Source of the DNA: an uncultured archaeon
Lineage (GTDB): Archaea; Asgardarchaeota; Thorarchaeia; Thorarchaeales; Thorarchaeaceae
Direction of reading: 5' to 3'
Length of the DNA stretch: 64,000 bases
Assembly (NCBI GenBank): GCA_964631415.1
Contig: CAZVZC010000006.1
Span: forward strand, 12,319 to 76,318
The notes under the pieces are model-generated. The model was given only the letters and a program-made list of their open reading frames with translations, had not been told where the DNA came from and did no database searches. This document shows positions 1 to 64,000 of the stretch, piece by piece. Position numbers and translations under genes: made by a program. Every line of letters starts with the position of its first letter. The stretch's first letter is position 1.

Positions 1-2
1 GA

Positions 3-818
3 CTGTGACCCAGTGATTCTGCCCTGAGGACCAGAAACCTCCGAATCTAGAATGACAAAATGGACTCCGGCATAGTTGAAGGAGAAGTAAGTTGAGGGTT
101 CTCCGAACTGCTCAAAGGCATCAAGGAAGTAGCTTATCATGGGAGAGCCAACGGCTAGCCCGGTGTCGTGGTTGCCGACAGCAGCGTAGATCGGGACGTA
201 GTGCGCGAGGCGTTCAGTGACGTTGAGGAAAGCTGACCACCTTAATGCGTTGGCGCCAAGGTCATTGGTTACGGAGTATACATAGTCGCCGGTCATCACC
301 ACGATGTGTGGGGCCTCAGCAATCGTCATATCGATGATTTGAGAGTACGCTGCCGGCTGTACGTAGGTGTCAGTGTCAGGCCTGTTGTCTCCAAAGACGA
401 CCATCTTGAACGGCTCACCGTCTGCTGGAGCAGTCTTGAAATTGTAGATGTCGCTCGAAACATCGCTAGAGGTGACCTTGTAGTAGTAGATCTTCCCATC
501 CTCGAGCCCACTTAGCATGATGCGATGAGTGACATCAGGTGTGCTATTGGACACCTTCTCGGCAAGACTGACGTTTAGCCCGTATTCCACCGTTGCATTT
601 GTCAGACAGCACGTCATCCACAGCAGCACAGCCGATTGGTTCGTCACCATGTGCACAGTTGGTCCTCGAGTAATCGACGCAAATGATGACTCCATGTACA
701 TTTTCTGACTGGGATTCGCTTGTGCAAGTCTGTTTCCTGCTAAGACTCCGGTGGAAAGCGGGAGAACAACGAGCAAAAACAGGACTAGATGACCGATAGT
801 TCTATGCAAACTGCTCAA
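3..818 (-). CDS. Secreted metallophosphoesterase, purple acid phosphatase-like (FN3 + calcineurin-like domain); 3' end runs off the window
   Basis: Not in the ORF track. Manual minus-strand translation from TTG 818 is open to the window edge: signal-like HLVLFLLVVLPL, FN3-type HRIMLSGLEDGKIYYYKV, and metallophosphoesterase motifs FGDNR, MTGDYV and VGNHD. Confidence 0.85.
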   Translation of the reverse strand, partial: MSSLHRTIGHLVLFLLVVLPLSTGVLAGNRLAQANPSQKMYMESSFASITRGPTVHMVTNQSAVLLWMTCCLTNATVEYGLNVSLAEKVSNSTPDVTHRIMLSGLEDGKIYYYKVTSSDVSSDIYNFKTAPADGEPFKMVVFGDNRPDTDTYVQPAAYSQIIDMTIAEAPHIVVMTGDYVYSVTNDLGANALRWSAFLNVTERLAHYVPIYAAVGNHDTGLAVGSPMISYFLDAFEQFGEPSTYFSFNYAGVHFVILDSEVSGPQGRITGSQ

Positions 819-882
819 CCTGCTCCGTGAAGAGCGGGACCTAGTACTTAAGCACTGACCTACGACGAGCTTCAGCGCATCG

Positions 883-1983
883 GTGAACAACATGGAGGAC
901 AACCGCGTCATTCGCTCGTATAGGAAGGGCGATGAGTACGCCATAACGCGTCTCTACAACCTTTGCTTCAGCGAGAGCGGAGTCCTGTTTCCACGTTCTC
1001 CTGAGAGCTGGATTTGGCGCTATGTGAATCGTCCTCGATTCGATCCAGATTCAGTGTTTCTAGCTGAGGATTCTGGCAGGCTTGTTGCTTCTCTGGTCAT
1101 GACATATGGCGATATGTCCGTGAACGGGGACTCAATGCCAGTCGCCATGATCGATGATGTTTCGACACACCCTGACCATAGGAAGCGGGGCTTGGCATCC
1201 ATGCTCGTCCAGCGAGCCGTCGACCGTGCCAAGGATAAAGGGTGTCGACTCGTCCACCTTACGGCAGCCACCTCTGGAACTGCATTCAAAATCTATCATC
1301 GGGCCGGCTTCAGAACTGTGACGACGTGCGATGTCATGTTCTCCGTGCTTCACGGACGTGAGGGAGCTGGTATTGCGGGTCCGGCCTTGTCGCTGCCGAT
1401 AATGGCAGCTCACGTGATTCTCAGCACGAGAGCGAAGAAAAGTGGGGACAGCAAAGTGAAACTCGAAAAGATAGTTGAAGAGGATGCGGGTGTCAGACTC
1501 CTCGCTACACACCAGAGGCTGTCTGGGCGAAACGGACTCTTGATTGTTGGGCAAGACTATGGAAGATGGCTCATCGGACCCAGACCCCTCGGAAACACAG
1601 TCCTGTTTGCGATGAAGCGTCTTGGTGACGAAATCGGGGCAATGACCGTTTCATCAGTTTACACTCTATTCCATGGCAGGCCTGCGAAGATCGCCAGCAC
1701 AATGAGCCCTCTCATACGTGGGGAATTGAGGACCGTGGAGACAGTTGCAGCTGCGCTGAAGAGGGCAGGACAGTTCTCAGCAGTCCGTTTGGGCTGCGCA
1801 GCGGCGACCTTGTTGACAGACTCTCGGGATACCATCACCAAGAAGGCCTGCCAACGGGCTGGGTTCTTACGTGTTGGGTCCACTGCATCAATGGTACATC
1901 CTCTTGGGCAACCAAGCAGGACAGGGGAACTCAGAAAGAGACTCTGGGCTCAGACCCTAGAAACAGCAAAGTCTGCCCCCTAA
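883..1983 (+). CDS. GNAT family N-acetyltransferase (Eis-like, two-domain)
   Basis: Acetyl-CoA motif A DVSTHPDHRKRGLA and KIYHRAGF; a second, degenerate GNAT-like domain at the C-terminus. Confidence 0.8.
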   Translation: MNNMEDNRVIRSYRKGDEYAITRLYNLCFSESGVLFPRSPESWIWRYVNRPRFDPDSVFLAEDSGRLVASLVMTYGDMSVNGDSMPVAMIDDVSTHPDHRKRGLASMLVQRAVDRAKDKGCRLVHLTAATSGTAFKIYHRAGFRTVTTCDVMFSVLHGREGAGIAGPALSLPIMAAHVILSTRAKKSGDSKVKLEKIVEEDAGVRLLATHQRLSGRNGLLIVGQDYGRWLIGPRPLGNTVLFAMKRLGDEIGAMTVSSVYTLFHGRPAKIASTMSPLIRGELRTVETVAAALKRAGQFSAVRLGCAAATLLTDSRDTITKKACQRAGFLRVGSTASMVHPLGQPSRTGELRKRLWAQTLETAKSAP

Positions 1984-2069
1984 TAAGTGTCTGCGGTGGA
2001 GCTCGCACTGCAGCAGTACGATGATATTCCCTACCCACAACAGTTTTGAACCATGGGTCCATCACAAAG

Positions 2070-2996
2070 ATGGGTGTTAGTGTGTACATCAAGATACGCA
2101 AGGACGGGGCCTTGGGCTTTGGCCGCGGCACTGAAGGTGTAGCAGAAATCACGCTGGGCTATGGCGAAGCACATATGGCGGCAGCCGCCCTCGAGAAGCT
2201 CGCGCAGACCGCTCGCAGCTACAAGCAGACATATGTTAAGACGACTGGTGTAGGCGGCGGCAACAGAATAGACTTTGAGAGGGCAGATGATGGCACAATC
2301 ACGATTTCGGGTGATGGTCATTCATACTTCTGCACCGAGAAAGAAGTGAGAGACCTGGCAGAACTGCTGAACCATCTGCCTCCTGTTCAAGTGTCACCGG
2401 CGTCTGACTATGTTCAGAAGATCGCACCCGAAGCGGGCATCTGTATCACCGTCAAGAATGGTGGAAAAGCGATCCAGATGAAACTCCCTGAAGCAGCCCT
2501 AATGAAGACTGCAGTCGTCACCAGTCTTGAAAGCCGGTTCTACGAGGAACACATTGTAGTTGGCAATCGGAGGTTGAGTGTTCAGAGAAGCAGCGACTTG
2601 AAATGGGAGCTCGGTGTGAATGAAGAGAGAGTGAAGTTCACAGCTTACGAGATTGAGGCTCTGCTCGCTGGTCTCCAGAACTCCATACTCGACGTATTGA
2701 TGGACCTAGTGAAGTCATTGGGGTCGGACAAGATTGCAGACATCAGGGTCAAGAGTCAGATACAGAGAGTAGAGCAGGAGTCTCTAAAGACACTTGGAGA
2801 CTTCAAGAAAGCCAAGACGATCTCCAAGAACGTGACAAAGTCAGCTACGAGAATCCTAGGAACATCAGAGGACGCTGATTCACGGACTACCGAGTTCATA
2901 GAGATGGTCAAGTATGTGTATTCAAGTGTGGAGCCACAGTTCCACGCGCCCCTGTTCGATCTCCTCGGATCCGCGTTTGTGTTCACAAGCAAGTGA
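2070..2996 (+). CDS. Hypothetical protein with repeated beta-beta-beta-alpha units and a helical C-terminus
   Basis: Long ORF with typical codon usage; probable ATG at 2070; no recognised catalytic motif. Confidence 0.7.
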   Translation: MGVSVYIKIRKDGALGFGRGTEGVAEITLGYGEAHMAAAALEKLAQTARSYKQTYVKTTGVGGGNRIDFERADDGTITISGDGHSYFCTEKEVRDLAELLNHLPPVQVSPASDYVQKIAPEAGICITVKNGGKAIQMKLPEAALMKTAVVTSLESRFYEEHIVVGNRRLSVQRSSDLKWELGVNEERVKFTAYEIEALLAGLQNSILDVLMDLVKSLGSDKIADIRVKSQIQRVEQESLKTLGDFKKAKTISKNVTKSATRILGTSEDADSRTTEFIEMVKYVYSSVEPQFHAPLFDLLGSAFVFTSK

Positions 2997-3011
2997 CCGT
3001 CCTACTCCAAC

Positions 3012-4442
3012 CTAGGCAGGCGGGGGCGAGTCAAGTACTGCAATGGACCAAGGATACTTGTCCAGTACCCCTTGGAGCAGTCTACGTACCTTCCGCTCTT
3101 CGGAAGTGCCAGCATAGGCAAGTAGAAGGACGAGCCCCCCTCTCGTGCGCTTAAACTTCTGATACATCGTCTTTGTGGTGTTTATGGTGTCGCACACGAC
3201 CATCACATCAGCTTGAGGGATGTCCAGGTCTCTTTCACCGACAGGCGACATCACAAGTACACTCTGTTCATCGTCTTCTTTGAACCGTTTGAGAACATCC
3301 GCCTTGTCAGTAGTCGCGCCAGTTATTGCCAGCACACTGAAACCCGATTTCCCCAGCACACTCTGAATCTGCTTCAACATCTCAATATAGGACGTCAGCA
3401 CTACGGTCTTCTTGTGTTTGACTGCGATCTCAAGGACACGCAAGGCCTTGGCTGACACTGTGTGAAAACCACGACCAAGCTGGCCTAGATTGAAGTAGTG
3501 TTTGAGATAGTCACCGTGGAACATCCTGAGGAACTGCTTGGGCGGCATGGCGTAGACATATTTGCGAAGCATGAGTAGTGACGAATACTGACCCTTGAGG
3601 TCGTCCGACACAGGAAGCCTCTCCAGAAGAAGATGGACTCTCCTCGAGTCGCCTTCTATGAGGTCGAGATTGTCTGTCTCCTCAAGATCTCTCATTATCT
3701 CTGCGCGGACGCTACGGATCAACTCGTCAAGCACTAGTGATACAGATCTGATTCTCGCATCCACGACTGGACTCATTGCCAAGAAAGTCGGTTCAAGGTA
3801 TTCCTCGACATCAGTGCCATACAGCTCCTCCATTGTGATCACACGAGCACCCGTGATGTACTCTTTGAGAGTATCCAGTTCCCTCCGGATCTCAAGCTGT
3901 TCTGCGCTGAACACTGCGTGGTCATCACGTAGCGTGCCGCTCATGCCAATCAGCCACCTGTCCTTGAACACTGCAAGAATCGTGGACCATGGATAGACAA
4001 GAGTGGACGCACTGCTCGTTCTCTTCACTAGCGTGTCGACTTCGTTTATCAATAGCATTTCAACTGAGTCAAACAGACTAGGCTGAGTTGCGGCCATTGA
4101 GGCGAGGACTTGAGGAGTGGCTACTATCACACGTTTCTCAGCTAGTTGCCGTGCCCTTCGAGATGACGGCACCCTCGATGACAGCTCGCCAAGATCCTTG
4201 TCGAGGCCGCCGTATTCCTTTCGCATGTAGTCAATGGTCTCTGCGAGAGAGGATGATGAATGGACGACAATCAGTATCTTCGAGTTCGGAAATCTCTGTG
4301 TGACCAGCTGGTGAGTGATGAACCGTTTTCCTAGGCCGCAGTCCAGCTCTAGGAGTAGATTAGTCCCTCTTAGCTGCGAGACTCTATCCAGTATGTAGTT
4401 CTGGTAGCCTCGGGGTGTGTACTTCGGCTTCGACTCCGACAT
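3012..4442 (-). CDS. SF2 (Hef/FANCM-like) helicase-domain protein with degenerate motifs
   Basis: Q motif PRGYQ, motif I DCGLGKR, Ib VATPQ, II INEVD, III MSGT, V SPVGERDLDIP, VI QKFKRTR. Confidence 0.8.
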   Translation of the reverse strand: MSESKPKYTPRGYQNYILDRVSQLRGTNLLLELDCGLGKRFITHQLVTQRFPNSKILIVVHSSSSLAETIDYMRKEYGGLDKDLGELSSRVPSSRRARQLAEKRVIVATPQVLASMAATQPSLFDSVEMLLINEVDTLVKRTSSASTLVYPWSTILAVFKDRWLIGMSGTLRDDHAVFSAEQLEIRRELDTLKEYITGARVITMEELYGTDVEEYLEPTFLAMSPVVDARIRSVSLVLDELIRSVRAEIMRDLEETDNLDLIEGDSRRVHLLLERLPVSDDLKGQYSSLLMLRKYVYAMPPKQFLRMFHGDYLKHYFNLGQLGRGFHTVSAKALRVLEIAVKHKKTVVLTSYIEMLKQIQSVLGKSGFSVLAITGATTDKADVLKRFKEDDEQSVLVMSPVGERDLDIPQADVMVVCDTINTTKTMYQKFKRTRGGLVLLLAYAGTSEERKVRRLLQGVLDKYPWSIAVLDSPPPA

Positions 4443-4662
4443 GATAATGGCACGTCCGTGCGCAGTCTTATCAATCCATACTGGGAGAGACCTTGAAAAC
4501 CATGGCCTGTGTCCCTATTGACGATATGTCTTCGGGCCCAGCACGCCATTGCTTTCTCTACAACTGACCGGTCAGCACTCCGAACTGCTTTACAGCCTTT
4601 TGGCTCTTGGCTTGTTCCAGCAGGATCATGACCGGAACCTGGGCAGATAGACAGACCGCGAC

Positions 4663-5544
4663 TCACTGAGAGCCAGAAGGCTTGGTGTGGGGATTATCCG
4701 CGTTGTGTGTTTCAGAGCTATTAGGCACAACGTGCGAATCGATTGCACCCTGCGACTGAAGAGCCACGATGACCTCTGGCTTCTTCGGAATTGCCTTCCC
4801 GTTCACCCAGATACTGTTCGGGGGTATTGCTCTATCCTTGGGTACGACCGTGTTTGCTCCAATGATCACATTGTCGCCGATATCAGCACCAGCTAGGATT
4901 ACCGCGTTGGCCCCGACAGTCACATTGTTGCCGATTCGTACGGTCTTCAGATACAATCTGTCGCCCTCGTAGACATGACCACTCATTATGGCGTTGTATC
5001 CAAAGAAGCAGTTGCTCCCGATCACTGTGCGCTCAGGATTGAACAGGCGTCCGTTACCGACAATAGTGTTCTTGCCAATCTTAGCGCCAAAGAGCGTGTG
5101 TCTTGGTTTGGTGTCGAGAAAGACAGAGAAGAACGATGTGAAACGGGCAAAGAGGACGTAGTACGATTCGTAGTACTCGTACGTCAGCCACTGTTCGGAC
5201 TCAACTGTGTAGTACCCGTCATCAAAGTGAGGCAACAAGTGCCGTGATCCCTTGAACATCAAGGCGAGGAGTCCCAAGAAGATGCCATAGCAGATGGCTA
5301 TGCTGGGTACAAACAAGACAATGAACCAGAGCTTCACAGAAACAAACTCTGGCAGGAAGGAACCAAGCGTGCTCTGGAAGAAGAGCCGGAATGGTGCGAA
5401 TGGCCAGCCAACCGCGTTCAGCAAAGGGTCCAAGTTGTGGAATAGGAGGAACATCAGGAGCATAGCTGGAAGAGAGGCTGCCGACATGCTGACAAGGACC
5501 GACAGTACCAAGTACACTGAGTAGGCGATGGATTTCAGCTTCAT
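4663..5544 (-). CDS. Membrane-anchored hexapeptide-repeat (left-handed beta-helix) acyltransferase-like protein
   Basis: Two N-terminal hydrophobic segments; repeats GAKIGKNTIVG, VRIGNNVTVGANAVILAGADIGDNVIIGANTVV. Confidence 0.8.
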   Translation of the reverse strand: MKLKSIAYSVYLVLSVLVSMSAASLPAMLLMFLLFHNLDPLLNAVGWPFAPFRLFFQSTLGSFLPEFVSVKLWFIVLFVPSIAICYGIFLGLLALMFKGSRHLLPHFDDGYYTVESEQWLTYEYYESYYVLFARFTSFFSVFLDTKPRHTLFGAKIGKNTIVGNGRLFNPERTVIGSNCFFGYNAIMSGHVYEGDRLYLKTVRIGNNVTVGANAVILAGADIGDNVIIGANTVVPKDRAIPPNSIWVNGKAIPKKPEVIVALQSQGAIDSHVVPNSSETHNADNPHTKPSGSQ

Positions 5545-5691
5545 TCGTGGTTCGCTCTTCTGCGCTGGTCAAGCGCTATGACACCAAGCGGCCTTTTAAC
5601 ATATACTCGTAGTCAACTCAACCAAGGCTTGTTCTAGAAAAGCATATACGCGCATGTCCGGAGCCGAGCATCTCTCAGGGGTACTGACATC

Positions 5692-6921
5692 ATGACACAT
5701 GATCTCGTGATTGCCGGAGCTGGCCCTGCAGGACTGATGACAGCTCAGAGAGCGTCACAGCATGGGTTGAAGGTGCTCTTGCTGGAGAGGCATCAGACCG
5801 TGACCGACTCACTGATGGGAGAACTGGTCACGCAGAAGGCTCTGAGCTTGTTGAACGTGCCAAACACGTCAGAGTGTGTTGTGAACCGATTCACGTCGAT
5901 TGTTGGCGAGAGTCTTGACACAGGTTCACACATCGCCGTCGACCGTACACTGCTGGGGAACTCCTATTTGCTCGACGAGGACAGGTGTCAGGAGCTGATG
6001 AGAGACCGGGCAGTTTCAAATGGAGCCGAGTTCAACTACCGAGCGAAGGTCGACTCAGTAATCAAGGAAGGGGAGCAGGTTGTTGGCATCAGATACAATG
6101 GGAATCAGGAAGCTAGGGCAAGTCTGACTGTTGGAGCCGACGGGTCATTCAGCAGGGTCTCGTCGAGCGCAGGCTTCGTCCATCCCAGGTGGCTGCTCAG
6201 TTATGGGTATCGCTTCAAATTGGAGGGCTGCAAGATAGAGGACCCCCACACTGCCTACTTCTATGTAGGGAGAAACGTTGGCCTAGGTTATCTTTGGCTA
6301 TATCCCCGTAGTGAGTCGGAAACGAACCTGGGGATAGGCAGGGTGCCATCGTCAAGATTGAGCTGGGAAAAACTGCCTCCAATGAAAGACGTTCTGATGA
6401 AGTACATGAAGGAGCACGAGGAAACCAGGAACGCTAAGATAGTCAATGTGAATGGCGGCGTTGTGCCATGTACTGGCCTTATTCCTTCATTCACCGGTGC
6501 GGGTGTCGCGCTCTGTGGAAACGCCGCTGGTCAGGTGTCATCAATTGTGGGCGGCGGTGTCACAACCTGTCTTCACGCCGGGACGCTACTCGCCAAACAC
6601 GCGAAACGTATGGTCGAAGAGAATGACTTCTCCAGAAAGGGTACAATGCTCTATGAGAGCGAGTACAGAAAGTCAAAACTGGCAAGAAGCATCACGAACA
6701 CAGGGAATGGCATGTATGCGGTTTCAAAGTATGCGATGCTGAATGATCCAGTTGCGGCAGCAGAAATAGTCCTCAGTCAGCTTGATGCCACCACTCTGAA
6801 CGAGGTGATTCAGGGTCGCCTGAAGGCGGGCACAATAATGTCTCTTGTGACCGATTTTCTACCGCTCGTAGTAAAGATTGGCGCCGGGTATGTGAAGAGT
6901 GTTGCTGTCACTGGAGTCTAG
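5692..6921 (+). CDS. Geranylgeranyl reductase family FAD oxidoreductase (digeranylgeranylglycerophospholipid reductase-like)
   Basis: GAGPAG Rossmann motif, VGADG, GYLWLYP, GNAAGQV...GGG. Confidence 0.85.
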   Translation: MTHDLVIAGAGPAGLMTAQRASQHGLKVLLLERHQTVTDSLMGELVTQKALSLLNVPNTSECVVNRFTSIVGESLDTGSHIAVDRTLLGNSYLLDEDRCQELMRDRAVSNGAEFNYRAKVDSVIKEGEQVVGIRYNGNQEARASLTVGADGSFSRVSSSAGFVHPRWLLSYGYRFKLEGCKIEDPHTAYFYVGRNVGLGYLWLYPRSESETNLGIGRVPSSRLSWEKLPPMKDVLMKYMKEHEETRNAKIVNVNGGVVPCTGLIPSFTGAGVALCGNAAGQVSSIVGGGVTTCLHAGTLLAKHAKRMVEENDFSRKGTMLYESEYRKSKLARSITNTGNGMYAVSKYAMLNDPVAAAEIVLSQLDATTLNEVIQGRLKAGTIMSLVTDFLPLVVKIGAGYVKSVAVTGV

Positions 6922-7123
6922 AAAAGACTTCAGAAATGGAACCCCCAGGCAACGGATTTTGGTCCGCCCCCTCTTACCCGCTTCGTATATGCCCCGTCAG
7001 CCGTCTTAGTGGTCATCCAATCGAACAGACCACCATCTGTCATTAGGAGAGAAGCGATATAAAGTCGAACTTTGTAAACTAGCACCAAGCTACTGTCCAC
7101 ATACTGTCTTTGCTCAGACGCTG

Positions 7124-8191
7124 GTGTGCAGTGAATTGGCGGAACTCCCATCTATTTCTTCACGAGAAAGGCTCGAGAAGTCACTAGGTATGCTGGGCTT
7201 TGCCCACGACAGACCGGCCCTCAGCGTTCTGCGGGCCATACTGAATGTACATTCCTCACTTCAGCGCCCTGTGGTTGCTCTTGAGATATATGACGGCCTT
7301 TTGCAGGCGGAACCTGGTGCACATCTCACCCGAACATGGGTGAGAAAGGTCTTGGAGGCTCTGGTCAATATGCGGATGGTAATGGTCGAGAGTGATACAG
7401 CACACGGGAAGAAGTACAGCGCAGACGCAAACACCATTGTGACAGGACTGGAGGATCTCAAGCACCAAACTCTGACGAGGTTAGAAACACGACGCAGGTT
7501 TCTCCAAGAGGAACTGTCGATGCTGTCTTCGGTCGACTTCAGCCACACGGCAAGGAGCCTCACGCACAGAACTGGGAACACCAAGGAGCAACCTCGATCG
7601 AGGCTTCTGAAGGGACTTGAGGCATACAGAGAAATAACCAACAGTGAAATATACGGCAGGGCAGGGGCTGGAAGCATCATAAGAGTTGCCAGACTCTGGC
7701 TTAGGCCGTTCATGAGTACCGTCGTAGAAGCGTTTGACGAGTTGTCAAGCGCCGTCGAGAGAGGGGCAGAGCTCCAGTTTTGCGTGACTCCCGACATCCT
7801 CACACAGGGCGATCTTCTTGCCACCGGTTTGCCGGAAACCAAGCTGGTAGAATCTTTTGCCAGAGTAGCCAAATTGAGGAAGGAGGGGGCAAGGATTGAT
7901 GTGAGGGTCTGTGGCCCCAATGCGAAAACGTACCACTTCTCCAGCTTGAATGACGAGAGTATGGTCATCTTGCTCTCTGAGGACCCGCTGGCAGCTACTT
8001 GGGTGAGCCGTAGCTTCAACCCCGACTTCGTCAAGAGTGCCATTGCGTCATTCGACCGTACATGGATACAGTCAGTTTCTCTCTTCGACTCCCCTCAGCG
8101 CCTGATTGAGAGGTTCCCCGGGAGTGAGTCAGGGTATCTCGTTTCGACGATGATTGGGAGTCAGAAGAGAATGGAAGGCAAGAAGGTGTGA
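7124..8191 (+). CDS. wHTH + TrmB/PLD-like effector domain protein, paralogue 1
   Basis: N-terminal winged helix (LTRTWVRKVLEALVNMRMV...KKYS), coiled coil, C-terminal TYHFSSLND...FNPDFVKSAIASFDRTW. Start may be TTG 7136. Confidence 0.7.
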   Translation: MCSELAELPSISSRERLEKSLGMLGFAHDRPALSVLRAILNVHSSLQRPVVALEIYDGLLQAEPGAHLTRTWVRKVLEALVNMRMVMVESDTAHGKKYSADANTIVTGLEDLKHQTLTRLETRRRFLQEELSMLSSVDFSHTARSLTHRTGNTKEQPRSRLLKGLEAYREITNSEIYGRAGAGSIIRVARLWLRPFMSTVVEAFDELSSAVERGAELQFCVTPDILTQGDLLATGLPETKLVESFARVAKLRKEGARIDVRVCGPNAKTYHFSSLNDESMVILLSEDPLAATWVSRSFNPDFVKSAIASFDRTWIQSVSLFDSPQRLIERFPGSESGYLVSTMIGSQKRMEGKKV

Positions 8192-9147
8192 TCATGGTCG
8201 ATGAGTCGGTGACCCGCGCTCTGAAGGCTCTTGGATTGATTCTGAGAACAGACAAGGACTCCCGCACGTTAGGACTGGTCAGAGCCGTGCTGGGAAGACA
8301 AAAGGAGCAAGGCGGCTCACTCAGCATTGACGAAATCCATGATGAGTTGAGGAGAGAAGAACCAGGGGTGAAACTCTCTAAGACGTTCGTGCAGAAAACA
8401 CTGAGGACCGCTGTTGAAGCTGGATTTGTAAGGGCGACAGGGCATGGCCCTCAGAGAACCCGCTATTCCTCCGACGCGTCGGCTGTGGAAACGGGACTAC
8501 ATAGGACTGCCGAATCTGCCAAGCGAAGGATACAGCAGGAAATCCGCCTCATCGATTCGGAGTCCGATGCGGCTGCGAGCTTGGACTGCACAACTCTGGC
8601 ACAGGACGTGGTGGTAGAGTTCACGGGCAGCAAGCAGAGAATAGGCTCCCGACTGGTCATTGGTGCAGAAGACATCCGGAGAGCAGTTGGATACAACATG
8701 AAGGACATGGCAGGCGAAGGGAGCATCATCCGGGTAGCTGTCATGTCGTCATCTCCATTCATCAATCAGAATGGGGAGGTGGTTCCAGAGATTGCCCACG
8801 CAGTGCTGAGAGACACGAACGTCCGATGCCTTGTATCCTCCAAGATTGTCGAGAGCCTGTTTCGGATTGATGGACGGCAGGACAATCGCGAAGATGCATT
8901 GGATTCCCCAGAATCCCCTAGAATGGCAGTTAGGGTCTACGACGGACCCATGACGTATCATCAGGTGACACTGAACAACGATTGCATGGCACTAATCGTG
9001 TCAGAGAAGCCACTGACGGCGGCTTGGATAACTAGACAGTTCAATCCCGACATCATCGACGCATCAGTTCTGAGCTTCGATGAATCGTGGAAAGAGGCTA
9101 GGGCATTGCACACACCCGGCATTAAGGGGGTGTCAGGTAGCTCATGA
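8188..9147 (+). CDS. wHTH + TrmB/PLD-like effector domain protein, paralogue 2
   Basis: LSKTFVQKTLRTAVEAGFV...RYS; TYHQVTLNN...FNPDIIDASVLSFDESW; GTGA overlap with the previous gene. Confidence 0.7.
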   Translation: MIMVDESVTRALKALGLILRTDKDSRTLGLVRAVLGRQKEQGGSLSIDEIHDELRREEPGVKLSKTFVQKTLRTAVEAGFVRATGHGPQRTRYSSDASAVETGLHRTAESAKRRIQQEIRLIDSESDAAASLDCTTLAQDVVVEFTGSKQRIGSRLVIGAEDIRRAVGYNMKDMAGEGSIIRVAVMSSSPFINQNGEVVPEIAHAVLRDTNVRCLVSSKIVESLFRIDGRQDNREDALDSPESPRMAVRVYDGPMTYHQVTLNNDCMALIVSEKPLTAAWITRQFNPDIIDASVLSFDESWKEARALHTPGIKGVSGSS

Positions 9148-10196
9148 TAGTTCGTGATTCAGTGTCAACGCGGAAGCCACACCCTGGGCGAAAGCCTGGC
9201 AGAGAAGGAAGTGCCGGGTCAGATCTCAAGATTGGGAAAACCCCGGAAGCACTCAGGCTCATCGGCTACGATCAGGAGATGCTCGACAGACAGTTTCAGG
9301 TCCTCAGGATCATCCTTCGGAAACAGCAAGAGCAAGGGGTTCCAGTTCCATTCAAGGACATAGAGAGTCAGATACGGGTAGAAGCCGACAACAGGAGCGT
9401 CGTTCGTCCCCAGATATATCGATGGCTAACGTCTTTGGAGAAGGATGGATATTTGAGTGTTGACAGGTTCTCTAGGCCCCACCGCTATTCTGCCTCTGTC
9501 GAAACCTTGGCAGCCGCTCTTAGTGAAGCTAGGACGAGGGCTCTGGTTTCCTTGGAACGGGAGAGAATGAGGCTTCTCTCAGATATCCAGAACCTATATG
9601 TCAACCGCGACCCAAGTGACAACGAGTCTGAAGCTCCAGACTTCTCGCGTCTTGCCGGTGATACAATCGAATTGATCACAGGAGTCCGCCAAAGGACCGT
9701 GGTCAGGTTCGCTGAAGGGCTGGAACAGATAAACAGACTGATTGATAGTGAGGTATACTCGACCGTCAGAAAGAGGGATGTCCTCAGACTCTCGATGGGC
9801 CAGAGGGGTATCGACTTGGTCACCGCAGAGCAGCATACGAAAGCTGTAAGCAGACTCGCCAATAAGGGGGCCATCTTCAGAGTATTACTGAGTAGTAACT
9901 TCGACACAAACGACAGGATTGGTCGCCTAGTTGTTGATACCTACAGGTCGCTGATCCAAGACAGCCTCGATGTTTCACTAAAGAGGCGTACGCGTTCGGA
10001 GGAAACATACCAGATGGTCGCAAGAAACAGCGACAGGGTGGTACTCAGGGTGTCAGATGAGCCAATCGCAGCCACCTTCATCCCGAGATTCATCAATCAG
10101 GAGCTAGTAGACGATGCCATTGCGAGCTTCGATGCGGAATTCGCCATAGCGACAGATGTCACGACCGGGACATCCGATTGGAGGACTAAAGCGTGA
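9144..10196 (+). CDS. wHTH + TrmB/PLD-like effector domain protein, paralogue 3
   Basis: RPQIYRWLTSLEKDGYL...RPHRYSA (TrmB-like HTH); TYQMVARNS...INQELVDDAIASFDAEF; ATGA overlap. Confidence 0.7.
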   Translation: MIVRDSVSTRKPHPGRKPGREGSAGSDLKIGKTPEALRLIGYDQEMLDRQFQVLRIILRKQQEQGVPVPFKDIESQIRVEADNRSVVRPQIYRWLTSLEKDGYLSVDRFSRPHRYSASVETLAAALSEARTRALVSLERERMRLLSDIQNLYVNRDPSDNESEAPDFSRLAGDTIELITGVRQRTVVRFAEGLEQINRLIDSEVYSTVRKRDVLRLSMGQRGIDLVTAEQHTKAVSRLANKGAIFRVLLSSNFDTNDRIGRLVVDTYRSLIQDSLDVSLKRRTRSEETYQMVARNSDRVVLRVSDEPIAATFIPRFINQELVDDAIASFDAEFAIATDVTTGTSDWRTKA

Positions 10197-11152
10197 GCAA
10201 AGCTGCGGCAGCACTCGATTTGATTGACATTCACCTCGACTCCAGCGAGATGGAGGTTCTCCGGTACTTGTTGAAAGCCTCACGAGGCCCGCAGAGAGTC
10301 ACCTTCACTACCGTATATGACCAAGTCAAAAAGGCAAAGGTCAGACCTCCAACGAGAGCCTGGGTGTATGAGTGCCTCAGAAAGCTGGAAACAGACGGTT
10401 TCATATCTGTCGACAAGCTGCCTCGACCTTGCTCCTACATCGTGAGCAGCGAAACAATCGCGAACGGTCTGGAGCGCGCTTGGAAGAGCAGACTGGATTC
10501 GATAGAGAGTGAGATCGGACTACTGACTCGGACTAGTGCAGAGGACTTGGCCGCCTTCCTGTACAAGTCTGCAAACGGCAGCCCAATGCAGCAGAACACG
10601 AATGTTGCCAGAGGGGTCGAGAACGTCAGAAGGCTCATCAGATCCGAACTGCTGGACAGGAAACAGTGGAAGGCAGGCGACGAACTGAAGCTCATTCACA
10701 GACTGGACAACCTGATTGGCGCGAAGGGTCCCAGTGGTCCTGTGGACAAAGAGATAGTTGCTGCTGCCATGGATGGCCTCAATGTGCGTGTAGTGTTCAT
10801 ATTCTCAGATATCGCACTTGATGGTTTAGGTGATGTTGCTTCATTCATGCGTGACGAGGGCAGCCAGCTTGCGAGTCTGCTCATGAGTGGGCGTCTACAG
10901 ATCAGACTGTATCCTGAAGATGTGGCAACATACAGAATCGTCGCCCTGAACAGAAGCAAATTGGTGATGTTACTGACGAATGCATTCAGGCCCGACGCGG
11001 CTGTACTACTAGACCAGGCCGAGCAACCGGTCATAGTTGAGCATGCGATGCAGAGGTTTGACACGCTTTGGAACCAGTCGATAGACGCCAGAGAGCTTAT
11101 GGCAGCCATGTTTGCAAAGTCTGGTAATCCCAATGCGGGCAGTACCGGCTAG
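10193..11152 (+). CDS. wHTH + TrmB/PLD-like effector domain protein, paralogue 4
   Basis: TRAWVYECLRKLETDGFI...RPCSY; TYRIVALNR...EQPVIVEHAMQRFDTLW; GTGA overlap. Confidence 0.7.
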   Translation: MSKAAAALDLIDIHLDSSEMEVLRYLLKASRGPQRVTFTTVYDQVKKAKVRPPTRAWVYECLRKLETDGFISVDKLPRPCSYIVSSETIANGLERAWKSRLDSIESEIGLLTRTSAEDLAAFLYKSANGSPMQQNTNVARGVENVRRLIRSELLDRKQWKAGDELKLIHRLDNLIGAKGPSGPVDKEIVAAAMDGLNVRVVFIFSDIALDGLGDVASFMRDEGSQLASLLMSGRLQIRLYPEDVATYRIVALNRSKLVMLLTNAFRPDAAVLLDQAEQPVIVEHAMQRFDTLWNQSIDARELMAAMFAKSGNPNAGSTG

Positions 11153-11172
11153 ATCCATTCTCAAGCTGATAC

Positions 11173-12243
11173 CTAGCCTGATGCAACGACCCAGTCCTTG
11201 CTCTCTGTCAGTGTCGAGAACACGTCATCGCACACAGCCTGGAAGTCGTGATACGGCCCGTATTCACCGCCTGCCGCATACGCGTGTCCGCCGCCTTTGA
11301 AAAGCGCCGCGGCGGCATTACACAAGACGCTTTCCCGGCCACGCCGGAATCCCAGCATCCCGCCGGGACTCAAGGTTACAAAGAGGTCGGCCACGGGTAG
11401 TTGTCGGTCGGCAAGGTTGAGATTCTTCGTATCAGCGACGAATGTGCCTATGTCAGTCGTTGTCACTCCATTTGGCATCTCTACTATCCGGACCAGACGG
11501 CCGTGTATCTCCAAGTCGCAATGGGCGGCCAAGGCTTTTCGCATCTTCTTGAGCCGCTCCTTCCGATAGTTGTCTACCCTTTGATTGAGCAAGACATCAC
11601 GGAACTTCCTGCCACTCTCATCCCAGATGCCAGACAGTCCTGTTTCTGCTAGGCTCCTGAGGAGGGGCATCAGAGCCGCTGTTAGGTCATCTCCCTTGTC
11701 GAGTGCAGCGAATCTTGTCAAGGACAGTGCGTCAGTGAGTGCGCTTGCGGACTCTATCTCTCTAATGTTGAAATCAGTGTCGTGCGCAATCTTGGCCATC
11801 TCTGCACACACCTCGTCCCGCGGCAACAACACCTTGAATGCTATCTCAGCTCCGCAGTACTCGTGGTTGATCCGCAGCACAGGGCTGTTGGCAAGTGATA
11901 GTATGGATTTCACTGCCCTATCAGGCCATTCATGATGATCAAGCCATACTACCCTGCAACCCTGGGCTGTGGCCCTCCTTAGCGAACTGATAACTGTGTC
12001 AAGGGAGTTCCCATCAAGACCAAGGTCTGTGACTACAATGAGGGTGTTCTTGAAGCCGCCTACCTTTGGAAAGACAGCTTCGAATGAACCGTAATCAGTG
12101 AGTATCACGCTGTGTTTGAGGCCCTTGGACTTCGCATATCGCCACACGATAGCCGCAGAGATGAAACCGTCCGCATCCTTCTCGTGAGAAATCGAATATA
12201 GAGAGGTGATTTTGGTGCTTGGTGTCTCAGTCGGTTCGGTCAT
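11173..12243 (-). CDS. DHH/DHHA1 family phosphoesterase
   Basis: Motifs HEKDADG, VTDLG, WLDHH and GGGHAYAAG. Confidence 0.85.
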   Translation of the reverse strand: MTEPTETPSTKITSLYSISHEKDADGFISAAIVWRYAKSKGLKHSVILTDYGSFEAVFPKVGGFKNTLIVVTDLGLDGNSLDTVISSLRRATAQGCRVVWLDHHEWPDRAVKSILSLANSPVLRINHEYCGAEIAFKVLLPRDEVCAEMAKIAHDTDFNIREIESASALTDALSLTRFAALDKGDDLTAALMPLLRSLAETGLSGIWDESGRKFRDVLLNQRVDNYRKERLKKMRKALAAHCDLEIHGRLVRIVEMPNGVTTTDIGTFVADTKNLNLADRQLPVADLFVTLSPGGMLGFRRGRESVLCNAAAALFKGGGHAYAAGGEYGPYHDFQAVCDDVFSTLTESKDWVVASG

Positions 12244-12359
12244 TGCGCGTCATCTTGGGCGTGACTTCGGTCTTTTGACGCTTTTCCTAGTATCCAACAC
12301 TAGTCCTTTCGAAAACGTTTTCTCTGCACTCAGGCCCCTTCACAGAAGAGCTGGACCAT

Positions 12360-14231
12360 ATGGCGAACTCTCAATACTCTCTCATGAGCGGCAATGAGGC
12401 GATGGCAAGAGGAGCGATAGAGGCTGGCGTTGGATTTTGTGCTTCTTATCCGGGAACGCCCTCCACTGAGATCACGGAGAGCCTCATGCGAAGCGCTTCT
12501 GCTAGAGGAATCTATGTTGAGTGGAGCATCAATGAGAAGGTGGCCCTTGAGGCAGCCTCTGCAGCCAGCTGGGTGGGAATCCCCGCTCTCTGCCCCGTGA
12601 AATCACTCGGTCTGAATGTCGCAGCGGATTTCCTCCTGAATCTCAACCTGTCTGGCAGCGGGACGGGTGGGTTGGTCATCGTGGTTTGCGATGACCCGGA
12701 AGGACACAGCTCAAGCAACGAACAGGACTCAAGGTTCTATGCGAAAGCGGCCATGCTACCGATGCTGGAGCCCTCCAGCGGTCAGGAGGCAAAGGAAACG
12801 ATTCTCTATGCCTTCGACCTTTCTAGAAGGCACGAAGTGCCTGTGATTGTACGAAGCACAACGAGGCTGAGTCACTCTAGCAGTCTGGTGAGTGTCGGGT
12901 CGTTGCCACGAACAACGCCGGTGGCTTTGTCCTCTTTTCCCAGAGGCCTCTTCAACGTGCCGCAGCCGGCCATGAAGCACAGGGAGCTGCTAAGCAAGAT
13001 GCGGCTCATAGAGGCTGAGTTCGAGCAGTCCAGCTTGAACAAGCTGAATGTAGGCCCTGACATCAAGACCCTCTTGATATCCTCCGGTATCTGCCAGAGG
13101 TACTCCGAGGAGGCACTGGCACTTGTCAACATCGAGAACACGGGAAGCCTAGGCCTTGTCACAACAAGCCCAATCCCCACTGGGTTGATTCAGAATGCCA
13201 TGGCGGGGGTGGAGAAGGTGCTCTTTGTAGAGGAGACAGACCCGTTCTTGGAGGATGAGATACGCTCCCTCTCTGCGGACCTCCCAATGCCCGGTCGGCC
13301 CCGTTTCTATGGAAAGCGCACGAAAACCCTCCCTGCTTGGGGTGAGATGAGTGTGGATCGTGTTGTGGAAGCTCTGTCGGCAGTTCTTGGGGTTCCACAC
13401 GAGAAGGAACTACAACCAGCTCAAGATGCCCGCGTCAGAGGGGCCAAGCTGCTCATCCCAAGGCCGCTGACATTCTGCGCAGGCTGTACTCACAGGAACG
13501 TGTACTGGGCATTGCGGCAGGAGAAGAAGAGAAGAGGCGGCCGGCTTGTCGTTGCTGGAGACATTGGCTGCTACTCGATGGGCGTCTTCTATGACGAGGC
13601 CATGAATACGATGCAGGCCATGGGCTCCGGCATCGGTACCGCATGTGGACTCGGGCAACTTGGCAGGTTCGGTTTCGAGTCTGCCGTCGTGGCTGTGGCA
13701 GGCGACTCCACATTCTTCCATGCCTGCTTGCCAGCTCTCGTGAATGCACGACACAAGAATGCGAACCTCACCTTCCTGATACTTGACAATGAAACGACTG
13801 CAATGACCGGATTTCAGCCCCATCCCGGTTCTGCTATACAGGACAAGGGCCAACGGCGCATCAGCATTCCGGACCTGGTTCAAGCAATCGGTCCGGATTA
13901 CATGACGACGAGGGACTCTGTCGAGATAGACCCGCTCGTCGAACTCATTCATACCGCTGTCGCAAAAGATGGCCTCAAGGTCCTCATCCTGAAGGGCGTG
14001 TGTCGGCTGGAGCAACAGCGGCGCGGTTTCCTCCACGATGATCTACATAGAGTGAGCGTGGATCCGGCTCTCTGTCGTGGTGAGAAGTGTGAGATATGCT
14101 TCAACCAGTTCGGCTGCACTGCTATTGGCTGGCTCCCCAAAGAGAAACGAGCCACAATCCTTGATGAAGTATGTGTGCGTTGCGGCTCATGCATCGGAGT
14201 GTGTCCCCATAAGGCCATTCATCGGGAGTGA
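12360..14231 (+). CDS. iorA: Indolepyruvate:ferredoxin oxidoreductase alpha subunit
   Basis: GNEAMARGA, YPGTPSTEI, NEKVALE, SSNEQDSR, FCAGCTH, GDIGCY, GDSTFFH and a C-terminal ferredoxin CVRCGSCIGVCP. Confidence 0.93.
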   Translation: MANSQYSLMSGNEAMARGAIEAGVGFCASYPGTPSTEITESLMRSASARGIYVEWSINEKVALEAASAASWVGIPALCPVKSLGLNVAADFLLNLNLSGSGTGGLVIVVCDDPEGHSSSNEQDSRFYAKAAMLPMLEPSSGQEAKETILYAFDLSRRHEVPVIVRSTTRLSHSSSLVSVGSLPRTTPVALSSFPRGLFNVPQPAMKHRELLSKMRLIEAEFEQSSLNKLNVGPDIKTLLISSGICQRYSEEALALVNIENTGSLGLVTTSPIPTGLIQNAMAGVEKVLFVEETDPFLEDEIRSLSADLPMPGRPRFYGKRTKTLPAWGEMSVDRVVEALSAVLGVPHEKELQPAQDARVRGAKLLIPRPLTFCAGCTHRNVYWALRQEKKRRGGRLVVAGDIGCYSMGVFYDEAMNTMQAMGSGIGTACGLGQLGRFGFESAVVAVAGDSTFFHACLPALVNARHKNANLTFLILDNETTAMTGFQPHPGSAIQDKGQRRISIPDLVQAIGPDYMTTRDSVEIDPLVELIHTAVAKDGLKVLILKGVCRLEQQRRGFLHDDLHRVSVDPALCRGEKCEICFNQFGCTAIGWLPKEKRATILDEVCVRCGSCIGVCPHKAIHRE

Positions 14232-14857
14232 TTCATTTGGATAGACCATACAATGTGCTCATTGCAGGGGTAGGAGGACAAGGAAACCTACTATGCGGAA
14301 GGGTCCTGGCTGAGGCCGCCATCTCGGAGGGATACAGGCCCACTATTGGCGAAACCTTTGGAGCCTCGCGCAGGGGCGGAACAGTGGTCACACACGTGCG
14401 CCTTGGAAACCGAGACCTAGGCCCCCTGATTCCTCGTGGCACAGTCGATATGTTGATTGGTCTTGAACCGATGGAATCCCTTCGTGCGGCAGTGGACTAC
14501 TGTGAAGACCGCGCCGTCGCAGTTGTGAGTACTGCCGAAGTGCAAACAATGCAGTGCATAGCGGGAGCAACGAAGTACCCGTCGTTGGCAGGCATATTGG
14601 ATGTCATGTCCTCAATCTGTGCAAGCGTTTCCTCTGTAGATCCTGTTGCAGTCCTCGGTGAAACCGGGTACAGACGCGTCCTGAACTCCTTCATGTTGGG
14701 AGCGGCACTCGCCTCTGGCATAGCAACTCTCACGGCAAACCGTGTTAGAGATACGCTGACCGGGCTCATGCAACCTGTGGACCCCAATGTAGCTGCATTC
14801 GATGCAGGGCTCAAAGCCTCCGCCAAAGTGCGAGCCCGAGATCTCAGAGCACATTAG
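14228..14857 (+). CDS. iorB: Indolepyruvate:ferredoxin oxidoreductase beta subunit
   Basis: GVGGQG, GASRRGGTVVTHVR, LEPMESLR; coupled to iorA by a GTGA overlap. Confidence 0.9.
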   Translation: MIHLDRPYNVLIAGVGGQGNLLCGRVLAEAAISEGYRPTIGETFGASRRGGTVVTHVRLGNRDLGPLIPRGTVDMLIGLEPMESLRAAVDYCEDRAVAVVSTAEVQTMQCIAGATKYPSLAGILDVMSSICASVSSVDPVAVLGETGYRRVLNSFMLGAALASGIATLTANRVRDTLTGLMQPVDPNVAAFDAGLKASAKVRARDLRAH

Positions 14858-17163
14858 ACACCATGTTTCTTGGTGTCAGCGGTCTTCTTGGCCTCGTTCC
14901 ACATGAGCTCGGCCAGAATCGTGAACATGTCCGCCACACCCTCGCCTGTCTTTGCACTGCTTTCCATGTAGACAAAACCCTGTGACTCGGCCCATTGCTT
15001 GGCCTCTTCACTACTGACCGCCCTGTCGGGCAAGTCTATCTTGTTGCCCACGCATACCATGGGTACGCGGCCACCTATTGACTCATCCGACTCCTCTAGC
15101 CACTTGACTAGCTCGCTGAAGGAACGCCGGCGGGTGACATCGAACACCAGTATGACTCCTGCGGCTCCACTGTAGTACATCTTGCGTACTGCTTTGAAAC
15201 GAGCTTGGCCGGCAACATCCCACGCTTGTATCTTGATGCCTGTAGCGTATTGTGACTCTGGCGGCGAGATGTGCGTGAGCTTGACTGCGAACTGTGACCC
15301 TATCGTGGTCTTGTAGTCCTTCTCGAATTGACCAGTCGTGAATCTGTTGACGAGAGCCGTCTTTCCCACTGCACCCTCGCCTATCACCATGGTCTTGAAC
15401 AGGTAGCTGTATGAGTCTGAGGGTGTACCGGGCTTAGGGGCCTTGGGTTTCCGTGCACGGATCTCGGCTACAATGGCGCTCTCGACTGACACAACCGCTC
15501 GTGCAGGGACCTCCACAGCAGGCTCCTCTTCCTCAGGGAGCTCGGCCAGTGCAGCAACGTCTATGCTAGTCACTTCGGTCGTTTCGCTGAAGAGCCTGTC
15601 GAGCAGTTTCTCTGCCTCACGCAATGACGCCGCTGTGCCTTCTGTCATCTCCGGTTCTTCATCGGGCGATGTGATTGTTTCTTCCGTTGAAACCCTGCCA
15701 AAGCCCGTGCCGACAGTTTCTCCAAAGAGTGTGCCTGTTTCCTCCTCAGGAACTTCGGCCTCTTTTTGTGGGGTAAGCACAACAGGGGCTACGGCTGATG
15801 CTGCTGCCGTCACGGATCCCTTCTCAACCATTACCGCGGTTTCAGGAGTGGTTACCTGCCGCACCCGGCCGTCGGAATCTGTCCACATGAGCACTATCGG
15901 TCTCACGATTACCGAGCCCTCGGCCTTTGGCATTAGCTGAAGCTCAACAGTCTTAGTTTCAAAGGGTCCGAGGTCGAAGCGCACCTGTTGCGGAGTTACA
16001 TCCATGTCCGCCTTGGGAAACCAGTAGACCTTCCCACTAACACTACTGACAGGCTTGTCTGTCACGTTGGTCAGTGTGACGCGACCTGCCAACCCAGTAC
16101 CAGTTTTTGCCTGAGGACTCACTTCGAACTTGGGTATGACCGTATACAATCCTTGGATGACCTTGAGTGGACCATTGGATATACCGACGAGAACCTCCTT
16201 CCTTCCGTCGCCTCCCGCATCTCCGGCACTGATAGTGAGTATCTTGGTCCCAATGTCTACCTTTGCTATCTGTTGCAGTTCAGCTGCCTGGATATTGTAG
16301 AAGACAACATTGGCGTCGGAGGTGGCGACTACGGCCTCATCCATATGGTCGGCATTCAGCTCCTCAATCCTCAGAGAGAGAGCTTTGACTTTGTCCAGCA
16401 TCGTGAATAGCTCGAGATGGCTCTCTTCGTTGCGATATACTCGTATTGACCCGTCGTAGGTCACGACGCCCAGTTCCATCTTGCGATCTCCGAGCAGATC
16501 ACCAGAGGCGACAGAAACTACAGGGCTCGGCAGGTTGAGTACCTCCATCTGCTCGATTGTATGATCCTTCACTTTGAAGACTCTGACCGTCTTGTCTCTG
16601 TTGCCCGTGACGATTTCATCTATCTCATCACCATCGACGTCGCATGTCCCTATCGTTATGGGCATGTCATCGAGCCGATAGCGCGCATACTCTGACAGGT
16701 TGTTCAAAGTATCCATCTCAAATACCCTGAGAGTTGAGTCGCTGCCACCCACCATGATCTCATTCTTGTCGTCACCAGTCACATCAGTGACTCTGACGGT
16801 CGTCACGAATCGGTCGACAGGATGTTCTGCCAATAGCTCGAGACTCCCGCTGGATGAGAACCTGTAGACCTGCAGGGTACCAGCAATCCCCGCTACATCC
16901 CGGGGACCTATGCTCCGGCCGACCACTATTTCGTTCTGTCCATCGTTATTGGCGTCAGCAATCTCAATAGATAGAATGCTTCCTTCGACGTCAAGTTGAG
17001 CCAGAAACTGAATCTCGCTCTTGTTAGCATCATAGACACGCAGCACTCCGTCACGCCCACCTGTACAGAGCTCGGACTTCCCCGTACCTACAACATCACC
17101 TACGGCGATTGCACTGGTGCTCTTGTCTTCCTTTATCTCGAAGAGAACTCTTGGTGAATCCAA
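14854..17163 (-). CDS. FG-GAP beta-propeller + Ig-like domain + acidic linker + Rab-like small GTPase fusion protein
   Basis: Seven DxxGDGxxE-type blades (GDVVGTGKSE, ADANNDGQNE, DVTGDDKNE, DVDGDEIDE, GDLLGDRKME, ELNADHMDE, GDAGGDGRKE); C-terminal GEGAVGKT, TIG, WDVAGQ, NKID, ESSAK. Confidence 0.9.
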   Translation of the reverse strand: MDSPRVLFEIKEDKSTSAIAVGDVVGTGKSELCTGGRDGVLRVYDANKSEIQFLAQLDVEGSILSIEIADANNDGQNEIVVGRSIGPRDVAGIAGTLQVYRFSSSGSLELLAEHPVDRFVTTVRVTDVTGDDKNEIMVGGSDSTLRVFEMDTLNNLSEYARYRLDDMPITIGTCDVDGDEIDEIVTGNRDKTVRVFKVKDHTIEQMEVLNLPSPVVSVASGDLLGDRKMELGVVTYDGSIRVYRNEESHLELFTMLDKVKALSLRIEELNADHMDEAVVATSDANVVFYNIQAAELQQIAKVDIGTKILTISAGDAGGDGRKEVLVGISNGPLKVIQGLYTVIPKFEVSPQAKTGTGLAGRVTLTNVTDKPVSSVSGKVYWFPKADMDVTPQQVRFDLGPFETKTVELQLMPKAEGSVIVRPIVLMWTDSDGRVRQVTTPETAVMVEKGSVTAAASAVAPVVLTPQKEAEVPEEETGTLFGETVGTGFGRVSTEETITSPDEEPEMTEGTAASLREAEKLLDRLFSETTEVTSIDVAALAELPEEEEPAVEVPARAVVSVESAIVAEIRARKPKAPKPGTPSDSYSYLFKTMVIGEGAVGKTALVNRFTTGQFEKDYKTTIGSQFAVKLTHISPPESQYATGIKIQAWDVAGQARFKAVRKMYYSGAAGVILVFDVTRRRSFSELVKWLEESDESIGGRVPMVCVGNKIDLPDRAVSSEEAKQWAESQGFVYMESSAKTGEGVADMFTILAELMWNEAKKTADTKKHGV

Positions 17164-17337
17164 CTTGTGTTACCTTCCGTGCTCTGTCAGTTACACTCCG
17201 CAGGTCTGGACTACTTTCGATGAGCTCAGAAGCAAACTGCGTCAATTGCACCTTCGAGGTGAGGTGGCCTTTTCTACTTTGTGCGCTTTAAGTCCACTAG
17301 GGCGGAACAAGCCCAATCAGACACTATTTAACGGAAC

Positions 17338-18144
17338 ATGCTGATGCCCTGCGCGGCGACGAAGGTGCCCAAACTCTCAGTCCAGAACCTAGTCAAGTCC
17401 TACGTCAACGACAACCTTGAGGAAACTAGGGTACTAGACGGCATCTCCTTTGATGTTCAGGAGAGAGAGTTCCTCAGTATTCTTGGCCCGTCAGGTTGCG
17501 GCAAGACCACGCTATTGAAGATAATATCTGGGCTTCTTGAGGCAGACAGTGGCCAAGTGATCATTGATGGACATCCCGCAGGACCTGGCCACCACCGCGT
17601 CGGTTTCATGTTTCAGCAGGAAAGCCTGTTCCCATGGAGAACCGTTAGGAAGAATATCGAGTTTGGTCTTGAGGTGAAGGGCGTGCCTACCGAAGAGAGG
17701 AGAAAACTCTCTGACAGGATGATTGCACTTGTTGGTATGAGGGGCCTAGAGGACAACCTGCCACATGAGATATCCGGGGGACAGGCAAGGAAAACTGAGA
17801 TGGCTCGCAGTCTTGTGACATCTCCAGACGTCCTGGTTTCGGACGAGGGCTTCTCCAATCTTGATGCGCAGACGAGGAACTACCTTCAGGAGGAGTTCCT
17901 CAGGATATGGCAGGAAACTGGGTCCACAGTTATCTTCGTGTCGCATAACGTCGATGAAGCGGTCTTCATGTCAGACAGGATAATCATGCTGAGCAATGCG
18001 CCTGCGCGAATAATAGCAGAGTATGTCATCGACCTTCCAAGGCCCCGAGACCGGACATCACCTGCGTGCTCCTCGTACCGAGCGAAGATACTTGAACTCC
18101 TCAAAGTGGAACAGGAGAAGGCAATGAGAATCAGGTATAGCTAG
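17338..18144 (+). CDS. ABC transporter ATP-binding protein (NitT/TauT/SsuB type)
   Basis: Walker A GPSGCGKT, signature ISGGQ, Walker B VSDEG, HNVDEAVFMSDR. Confidence 0.9.
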   Translation: MLMPCAATKVPKLSVQNLVKSYVNDNLEETRVLDGISFDVQEREFLSILGPSGCGKTTLLKIISGLLEADSGQVIIDGHPAGPGHHRVGFMFQQESLFPWRTVRKNIEFGLEVKGVPTEERRKLSDRMIALVGMRGLEDNLPHEISGGQARKTEMARSLVTSPDVLVSDEGFSNLDAQTRNYLQEEFLRIWQETGSTVIFVSHNVDEAVFMSDRIIMLSNAPARIIAEYVIDLPRPRDRTSPACSSYRAKILELLKVEQEKAMRIRYS

Positions 18145-18995
18145 ACAGCCACTTCTCTGCGCCACCTGAGCAGCTTCCTCTCGGCTCGTAGAAACACATA
18201 GCTGATCAGGAACCCAATGGCACCAATCACAAGCATCGCTGATATCGTTTCGCCTGTCCTGCCCGTCTGCTGCGTGATGGTGACGAGGTATCCCAAGCCT
18301 ATTGCACTACCAAACATCTCTGCGGCCACCAAGCACATCCAACCGATCCCGAAGCCGATTCGAAGACCTGCAAGTGTTTCAGGAGCGGCTGACGGGAGGA
18401 CAATCTTCGACAGAATCTGGAGTTCAGACGTACCGAAAGTGCTTGCCACATCGAGATGGACAGTACTCGTTCTCTTCACACCGGCTGTCGTGTTGATGAG
18501 TATTGGGAAGAATGCGCCCAGCCAAATGATGAAGACCTGCGCTCCAATCATGTTTGACCGGAAAAGCAGGATTGACAAGGGAATCCAGGCGATTGGGGGC
18601 AATGGACGGAAGGCCTCAACGACGGGCCCCATGATCATGCTCGCTAGCCGGTATCTGCCGATCGCTACGCCGAGAGGAATCGCAGTGGCCGAGGCGATTG
18701 TGAACCCGAGAGTCACACGCACCATGCTCATCGCTGTGTGCTGCCCGAGAGTGGTCCCGTCGGTATCGCCTTCGACAACGAGCTTCACAAAGGAGCGCGC
18801 AATGTCAGGTAGGCCGATTCCTTGCGCGAAGTACGCTATGAGTTGCCATATGACGAGCAGAATCGCCAAAGGGACTACTGCCTTCAGAAGTATATCGACT
18901 GGACTGGATCCTTGCCACTTGGCTTTCCTCTGACGAGCCTGAGAAACGGCTTTCATCTCCACATGTTCTTCGGTTGAGCCCGACATCGTATTCAT
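18141..18995 (-). CDS. ABC transporter permease (NitT/TauT/SsuC type)
   Basis: Multiple TM helices; RPLPPIAWIP, EAA-like region DVASTFG, LVAAEM. Confidence 0.9.
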   Translation of the reverse strand: MNTMSGSTEEHVEMKAVSQARQRKAKWQGSSPVDILLKAVVPLAILLVIWQLIAYFAQGIGLPDIARSFVKLVVEGDTDGTTLGQHTAMSMVRVTLGFTIASATAIPLGVAIGRYRLASMIMGPVVEAFRPLPPIAWIPLSILLFRSNMIGAQVFIIWLGAFFPILINTTAGVKRTSTVHLDVASTFGTSELQILSKIVLPSAAPETLAGLRIGFGIGWMCLVAAEMFGSAIGLGYLVTITQQTGRTGETISAMLVIGAIGFLISYVFLRAERKLLRWRREVAV

Positions 18996-19046
18996 GCGGA
19001 TGTTCTACTGACTGCCTTTTGTTTCTGCCGTTCATATGCCCTTCAA

Positions 19047-20030
19047 TCACGGTGAGTTCTCTATGAATGTGGCATTGATGAAATCGTCCAGATACGGGTC
19101 GATTTCACTCGGATTCATCGTGACTTGTTCCTGGGCGATAAGGAACGTCAGGAACACCTCAACAGCTGTACGATTCAGGTTGTAGTCGTACACGATGCGG
19201 TTGAAGGCGTTCTCCACGGGTGTGGAATTCACTCCCAACCACTGAGTAGCAATGCTAATCGCTTCAGCCGGGTTTGCTACAATCCACTCTTCTGCTCTCT
19301 TGTGGATGTCGACTACCTTCTGCACGACATCGGGATGCCTGCTGACGAAACTATCCGACGACGCCAGCACGCAGCAAGGATGGCCGGGCCATATGTCGTG
19401 GGATAGTGCTATGGGAACCGCAAGGTTGTCGTACTCAGCCAGTGCAGGGAACGGTTCCCACGCAATGAATGCAGGGGCTTCTGGGGTGAGCGATATTGCC
19501 ATGTTCTGTGGTGCTGCCGCCACGGGCGTGATATCCGAATATGAAAGCCCAGACTGGTTGAGAGCGAGCCGAAGCAGGAAGTTCTGAACGCTCGATGGAC
19601 CGGGGTGGAAGACGGTCTTGTTGACAAGGCCCGTGACGTTGACGATTCTGCCAGCGTCATATTCTCCCTTGAGCACCATTATTGATGACCCTTCAAGATT
19701 CGCAGTTGCCAGCACACTCACGGATATGTTCTGGTTGATGCTCTTGGTGAGGGCAGGAGCTACACCCAGATAGCCCATGTCTATCTGTCCTGCCAAGAAA
19801 CCATCCATCTCGTAGGCCCCGTTCTGGTACTGCAGCAACTCAACTGTGAGACCTGCTTCCGTGAACCAGCCCTTCACATACGCAATTCTCAGAGCCAGTT
19901 GATGAAGATCTTGGGCCAAGTATCCGATTCTGACATCCGGCGGTGCAGGGGCGAACCAAACCATAACGGCTACTCCAGAGGCAACCACGATGACTACCAC
20001 GGCTGCTGCAGCTATCTTCTTTCTTTCCAT
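19047..20030 (-). CDS. ABC transporter substrate-binding protein (NMT1/SsuA-like)
   Basis: N-terminal membrane anchor after probable ATG 20030; VRIGYL, GQIDMGYLG, AWEPF, HPCCVL. Confidence 0.85.
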   Translation of the reverse strand: MERKKIAAAAVVVIVVASGVAVMVWFAPAPPDVRIGYLAQDLHQLALRIAYVKGWFTEAGLTVELLQYQNGAYEMDGFLAGQIDMGYLGVAPALTKSINQNISVSVLATANLEGSSIMVLKGEYDAGRIVNVTGLVNKTVFHPGPSSVQNFLLRLALNQSGLSYSDITPVAAAPQNMAISLTPEAPAFIAWEPFPALAEYDNLAVPIALSHDIWPGHPCCVLASSDSFVSRHPDVVQKVVDIHKRAEEWIVANPAEAISIATQWLGVNSTPVENAFNRIVYDYNLNRTAVEVFLTFLIAQEQVTMNPSEIDPYLDDFINATFIENSP

Positions 20031-20177
20031 GTCCTTGTTCCTGCCAGATGCAATCAAGACTTCGTAGCCCGTGTTGAGTGGCACTGATTGTGAAATGACG
20101 AAGCCACATATTAAGAATGACTTAGAGGCGACTCGGAACAGCAGGGATATTAGACAGGCCTCATTGCCATATCAACC

Positions 20178-20549
20178 ATGTCGCTTCAGGACAGGGTGCC
20201 CAAACAGCTCAGACTTGGCGACTCAGTCATCTCTGTCACGATGGAGAATGATGTGGCGGTCTTTCCTACCAGCGAATATGTGCTTGTGGAGATCTCTTCG
20301 AAAGCAGGGAAGATAAACGTGCCCAAGATCTCCACTACCATTCGCAATCTTGTGAGAAGCGACAAACGAATCGTTGCGATTAGGGGATATGGCTTCAAGG
20401 GTATAGGGCTGGCTGTCCGTGTTGCTCATGAGCTCAAGTTGTTGGAGCAGCGGTTCAGGTACGAGATGACGTTCGACACCTTCGACGCGACGGACTCAGA
20501 CAACAAGACAATCACAAGCGTTCAGATCGTCATCGTACCCCCTGCGTGA
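20178..20549 (+). CDS. Alba-like nucleic acid-binding protein
   Basis: IRGYGFKGIGLAVRVA resembles the Alba motif IKARGRAISRAVDVA; terminal strand TSVQIVI. Confidence 0.7.
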   Translation: MSLQDRVPKQLRLGDSVISVTMENDVAVFPTSEYVLVEISSKAGKINVPKISTTIRNLVRSDKRIVAIRGYGFKGIGLAVRVAHELKLLEQRFRYEMTFDTFDATDSDNKTITSVQIVIVPPA

Positions 20550-20567
20550 ACGGATACGCTCATCCGG

Positions 20568-21233
20568 ATGTTGGGGCTTCAGGTAGTGCCGATAATGACA
20601 CTGACACCTACAAAGAGCAAGGAGAAGACCCAGCCGCTACTAGTTAGGGCAAAGATTACAAAGGTGAAGTTCCCCGAGAAGTGCCCGGTGTGTCTCGCCG
20701 AACCTGAGGACCTCGTGTCCATCACCGTCATGGAGAGCTCGCACTTCGACCAGTCCGCTGATAGCTCCACAAGTAGTTGGAGTGACGGCAAAGACAAGGT
20801 GGAGATGGCCCTCGCTGCCGCACAGGGCGCGGCCACATTCTGGGTGCCAACCTGCAGCGTTCATGGCAGCCGAAGTCTTAGGTCAGGTCCAAAGAGGTTC
20901 ATGGCTTGGGCGGCCTTCTTTGTCCTTTTCTATCCCGGTCTCTATTTCACCCTTGGAATAATGAACGCACTATACAACCCCAGACCCCTTCTTGAGCCCC
21001 TCTTGGGCTTGGTAGTGACTGCTTCCTTGTTAATCCTCCTAGCTTTCTACGGCTACTACGCCCGGGCGATAGAACGAACGCTCAAGATTGTCAGAATAGA
21101 CAGGCACGAAGATGCTGTATACATGGATATCAGGAATAGGGAATATGGAAAGATGTTCATGCAGTTGAATGATGGACAAGCAGACATTGTCGACAAGACA
21201 GGCCGGCCGATACCGGCGGACAATGTGCTGTGA
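20568..21233 (+). CDS. Hypothetical membrane protein (2 TM) with putative Zn-binding CPVC...CSVH
   Basis: FPEKCPVC and VPTCSVH precede two hydrophobic helices. Confidence 0.7.
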   Translation: MLGLQVVPIMTLTPTKSKEKTQPLLVRAKITKVKFPEKCPVCLAEPEDLVSITVMESSHFDQSADSSTSSWSDGKDKVEMALAAAQGAATFWVPTCSVHGSRSLRSGPKRFMAWAAFFVLFYPGLYFTLGIMNALYNPRPLLEPLLGLVVTASLLILLAFYGYYARAIERTLKIVRIDRHEDAVYMDIRNREYGKMFMQLNDGQADIVDKTGRPIPADNVL

Positions 21234-21358
21234 CGACTGGTCCAGACGTACTTTTTCAGATAAGCATAAACGCAGATGATGCAACACAGACTACAGCGGC
21301 GGAGGGATGAAGGATCCGTCACAAAGACGTTTTCCTGTTCTGGCTTGCAATACTGCTC

Positions 21359-22519
21359 GTGGCCCCAATCTGTCCCACCATTATAGCTCAGAGCGAGTCA
21401 CTAGAGATGAATACCCTCGAAGAACCCCAGCCGAGCATCCAGACAGACCCTCACATTAGTCATGATCCGATCTACATCTCAGGGAATGACGGTTTCTCAT
21501 CATGGCCGGGCACAGGGAGCAAGCAGGATCCTTTTGTGATAGAGGGCTTGAACATCACAAGCCCAGACTACTGCATCTGGGTGTCTAACACGACGGTGTG
21601 CTTCGTGATTCGAAACTGCATACTGCGGTGCACGACTGGGGGATGGTCGTCACTCACTCTGAACCAGGTCGCGAACGGAGCAGTCGAGCTCTGCGTTTCT
21701 CTTGATGGATTTCACGGAATTGACATTCTCTCCTCGGTCAACTGCACCGTCGAGGAATGCATGCTCAGGGGAAGCACGATTGGTATCCTGATGTCAGAGG
21801 CAGACAACTGCACTCTGTCCAGAAACACGGTTTATCTGAACCAAGAAGGTATTGAACTGACGGGCACAAACGATTCCCTAGTTGTGAACAACACATGCTT
21901 TCGAAACGCGCATTCAGGAATCAGAGTGTTATTGGAGTCCCATCGGAACAGAGTCTTCCTCAACAGCCTGGGGTGGAATCCGTACGAGGGCGCACCGTGC
22001 GTGAACGCACTAGACGATGGACGACTCAACCTGTGGGACGACAATGTCAGCAATGGTAACTTCTGGAACGATTATGTAGGAACGGGAAGCTATTCAATCA
22101 GAGGTACGGCTGTTTCTCGTGACCACTTCCCATCGGTACTCCTAGACACACTTGCCCCTGAAGTAGACCACCCTGACGATGCTAGACTGGGGCTGGGCGA
22201 TACAGGAAAGTTCCTGACTTGGCAAGCTTACGACAGGTTCCCGTACAGCTATGTGCTCTTCTGGGACGGACAATGGATGGATGGAAACCCGTGGGATGGG
22301 GACGGAATAAGAGCCGAACTCGATGACATATCTGTGGGGGTTCACAACTGCTCCCTGCTCGTGTACGACATTGGAGGAAATACGGCCAGCGACACAGTCA
22401 TGGTCGTCGTGACTTTCAATGTTCTAGGCGGCCTAGGAACGGAACTAGTAGGCATTGCATCAGCAGTCAGTGTTGTCCTCATGGTCGCCGGCATTCTGGT
22501 TGTCAAGGCGATGCGATAG
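21359..22519 (+). CDS. NosD/parallel beta-helix repeat surface protein with C-terminal TM anchor
   Basis: HDPIYISGN, GTGSKQDPFVIEG, repeated GI-x-L...NCT-x-x-x-N units, GNFWNDY, C-terminal hydrophobic helix. True start uncertain (see findings). Confidence 0.8.
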   Translation: MAPICPTIIAQSESLEMNTLEEPQPSIQTDPHISHDPIYISGNDGFSSWPGTGSKQDPFVIEGLNITSPDYCIWVSNTTVCFVIRNCILRCTTGGWSSLTLNQVANGAVELCVSLDGFHGIDILSSVNCTVEECMLRGSTIGILMSEADNCTLSRNTVYLNQEGIELTGTNDSLVVNNTCFRNAHSGIRVLLESHRNRVFLNSLGWNPYEGAPCVNALDDGRLNLWDDNVSNGNFWNDYVGTGSYSIRGTAVSRDHFPSVLLDTLAPEVDHPDDARLGLGDTGKFLTWQAYDRFPYSYVLFWDGQWMDGNPWDGDGIRAELDDISVGVHNCSLLVYDIGGNTASDTVMVVVTFNVLGGLGTELVGIASAVSVVLMVAGILVVKAMR

Positions 22520-22711
22520 GACGACCATAGATCTCGTCTGCTATGCAACAACCAAAGCGCACTGCATTTGCCATTGAAGAGAAACACAGTACTCATTAGG
22601 AGTAGTTTCATGGAGATGCCGCCAGTCTGTGAGCGCTCAATCGCAGGTGGCAAATACGAAGATACATAAGCATCACAAAGCGAGCCGAGGCCAGATTCCT
22701 CCTAGTAGGTA

Positions 22712-23299
22712 GTGATGACTGCAATGGCCCTTGACTTTTCGAAAGGCATCATCGAAGTGACTTGGCATGGACGCGGCGGCCAAGGTGTGGTCACCAGCAA
22801 TCAGATGCTGGGCAAGGCCGCTCTCTCTGAAGGCAACTACATCCAGGCCTTCCCTGAGTTTGGCCCAGAGCGAACCGGCGCGCCTGTTCGAGCCTTCCTG
22901 AGAATCAGTAAGAAACCCATTCAGCTGTACTCTCAGGTCTACCAGCCAGACATAGTGGTCTGCATTGACCCGACTCTTCTCAGTGTCGTCAATCCAAGTG
23001 AGGGACTGAAGAAAGATGGCGCACTCGTTCTGAATACCACACTGACCCCTGGGCAGATCAGGAGCAAGTATGGCCTGAAGGGCGGGAAGGTCGTGACAGT
23101 TGATGCAAGCACGATAGCAATGCAGATACTTGGACGACCTTTCTACAACATGCCCACCCTCGCAGCGGCAGTCAAGGCAACGGGTGCAGTGAAAATGGAA
23201 ACCGTGATTGCAGAGGTGTTGAGCCGCTATCCAGGCAAAGTTGGAGAACTGAACAAGAAAGCAATGGAGCGAGCAGCCTCAGAGGTGAGGATTGAATGA
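22712..23299 (+). CDS. porG: Pyruvate/2-ketoisovalerate:ferredoxin oxidoreductase gamma subunit
   Basis: HGRGGQG, FPEFGPERTGAPV. Confidence 0.92.
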   Translation: MMTAMALDFSKGIIEVTWHGRGGQGVVTSNQMLGKAALSEGNYIQAFPEFGPERTGAPVRAFLRISKKPIQLYSQVYQPDIVVCIDPTLLSVVNPSEGLKKDGALVLNTTLTPGQIRSKYGLKGGKVVTVDASTIAMQILGRPFYNMPTLAAAVKATGAVKMETVIAEVLSRYPGKVGELNKKAMERAASEVRIE

Positions 23300-23592
23300 G
23301 CAAGAAATCCAGCGAGATCCCGATGGCTGGTAACATACTAGAGCCAGGCAATGCGAGAGAGTACAAGACGGGCGGGTGGCGAGCTGAGCGTCCCAAGCAC
23401 AACCCGGAGGACTGCCTCTGGGTCAAGAACGGTACCTGTGGCTTGTGCTGCATCTTCTGTCCTGATAATGCAATCAAGTTGAGTGAGAAGGATGGCAAGT
23501 TTCTCTATGCTTATGATTATGACTACTGCAAGGGCTGCGGGATTTGCGCCAACGAGTGCCCAAAATCGTGTATCACTATGGAGGCTGAATGA
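23296..23592 (+). CDS. porD: Pyruvate/2-ketoisovalerate:ferredoxin oxidoreductase delta subunit (ferredoxin-like)
   Basis: KTGGWR, CGLCCIFCPD, DYDYCKGCGICANECP. Confidence 0.92.
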   Translation: MSKKSSEIPMAGNILEPGNAREYKTGGWRAERPKHNPEDCLWVKNGTCGLCCIFCPDNAIKLSEKDGKFLYAYDYDYCKGCGICANECPKSCITMEAE

Positions 23593-23595
23593 GAG

Positions 23596-24801
23596 ATGGC
23601 AGCTACTGCAAAGGTGACGAAACCCAAGGGGTCAATCGAGGGGCTGACTGGCGATGCTGCCATTGCATATGCTCTCAAGCAGTGTGACATCGACGTGTTG
23701 TCGGCCTACCCGATAACTCCTCAAACGATCATCGTGGAGGACTATCAGCGTTTCTTCGCAGAAGGCCAAGTCAAGACGAAGGTCATCCCTGTGGAGTCTG
23801 AGCACAGCGCAATGTCGGCCTGTATTGGAGCCTCTGCAGCAGGGGCAAGGGTGGCCACAGCAACGGCATCAGCTGGACTGGCACTCATGTGGGAGGTCCT
23901 GTACTGCGCGAGCGGAATGCGGCAGCCGATCGTCTTGGCTGTTGCGAACCGTGCCTTGTCAGCTCCTATCAACATCCATAATGACTGGAGCGACTCATAT
24001 GGGGCACGGGACAGCGGCTTCATTCAGATGTACTGCCAGAGCTGTCAAGAGGCATACGACACGACGATCATGTCATTCAAGATAGCGGAGAATCACAACG
24101 TGCTCCTTCCGGCCATGGTCTGCATCGACGGCTTCATCCTGAGTCACAATGTGGAACGTGTGGAACTCCTGCCAGATGACGTTGTCCGTGACTTCGTTGG
24201 TGTGAGGGTACCAGTACAACCGCTCAACCCGGACAAACCAATCACAATGGGTCCCTTGTGCTTGACTGACTACTACTTCGAGTTCAAGGAGCAGGAGGAC
24301 AAGGCGATGAGAGAGGTGTTCAAGGTCTACAAGGATGTTGAGGCTGAGTTTCAGAAGGTGACTGGCCGCTCATATGGTATGTATGAAACCTACAAGACGA
24401 AGGACGCTGATGTCATCATTCTCACGCACAGTTCTCCAGCAGGTACAGCCAAGGCAGCCGTTGATGCTCTTCGAGAACAGGGCGAGAAGGTTGGAGTACT
24501 CAGACTGAAGCTGTTCAGACCATTTCCTGCTGCCGAGCTGGCGAAGGAACTCTCCAGCGCCAAGGCTGTGGCTGTCTTTGAGAAATGCCTGTCCTTTGGA
24601 GCACCGACCAATCCCCTCGCACTTGAGGTAAGGACGGTCCTCTACGATCTGCCCAAGAAACCCATGGTGACGGACTTCGTGGTTGGGCTTGGAGGACGTG
24701 ATGTGCCGCCCACGACGATTGTCGAGGGATACAACAAGACAAAACAGTACCTAGAGAAGGGGAAGGCTCCACTCTACGAAACTCTGGGGGTGCGAAAGTA
24801 A
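23596..24801 (+). CDS. porA: Pyruvate/2-ketoisovalerate:ferredoxin oxidoreductase alpha subunit
   Basis: AYPITPQT, ESEHSAMS, NRALSAPINI, FRPFP, GLGGRD. Confidence 0.93.
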   Translation: MAATAKVTKPKGSIEGLTGDAAIAYALKQCDIDVLSAYPITPQTIIVEDYQRFFAEGQVKTKVIPVESEHSAMSACIGASAAGARVATATASAGLALMWEVLYCASGMRQPIVLAVANRALSAPINIHNDWSDSYGARDSGFIQMYCQSCQEAYDTTIMSFKIAENHNVLLPAMVCIDGFILSHNVERVELLPDDVVRDFVGVRVPVQPLNPDKPITMGPLCLTDYYFEFKEQEDKAMREVFKVYKDVEAEFQKVTGRSYGMYETYKTKDADVIILTHSSPAGTAKAAVDALREQGEKVGVLRLKLFRPFPAAELAKELSSAKAVAVFEKCLSFGAPTNPLALEVRTVLYDLPKKPMVTDFVVGLGGRDVPPTTIVEGYNKTKQYLEKGKAPLYETLGVRK

Positions 24802-25743
24802 ATGTCGATGAAACTAAAGGATCTGCTGCAGGCTCCAGAGGTGTTGGGATCGGGCCACCGAATGTGTGCAGGTTGTGGTGCGCCTACCGTCATCAAGTTG
24901 ATGGGCATGTCGCTGCGCGGCCCAACGATTGTGTGCAATGCGACAGGCTGCCTAGAGGTCGCAACTACCATCTATCCCTACACTGCATGGAAGGTCCCGT
25001 GGATACATGTTGCATTCGAGAATGTCGCAGCTGTTGCGTCAGGCATAGTCGAAGGCATAAGCGCCATGCAGGAGAAAGGTCGGTACAAACAGGAACACGT
25101 CGATGTGATTGCACTGGGAGGAGACGGTGGTACATTCGACATAGGCTTTGGTGCTCTTAGCGGAGCGCTTGAGCGTGGACACGACTTCGTCTATATGGTA
25201 TACGACAATGGTGCTTATCAGAACACAGGGATTCAGAGGTCAGGGGCTACGCTCCCAGGCCAGGAAACAACGACCTCTTGGGCCGGCAAGGCTGAGCCAG
25301 GCAAGAGGCAGAGGAAGAAGCCAATTGCCGAGATTGTGGCCGCACACAAGATACCCTACGTAGCTACTGTCGATCCATTCCATTATCGTGACTTCATCAC
25401 GAAGTTCCGCAAAGCGCTCGAAGTGGAGGGCCCTGCATTCATCCACGCATTCGCACCTTGCCCCAGAGGCTGGCGATCCGAGTCGTCGAAGACCATCGAG
25501 TTGGCGAGACTGGCAGTCGAAACTGGCATTCACCCGCTCTATGAGATCATCAATGGCGAACAGTATGTCATGTCAGCTCCGAGCAAGAGCCTCAAGGAAC
25601 TGAAGCCGGTGGACGAGTTCATGAAGTTACAGGGTCAGTTCAAGCACCTCTTCACCCCGCAGTGGGAGGACTTCAGAAAGCAGGTCCAGCAGCAAATCAC
25701 TGCAGACTGGGAACTGTTGAAGAAGAAATGCGGCGTCGAGTAG
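24802..25743 (+). CDS. porB: Pyruvate/2-ketoisovalerate:ferredoxin oxidoreductase beta subunit
   Basis: GHRMCAGCG, TGCLEV, TPP motif GGDGGTFDIG...YDN, PCPRGW. Confidence 0.93.
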   Translation: MSMKLKDLLQAPEVLGSGHRMCAGCGAPTVIKLMGMSLRGPTIVCNATGCLEVATTIYPYTAWKVPWIHVAFENVAAVASGIVEGISAMQEKGRYKQEHVDVIALGGDGGTFDIGFGALSGALERGHDFVYMVYDNGAYQNTGIQRSGATLPGQETTTSWAGKAEPGKRQRKKPIAEIVAAHKIPYVATVDPFHYRDFITKFRKALEVEGPAFIHAFAPCPRGWRSESSKTIELARLAVETGIHPLYEIINGEQYVMSAPSKSLKELKPVDEFMKLQGQFKHLFTPQWEDFRKQVQQQITADWELLKKKCGVE

Positions 25744-25765
25744 ACTCATTCTGTGCATTGGAGGA

Positions 25766-25790
25766 CAGCTGCCCTTCGGCAGCTGCATTT
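25766..25790 (+). terminator. Hairpin downstream of porB (putative terminator or 3' stabilising stem)
   Basis: Perfect 8-bp stem CAGCTGCC-CTTC-GGCAGCTG followed by CATTT, 22 nt after the porB stop. Confidence 0.4.
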
Positions 25791-25964
25791 CATGCGGCGA
25801 TGAGTATCTTACAGATTAGGCGCATGATTTCGCTAGGTTGTAAGTGAGCAGCAATCAACAAAATATGTTAATATGCGCCGAAAGGGAAACCTTGCTTAAG
25901 TCCGAACCATGCTAGTTCGGTTCGCAATGGGACTTGACCAACACAGAAATCGGAGAATGGATTG

Positions 25965-26096
25965 ATGACCTGTATCGAGTATAGCGCCGGAGACGAAAAG
26001 TGCAAGGTGGACGGTTTCAAGTTCTACAAGGGTATGCAGAAGCCCTGTGAGTATGTAGGTAAGCGTGACAAGTGTCCTAGACTTGTTATGAAGTAG
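25965..26096 (+). CDS. Small 43-aa four-Cys protein (not in ORF track)
   Basis: MTCIEYSAGDEKCKVDGFKFYKGMQKPCEYVGKRDKCPRLVMK*; GGAG upstream; all Lys codons are AAG, the codon favoured in neighbouring genes. Confidence 0.55.
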   Translation: MTCIEYSAGDEKCKVDGFKFYKGMQKPCEYVGKRDKCPRLVMK

Positions 26097-26125
26097 TGAC
26101 ATCTGCTTCCGACAACCTGCTTACA

Positions 26126-26245
26126 CTAGACTGGAATCCTGACTCGGAAAAGGTGTCGAAGAGCTGACTCCAGTCGATTCAACTCCTCTCCCCAGTCGAT
26201 ATCATCGACATAGACACGAAGACGGCTGGGGCTCTTCGTCGACAT
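26126..26245 (-). CDS. Small 39-aa hypothetical protein (not in ORF track)
   Basis: MSTKSPSRLRVYVDDIDWGEELNRLESALRHLFRVRIPV*; preceded by GGAG...GGTGG; strand followed by an amphipathic helix pattern. Confidence 0.4.
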   Translation of the reverse strand: MSTKSPSRLRVYVDDIDWGEELNRLESALRHLFRVRIPV

Positions 26246-26377
26246 CCACCACGAATCTCCTTTGTATGTAGTAGAAGGCCCAACAGGCAACTGCGACCTC
26301 ATGCATCGCTCAGAGATTCGGAGGAAGAGTTATTTGGCGTATGCTGGAATTAGAGGGCTGCTAGCGGTGATGCTTCG

Positions 26378-26641
26378 ATGAAAGCCTATGTCCTGATCAA
26401 GACTGCTGGAGGCAAGGAGGACGAAGTCCTGCGGAAACTCCTGAGCCTGTCCACCGTTGAAGAGGCTCACAAGGTGTTTGGGCCTTATGACATTGTGGCA
26501 GAGGTCCGCGGCAGAGATATGGAGACTATTGTCGAGATAGTCACAGGTCGGATCAGGAAGGTCGACGGGCTGCTGGACACGGAAACGCTACTTGTAGTTG
26601 ACCCCGAATTGGACATGGCTTCCTCAAGCCTAGCCTCCTGA
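26378..26641 (+). CDS. Lrp/AsnC ligand-binding (RAM) domain protein
   Basis: KAYVLI...EAHKVFGPYDIVAEV...IRKVDGLLDTETL; GGTGA Shine-Dalgarno upstream. Confidence 0.88.
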   Translation: MKAYVLIKTAGGKEDEVLRKLLSLSTVEEAHKVFGPYDIVAEVRGRDMETIVEIVTGRIRKVDGLLDTETLLVVDPELDMASSSLAS

Positions 26642-26783
26642 GCGTACTTGGCGCATTGCCTAAACTGAGTCCGTTCGAGAATTCGTTAAAAGGGACGGGA
26701 CCAGCATAAGGTTCATCGGGACCAAACTAAAGGAGGCAATCGGTATTCCCGCTAAGACCCTATCACGAAAGCCCTTCGCGCTT

Positions 26784-27590
26784 ATGATGCTTGATGAATC
26801 TGGAGAACTGAAGCCAGTCAGGCTGGATTCCAGTCTTGTGACAAGCGAAAACGCTGTCATTGTGCTTGATGAGTATCATGACACATGCTGGGTGTGGATT
26901 GGCAAGAACGTCAGCATGCCAACGAGGATGCACGCCCTCCGAATGGGAAAGAGCGTGCAAAAAGCGGGCCACAAAGCTGGCACTACCACAATCGGCATGG
27001 CGTTGTCACGAATCGTCGAGATGAACGAGAGGAGTGAAACCGACCCGGAGGTTGCTTCCAACATATCCTCATTCAGAGAGGCGCTCAGGGCGAAGTGGAA
27101 GTTCGAGGACGAGATACTGGCATTTGATGAGAGCCGAGTCACAGGCGGCACACCCCTAGCGGCAAGAAGAACGGAAGCTCGTACCCCAGAAGCCCCACCG
27201 ACTCTGACCGCAACAACCGTTGCGGCATCCTCCAGACCTCCACCTCCCCCTCCAAGGCAAGTACCGCCCACACCATCCCGAGAACCAAAGGTCAGTGTCG
27301 CCCCAATGCCGCCCAAGACGAAGCCTGCGGCGCCGGAGAAAGCCGACACGACAGTCGAGCAGAAGCTGGCGTATCTGCTTCTCTCAACCATCAAGAACTC
27401 AGACCTTGTCTACACAGAGAGGTTTGAGAGAAATGGCAAGATCGGTTTCAAGATTGAAGCACCCGGGATCGTCGTTGTTGAAGCGATTCTGGATGGCAAC
27501 ATACTTAGGATCGAACCGCCGAGCTTTGGCGACTCTGAGGGTGCATCACGCATCAGGTCAGAGTACGAGTCTTGGATGAGCAAGACCTAG
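26784..27590 (+). CDS. Gelsolin-like domain protein with polyproline linker and C-terminal alpha/beta domain
   Basis: SSLVTSENAVIVLD...WVWIGKNVS resembles the gelsolin consensus SSLNSGDVFILD...YVWxGK; RPPPPPPRQVPPTP linker. Confidence 0.72.
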   Translation: MMLDESGELKPVRLDSSLVTSENAVIVLDEYHDTCWVWIGKNVSMPTRMHALRMGKSVQKAGHKAGTTTIGMALSRIVEMNERSETDPEVASNISSFREALRAKWKFEDEILAFDESRVTGGTPLAARRTEARTPEAPPTLTATTVAASSRPPPPPPRQVPPTPSREPKVSVAPMPPKTKPAAPEKADTTVEQKLAYLLLSTIKNSDLVYTERFERNGKIGFKIEAPGIVVVEAILDGNILRIEPPSFGDSEGASRIRSEYESWMSKT

Positions 27591-27670
27591 TTGCTGTAGA
27601 CTGCAGACAGTAGAGGGCACGCTGCCGGCGCCATACTCGCGTCGGGAACCCTGAGATGGGTGTGTCAACT

Positions 27671-28426
27671 CTACTGTCCACGGACTCGAGACCAATACGT
27701 ATAGAGAGTCCTCAAACCCATCTTCTTATAGAGGGCGAGAGCAGGTGTGTTCTTTTCCTCGACTTGGAGATACACCCTAGTCGCTCCCTTTTCCATCGCC
27801 CAACTTACCAACGACTGGCACAGAGATGTAGCAACACCACGCCGTCTGTACTGACTCAACGTTTCCACGCCAAACAGTCCAAGCCAGCCTTGTTCCACAA
27901 CGCCCAAGCCCACTCCTGCGGTCTGTCCATCCACCACTGCCAAAGCAAACACGTGGTCCGGCTGAATCCGCTCAAGTATGCCCTTGCGGGCTTGGAGCAC
28001 CATATCCTCATACCCGCCAGCCGCGGCATAGGCTGCCAGCCAATCCTTTGTGAGAACAGGGCTTAGATGAACCGTCCATGGCCGCTCCACAGCGACCAGC
28101 CGCCTGGCGGTGGCTACCTGCGCATGGACACGCAGTTCTACCGCGTAACCAAGGCGTGCAAGTCTGTCGTCAAGCTCCTCAGGTAGACTCGCCTCCGTGA
28201 TCTGGAACTTCGCCTGAAGCCCACGACGCTCATAGAAGAACTCCGCATAGTCTATGGCATCCTCGAGCTCAATCCCGGGGTCGCCAAGTGGAAGTACGCT
28301 ATTGGCCCTTCTCGTGATTCCGTCATTCGCCCTGAGCTTCCAGCCTCCCAGCTGTTCCATGTCACGGGCAGGCCATGCGTTGGAAGCGACTTCTTCTATC
28401 TCACGTATCAATTCGGGCGCTGTCAA
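27671..28426 (-). CDS. GNAT family N-acetyltransferase
   Basis: NAWP, TRRANSV, QYRRRGVA, YLQVEEKNTPALALYKKMG. Probable TTG start at 28426 with GGAG upstream; the ORF track extends to 28630. Confidence 0.85.
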   Translation of the reverse strand: MTAPELIREIEEVASNAWPARDMEQLGGWKLRANDGITRRANSVLPLGDPGIELEDAIDYAEFFYERRGLQAKFQITEASLPEELDDRLARLGYAVELRVHAQVATARRLVAVERPWTVHLSPVLTKDWLAAYAAAGGYEDMVLQARKGILERIQPDHVFALAVVDGQTAGVGLGVVEQGWLGLFGVETLSQYRRRGVATSLCQSLVSWAMEKGATRVYLQVEEKNTPALALYKKMGLRTLYTYWSRVRGQ

Positions 28427-28899
28427 GTTTCGGTTCTCCAGACAAAGTGGTGTGTCTGCCACCTTTATAACGTTCATTGTAAGTTGGACAAAGAAGGTCA
28501 AGTCCGAAAGGTCCAGCTCACCGGGACGACTCACTGGATAGATCACGTGGGCGCCACCAGCTGGCGTCGGCTCCTGTTTCCTCGGCAGCTTCAGCAACAA
28601 GGTTGCGGCACTCAGCCTGTCAGATGACATTCCGTGCTATAGGCGACTCGAATCAGCTATCATTGAACACCCAGAATACCCGAGAGTCTACGCCTTTCTT
28701 CATGGATTCGTGAGTGAGCAAGAACCCGTCGAACCCAGCGGTGGGTACAGGATTAGAGGTGCCGATATCTTTGAGGGGGCTTGGGCATAGCAGGAGCATC
28801 GGCACTGATGACGATGCTAGAAGCGTCTTGCCGAACAACGTTGGTGTGAGGTGAGCGTTGTTGAGTGGCGTTCAGGTCTCTTTGCGTATCTGTGTGCTA

Positions 28900-29007
28900 G
28901 GGACTTGGGCGCGCGCAATCCTCCTGTGCCAACCCGGTGTGTGGAGGCAGCGGAGTCTCTCAGGAGATTCCCATCTCCTGATAGTCTTCGCAGAAACCCC
29001 AAGTCTT
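28900..29007 (+). ncRNA. Candidate structured RNA (three-way junction), family unassigned
   Basis: Closing stem GGGACTTGGG/CCCAAGTCTT encloses a CCTCC/GGAGG hairpin and a GCGGAG/CTTCGC stem extended by TCAGGAGAT/ATCTCCTGA. Confidence 0.3.
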
Positions 29008-29183
29008 ACAGCAGAATGTGACAGCGTGAACATGCAACTGTAAGGCCAAACGCAACCATGTCACTCTTCAGATGTCCAAGATTGCCCAACTTCTGGGCAG
29101 CTGTTAGCAGCCCGCCGACATATGCGGCCCTGCGTCATCTTAATCAGCCTGCTCGCTTCATCAGCGGCCGCGAGGATTGCGCG

Positions 29184-30125
29184 ATGAGTCAACTCCGATG
29201 GAACTCTATGTTGGGCGAATGGGTGATAGTCACGCCCAGACGAGCCGGAAGACCCTTTCAGGACAAGGACCGGGAATGCCCCTTCTGCCCGGGTCGGCCG
29301 GAAACAAGGGGTCCATGGAGGGTCCTGACGCTCGACAACAAGTTCTCTGCGCTGAATCCCGACGGAGGGCCGGTGGGCCTTCAGGAGGGCGTCGTAGTAG
29401 GGGCACCAGCTTATGGCTTCTGCAAGATCATCCTTCTGTCACGTGACCACAAGCAGCAGATCGAAACGATGGATGACACGCAGTTAGCACTCGTCTTCTC
29501 AGAGTATCTTCGCGTATTTTCCGAGTTGAGCAGCCAACCTGGTATCAAGTATGTAATGGAGTTCGAGAACAGAGGCAAAGCAATCGGAGTGAGCCTTGAC
29601 CATCCTCATGCCCAGGTCTACGCACTGCCTTTCGTACCTCCCCGAATACTCAAGGAGGCAGAACAATCAAAGATGCTTTGGGATTCCGAAGGCTCTTGCC
29701 TCATCTGCCAGACCATTGAGAAGGAGGTCAAGTCGGAAGATAGAGTCATCAAGCAGACAGAGAACTTCATTTCGCTTGTGCCCTATGCTGCCCGACTGCC
29801 GTATGAAACTCACATCTATCCGAAAACTCATGTTTCAAGTCTTGTCGAACTGAAGGTGCATCTCCTCGAACTTGGACAAGTCATCAGGGATGTGGTCCAG
29901 AGATACGCCGCGGTCTTTGATGAAGTCGACTATGTAATGGTGTTTCACACGCGACCGGGTGTGGGCGACCATCCGTATTGGCACTTCCATGTGGAACTCT
30001 ATCCACCGTGGCGGGACAGGAGCCGACTCAAGTATCTAGCGGGCATAGAAACTGGTGCTTGGACCTATACTAATGATTCCACACCTGAGGAGAAGGCAAG
30101 GGAGCTCAGGAGTGCCCTCTCATGA
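29184..30125 (+). CDS. galT: Galactose-1-phosphate uridylyltransferase
   Basis: LRWN...GEWV, CPFCPG, FENRG, HPHAQ catalytic motif. Probable ATG 29184. Confidence 0.92.
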   Translation: MSQLRWNSMLGEWVIVTPRRAGRPFQDKDRECPFCPGRPETRGPWRVLTLDNKFSALNPDGGPVGLQEGVVVGAPAYGFCKIILLSRDHKQQIETMDDTQLALVFSEYLRVFSELSSQPGIKYVMEFENRGKAIGVSLDHPHAQVYALPFVPPRILKEAEQSKMLWDSEGSCLICQTIEKEVKSEDRVIKQTENFISLVPYAARLPYETHIYPKTHVSSLVELKVHLLELGQVIRDVVQRYAAVFDEVDYVMVFHTRPGVGDHPYWHFHVELYPPWRDRSRLKYLAGIETGAWTYTNDSTPEEKARELRSALS

Positions 30126-31285
30126 TGCATGTCCCTGAGGGTATGCTCGACCGGCTTCGAGATATGGCCGGGCGCATTGCCACACCACCCCTGTTGTCGC
30201 GCGCACCTGGCAGGGTCGAAGTCTTGGGGAACCATACGGACTACAACGGGGGAATCGTCCTGGCCGCTACTATTGACAAGTTTGTCTGGTCACTTGGGAT
30301 TCCTGCAGAGGTCCCAACTATAGCCTCGGCAGACTACAATGAGTTGGCTTCCTTCTCTACAGAGGGTCTCACCCCCACAGGGATGCACAGGTGGTATGAC
30401 TACGCAAAAGGAGTGTACTGGGCACTTCTCAGACGAAAGCATCAGCCCATGGGAATCGCCGCAGTGGTACATGGCGACGTTCCTATCGGTGCAGGGCTGA
30501 GTTCCTCTGCCGCGTTCGAAGTTTCACTCACAAATCTTGTGACGCGAATCAGTGAACTCGACCTGAAACCCAAGGACAGCGCCATGGTCGCGTTCGAAGC
30601 AGAGCGCCTATACTGTGGTGTGGCATGCGGTGTGATGGACCAGTTCACATCACAGCTAGGGAAACCAGATTCCTTACTGGCGATATTCTGCTCAACGCTT
30701 GAAACCCGGGATATTCCTCTCAGCGGCGATGTGAGCCTTGTCATAACGGACTCCATGATTTCCAGATCTGCTGGTGATGCACTGAACCAGCGAATGGCTG
30801 AGTGTCAGGCTGCCCTCAAGACACTCAGACAAGCAGGTTGGCAGATATCAAGCCTGAGCGACGTGACCAGTGATCGCCTAAAATCTGCGGACAGTGTGCT
30901 TGAGGACAAGCTGGCGAAACGTGTACGTCATGTGGTCACTGAGAACGAGCGCGTCCTCCTTGGCATGAAAGCACTTCAAGAGGGAAGGGTCAGAGACTTC
31001 GGCAAGATGATGTATGAGTCTCACAATAGCTCTCGGGACCTGTATGGTGTGTCCCATCCTCGCCTAGATCTCTTGGTGGACATTGCCAAAAGACAGAAAG
31101 GGGTCATAGGCAGCAGAATGACGGGGGCCGGACTGGGTGGCGCAGTACTTAGCTTGGTTGAGAACAAGCAGGTTTCTCAGTTCATCAAGCACATGACTGC
31201 CGAGTATGGTAAGGAAACAGGACAGATACCTAAGATAATGACATGCAAGGTGCCCGGTGGGGTAACAGTCGAGCCTGTGCCATAG
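30122..31285 (+). CDS. galK: Galactokinase (GHMP kinase)
   Basis: APGRV...GNHTDYNGG, GAGLSSSAA, CGVMDQ, GSRMTGAGLGG; ATGA overlap with galT. Confidence 0.88.
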   Translation: MMHVPEGMLDRLRDMAGRIATPPLLSRAPGRVEVLGNHTDYNGGIVLAATIDKFVWSLGIPAEVPTIASADYNELASFSTEGLTPTGMHRWYDYAKGVYWALLRRKHQPMGIAAVVHGDVPIGAGLSSSAAFEVSLTNLVTRISELDLKPKDSAMVAFEAERLYCGVACGVMDQFTSQLGKPDSLLAIFCSTLETRDIPLSGDVSLVITDSMISRSAGDALNQRMAECQAALKTLRQAGWQISSLSDVTSDRLKSADSVLEDKLAKRVRHVVTENERVLLGMKALQEGRVRDFGKMMYESHNSSRDLYGVSHPRLDLLVDIAKRQKGVIGSRMTGAGLGGAVLSLVENKQVSQFIKHMTAEYGKETGQIPKIMTCKVPGGVTVEPVP

Positions 31286-31326
31286 CTTCATGAAGGGCAT
31301 GTTTCATATCGACCTTTCGAACTCGG

Positions 31327-34290
31327 ATGGGCGATAACAACATGACAGGGGCCACACCTTTGAAGCCGGATGGAACAGAAGCGATAGTGATCAGTGAAAC
31401 ACACTGGGATAGGGCTTGGTATCTGCCTTTCCAGCAGTTCAGGCTGAAGCTTGTGAGGCTGGTTGACAACCTGTTTCGGATACTGGAGAAAGATCCCGAG
31501 TTCACGCACTTCACATTCGACGGGCAGACTGTGGTGTTGGAGGACTACCTTGAAGTGAAGCCGCAGGAACGTAGCAGACTAGAGAATCTCGTTCGCGATG
31601 GCAGGATTGGTGTAGGCCCGTGGTATGTCCTCCCAGATGTGTTTCTGGTTTCAGGTGAGGCACTCATCAGGAATCTCATGGTAGGTCGAGAGATAGCCCA
31701 ACAGTTCGGGAGGGTGATCGATGTTGGCTACATTCCAGACCCATTCGGCCACGTAAGTCAACTTCCACAGGTACTGCTGCAATTCGGCTATGACTCGGTC
31801 ATATTCGCCCGAGGGACGGGAAATGAGATGGACGGTCTTGGCTCTGAATTCATCTGGGAGTCCAGTGACGGGAGTGAAATACTGGCACACTGGCTACCCG
31901 AGTCGTATGGCAACATTGCCAACCTGCCCGAAGAGGTGGATGATGCCGTCACAGTTATAGAACAGGTCATGGAGAAGCTCCGGCCCTGGTCACGGATCGG
32001 CATTTGCCTGTTGATGAATGGGTCAGACCATCTCGAAGCTCAACCACACTTGCCGAGAGTGATACAGGCCTACAACAAGAAACATGACAAGAAGATAGTT
32101 CTCAGTACGTTGCCAGCGTTCGTCGAGTGCATGCGCCAGCACAGACAGCAGCTCAAGAAGTACAGAGGAGAGTTCAGGCGCTCCAAGCATCAGAACCTCC
32201 TGTCAGGTGTCTATTCGGCCAGGGTCTATCTGAAGCAGGCGAATGATAGGACTGAGAGGCTGCTTGAGAGGTGGGTCGAGCCTTGGTGTGCTGCAGCCCA
32301 AGTCCTAGGCATGAGATACCCGCTTGATGAGATTGGACTAGCTTGGAAATACCTGCTAAGAAACCATCCGCACGATGACATCTGTGGCTGCAGCATTGAC
32401 CCGGTCCATGAGGACATGATGCAGAGATTCAGATGGACAACAGAGGTGGGTGAGGCACTACTCGATAGGGCCTTTGACACCATCACGGGTAAGTGCCAGA
32501 GTGGAACTCGAGGCCTAGTGGTTCTCAACCCACTGCCGTACATGAGATCCGGCGTGGCTGTTCTAGAAGCCGCTGTTTCGGACATCCGCTTTTCAAAGCT
32601 GGCAAAGGTCCAGATATTCAATCCATCACTCAAGCCGAAGGATGCATTGGAGGCCGCCAAGAACGAACTTCACATATCATTCGTTAGGAGCCAAGGATAC
32701 GATCCCACCCCCGATGCCACGAGAGAAGTGAAGGCCACAACCGGAACACTCACTGAGTTCGAGTTCAACTTCACGGGCATGATGACACTGTTCCCTCAGG
32801 TCAAGGACATGCTACGACATTTGTCCACGGTCTATAGGATAAGGGTGAACTCCAGAAACGAGGTGGTTGAGGTCTGGGCTCACAAGTTCGACGCTGAAGA
32901 CACCATGGGCGGCGTCTTGTCATTCAAGGATGAGCGCGGAAAGCCAGTTCTTGTTCAGGAGATTGGGTCGGAGGTGCGCAAGGATGACAAGGCCCATCTG
33001 GTCGCAGACTACGAGGAGTTCACAAGGATCGCAATATGGGCAGAGAATGTCCAAGGGCTGGGAGCGAAGCGATATGACCTCTTACTATCAGAGAAGGAAA
33101 CCAGTACGAAACCAGTTGGGGCAGTCCGTTGCAGCGAGAACATGATTGAGAACGATTTGGTGCGTGTGAGCATTCTCAAGAATGGGACAATGACCATCAT
33201 TGACAAGCGTGCTGGTGAGGAGTATAGGGGGCTCCTCGAGTTCGAGGACAGTGAAGATGTCGGGGACGAGTATGACTACTGCCCTTCGTATGTTCACAAG
33301 AGCGTCAGGTCGGGACCATCTCAGTTCGTTGTTCAACCAATTCTGAAAGGCCCACTCATGGGAAGTCTACGTGTCAAAGGTCAACTCATACTGCCTGTGT
33401 CCGCCACGTCCGACTCGACAGCACGATCCGAAGAAACTGTCGCTTGTGACTTCACAACTGAAGTCACTATACAGATCGGCAGTCCGACGGTCCGCATCGT
33501 CACAGACTTCAGGAATCTGGCGAAAGACCACAGACTCCGTGTGCTCTTCCCGAGCGGGACTGGTTCCAAGAACTGTCAGGCAGACAGCACATTCGATGTG
33601 GTCGAGAGACCAATCAGGCCGAAACCGTCAGTAGGTTGGCATCAGCCTGTCGCACCCACATACCCGTTGAGGAACTTTGTGACTATGTCATCAGAGAAGA
33701 GAGGGCTGACAGTTACAACGACGGGGATGATGGAGTTCGAGGTTCTTGAGGAACAGGAGGGGACAATAGCCGTTACACTTCTGAGATGTGTCGGCTGGCT
33801 GTCAACAGTCGGGATGCAGACAAGACCAGAGGCTGCAGGACCTGTCTTGGAAACGCTAGGAGGACAGTGTGTGGGGGAGCATCGATTCACCTATGCAGTC
33901 ACTCCTCACAAAGGCGACTGGCTGAGCGGCGCATCACACAGCGAGTCAGAATCTTTCCTCCTCCCTATGAGCACTAGGCTCGTGCCAGCAACAGAGAACG
34001 CACACGGTGTCTACGAACAAGGCTTCGTGACTATCGAGCCGAAGACAATCAAGCTGTCAGCGTTCAAGGAATCACAAGACCGGAAGCACTTGGTGTTGCG
34101 TCTTTGGAACATCGCTGACAAGCCTGAGAAATGCCGAGTTCGTTTGGGATTTCCAGTCAAGACAGCAATCGGAACTCGTGCAGATGAGACTCCTGACAAA
34201 GCAATGACAGTGCTGACCAAGGATTCTCACACGTTGGAGTTCACTGTTCACCCAAAGAGGATAGCAACGATTCTGTTGGAGTGCGAGTGA
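31327..34290 (+). CDS. Glycoside hydrolase family 38 (alpha-mannosidase / MngB-like)
   Basis: ETHWDRAWY, DGQT, GPWY, PDPFGH, NGSDH, HDDICGCS, TLLRCVG. Confidence 0.92.
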   Translation: MGDNNMTGATPLKPDGTEAIVISETHWDRAWYLPFQQFRLKLVRLVDNLFRILEKDPEFTHFTFDGQTVVLEDYLEVKPQERSRLENLVRDGRIGVGPWYVLPDVFLVSGEALIRNLMVGREIAQQFGRVIDVGYIPDPFGHVSQLPQVLLQFGYDSVIFARGTGNEMDGLGSEFIWESSDGSEILAHWLPESYGNIANLPEEVDDAVTVIEQVMEKLRPWSRIGICLLMNGSDHLEAQPHLPRVIQAYNKKHDKKIVLSTLPAFVECMRQHRQQLKKYRGEFRRSKHQNLLSGVYSARVYLKQANDRTERLLERWVEPWCAAAQVLGMRYPLDEIGLAWKYLLRNHPHDDICGCSIDPVHEDMMQRFRWTTEVGEALLDRAFDTITGKCQSGTRGLVVLNPLPYMRSGVAVLEAAVSDIRFSKLAKVQIFNPSLKPKDALEAAKNELHISFVRSQGYDPTPDATREVKATTGTLTEFEFNFTGMMTLFPQVKDMLRHLSTVYRIRVNSRNEVVEVWAHKFDAEDTMGGVLSFKDERGKPVLVQEIGSEVRKDDKAHLVADYEEFTRIAIWAENVQGLGAKRYDLLLSEKETSTKPVGAVRCSENMIENDLVRVSILKNGTMTIIDKRAGEEYRGLLEFEDSEDVGDEYDYCPSYVHKSVRSGPSQFVVQPILKGPLMGSLRVKGQLILPVSATSDSTARSEETVACDFTTEVTIQIGSPTVRIVTDFRNLAKDHRLRVLFPSGTGSKNCQADSTFDVVERPIRPKPSVGWHQPVAPTYPLRNFVTMSSEKRGLTVTTTGMMEFEVLEEQEGTIAVTLLRCVGWLSTVGMQTRPEAAGPVLETLGGQCVGEHRFTYAVTPHKGDWLSGASHSESESFLLPMSTRLVPATENAHGVYEQGFVTIEPKTIKLSAFKESQDRKHLVLRLWNIADKPEKCRVRLGFPVKTAIGTRADETPDKAMTVLTKDSHTLEFTVHPKRIATILLECE

Positions 34291-34330
34291 TTGGGGGCTG
34301 GCACAGCCTCCAGACAACCATCACGTATCG

Positions 34331-34993
34331 TTATGGGAGGTTCTTGAAGACCAGACAATAGCTGTGGTCATAGCCATAACCGTATGTGCCGCAGCCATTG
34401 TCCTGCCCTTCCCAACCTACCACGACCTCTCCCTCGAAGTAGAACAGTCGAGAGATCTCCCGTGCGACATCCCATGCGAAAAGCGTGACCTCACCGCGTT
34501 TCAGGTTCGAGGCCTCTATCACTACGCGCCCGTGCGGCTTGAGGACCTTCTTGACCTTTGTGTAGACTCTGCCTAGGTCCCGGAGGTAGGAGGCATAGTC
34601 CCCATCAGTCCTCGAACAAGTAAGAGGATTCATCCCATCATCCCGGTTCATGTAGGGCGGTGAACTCATGGCGAAGTCGATCCTCGGCAGTCCGTACGAG
34701 TCTAGCCTGAGGGCATCACCTTGGATCACGTTGGACTTGTGTTGCACCTGTGACCTGATGAACTCGAAACGACTCCCGTCGAGCTCGATGCCGTAAGGGA
34801 CCCGTCCCATCTCTTCTGCGACCAACATAGTTGTGCCCAGTCCTGCGAACAGATCCAAGACCGTATCTCCGGGTTCTGTATACTTGTCAAGGAAGTACTC
34901 AACGATTGCGTCAGGGTGACGATTGTCCTGCGACTGGAACTCAGGTGGGAGCAACCGCTTCTGAATTCTCTTGAGTACAATGTAGGTTCTCAT
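34331..34993 (-). CDS. SAM-dependent amino-methyltransferase (N4/N6 DNA methylase or Trm11-like), orphan
   Basis: Motif I VLDLFAGLGTT and motif IV SSPPY; no adjacent endonuclease. Confidence 0.8.
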   Translation of the reverse strand: MRTYIVLKRIQKRLLPPEFQSQDNRHPDAIVEYFLDKYTEPGDTVLDLFAGLGTTMLVAEEMGRVPYGIELDGSRFEFIRSQVQHKSNVIQGDALRLDSYGLPRIDFAMSSPPYMNRDDGMNPLTCSRTDGDYASYLRDLGRVYTKVKKVLKPHGRVVIEASNLKRGEVTLFAWDVAREISRLFYFEGEVVVGWEGQDNGCGTYGYGYDHSYCLVFKNLP

Positions 34994-35025
34994 AGGCTCC
35001 CGTCCGCTAGATAGCACAACAACGA

Positions 35026-36612
35026 CTACTGAATCCTCGCATAGCCCTTCTTGATGATTGTATCTACGGCCTCATTCGACTGGTTCGGATAGTCCTTGTT
35101 GAAGTGTGCCCCTCGACTCTCTCGCCGCATCCTCGCGGATCTTATTATGAGCTCGGCCACAGCCGCGATGTTACGAAGCTCAATGAGGTCAGGAGTGATT
35201 CTGAAGTCCCAGTAGAACTGTTCAATCTCCTTTGAGATGAATTCTATCCTATTCCTAGCACGCGTGAGCCTCTTGTTGGAACGAACAATTCCAACGTAGT
35301 TTTGCATGACACGCCTCACCTCGTCCCACATGTGCGTGATCACGACTAACTCATCAGGATCAGCGGCTTGTCCCGGATCCCAGGGCGGAATGTCTGTGTC
35401 AAGACGCTGCTTAGCTATGAACTCTGATGCCGCCACTGAGGCATTGTGGGCCAAGACTGCACCCTCGAGCAACGAGTTCGAGGCTAACCTGTTCGCGCCA
35501 TGGAAGCCAGTGCCAGCAGTTTCTCCGACTGCAAAGAGGCCCTCGACATCTGAGCGACCGCTCATGTCGACACGCACTCCGCCGCATAGATAGTGTGCCG
35601 CAGGGACAACCGGTATTGGCTCCTTGGTAATGTCGATGCCTGCCTTCATGCAGGTTTCATAGATTGCAGGAAAACGGTCCTTGATGAACGCTGCATCTTT
35701 GAAGGAGATGTCAAGGAGTACATACTCGGCCCCTGTACGCTTGAGCTCATTGTCTATAGCACGTGCAACCACGTCGCGTGGCGCCAGCTCGGCATCAGGG
35801 TGATATCTTGGCATGAATCGCTTGCCATCAAGGCCCAAGAGGACTGCGCCCTCGCCCCTGAGAGCCTCAGAGATGAGGAATGATCTAATCTTGGGATGGT
35901 AGAGAAGCGTTGGATGAAACTGGATGAATTCCATGTTCGTTATCGTGGCACCTGCCCTATACGCCATGGCCACGCCGTCCCCTGTGGCCGTGTCGGGATT
36001 GCTTGTATACAGAAACACCTTTCCTGCTCCGCCAGTCGCCAGGACTGTCGCTTTGGCTGCAAACCTCCGAATACGGCCAGACTTGACATCCAGCACATAA
36101 GCTCCTATGGCGCGGTTATTGCTGACCACTAGGTTAACAGCCATGTGCTGCTCGAATAGAGTGACTCTGGAATCCTCGCGTACTCTTTTGGCCAGAGTGA
36201 CTTCAATGTCCTGTCCAGTGTGATCCTTCACGTGTAGAACTCTACGGTTGCTGTGACCGCCTTCCAGTGCCAACTCATATTCTGTCGTTTCTGATTCTTT
36301 GTTGAACTGCACACCCAGTTTGACAATCTCGGAGATTCTGGCAGGGGCTGCCTTGACAAAGGCTTCCACAACGTCACGATGACAAATGCCAGCTCCAGCG
36401 CGGATCGTGTCTTCAATATGACGCTCAAAGGAGTCACCGGTTGAAACCACCGCGGCGATTCCACCCTGAGCCAGATAAGTGGCAGAGTCCGTGAGAGAAC
36501 GTTTTGTCACCAAGTTCACGGTGCCCCGCTTCGAAGCCTTTAGTGAGAAAAGCAGACCTGAGATGCCGCTGCCAATCACAAGGAAGTCGGACGTTTGTAG
36601 ATCATTATCCAT
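35026..36612 (-). CDS. nadB: L-aspartate oxidase
   Basis: IGSGISG, AQGGIAAV, EGGHS, QFHPT, SEALRGEG, ELAPRDVVAR, HYLCGG, GANRLASNSL, ESRGAH. Confidence 0.95.
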   Translation of the reverse strand: MDNDLQTSDFLVIGSGISGLLFSLKASKRGTVNLVTKRSLTDSATYLAQGGIAAVVSTGDSFERHIEDTIRAGAGICHRDVVEAFVKAAPARISEIVKLGVQFNKESETTEYELALEGGHSNRRVLHVKDHTGQDIEVTLAKRVREDSRVTLFEQHMAVNLVVSNNRAIGAYVLDVKSGRIRRFAAKATVLATGGAGKVFLYTSNPDTATGDGVAMAYRAGATITNMEFIQFHPTLLYHPKIRSFLISEALRGEGAVLLGLDGKRFMPRYHPDAELAPRDVVARAIDNELKRTGAEYVLLDISFKDAAFIKDRFPAIYETCMKAGIDITKEPIPVVPAAHYLCGGVRVDMSGRSDVEGLFAVGETAGTGFHGANRLASNSLLEGAVLAHNASVAASEFIAKQRLDTDIPPWDPGQAADPDELVVITHMWDEVRRVMQNYVGIVRSNKRLTRARNRIEFISKEIEQFYWDFRITPDLIELRNIAAVAELIIRSARMRRESRGAHFNKDYPNQSNEAVDTIIKKGYARIQ

Positions 36613-36717
36613 GTGCGAACCTTCCCCAGTCATGAATCAATCCTGACATATCGCTCACTCTGACCAGAAAGACATAATCGGGGCTTCTTCTTTGACAACT
36701 GGTACTCGCCTTGAGCG

Positions 36718-37443
36718 ATGGACATGGACGGGCATGCCGTGAAGACCTGTGTCGAATGTAAGGCTTTTGGCAGAACGAACCCAGAGCAGACAGTGTATCC
36801 TTGCGGGCTCTGTGGTCAGCCAAGGTGCGAGAATCACAGCATATGGGTTGCAGCACATGAGCTGGAGCAACCCATTCAGACTGCTAGGTTGGCTCTGAGC
36901 CTTGTAACGGAGCACTCTCAGCAGGACCCATGGTACACCTTCTGCGGACGCATGTCACACATCCCAGAGGGTATCTCTATCAGACATGGGGAGGGAAGGA
37001 AGGTGGGAAGGATGGTCGAGGAGGTTCCGGAGGATGGACGCAAGCCGGGACTTGGAATGTTCAGTAGATGGCAGGTCGGTATTGTTGAAGATGGCTACGA
37101 GAAACGTTGGGTCCCACAGCACTTCACGCCTGCCTGCGCTCTTGCACCACTCATGACACTAGTCGCCCGGCTCAGTCAGGAAGAGGGCCCGCCTCAGAAG
37201 ATTCTGAGAAGATTGTATGACTCGGGCATCGGGCCGACCGCTGTCAAGAGGCCTATACTCATCAAGACTACCTTCAAGGACCTCGAAGCACGAGTCGGCA
37301 GCGCTCAGGACTCGTCAGAAATCATCAAGTACATCTGTTCGAGATGCGGTGTCGTGATTTGCCTGAACAGACATTCGCCCTTCCACGAAGAGGAGATGTT
37401 TGCCAGACTGGTGAAGAAACCCGAAACGGTTCTACGCATGTGA
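36718..37443 (+). CDS. Hypothetical protein with N-terminal AN1/B-box-like zinc finger
   Basis: CVEC...CGLCGQPRCENH; a second Cys cluster CSRCGVVIC near the C-terminus. Confidence 0.65.
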   Translation: MDMDGHAVKTCVECKAFGRTNPEQTVYPCGLCGQPRCENHSIWVAAHELEQPIQTARLALSLVTEHSQQDPWYTFCGRMSHIPEGISIRHGEGRKVGRMVEEVPEDGRKPGLGMFSRWQVGIVEDGYEKRWVPQHFTPACALAPLMTLVARLSQEEGPPQKILRRLYDSGIGPTAVKRPILIKTTFKDLEARVGSAQDSSEIIKYICSRCGVVICLNRHSPFHEEEMFARLVKKPETVLRM

Positions 37444-37530
37444 GAAGGAAATCATGAGGGCCGAAGACGTCTGGCACTGAATCCTCTCATGATCAGGAGC
37501 TCAATCCCGAAATCAAACAGGTGAGCCGCT

Positions 37531-38199
37531 TCAGCCGATTGAGGTCCCACAATATGTGCAGGTTGCGAGCTTGCCCTTCCTGACTAGCTCCGCTTGTGCT
37601 GGTGGTAGCTTGGCAGCGCACATTGGACACAGCCAGATTCTCATGTCCTTGCCGGGCGGGCTGGTGGAATCGCCGCCTATGTCGGCCAATGCTCTCTCAG
37701 CCCAAGAAGCGAAATTGGGCTGATCGACGGCGTGAAAATCGGATGCAGCGGCTTTCAGGAGAGTCTGAGCATCTCCGATCTGTCCCATACCCCTGTATGC
37801 AGTCGCGAGGCCAAGAGCATTCCACGCTGTGTACCACTTGCTAGCTGCCTTCTTTGCGAGGTCTAGGCCCGCCTTGAATGCACCTACAGCCGATGGATAG
37901 TCCATCTTTCGCAGTGCCATTTGGCCAAAACCCCACTGGGCTGCAGACTGATGCAACGGACTTGCGGTTCCCACAGCGTCCCTTCTCAGCTCCTCGTAGA
38001 GCTTGCCAGCCTTGGAGAAGTCCCGGGCATTCAGGGCACAGTCAGCCATAACACGAAGAGCCTCAATCGCCCTGTCGTTCTGACCTCTCTTCAGGAAGAG
38101 TTTCCTTGCTTCCTCTGCCTTCTTGAGCCCTTTGTCGAACTTCGAGGCACTGTGCATCTGCACTGCCTCCTGTATTAGTTGCTCTGGATCGGTTGGCAT
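37531..38199 (-). CDS. TPR-like helical repeat protein with C-terminal zinc ribbon
   Basis: Ala-rich helical pairs; CPMC...CTYCG. Confidence 0.75.
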   Translation of the reverse strand: MPTDPEQLIQEAVQMHSASKFDKGLKKAEEARKLFLKRGQNDRAIEALRVMADCALNARDFSKAGKLYEELRRDAVGTASPLHQSAAQWGFGQMALRKMDYPSAVGAFKAGLDLAKKAASKWYTAWNALGLATAYRGMGQIGDAQTLLKAAASDFHAVDQPNFASWAERALADIGGDSTSPPGKDMRIWLCPMCAAKLPPAQAELVRKGKLATCTYCGTSIG

Positions 38200-38287
38200 G
38201 GGCAGTGATTTGGTCTACTCCGATATAAGCCAGTTGCCATCTCGCTTCCGGCAATGTGGGCTCTTGAAAACGACTACAATCTCGAGG

Positions 38288-40711
38288 TCATCGGTGGAAC
38301 GTGAGAACCACACTCTCCCAGAGCGGCACGATTCGCAGGTGTGGCTGTTCCGCGCTGCCAAACCGGTTGACAATGCTACCACCATACACCTTTACCATTG
38401 ACAGTGCGCGAGTGGTTGGCAGGTACACCTCAAGCTCCCGGGGCAGAGCTTCGGTCCAAACCTCAATCTGATGCTGGTTGGTCGACGTGCCAAGCTCCAC
38501 GCGGACTCTGCCACCCCCTACGGGCGCATTGGCTAGGGTGAGCTCGTTGCCCGAAGTGTACCAATCGTCTGGAATCGCAGGCACAACAATGAGATCTTCG
38601 CCATCCTCAATCACAATCATGTCTCTAAGAAGGAGAAGCAAGTCTGAGGCCGCGACAACGCTGAGGCCGCTTCCACGAGTGCCCAGACCCGTCTTCAGGT
38701 CGGCCCAGTCCGGTAGTCCATGGTACTCAGAAAGTAGCTTTTGGGCCGCATGAATAGCAGTTTCAACAGCCGCGCGATTCCGACGTGTCACCTGATAGTG
38801 TGCCACCCGGAGGGCAAGATGACTAGAAACCTCCTCAGGTCGTCCCGGAAGTCTCAGCACTCCCTTCGTGAGATACCTGCTGACAAATGTGCTGGCCACA
38901 CGGTCCAGAAAACTGGGATCAATCTCAGATGTCTGAAGAAGTGCCACTGTGCCAAGAAGAGAAACTGCATCCAGAATGACCTGTTCGCTGGGTGCTTCCT
39001 TTGCCCGGGCATCGAACTCTGCTAACTGTTCCCTAGAGCAATCCTTGATGAATGCTGCATACTTGCGAGCAGTTTCAGTCACTGCCTGCACTCGTGAGTC
39101 TTCTCCGAGCAGGTGATATGCTGCTAGTGCAGATTGGAGGAAAGCAAGAGCCCAAGCAGCGCCTGTGAAGTCCGAAAAGGATGCGAGCCTTGGTGGAGGA
39201 GCTTGAGGCCGAGGGACCTCCGGCACAGGGCTTTCCATCCGGGCTGCATCACTGGCAACCACATCAGTGTTTGGGAGCGGCGACTGGGACACAGTCTGGG
39301 TCTCAATGGGCTCAGTCCGCGGCTCGGCAGTCTGGACTGCCGCGGTCATCGTAACCACAACGCTCGGCTGAAGGTATTTGTCAGCACTCTTCATAGTGTC
39401 TACGACGACTTTGTCAATCATGGGACGGGTCTGCGTCAAGAAAGCGCCATCGCGTGAGTACCGAGAAGCCTGCAACAGACTCCATGCGACAGGGACAACG
39501 TCAGACAGTTCTGCAGCACGGCCCTGAATGATCTGCTCTGCAAGGCGCAAGGACGTTTCCTTCACCAAATCGAAAGACCCATACCTAATAAGAGCGGACA
39601 AGACCCGAACACGCTCCGCCCATGATAGATCTGCGCAATCGTCGCCCTCAACCTGAAGAACAGCGCGAGCCTCCATCGCCAGAATTGCTTTTGACTGCGC
39701 AAGCATTGGGTCCCAGTCCCTCTCTGGGAAGCTCACGCTTAGTGTCGTTCCGGCGAACTCGAACCAAGACTCAACTGCTGCATCACGAGCGTGAGTGCCC
39801 ATGTGAAATCTCGGGCACTGGTCGGTCTTGGCAACACGACTCAATGGAGAAACAAAGAAGAAGGTATCAGTCCCCGCTGGCTTGAGGCGCACATCAAAGC
39901 GGAGCACAGATGTGGCAAGACCTCTAGATGTGGAAAACTCCTTGTCGAAGCGCTTTGAGGGTTCACTCATTGTCTTGATGAGGTTTGGATTGTCTGCAGT
40001 GGTCATGAGAATAGAGTATGGGTCGTGATCCAAGAGTACTGCAAGCAGGCCATTTGCATAGACAGCCCTACGTGGCGAATCATACTCGATGGCCTCGATA
40101 GGCTCTACCCCTCTCACAGACATCGGTCTCAGGACACAGTAAAACGTGAACGTCACTCCGACCAGTGATAGGTTACGGATTTGGATCTCGTTGTAGACAG
40201 CCTCGCTCCTGTCTTGCTTGACATGATACACAAGCCGGGAGAACTCAACTGGTCCAAGCTGTGTCTTCCATTCGTAGATCTGATCCTCAGTGGACAGAAG
40301 AACAAGCCGTGGACCGGTATCAGCGACCAACGCGGGGTGAACGATTCCATCAGGTCCCTGCAGCCAGAACTCGACAGACCCACAGTCGGCATTTGCAGTG
40401 AGAAGACCACTCGAATCAGAAATCGCGCAGGCCAAGCCGCCCACGCCACCTACAATCGTCCAGTTCCTGTGATGGTTATTCGCCAAAGGCCGATCATCAG
40501 ACGGACTTCCTTGGCGTGGTCCGATGGCCTGCAGTACCCAGCGTGGCAACATCCATCGTTCAGCCCGACTGTACACCCTCCCGTTCAAGCCTGACCTGAG
40601 CGTTTCAATCTCTTCGCACGGGGAAGACCCATCCGAGGAGGACGCCGGCAGTCTGTGATTTGCAGCGACTCTCCTGAAGCGTTCCAGTTTTGAGCCGTCG
40701 TTATTTGCCAA
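38288..40711 (-). CDS. Six-hairpin glycosidase-like protein (GH15/GH65-like architecture)
   Basis: N-terminal beta-sandwich (NWTIVG...), helical middle, C-terminal DLIVVPAIPDDW...NAPVGGG typical of (alpha/alpha)6 glycosidase tails; catalytic residues not evident. Confidence 0.55.
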   Translation of the reverse strand: MANNDGSKLERFRRVAANHRLPASSSDGSSPCEEIETLRSGLNGRVYSRAERWMLPRWVLQAIGPRQGSPSDDRPLANNHHRNWTIVGGVGGLACAISDSSGLLTANADCGSVEFWLQGPDGIVHPALVADTGPRLVLLSTEDQIYEWKTQLGPVEFSRLVYHVKQDRSEAVYNEIQIRNLSLVGVTFTFYCVLRPMSVRGVEPIEAIEYDSPRRAVYANGLLAVLLDHDPYSILMTTADNPNLIKTMSEPSKRFDKEFSTSRGLATSVLRFDVRLKPAGTDTFFFVSPLSRVAKTDQCPRFHMGTHARDAAVESWFEFAGTTLSVSFPERDWDPMLAQSKAILAMEARAVLQVEGDDCADLSWAERVRVLSALIRYGSFDLVKETSLRLAEQIIQGRAAELSDVVPVAWSLLQASRYSRDGAFLTQTRPMIDKVVVDTMKSADKYLQPSVVVTMTAAVQTAEPRTEPIETQTVSQSPLPNTDVVASDAARMESPVPEVPRPQAPPPRLASFSDFTGAAWALAFLQSALAAYHLLGEDSRVQAVTETARKYAAFIKDCSREQLAEFDARAKEAPSEQVILDAVSLLGTVALLQTSEIDPSFLDRVASTFVSRYLTKGVLRLPGRPEEVSSHLALRVAHYQVTRRNRAAVETAIHAAQKLLSEYHGLPDWADLKTGLGTRGSGLSVVAASDLLLLLRDMIVIEDGEDLIVVPAIPDDWYTSGNELTLANAPVGGGRVRVELGTSTNQHQIEVWTEALPRELEVYLPTTRALSMVKVYGGSIVNRFGSAEQPHLRIVPLWESVVLTFHR

Positions 40712-40966
40712 GAGTGTGCGCCTCCAAGAGCGTCCTTCATTCGATGGGCCTACGATGTTATCCTCTGTCGTTGCCTATGGATGTCTATTCTATTTATGTA
40801 TTGAGCGGGGGTCACTGTAAGGAACATATTCCGGCCAGAGAACCGTTATTGAATCGACGACCCTACTAAACGCTTAATAGTTGACCAATCGGAGAGGCTG
40901 CAGCGCGCCCACCGCAGGGCTGCACATAGACGACTGCTACCCACAGTTCATGGTAAGTGAGAAAGG

Positions 40967-42142
40967 ATGGCTGAAGCTTTCACCAGGCCTCGCCGCCGCA
41001 TTGCCAACATGATTGCTAAGGAACTGCGCCTTATAGTCAAGGACAGGTTGGCCCTTTTCTTGATCTTCATGCTCCCGGCCGCACTGATTGGTGTCTTGTA
41101 TTGGGTTGTTGGCATGAGTGATCTGGGGAGCGTCCAGTTGGGTGGAGGAAACGGTCAAGGGAGCGATGAAGGGGGTGTAGAAACCGGAAGTGACGTTGTT
41201 CTGGGGCTGATTGACCTTGACACTACGAGGACCTACAGTGGTGAGGATCTGTCGGAGAATTTCACAGCCTTTCTTACGAAACTCGTTAAAGAACTCATAA
41301 TCTACAACAACACAAGTGATGCCTTTCAGGACCTCTATGACAAGAAGATATCTGGATATGTGGTCATCCCAGACGGCTTCGAGGCAAACCTCACGATAAA
41401 TGAGCCCACATACGTCGAAGTCCATATGGATGCAACTGCTCTGATTGAACAGAGCACAGTGATGGGGACGGTCCAAGGGGCCGCCATAATGTTCAGGGCC
41501 TCAAAGCTTTGGATTAGGTCTGAGGTCTTTCCCTCCATGATAATAGAGTTCGCACCAAAGGGAGGCTACATTGCCACTGCATTCGGTGGGTTCATTGTGG
41601 TGTTTTCTAGCTACCTTGGGATAGCGATGACTGCTGCACAGTCCATAGTGGGCGATGTGCCTCTGCGCAGGATGCTTCTCACACCGACAAACAGGCTTGA
41701 AGTCATTATCGCCAAGGTAGCTGCGTATGTCATCATTGGCTTCTTTCAGTCCCTTCTTCTGGTTTCACTTTGGGTAGTAGTCTTCAGTCTGAATCTCAAC
41801 ACGAGCTTTGGAGTCCTACTGATCATTATGAGCTTGACATCTCTCACTGGGTCAACAACCGGCATTTTGATCTCCTCAGTCGCCTCGTCTAGGCTTCAAG
41901 CCAACCAGATGTTCCTGTTCGTCATGTTCGGGACAATCATCTTGGCAGGGTTCTTCGTCGATGTCGGGGTTCTGGATGAGTACATGCCAATGAACCAAGG
42001 ACTCAAGCTGTTGATTGACACCGCGTTCAAAGGGCTTTCACTGATTGATGTCCTGATTCCAATACTGAAGTTGCTTGCATTCTCCGTGGGTGCTATCCTG
42101 ATTGCTACGTTCATCTTTTCAAAGAAGCCAACACTGGGGTAG
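40967..42142 (+). CDS. ABC-2 type exporter permease
   Basis: KELRLIVKDR, TM1, large extracellular loop (YVVIPDGF), five further TM helices, RMLLTP...IIAK. Confidence 0.9.
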   Translation: MAEAFTRPRRRIANMIAKELRLIVKDRLALFLIFMLPAALIGVLYWVVGMSDLGSVQLGGGNGQGSDEGGVETGSDVVLGLIDLDTTRTYSGEDLSENFTAFLTKLVKELIIYNNTSDAFQDLYDKKISGYVVIPDGFEANLTINEPTYVEVHMDATALIEQSTVMGTVQGAAIMFRASKLWIRSEVFPSMIIEFAPKGGYIATAFGGFIVVFSSYLGIAMTAAQSIVGDVPLRRMLLTPTNRLEVIIAKVAAYVIIGFFQSLLLVSLWVVVFSLNLNTSFGVLLIIMSLTSLTGSTTGILISSVASSRLQANQMFLFVMFGTIILAGFFVDVGVLDEYMPMNQGLKLLIDTAFKGLSLIDVLIPILKLLAFSVGAILIATFIFSKKPTLG

Positions 42143-43834
42143 GTGAGAACGGCCTTGGTCGAGACATCTGGTTCTGAACCTGTTTTGCCCCGAGAGGTGC
42201 CTTCCTTTGTTGAGGAGGCGTACTTCTCTGGAGCTAGGATTGGTGACGCGATAGACTGGTGTATCCGGAGACAGGACCGAGAGATCCACTGCGAGGTCCA
42301 AGGAGTACTCACTTCTTCAAAGGCCGAAGTCAGATTCAAGGCACGAGTTCTGAGGTTCAAGAAAGGTGTCATAACACGTAGGATTATAGTACTCGTCGAA
42401 GAGGACATGCGCAGAAAGAAGACAGGCGACCTCGATCCTGTTCTTACGGTTGGCAGCGAAGGTGCCGCACAAGAGGATGTTGCAGCTAGCCAGATCACTC
42501 TCCAGAACTACCTGAAGAGAAACATGTTCGATGACCTCTACTACGATGGCAGAGAACTGCAACAGGCGGCAAAGGACCTCGCCAAGATGAAGAGCAAGGA
42601 AATACTCTGCACGATTTGGGGTCATCGCGCTTCAGACAAGCTGCCAATGACCATCAAGGGTAATCTAGTGAGCTCCACAACTAGAGCAGCGCCCATACTA
42701 CCTGAGGGCTTTCTTGAAGTCCGAGTGGAACCTGAGGACACGGTGGGCTCTCCAAAGATCTACTTGGTGGCCCAACCTCAGCTTCTCATTGGGCCTTTCT
42801 CGAATCCTGTTCTTACTGTCATCGCCGAGAAGGTCTACATCCGGCCGTTCGCTTGGAAGGAAGCACCGGTCTACAGGGACGTGCTTGTGGCACGGAATCT
42901 CACTGTCACTACGAAGGCCGGGAAAAAGCTGATTGAGAATGTCACTTTCGCGATTAGAGAGGGAGAGATGCTCGCTATCATCGGAGAATCTGGTGCAGGA
43001 AAGTCTACCTGTATCAAAGCTCTGATTGGAGACATACCTAGCACGGGCGTCGCGAGGATTGCTGGTATAGACTCAAGGAACGCACAGAAGGTCCGCTATT
43101 TCTTTGGTTACTGCCCACAGGACCTGAGCTACATGTACGAAACCTTCACTCCGCTCGAGAACATTGTCGCCTTTGGCAAGCAATATGATATTCCCGAGTG
43201 GCAGCTCATAGAGGAAGGAAAGACTCTGCTCAGGGACTTCGGCATCATAGAGAAAGGTGGCAGCCCCACTGGAAAGCTCAGCGGCGGGCAGCAGCGCAGA
43301 GCATCAGTCGCCATAGCACTTGTCCATAGACCGAAAGTACTCCTGATGGATGAGCCTACAAGCGGACTGGACCCTGACAACAGGAATGAACTGTGGCACT
43401 TCTTGGACATGGTCAACAAGGAGTACGGCACATCTATTGTAGTCGTCACGCACTACCCAGCCGAGGCAGAGTTCTGCGACAAGGTCGCGGTCTTCCTCCG
43501 TGGCAAGAGCCTCGTGGCATTCGGCAGCCCTGCCAAGCTGAAGGAGTCACTGCCTTCGAGGGGCTTTGCTGTTGGGGTTGTACTCGAGGAAGTGGATCCT
43601 CGAGCAAGAAAGATGCTAGAGGAAGTGCAGGGTGTGTCATTCGTGCTGCAGAGGGGAGAACTGCTGAAGGTCTTCACGGAAGAGCCACTCGAAACGATTG
43701 CAGAGAAGTGCATGACCGCACTCAAGGAGAAGAGCATTGGTGTGAAGATAGTGAAGACGAAGGCTCTAGCTGACATGGTCGACTATTACATCGCCATAAC
43801 AAGAAAGCTTGTCACAGGTACTATCGAGAAGTGA
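42143..43834 (+). CDS. ABC transporter ATP-binding protein with ~245-aa N-terminal extension
   Basis: GESGAGKS, LSGGQQRR, LLMDEPT, VTH. Start is GTG 42143 or TTG 42155 (GGTGA Shine-Dalgarno upstream). Confidence 0.9.
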   Translation: MRTALVETSGSEPVLPREVPSFVEEAYFSGARIGDAIDWCIRRQDREIHCEVQGVLTSSKAEVRFKARVLRFKKGVITRRIIVLVEEDMRRKKTGDLDPVLTVGSEGAAQEDVAASQITLQNYLKRNMFDDLYYDGRELQQAAKDLAKMKSKEILCTIWGHRASDKLPMTIKGNLVSSTTRAAPILPEGFLEVRVEPEDTVGSPKIYLVAQPQLLIGPFSNPVLTVIAEKVYIRPFAWKEAPVYRDVLVARNLTVTTKAGKKLIENVTFAIREGEMLAIIGESGAGKSTCIKALIGDIPSTGVARIAGIDSRNAQKVRYFFGYCPQDLSYMYETFTPLENIVAFGKQYDIPEWQLIEEGKTLLRDFGIIEKGGSPTGKLSGGQQRRASVAIALVHRPKVLLMDEPTSGLDPDNRNELWHFLDMVNKEYGTSIVVVTHYPAEAEFCDKVAVFLRGKSLVAFGSPAKLKESLPSRGFAVGVVLEEVDPRARKMLEEVQGVSFVLQRGELLKVFTEEPLETIAEKCMTALKEKSIGVKIVKTKALADMVDYYIAITRKLVTGTIEK

Positions 43835-43838
43835 TCTA

Positions 43839-46800
43839 ATGCTGGCATCTAGGCGAAACAGCAGAAGAGCCATCGCTCATCTGGTGACGCTCCTTGTGAC
43901 TGTTTCGGTAGTGGTGGGCGCCCTAGTGGCCTCCATGCCCATGATTCCCCTCGATGCCATGTCAGCAGGGACTGCGGCGCATATCGATGAAGCCCTGTTA
44001 GAGTACACCGCGTCAGATGAGAGATTGGACTTGCTTGTTGGCTATCGCCCTGAAGCCGGTGAGATCAAGGCCCGCTATGCTATACAGATGGCAGACAAGT
44101 CTGCCGAGATCATTGAGTCCTTCGAGGAAGTGGGCATAGTCCGAGTGAAACTGGTCGGCAAGGCCATCATGGACTTGGCAGAGAACGGCTATGTCACAGG
44201 AATATGGTCTAATCAGCTGAAGAAGCTGAGTACTCCTCTCGATCAGCATGCGTCAGATGTCCTGACAACGAACTATCAGTCGCCTATCGACACAGTTGGT
44301 GCCAGAGACCTCTGGGACAAAGGATACAATGGCACAGGGGTTGTTATTGCTGTCCTGGATACAGGTATCGACTTTCTTCACGCAGACCTGAACGACTTCG
44401 ATGATGACAACACTACTAGCGACTCCAAGGTGACAGCGTATGCCTCGTTTGTTGAAGGTGACACTCTCCCCGTGGACATCATCGGGCATGGCACGTACGC
44501 TGCTTCGATTGCGGCCGGTACAGGTAACAGGTCTGGTGGGCTCTACGCAGGTATCGCACCTGGAGCGACATTGCTCTCTGCAAAGGTGACCTTGGGAGGA
44601 CTTCTCGCGGCGCCCAGCTGGATTGTCTCTGGCATCGAGTGGGCGTGCAGCAGAGGAGCAGACATCATACTCATGCCGTTCAACACATTCGGTTCACCCG
44701 GCGATGCTGTATCTGTCGCTGTGAAGACTGCCTCTGAGAGAGGAGTCTTCGTCGTGGCCGCTGCGGGAGATGACGGACCAGACTACCTGACAATAATGTC
44801 GCCTGGTGGAAGCGCTGCCGCCTTCGCGGTTGGAGCTTATGACATAAACAAGGGCGAAGTGGCCGCATTCTCGGGAAGGGGGCCCTCTCTTGACATGTTG
44901 GCAAAGCCAGACATTGTCGCCCCTGGCACTGGAATCATCGGAGCAAGAGCAGGAAATGCACTCTCGCTGGCTGGATTCGGGTCATTCAGCCTTGGGGACT
45001 TAGGTGGACTGTCTTCACTGCTCGGTGGCTCGTTTGGAGAGAACGTCGATGACTATTATATGAAGGCAGACTCGACCGCCGCCGCGGCCGCAGTCACGGC
45101 TGGATGCGTCGCGCTGCTCATGGAAGCCTTCGACCGCGCTACGCCCATTGTTCTAGCGAACGTTCTCAGAGACACAGCGACCCGGCTCGATGAAGGAGCA
45201 AATGACGCAGGGGCGGGCCTTCTAAACCTAGAAGCGGCTTTTCATTTCTTGGAACAGAAGCAGGATCCCATTCAACCACACAACAGAACTACCGGCACCC
45301 CGCTGCTTGCATTGGGTCTCTTCTCTACACAAGGGAGAGATGCTTCAACCACTGTCTTGATGAGCAGTTATGGGACAGCTATTGTTGCTCTGGATCAGCG
45401 ACAGAATCAGGAAAGCAGCGTTCACCTTCTAATGGGTATGCTGGCACTCCGATGGGAAAACAGAAGCCCGACAGACTTCATGGAATTCCAAGTAAAGAGA
45501 GAACTCCATCAAGTGGCCATGAGCTCTGGGTTGAACTCCTATAACCGCTGGGTCGGGGTTCTATCATACGATTCACTATATGTCATCCTGCTGGTGGAGT
45601 CATACAACCTGACAAGCTCATCTCCTCTTCCAATCACCGCTTTCAGACTCACACCGTTCATCCTGAACCTTGGTTCAGAACCGGTTTCCAACGTGAGCTT
45701 GTTTCTCTCGTATTCACTGGACCTGTTTCTTGACGGGAGAGATGATCATGGCAAGTACTCGCTCACGAATCGACAGCTGTTTGCGTACAGCATATCTGAA
45801 GGCTACCAGTCTTTCTACGTAGGTATCAACTCAAGCCGCCCTCTGGACGCATTTGAGGTGGGAAACTCATCGCAGATTTCAGACCACGTCTCGAACGATA
45901 ATCTGACAGGTTCCACGAACTTCGACGGGACCGTAGGCCTCGCGATGAAATGGAACTTTGGAACGCTGCCCATCAACAGTCCGAAGAATGTTACAATAGC
46001 TTTGGGTTTTGGGGAGAACCGCACAATGCTTGACCAGTCAATCACAGCGATGTGGAGTCTCGGACCCTCATCCCAAGTCGCAAGCCAGAGCGACCTCATG
46101 GTTGTCGAGGCAGACATTCCGAGGACAGCAATTGCTGAACATGCATACGAGTCAAGAGCCGTCATAATGAATGTAGGAGTCAATTCCTCTCAAGCTGTCG
46201 GTGCAATGATTATTGGACAAGCAGAACCAGGCGGAGCGATGATATTCAGTAGGTTCTATTCGTTCGATGAGGTTGCGCCCTTTCACGCCGAAATACTGAC
46301 CACTGACTGGAGCCCAACAACAGACGGCATATACTCTGCAGCGTGGGTTGTCGCAGCGGGAGTTGAGTTTGCCATAGCCCTGTTTGCGAACCCGACTCAA
46401 CAACTGGCGACAGCAGGCGTAGCGCTTCTTGACGACTTCCTCTTAAGGGATCTATTCGTTGTTGAGCCAATCCAGTCCACATCGGTGTTTCCAAAATGGC
46501 TGCCATTCGCCCCATTCGACATACAATTCCCAGCAGACTTCGGACTCTATACGTTCTCTCTGCAAACGAATGTCCCTCTCGGTAACGTCACAGTGGAGAA
46601 GCATGGCGATGCCAGCGACTGGGGCAATGTGACCCTTCCTTCATGTGCTTCAGTGTTTGGATACTACAACTTCTCACTGTTCCTGCTAGCGCCACCCATT
46701 ACTGTGGATGGTTATCACAGATGCGATTACCGGATCATCACTGAGTCTGGCTGGACGACCAATGTGACCCTTGAATGTGACCTCCGGTACCCCAGAGCCA

Positions 46801-48185
46801 TGATGCTGCTTGACACTTCACATGGGGGAGGACTCAGTATAGGAGGTGGACTTGGCACCGGCAGCCAGACGGCAGACTCTGGTTCAGCGGGAATAACTGA
46901 AGGGCTTTCTATCAGCCTTGGGAGTCTTGACAGCCTCTCATCAATCACAGACATATTGGAGCAGTTCAGGATGACCACTTTCTCTGGTCTGTCCGAGATG
47001 AAGAAGTCGATGGCCTCCAGAGGCCTAGACCTCATTGAAACCCCAGGTATATCGTTGAGTCAGGAGATCCTGTCGCAGTTCTCAACCGTATTCATCATCG
47101 GACCGTCCAAAGAGTTCAACACAACTGAGATTGACATTCTGAGAGAGTTCACAGCAGAGGGAGGCCGACTCGTGGTACTGGGCGACTACGATGGTCGCGC
47201 CAACCTCACTGTGTTGAATGGCCTGCTTTCGCCCTATGGGTATGCAATGGCTGGCAAGCACACAGAAGACAACACGACCGAGATAGTCCACAACTCGGCT
47301 CTTGGAGCAGGCTTGGAGTCCGTCTGGCTGGGAGGAGGCACGTTCATTGTCAACAACCAGTCACTGTCGGCAGTCATGCTGACTGGCAGACCTGTGGTCC
47401 TTGTCGACAAGTCGCCCCCGGACCTCGTGCTCTTTGGGTCCTCACGTCTCTTCATGAACAAGAACCTGCCAAAGTGCAACAACACTCTTCTGTTGCACAA
47501 CCTCAACGAGTACCTGCTCTCTAACACGCTCACGTGCGTGACCAGCCTGGCAGAGAAGACGACGAGATACCCAGTCGGCAGGAGTGTCTACATCAACCTG
47601 AACGTGACAGACTACGCGGGGCAGCCTGCAAATGATCTGACTGTGTTCATTGCCTTCGAACTGCCAAATGGGAGCTTCGTATACTGGATTGCAGGCTTCG
47701 TAGAAAGGGGTCTCTACTCAACAAACTTTCCATACAGTTACTACAACTCGTCAGGCAGAGTAAACGGTGTATTCATTGTAATGAGGACAGAAGAGTACGC
47801 AGGCACCTTTGCAGGTGTCAGCTTCGAGCTTTACCTAGAAACAACAACAACGCCCACTAGTGAAACAGAGGCTTTGCTGACATTGCCTCAGATCGCATTG
47901 ATCACTTCCGGGAGCGTGTTCGCCTTGTCAATCAGTATGCTGGCACTGAACAGATACCGACGGAGAAAGAAGATGCGCATTCCAGAGGTGGGTCCCGAGC
48001 TGGCCCGCGAGATAGACAACTCGCTCAACAACCTCCTTGCAGCGTTCATCCAGATGGGGGATCTCATCCATAGAGAAGACCTAGATCGTGTGCAGAAGAT
48101 AGAGGTTCTGAGGGGTCTGATGAAGGGGCTGGAGGAGGCCAGAAAGAGGTTCGACAGGGTGAGTGAAACCATTGGAGGCACGTGA
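43839..48185 (+). CDS. Membrane-anchored S8 subtilase-like protein with GIFT-like domain (site-1-protease-like architecture); catalytic Ser replaced by Ala
   Basis: VAVLDTG-type Asp motif (IAVLDTGID), HGT His motif, KPDIVAPG, but DSTAAAAAV in place of SGTSMAxP; GIFT-like MLLDTSHG...EIDILREFTAEGGRLVVLGD; C-terminal TM followed by RYRRRKK. Confidence 0.85.
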   Translation: MLASRRNSRRAIAHLVTLLVTVSVVVGALVASMPMIPLDAMSAGTAAHIDEALLEYTASDERLDLLVGYRPEAGEIKARYAIQMADKSAEIIESFEEVGIVRVKLVGKAIMDLAENGYVTGIWSNQLKKLSTPLDQHASDVLTTNYQSPIDTVGARDLWDKGYNGTGVVIAVLDTGIDFLHADLNDFDDDNTTSDSKVTAYASFVEGDTLPVDIIGHGTYAASIAAGTGNRSGGLYAGIAPGATLLSAKVTLGGLLAAPSWIVSGIEWACSRGADIILMPFNTFGSPGDAVSVAVKTASERGVFVVAAAGDDGPDYLTIMSPGGSAAAFAVGAYDINKGEVAAFSGRGPSLDMLAKPDIVAPGTGIIGARAGNALSLAGFGSFSLGDLGGLSSLLGGSFGENVDDYYMKADSTAAAAAVTAGCVALLMEAFDRATPIVLANVLRDTATRLDEGANDAGAGLLNLEAAFHFLEQKQDPIQPHNRTTGTPLLALGLFSTQGRDASTTVLMSSYGTAIVALDQRQNQESSVHLLMGMLALRWENRSPTDFMEFQVKRELHQVAMSSGLNSYNRWVGVLSYDSLYVILLVESYNLTSSSPLPITAFRLTPFILNLGSEPVSNVSLFLSYSLDLFLDGRDDHGKYSLTNRQLFAYSISEGYQSFYVGINSSRPLDAFEVGNSSQISDHVSNDNLTGSTNFDGTVGLAMKWNFGTLPINSPKNVTIALGFGENRTMLDQSITAMWSLGPSSQVASQSDLMVVEADIPRTAIAEHAYESRAVIMNVGVNSSQAVGAMIIGQAEPGGAMIFSRFYSFDEVAPFHAEILTTDWSPTTDGIYSAAWVVAAGVEFAIALFANPTQQLATAGVALLDDFLLRDLFVVEPIQSTSVFPKWLPFAPFDIQFPADFGLYTFSLQTNVPLGNVTVEKHGDASDWGNVTLPSCASVFGYYNFSLFLLAPPITVDGYHRCDYRIITESGWTTNVTLECDLRYPRAMMLLDTSHGGGLSIGGGLGTGSQTADSGSAGITEGLSISLGSLDSLSSITDILEQFRMTTFSGLSEMKKSMASRGLDLIETPGISLSQEILSQFSTVFIIGPSKEFNTTEIDILREFTAEGGRLVVLGDYDGRANLTVLNGLLSPYGYAMAGKHTEDNTTEIVHNSALGAGLESVWLGGGTFIVNNQSLSAVMLTGRPVVLVDKSPPDLVLFGSSRLFMNKNLPKCNNTLLLHNLNEYLLSNTLTCVTSLAEKTTRYPVGRSVYINLNVTDYAGQPANDLTVFIAFELPNGSFVYWIAGFVERGLYSTNFPYSYYNSSGRVNGVFIVMRTEEYAGTFAGVSFELYLETTTTPTSETEALLTLPQIALITSGSVFALSISMLALNRYRRRKKMRIPEVGPELAREIDNSLNNLLAAFIQMGDLIHREDLDRVQKIEVLRGLMKGLEEARKRFDRVSETIGGT

Positions 48186-48186
48186 T

Positions 48187-57545: not shown

Positions 57546-58583
57546 ATGGCAAAGGAGTCGAGTGAAGAAGGCAAGCATAAGCCTGATGGGGCAGCTGATG
57601 CAACTCCAAAGAGAAACGGCATCAAGATAAAATGGCGAGACTTCGTGGGCTCCACGACTTTTGTCGAGTCTCGTAACTTAGCTCGGTACTCAGGTGTCGA
57701 GCGTCTTTTTCTCAAGTTCGAAGGCAATAATCCAACGGGCACACAGAAGGACAGGATTGCTCTAGCTCTCGCATCAATGGCGAAGTCACAAGGAGCAACT
57801 GCGATTGCCACAGCTTCATGCGGCAACTTCGGCGCTGCGCTGGCTTGGGCTGCAAGGTTGTGCGAGTTACCCGCGCACATCTACATACCCTCTAGCTATC
57901 ATCTTCCCGAGGACAGAGTGAAGAGGACGACTGATGCGGGCGCGCAGATACACTATGAAGAAGGCCAATACGAGGATGTTGTTCTTCGGTCGACAGAGAT
58001 CTGCAAAGAGAAGGGGTACTTCAACGCCAACCCGGGTGTAGACGGAGTGAGAGAGGTATCTCTGGAAGCGTACGCAGAGATAGCCTATGAGATATACAGG
58101 GATATGAGAAGGGCCCCGGACTATGTCTTATGTCCCGTGGGGAACGGGACAACCTTGGCTGGCATCTACCATGGCTTCAAGAAACTCTTCGAAGCGCGGA
58201 AGATTGACGAAGTGCCGAGGATGGTTGCAACCAGCACGAGGCGTGGGAATCCCATTGTGAAATCCTTCCTTCTGAAGAGCAGGACCATGCTGGATCTGGA
58301 TCGCTCAGAGATAAAGGAAACCAAGTTCAACGAGCCGCTGACGAACTGGCACTCATTCGACGGCCAGGAAGCGCTAGATGCGTTGTATGCTTCACAAGGC
58401 TTTGCAGACTATGCCTCTGACACGAGAATGCAGGAGTTCTCCCGACTACTGCGGGAAGAAGAAGGGCTCAATGTGCTACCTGCATCGGCAAGCACACTGG
58501 CGGTCCTGCACGACCTCACGGACACCAGAGTCACAGTGAAGGGTACATTCGTAGCGATACTAACAGGCCGAGACTTCACATAG
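57546..58583 (+). CDS. PLP-dependent fold-type II enzyme (threonine synthase-like)
   Basis: LKFEGNNPTGTQKDR (PLP lysine), SCGNFG, PVGNGT. Probable ATG 57546. Confidence 0.85.
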   Translation: MAKESSEEGKHKPDGAADATPKRNGIKIKWRDFVGSTTFVESRNLARYSGVERLFLKFEGNNPTGTQKDRIALALASMAKSQGATAIATASCGNFGAALAWAARLCELPAHIYIPSSYHLPEDRVKRTTDAGAQIHYEEGQYEDVVLRSTEICKEKGYFNANPGVDGVREVSLEAYAEIAYEIYRDMRRAPDYVLCPVGNGTTLAGIYHGFKKLFEARKIDEVPRMVATSTRRGNPIVKSFLLKSRTMLDLDRSEIKETKFNEPLTNWHSFDGQEALDALYASQGFADYASDTRMQEFSRLLREEEGLNVLPASASTLAVLHDLTDTRVTVKGTFVAILTGRDFT

Positions 58584-59151
58584 CATCCGCGCCAGACGAC
58601 CCAGATCCCGTGTTCTTGCTGTTCAATCGGAGTTTCATTGTGAGGTTACCTGTTTCGTCGCTGTCGAAGAGAATGAATCCTAGCTTCTCATAGAATCTTC
58701 TCAGAGGGAGTCCTTTTTCATTCTTCTCCTCGGTATCAAGGACAATCGCCCTGTACTTTTTCACACGTGCCCATTCCATGGCGGCATTCATGATGAGACG
58801 ACCAATACCTCTACCCTGCTGCAGCACAGCAATTGTGTCAAAATAGAAGGTCCGTTCCCACTCAGTTTCAAGCCTGTAACCCAAGATAAAAGCGTGAGCT
58901 TCCTGACCAGAAGTGACAAAGAAGAACAACAGGTCAGGTTTCTCGATTCTTTCTAGGATCTCCTCGGCGGAATACCTCAGCTCCTCCCTGAATGCGGCCG
59001 CCTCAATCGTTTTGAACCACTTGTAGTAGAGTTCATCCATGGTGGACGGAAAGACCAGTTTCGCAGGCCGTCCAATCACCCTTGTAAGCTCGGTCTCTAG
59101 TGTCTGCCATATCTTTCCCACTTCACTAGAGTCCTGACCACGCTCGTTCAT
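58576..59151 (-). CDS. GNAT family N-acetyltransferase
   Basis: QQGRGIGRLIM and RRFYEKLGF. Confidence 0.85.
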   Translation of the reverse strand: MNERGQDSSEVGKIWQTLETELTRVIGRPAKLVFPSTMDELYYKWFKTIEAAAFREELRYSAEEILERIEKPDLLFFFVTSGQEAHAFILGYRLETEWERTFYFDTIAVLQQGRGIGRLIMNAAMEWARVKKYRAIVLDTEEKNEKGLPLRRFYEKLGFILFDSDETGNLTMKLRLNSKNTGSGSSGADAM

Positions 59152-59218
59152 GTCAACACACGTCCGGCCGGCAGTTTGGAGGATGTGACCTCAGCACTCT
59201 CCCTCCATACGCTGCGGA

Positions 59219-60226
59219 CTATAGCTTTAGTCCGTGGCGATAACAAGCAGACTCCAGCAGACGTCGCATCAATTCGTCATAGGAGTATCCCGCCTTCATC
59301 GCCATAAAGGGGAAGAACGAGAAGTCTCTGTGGTCCATGTCGAAGTCCATTCCCGGCAGGGGATTAATCTCCAAGAAGTATACCTCGCCCTTGTCGTTCA
59401 TGCGGTAGTCAATCCTTGCGAAATCTGGAGCATCCAGATAACGGCAGATATCAGTGGATGTGCGCTCGAGATGCTTCTTCAGATCAGAGGGAATCTTGGC
59501 TGGAATGATGTAGTTGTCTAGACCATCGTAGATGGTCTTGGCTCTCTGCCCAAAGACGTTCCCGACTTGTGGAGGTAACTTCGAGAAGTCGATCTCGAGA
59601 ATGGGAAGCACTTCGGACTCAATTCCGGGTCTTCCAAGCACTCCAACACTGAATTCTCGTCCCAGAATGAACTGCTCAATCAGTATTGGTTCCTTGTATT
59701 CCTCTAGCATCTTCTTCAGTTTGGACCGCAGATGTGCGACATCATGGACGACGTTGTCCTCATTGATGCCCATAGAAGAACCTTCCTCGTTGGGTTTCAG
59801 AATGACTGGATATTGGAAGACAATCTTGTTGGCCTCTTGGACGCTGCTGCAAACATGGAACTCACCGGTCTTCACATCGTGATATGCGAGGACCTTCTTA
59901 GTCCATGCCTTGTTCAGGCAGACTGCTGTTGACAATACCCCGGCGCCTACATATGGAATGCCGAGCATCTCGAGAATGGCTGGCACATGAGATTCACGGC
60001 TTTCACCTCGAAGACCCTCGGCCCTGTTGAACACCAAGTCCGGCTTGGAGCGCTTGAGGCTCTCGGCTACGTTCTCATCGGCCTCAATGAACACATATTC
60101 GTGTCCTGTGGCTTCTATCCCATGCTTGATCAGTTCGATTGTGTGAGGAGGATCATACTCGATCTCGAACTCACTGGTACCATGTCTTGTATTGAGGATC
60201 AGTGCTATCCGCAACGATTCCACCAA
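59219..60226 (-). CDS. D-Ala-D-Ala ligase-like ATP-grasp enzyme
   Basis: DLVFNRAEG, LGIPYVG, KPNEEGSSMGI, GREFSV, ARIDYR, LEINPLPG. Confidence 0.88.
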   Translation of the reverse strand: MVESLRIALILNTRHGTSEFEIEYDPPHTIELIKHGIEATGHEYVFIEADENVAESLKRSKPDLVFNRAEGLRGESRESHVPAILEMLGIPYVGAGVLSTAVCLNKAWTKKVLAYHDVKTGEFHVCSSVQEANKIVFQYPVILKPNEEGSSMGINEDNVVHDVAHLRSKLKKMLEEYKEPILIEQFILGREFSVGVLGRPGIESEVLPILEIDFSKLPPQVGNVFGQRAKTIYDGLDNYIIPAKIPSDLKKHLERTSTDICRYLDAPDFARIDYRMNDKGEVYFLEINPLPGMDFDMDHRDFSFFPFMAMKAGYSYDELMRRLLESACYRHGLKL

Positions 60227-60283
60227 CTCTCGAATCTGATGAGGACTTATAACTCTAGCAGCCCATAATGATGAATCCTTGGT

Positions 60284-61654
60284 CTAGAGCTCGAATGTCG
60301 ACAATTCCTCTTTGTAGATTGAGAGCACCTTGTCCCTGAGCTCCTTCGGTAACGAGATTGGATTGTATAGCGAACAGAAGGTCTTGAGCAGCTCATCTTC
60401 CCTGTCCTTTGCTTCTTGGTAGAACTCGCTCTCTTTGAACTCGTCAATGAGAGCACCTTGTGCGCCCTTCTTGGCGGCTGCATAGAAAGCGAACAGCTGT
60501 TCATCAATGCTGACGTCCGTGTTCGCATATGGCAAGTTGGACCTACCGCCGAAGAGGGTGAAGAATGGCTTGCTCTCAGCACGTAACATGTTCTGCTTCA
60601 GGCCGATGGCTTCTGGCTTGATACCAGAGGCAACGCATAGCAGGTACATCTTCGCACAGACAGCACAATTGTGGCACCACCAGTAGTCTTTGCCCTGTTC
60701 ATTCTCTGTGAAACAGCTCATCTGGTACTTGGCCATCTCGGGGTAGCGATGTGCAAGAGTACGCTGAATCATCATATCCATTAGAGGCTCTATGAGACTC
60801 CCGGTCCGCACTATTCGACCAGAGAAAGCCTGCGTTATCTGGTCGATATGTATGGTCCAGAGATGTGACTGGTCGTAGCAGGGATTCACTATCCACTTGC
60901 CGGGCGGGTCCACGTATATTGCCGCACAACTTTGCTCATTGCCGAAGAACATGTATTTCGCATTGTACTGGTAGGCAAAAGGTATCAGATCGAGAGCGTA
61001 CTCAGTTGTCTGCAGCGCCCACCCAATCTCCGACTTGGGCAAGCCAAGGTGTGCGTAGTCCCGTAGCCTCCCAGTATCATGCTTCAAGATATGCAGTTCC
61101 TTGCCAAACTCCTTCTTGAATCCAATGGCGAGTTGGGTCTTGTGTTTCTCCTCGTAGGTCATACTCTGTTCCACTGCATAGACTGCCTCAGGATCAAGCC
61201 CTATTTCTCTGGCAACAGCGAATGTCAGCAGGCTGTCCTTACCAAAACTCAGTCCGACCAGTGCTCTCCAAGGCGACTTCACAGGTTCCGGCGATGGATA
61301 GACCACTGTCTGGTCTTGAAATCTGTATTCAATGTTGAAGAACTTCCGGATCACCTCACCGGTGTCAGTCATATCGACCTCGGTACAGGAGGGAATGTCC
61401 TTGAGGAAGTTCAGCATGAAATACGGTTCCAGCAGAGGTCTGCCGGAGTCATATGATGCAGCCGAAGACTCAAACACCAAGGGCAAGTGCATTGTCGCAG
61501 CCATGGCGAGGTTGTCCTTGAAAGCCCGTCTGGTATCTGTCGGCATAGCCCTCCATGCCTCTTCAGGATATGTAATCGGATAGTCGTTGCCCTTGAAGTT
61601 CACACTGATGCCATTGTCCGTCATCTTGGTGCGAATGTTCAGTGTGCCGGTCAT
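60284..61654 (-). CDS. MurL-like PP-loop ATP-dependent epimerase / adenine nucleotide alpha-hydrolase
   Basis: PP-loop SFGKDS, GNEQS, MSC...WWCHNCAVCAK Zn site, resembling MurL (GGKDS, NERSA, SCN, WCxxCPKC). Start ATG 61654; the ORF track extends to 61738. Confidence 0.65.
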   Translation of the reverse strand: MTGTLNIRTKMTDNGISVNFKGNDYPITYPEEAWRAMPTDTRRAFKDNLAMAATMHLPLVFESSAASYDSGRPLLEPYFMLNFLKDIPSCTEVDMTDTGEVIRKFFNIEYRFQDQTVVYPSPEPVKSPWRALVGLSFGKDSLLTFAVAREIGLDPEAVYAVEQSMTYEEKHKTQLAIGFKKEFGKELHILKHDTGRLRDYAHLGLPKSEIGWALQTTEYALDLIPFAYQYNAKYMFFGNEQSCAAIYVDPPGKWIVNPCYDQSHLWTIHIDQITQAFSGRIVRTGSLIEPLMDMMIQRTLAHRYPEMAKYQMSCFTENEQGKDYWWCHNCAVCAKMYLLCVASGIKPEAIGLKQNMLRAESKPFFTLFGGRSNLPYANTDVSIDEQLFAFYAAAKKGAQGALIDEFKESEFYQEAKDREDELLKTFCSLYNPISLPKELRDKVLSIYKEELSTFEL

Positions 61655-61734
61655 TCTCATCATGCGAGGTAGGCGTTGCATTGAGAACCCTTTTCGTAAC
61701 ATTACACCAGGTTTAGAGGTCGGCTGCATTGAGT

Positions 61735-63999
61735 TCACCTTGCTGAAGTCAGATTCCTGATTAAGACGATGTCATCCACGTTGTCAGTCACGACGAAATA
61801 TGATTTCACTGAAGCTCTGCCATGAGGTTCAATGTCGCGCAGAGCAGAGAGTCTGACCCATTGGGCATTCTCATTCATGTTGTCAAGGCCGATGATGTCA
61901 TCTGTCTTACAGTCCGATATGACGCCCAACACGAGGCCGCTGTCTGGTTCCTTGAAAGCCGCCCATCCCTCTTGGGGAGTGGGTATGATCTCAGCTCTGT
62001 TCACAGTCGGCTCGTAAATCACACTCCTGTTATTAACCACTGTGTAGATGATGCTCTGCGGACGACCGTTCAGTCTTGGCACTCCTTGAAGCCCGAGTGT
62101 GAGTCGCTTCCACTGTCCGCTCTCATTGTTCCCCTCAATCTCTGAGCTAATCACGGGTGTGCCCTTCAAAATCATGTGCCGCAAAGTGAAGTCCATACCC
62201 CTCAGGCCGGAACAATGCGCGATTCGGGTCTTCATCTCATAGCCAACCCAGGGACCGTCCTCCCTCAAGGATACTGACCATCTCTCAAGCTGTAGACCCG
62301 TTTGCCAGTCCCATACACCCCATGCTTGGATGATGGGGTTCACACCTGTGAACTGCCGGTCTGCCCACATGAAGGGGTCTGCACGTGGAAAGGTGTCTTG
62401 AAACAAGCTAAGTCCCCCATCTGGTCCGAATCTCACCAGACTCGCCAGATACTCAGGAGAAACAGAGATTGTGAGGTGACCCGATTTTGCCTCATGAAGG
62501 GTCATACCATCTATCGTGGCCGCGTTAGTGGTAGTAGAAGTCTGTGAATCGTAGATGATTGCTGATAGGGGAACCCGTCGAACCCTGTTCTCGAATGTGA
62601 GCAGGACTTCACCACGCCTTCTCAGCCACTTGTCACCCTTCGCAACAGTGACTCTTGCTGGCGCCACAAACGGAGAGTCAATACTCAGTCTGTCTATCCT
62701 GAAGCTGAGCTTCCTCTTTCCGTTTGCCAGAAGACCCTGAGGCATTGTGATGCTGAGCTGAGCAGACACGGGATCCTCATGGAGGACTCGCACACGTATC
62801 TCCATGTCATTTGGTGTTGATCGGTCAACAAGCATCGGTGCCTCCGCCTTCATGGTGGAACTGAAGGACTGGGGAGCGATCTCAATCTCGAGGTCGGATC
62901 TCAGGCCATTGAGGTCAACGGCTGGTTCGGGTTTCCCATTGAGCCTTGCCCAGAGTGAGCGCACCTCCTTCCAATCGCCTTGGCTGATTACTACGCGAAG
63001 CACAACCTTCTCGATAGAATCACCTACGTCCAAATCCGGGAAACGGTATTCGACCCGAACTGGCCTTCGTCCTCTCATTGGGGAAACCTCGGCAAGATGC
63101 TCGCTGTCCCATATGTACCCGACTAGCATCCTACCATCAGCACCGTCCAAGGCGGCCCATGACTCGTGAAAGGACTTCGGGTCAAATGGCAGCTGTCTAT
63201 CCCCCGTCCATTCGACTGAGTCGAGGTTGTAGATGCTGCCCCGGATGGGAATATGCAGATTTGTACAACTGAGCTCCATCCAACCGCCAGTCTGAATTCC
63301 CAGATTCGTCAGCTTGCTCGAACCTCTGTTGGTCAGCCTAGTCGCAATCTCTAGATATCCTCTGCTTGGGTACGCTCTGTATCTGTGGCTAAGAATCAGG
63401 CCGGGCCTCTCTGTTGAGTCTGCGACTAGCTCAATCTCAGCGTAGGTGCCTTCATTTCTCAACATTACCTGGAACTTCTTTCGAGACCATTCGTTGCCAC
63501 CAGATGGGAACGGATAGCCGATAGTGGGCAACAAGAAGTCATAGCCCCCTCTGAAGTACTCGTGCGAGATCTTGTTCTCAAGAGAAACGAAACGCATCGG
63601 AGGTGTCTTGAGCAACACACCCCTGAATTCCTCGGTTTCAATGACGAAGTTGCCATCAATGGCCTCGTAAGCAAGCGCTCCTGACTCTCCAATCACAGCC
63701 ACGTTCAATGCTTTCTCGTTGACGAGTGTCGTTACAGACTTCTCATCTATGAAGACCGACACACGCACGGGGACTATGCTGTTGGCATCCTTTGAGCCCG
63801 TCGCGAGTTCGAAGTCAACCTGGGTTCTCTGCCCCGGAGAAAGCGTGAACGGAAACGTCTGAGATGCAGATCCCATCACCTCAGGAAGACCAATGACCAC
63901 CCTAGCATCGACGGACCTACTGAGATTGCTCTGTACAACGATTCCCATTCTCGAGGAAGTGCCCGGAGTGAGGCAGGGATAGGGCGGACTTGAGATGAG
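61735..63999 (-). CDS. Large hypothetical beta-rich protein (Ig-like and beta-sandwich domains); 5' end outside the window
   Basis: The frame stays open upstream of 63948 to the window edge. Confidence 0.7.
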   Translation of the reverse strand, partial: LISSPPYPCLTPGTSSRMGIVVQSNLSRSVDARVVIGLPEVMGSASQTFPFTLSPGQRTQVDFELATGSKDANSIVPVRVSVFIDEKSVTTLVNEKALNVAVIGESGALAYEAIDGNFVIETEEFRGVLLKTPPMRFVSLENKISHEYFRGGYDFLLPTIGYPFPSGGNEWSRKKFQVMLRNEGTYAEIELVADSTERPGLILSHRYRAYPSRGYLEIATRLTNRGSSKLTNLGIQTGGWMELSCTNLHIPIRGSIYNLDSVEWTGDRQLPFDPKSFHESWAALDGADGRMLVGYIWDSEHLAEVSPMRGRRPVRVEYRFPDLDVGDSIEKVVLRVVISQGDWKEVRSLWARLNGKPEPAVDLNGLRSDLEIEIAPQSFSSTMKAEAPMLVDRSTPNDMEIRVRVLHEDPVSAQLSITMPQGLLANGKRKLSFRIDRLSIDSPFVAPARVTVAKGDKWLRRRGEVLLTFENRVRRVPLSAIIYDSQTSTTTNAATIDGMTLHEAKSGHLTISVSPEYLASLVRFGPDGGLSLFQDTFPRADPFMWADRQFTGVNPIIQAWGVWDWQTGLQLERWSVSLREDGPWVGYEMKTRIAHCSGLRGMDFTLRHMILKGTPVISSEIEGNNESGQWKRLTLGLQGVPRLNGRPQSIIYTVVNNRSVIYEPTVNRAEIIPTPQEGWAAFKEPDSGLVLGVISDCKTDDIIGLDNMNENAQWVRLSALRDIEPHGRASVKSYFVVTDNVDDIVLIRNLTSAR

Positions 64000-64000
64000 C

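Follow-up and report, generated by a model that had tools for sequence, protein, structure and literature searches.

A Rab-like GTPase joined to a beta-propeller and Ig-like unit in Thorarchaeota, a probable scaffold with a built-in GTP switch

Positions 14854-17163 of the window, by which we mean the whole 64,000-nucleotide stretch of archaeal DNA that was analysed, raise the question of what a Rab-like GTPase does at the end of a polypeptide that otherwise resembles parts of the BBSome, and of whether that resemblance reflects ancestry. The plus strand carries many stops over this interval. The minus strand, in a place where an earlier note on this DNA had named no strand, is a single open frame of 769 aa that starts with TTG at 17163, ends with a stop codon at 14854-14856 and encodes, in order, a propeller, an Ig-like domain, a linker and a Rab-like GTPase. 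All coordinates given below refer to this minus-strand gene. The TTG start is correct, as the N-terminus aligns residue for residue with those of the orthologues, and a GGAAGG-type ribosome-binding site lies approximately 10 nt upstream of it. No PADLOC defence model matches the protein, and its NCBIfam match is confined to the generic small_GTP domain.

We considered whether the frame is an artefact, either an assembly chimera or two adjacent genes taken as one. The genome to which the window belongs is incompletely assembled, in 81 contigs, and we found no point that supports this explanation. The same stop-free frame recurs in dozens of independent assemblies, among them a 3.16-Mb contig and two genomes that each consist of a single contig, G236 and G242, on which ground we reject an artefact as having a negligible probability. 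An even GC content along the gene (0.52-0.56) also argues against it, as does the finding that shorter look-alikes, seemingly standalone, are gene fragments that lie on short contigs or where a contig ends. Full-length orthologues form more than 120 clusters (740-826 aa, 63-100% identity, approximately 100% coverage), one of them on the 3.16-Mb contig. Of the 76 genomes sampled from the window's own family, nearly all have stop-free full-length matches, and the N-terminal part is matched in 57 of the 57 genomes of that family with at least 85% completeness. Thus, the fusion is genuine, as the earlier note had supposed. The single genome sampled from the sister family, G112, also has the fusion, at 46% identity and split across two contig ends. 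The outcome of an Asgard-wide survey, which the earlier note had envisaged, is two-sided: the fusion is conserved in the window's own order (family and order both being Thorarchaeota by database names), and no full-length copy was found outside that order among approximately 300 Asgard genomes sampled.

The neighbourhood of the gene is simple. In 11 of 11 related loci it is convergent with iorAB and divergent from an ABC transporter, although the genomes compared may simply be close, and these are its only conserved neighbours, both on opposite or divergent strands. The absence of an operon partner fits a self-contained module. We found no published description of the propeller-Ig-Rab combination in the literature on Asgard GTPases, propellers and the BBSome or ITFG2. 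The text of the Nature Microbiology catalogue paper contains no mention of BBS, ITFG2 or propellers, and the words propeller, WD40 and BBS are absent from the text of Tran et al. 2024 (PMC10933270), in whose domain survey GTPases stand alone or are joined to roadblock or longin domains.

The Rab-like GTPase spans aa 580-755 (14899-15426). The motifs G1 to G5, described earlier as intact, are all at their expected places and spacing: G1 GEGAVGKT (595-602), the switch-I Thr in YKTTIG (617-622), G3 DVAGQ with the catalytic Gln (649-653), G4 NKID (707-710) and G5 SSAK (735-738). The five strings that the earlier note had quoted as RabF-like (IGSQF, KIQAW, RFKAVR, YYSGA and LVFDVT) are likewise present at the RabF1-F5 positions. 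They differ from the eukaryotic consensus (IGVDF, KLQIW, RFrsiT, YYRGA, LVYDIT), and they are common to the fused GTPase and standalone Thor-Rab. The Pfam Ras model scores 157.5 bits (cutoff 21.6), versus 49.5 bits for Arf, and the mean column identity of the domain among orthologues is 86%. The best solved match is Thor-Rab (7EZB, 3.6e-44), followed by Rab14, Rab30, Rab2 and Rab11, and all 60 of the 60 PDB matches listed are Rab-family proteins, comprising Rabs and yeast YPT1 and SEC4. After the GTPase comes a short Lys-rich tail (aa 756-769, 14857-14898) that ends in KKHGV and, as had been stated, lacks a Cys and hence a prenylation site. A Cys within the last 12 residues is found in 1 of 120 orthologues, and one within the last 8 residues in 0 of 108 standalone Thor-Rabs.

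The fused GTPase is 52-60% identical to a 182-aa standalone Rab family of Thorarchaeota. The standalone copy in the window's own genome has the IGSQF, WDVAGQ and DVTRRR motifs as in the fused domain and, likewise, no C-terminal Cys. In the tree, the GTPase domains of the fusion group together in a single clade (SH-aLRT 98) that is distinct from the one holding standalone Thor-Rab, indicating that the fusion arose once. Judged from its sequence, the C-terminal GTPase is a duplicate of Thor-Rab, a paralogue in which all catalytic and nucleotide-binding motifs are intact. GTPase activity of Thor-Rab has been reported from a phosphate-release assay (Tran et al. 2024, PMC10933270).

The N-terminal part was modelled over aa 1-460 by AlphaFold2 with an input alignment of 43 sequences, and it is predicted to form one unit (pLDDT 91.6, pTM 0.86). 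The propeller (aa 1-340, 16144-17163) is modelled with a pLDDT above 90 as 28 strands making up seven four-stranded blades that end by residue 336, in agreement with the seven FG-GAP-like blades read earlier from the letters. Packed against it is an Ig-like beta-sandwich at aa 342-447 (15823-16140), one residue off the start previously estimated, which is also predicted to fold by itself (pLDDT 91.0). The model of aa 1-460 contains no helix of at least 4 residues, and aa 1-447 are all-beta. Each blade has a loop of the D-x-x-G-D-x-x-x-E type, and those of blades 2 (aa 70-78) and 4 (aa 175-183) fit the metal-binding pattern DxDxDGxxE. In Pfam, FG-GAP_3 is the strongest match outside the GTPase (71 bits), followed by BBS2_Mid (58.8), Beta-prop_BBS7 (58.7) and Itfg2 (40.2).

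Prokaryotic FG-GAP/VCBS proteins are usually surface or secreted proteins, and the FG-GAP_3 match, the secreted giants among the closest non-orthologous propellers and the CARDB and macroglobulin (MG) domains among the matches of the Ig domain are what an adhesin of the FG-GAP plus CARDB type would lead one to expect. The hydropathy of the first 60 residues is everywhere too low for a signal peptide or membrane helix: their highest 19-residue Kyte-Doolittle mean is 0.63, versus 2.2-2.6 by the same measure in secreted relatives. An intact, highly conserved GTPase that requires cytoplasmic nucleotide is, moreover, fused in frame. On both grounds we reject the adhesin, the likelihood of which is very slight. 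The lack of a signal peptide or membrane helix, together with the need of the GTPase for GTP from the cytoplasm, places the propeller in the cytoplasm, where the earlier note had also put it.

Between the two folded parts lies an acidic, Ala/Thr/Pro-rich linker at aa 448-579 (15427-15822). It measures 132 aa, close to the roughly 135 aa given before, and contains 27 acidic, 12 basic and 11 Pro residues. No Pfam family matches it, it is predicted to be disordered where it was modelled (pLDDT 34 for aa 451-460), and its length and sequence vary among orthologues apart from conserved short motifs. The alignment of the orthologues reveals three of these. A Phe/Gly motif, FGETVGTGFG (aa 480-489, 15697-15726; consensus FGPVVGTGFG), has F480, T486 and G487 at least 90% conserved within the window's own family and is missing from P0124, a relative with 41% identity. 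An amphipathic helix-like motif, SLREAEKLLDRLFS (aa 513-526, 15586-15627; consensus SLKAAEELLDQLFG), has an invariant E518, and its L514, A517, L520, L521, D522, L524, F525 and G526 are at least 90% conserved. The basic Pro-rich lead-in to the GTPase (aa 561-590, 15394-15483; ES..V.EIR.R.PKPPRPG...DSY.YLFK) is retained even in the distant P0124. Strong purifying selection acts on every part of the protein, these three short motifs included. The protein thus consists of a Thor-Rab-like GTPase joined by a flexible acidic linker of approximately 130 aa to a rigid propeller-Ig unit.

The best structural matches of the propeller are not generic VCBS or CARDB proteins. Its nine best Foldseek entries in the PDB are BBS2, BBS9, BBS7 and BBS1 (3e-19 to 7e-14), followed by ITFG2, and integrins (2e-13, over approximately 600 columns) rank behind the BBS entries. 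BBS2 and ITFG2 are top by Z, and ITFG2 gives the longest structural alignment. A sequence-profile search of the PDB yields few matches, with ITFG2 best (1.1e-8), then BBS7 (6.7e-4) and BBS2 (0.02), and lists no integrin at E up to 1. These results, together with the one related item found in the literature covered, a preprint that mentions in passing an Asgard-and-eukaryote-only structural cluster labelled BBS7/ITFG2, favour the proposal that the N-terminal unit is a true homologue, or proto-form, of a BBSome or coat propeller with its GAE domain, and that the fusion is a Rosetta stone for a Rab-controlled coat in the archaeal ancestor of eukaryotes. We consider this proposal unlikely. The Z margin of BBS and ITFG2 over unrelated WD40 propellers is just 2-3 units, and generic FG-GAP proteins, secreted ones included, likewise exceed the Pfam thresholds for BBS2_Mid, BBS7 and Itfg2. 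A secreted Asgard control propeller scores 35 bits against BBS2, whereas the fused propeller scores 21. Beyond its own family, the propeller is closest in sequence to long FG-GAP repeat proteins of prokaryotes, some of them secreted giants, at 110-163 bits, compared with 17-37 bits for its ITFG2 and BBS profile matches. The Ig domain is matched equally by the BBS1 GAE domain and by MG, CARDB and TRAP-beta domains. The restriction of the fusion to one order also counts against this proposal, as does the lack of the coiled-coil, platform and helical domains of BBS2/7/9 and of the alpha-solenoid of coatomer-type coats.

Two further observations bear on the earlier claims. The Rosetta-stone argument finds no independent support, as no Ras-family ORF lies within approximately 6-7 kb of unfused Asgard propellers at any of the 8 loci examined. 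The suggested link to BBSome recruitment is weakened because the fused GTPase is Rab-like, whereas ARL6, which recruits the BBSome, is Arf-like. The likeness to BBSome and KICSTOR parts is real, and ancestry is not proven by it. Since WD40 propellers are nearly equal, the secreted control is at least equal and the Ig domain is tied, the coat or BBSome reading stands as an analogy of architecture rather than a shown homology. In short, the earlier interpretation holds for domain order, location and the genuineness of the fusion, and falls short on homology and ancestry.

A related explanation takes the propeller for the archaeal version of ITFG2 and the whole protein for a GTPase scaffold in nutrient signalling, not for a coat. 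ITFG2 acts with KPTN, SZT2 and KICS2 upstream of Rag GTPases. It is the best solved sequence match not only by profile but also by single sequence (7.6e-5), where the alignment is collinear from the N-terminus (aa 5-159 with ITFG2 9-166), and an unfused Lokiarchaeial family of cytoplasmic propellers, approximately 556 aa long, has ITFG2 as its sole PDB match. Thorarchaeia also have an unfused cytoplasmic propeller family, of approximately 334 aa. The same secreted control propeller, however, reaches an ITFG2 score (30 bits, 1.9e-6) that is no lower than that of the fused propeller (25 bits). Further, the fused GTPase is Rab-like and not Rag-like, and ITFG2 has no Ig domain after its propeller. 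We regard a counterpart of ITFG2 as still less probable than a homologue of the BBSome.

The most likely function is that of a scaffold with a built-in GTP switch, and the protein is probably a "large Rab" of several domains that is cytoplasmic and specific to the window's order. In this scaffold, the propeller-Ig unit would be a putative protein-binding platform, and the tethered Rab domain would serve as the platform's own GTP/GDP switch. A platform role fits because BBS1/2/7/9 and ITFG2, the proteins that match best in structure, have propellers of the same class that serve as interaction platforms. The switch might work in one of two ways. In one nucleotide state, the Rab domain may bend back and dock on the platform or on the linker helix (aa 513-526), producing autoinhibition. 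Alternatively, the Rab domain may carry the platform, along with any clients bound to it, to a site that recognises active Rab, which would substitute for the missing lipid anchor; the protein has neither a lipid anchor nor a membrane helix. A complex prediction with aa 1-450, the GTPase domain, GTP and Mg gave a score of 0.00, which, obtained without controls, is uninformative either way. A more far-reaching version is that the protein is a true archaeal relative of the ITFG2/BBS propeller-GAE proteins and acts as a single-chain, GTP-gated adaptor or proto-coat, in which the GTP-state Rab would release or position the platform and gather clients at a membrane or cytoskeletal site. This we think improbable; if true, the protein would preserve in a living organism the stage at which a small GTPase and its coat-type effector were still encoded by one gene.

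Asgard archaea have many Rab-like GTPases, and to our knowledge an effector or cellular role is known for none of them. Since the fused protein holds its Rab paralogue permanently next to a putative effector platform, it opens to direct testing the long-standing question of what an archaeal Rab switch controls: a single recombinant protein would suffice to assay how GTP affects its conformation, which partners it captures and whether it binds membranes. Kinship of the platform with the ITFG2 and BBS propellers would make the fusion relevant to the origin of GTPase-controlled adaptors; without such kinship, it would still clearly exemplify convergence on a "switch plus propeller" design. As the fusion is confined to one order, the conclusions that it allows about the direct ancestor of eukaryotes are limited.

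Among known systems, the closest solved likeness of the fused GTPase domain is Thor-Rab (PDB 7EZB/7EZD/7EZE; Tran et al. 2024, PMC10933270), from which the fused copies differ in forming a separate clade and in having approximately 580 additional N-terminal residues. In the BBSome, BBS1/2/7/9 (PDB 6VBU, 6VOA, 6XT9 and 4V0M-type complexes) also place an Ig-like (GAE) domain after a seven-bladed propeller of the same class, and, according to PDB entry titles, a small GTPase also partners a propeller there, with ARL6 binding BBS1. In the fused protein the GTPase is covalently tethered rather than separate, and an acidic linker and GTPase follow the sandwich in place of the further domains of BBS2/7/9; its propeller is no more similar in sequence to the BBSome than is that of the secreted control. 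Protocoatomer-type coats differ in having an alpha-solenoid after the propeller. ITFG2 of KICSTOR (PDB 9V6E, 9O5A) likewise has a cytoplasmic FG-GAP-class propeller, and the alignment reveals a shared, repeated GD.D.D...EL.VG...G.L.V motif; ITFG2 has neither an Ig domain nor a GTPase, and its match score is not specific. The integrin alpha headpiece, too, has an Ig domain (thigh) behind an FG-GAP propeller whose repeats are of the same class, but integrins are extracellular, have no GTPase and, as noted above, give no sequence match. The working principle may be like that of a Rab and its effector, or of ARL6 and BBS1, here in one chain, as an analogy in which descent is not shown. A comparison that implies no homology outside the GTPase is with the eukaryotic large Rabs (CRACR2A, Rab44 and Rab45/RASEF) and the ROCO proteins (LRRK2), in which a Ras-superfamily switch sits inside a long multidomain protein. 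The partner domains differ, being EF-hand and coiled-coil in large Rabs and COR and kinase in ROCO proteins, and large Rabs are prenylated, unlike the fused protein. LRRK2 combines its Roc GTPase with a WD40 propeller, and in the large Rabs the Rab domain is C-terminal and lies behind interaction domains, just as it does in the fused protein.

The fusion gene is a single uninterrupted 769-aa frame on the reverse strand at window positions 14854-17163, with a TTG start; the plus strand carries stop codons throughout this interval (an earlier note stated no strand). A GGAAGG-type ribosome-binding site lies ~10 nt upstream of the TTG, the N-terminus of the protein can be aligned with orthologues from residue 1, and GC content is even along the whole gene. 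All of the motif strings quoted in the earlier note were found in the protein, each where it had been placed. The propeller-Ig-GTPase fusion is genuine. Searching protein clusters with the fusion protein returned >120 clusters of 740-826 aa at 63-100% identity and ~100% coverage, labelled Thorarchaeota 'GTP-binding protein' at source, one of them located on a 3.16-Mb contig. We also surveyed 301 Asgard genomes, 76 of which belong to the window's family, Thorarchaeaceae. Nearly all 76 have full-length matches with no internal stops, and the remainder have fragments at contig ends or the standalone Rab only (four incomplete genomes). The clusters and these genomes together argue against an assembly chimera, for which the earlier note had allowed. 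The single genome from a sister family of the same order contains the fusion gene at 46% identity, divided between two contig ends, and a 781-aa representative 41% identical to the fusion protein has the same propeller-plus-Ras architecture. Outside the order, the full-length query yielded GTPase-domain matches only (1e-25 to 1e-48) and the N-terminal query weak propeller matches only (1e-9 to 1e-19, 23-33% identity); the full-length fusion was not found there among the 301 Asgard genomes. Wherever the N-terminal match is uncut by a contig end, the open frame around it spans 757 aa or more, and therefore no unfused form of the module was seen.

An AlphaFold2 model of aa 1-460 (43-row alignment; pLDDT 91.6, pTM 0.86) contains a propeller that runs to residue 336, built of seven blades with four strands each, and a beta-sandwich at aa 342-447, which is the order of domains read earlier from the sequence. 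Folded by itself, the Ig-like sandwich has a pLDDT of 91.0. Loops in blade 2 (DANNDGQNE, aa 70-78; window 16930-16956) and blade 4 (DVDGDEIDE, aa 175-183; window 16615-16641) fit the integrin-type DxDxDGxxD/E metal-binding pattern with residues that are invariant across orthologues, a hint that this cytoplasmic propeller may bind Ca or Mg there. Model confidence drops sharply from residue 451 on. The linker (aa 448-579) is acidic, with 27 Asp/Glu versus 12 Lys/Arg, has 11 Pro, and matched no Pfam family. It nevertheless has features of its own, namely three motifs that orthologues conserve: FG..VGTGFG (aa 480-489), an amphipathic SLKAAEELLDQLFG-type motif (aa 513-526), and a basic Pro-rich motif leading into the GTPase (aa 561-590) that is retained even in the most distant relative. 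As previously proposed, the fusion protein has no signal peptide and no C-terminal Cys; it also lacks a membrane helix, and is therefore cytoplasmic and unlipidated.

The GTPase domain matches Pfam Ras at aa 590-753 (157.5 bits, above the curated cutoff). Its G1-G5 motifs are complete, catalytic Gln included, confirming the earlier reading, and its alignment columns average 86% identity across orthologues. Among solved structures, the Thorarchaeota Rab 7EZB matches this domain best (3.6e-44), ahead of Rab14, Rab30, Rab2, and Rab11. True standalone relatives are the 182-aa Rab proteins of Thorarchaeota, a family 52-60% identical to the fused domain; seeming standalone matches above 69% identity proved to be fragments on short contigs. 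The window's genome encodes ~10 small GTPases, one of which is a standalone Thor-Rab copy that has IGSQF, WDVAGQ, and DVTRRR in common with the fused GTPase and likewise lacks a terminal Cys. The Rab-like motifs are therefore traits of the Thor-Rab family and not specific to the fusion. The fused domains form one clade (SH-aLRT 98) separate from the standalone clade in a rapid maximum-likelihood tree, which does not settle the order of branching between the two, and this grouping fits an origin by a single duplication and fusion. The survey in the Thor-Rab paper (PMC10933270) reports GTPase architectures only with roadblock and longin domains. We found no description of a propeller-Ig-Rab fusion protein in the literature, and we class the fusion as a Rab-like small GTPase joined to a domain partner of which no description was found.

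The fusion had been taken as a Rosetta stone linking a proto-coat module to Rab signalling. Were propellers and Rabs partners in general, GTPase genes might be expected to adjoin unfused relatives. We examined ~14 kb around each of eight unfused Asgard propellers, namely a 334-aa protein from the window's genome and ~340-383 aa and 556-607 aa forms from other Asgard families. None of the eight regions contains a Ras-family ORF, leaving the Rosetta-stone inference without neighbourhood support. The neighbours of the fusion gene itself, iorA and iorB (convergent) and an ABC transporter (divergent), are kept in 11 related loci and are not co-oriented with it, and no operon partner was found at its own locus or these 11. 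The stop codons of iorB (plus strand, ending at 14857) and the fusion gene (minus strand, ending at 14854) share four bases; nothing separates the two convergent genes, and a terminator would not fit between them. Elsewhere in the window, four tandem genes of ~320-355 aa (7124-11152) have overlapping start and stop codons, are mutually similar in outline, and have winged-helix-like N-termini.

The 334-aa propeller is standalone (C46:4841-5845, minus strand, a contig of the window's own genome; equivalent to L013:542-1546), looks cytoplasmic, scores 38 bits against Beta-prop_BBS7, and is ~25% identical to the fusion's propeller; many genomes of the family have ~340-aa open frames that match it. 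Another propeller family of ~556-563 aa, from another Asgard family, probably Lokiarchaeia, lacks an N-terminal signal (L014:807-2477, plus strand; L017:52-1731, minus strand; L015; L019). Its best Pfam match is Beta-prop_BBS7 (70-90 bits), and the L017 protein, the sole member searched, had ITFG2 as its only significant PDB sequence match (5.9e-7). The ~220 C-terminal residues matched no family, and no GTPase gene lies within ~6 kb. A structural cluster of Asgard and eukaryotic proteins labelled BBS7/ITFG2 receives a passing mention in a 2026 preprint. This family may be that cluster and, judging from Pfam, the label would suit these unfused propellers at least equally.

The single cytoplasmic chain combines a rigid platform (propeller and Ig-like domain) with an intact switch of the Rab type, the two joined by a flexible tether that bears motifs, and all three are conserved together. 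The platform would bind client proteins, and the Rab domain would gate its activity, either through nucleotide-dependent docking in cis, for which the conserved linker helix is the obvious candidate, or by delivering the platform to a site that recognises active Rab.

We compared the propeller-Ig model with solved structures using Foldseek. The top PDB matches are BBS2 (3.1e-19), BBS9, BBS7, and BBS1, followed by ITFG2 of KICSTOR (9e-14, rmsd 4.3 A), integrin alpha chains, and CRTAC1. The generic structural matches against which the earlier note had cautioned thus do not lead for the propeller. The Ig-like domain is a common sandwich, which matches TRAP-beta first (7.8e-6, TM 0.81) and then complement MG domains, with BBS9 at rank 10 and CARDB after it. 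The family sequence profile matched ITFG2 (1.1e-8) and BBS7 (6.7e-4) in the PDB, with no integrin at E up to 1, and the single fusion sequence matched ITFG2 collinearly from the N-terminus (7.6e-5). The fusion protein exceeds the curated Pfam cutoffs for FG-GAP_3 (71 bits), BBS2_Mid (58.8 bits), Beta-prop_BBS7 (58.7 bits), Itfg2 (40.2 bits), and PHTB1_N (30.7 bits). Seven generic FG-GAP proteins, two of them with N-terminal signal or anchor sequences, exceed the BBS2_Mid, Beta-prop_BBS7, and Itfg2 cutoffs as well, with equal or higher scores. A secreted Asgard control propeller scored 35 bits against BBS2 and 30 bits against ITFG2, versus 21 and 25 bits for the fusion protein. A second secreted control matched integrin alpha-V alone, and weakly, so the control picture is mixed rather than uniform. 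Among 1.8 billion representatives, the nearest relatives other than orthologues are long FG-GAP repeat proteins from prokaryotes (110-163 bits), far above the ITFG2 and BBS matches (17-37 bits). The proposed BBS- or coat-like module therefore stands as an analogy of architecture, with BBS proteins as top structural matches, and not as demonstrated homology. BBS2, BBS7, and BBS9 have coiled-coil, platform, and helical domains and coatomer-type coats have an alpha-solenoid, whereas the modelled fusion protein has none of these. It pairs a small GTPase with a cytoplasmic propeller of the FG-GAP class that is followed by an Ig-like domain. In architecture this is a reasonable analogy to BBS1 with ARL6, with any claim of homology limited to the common repeat class.
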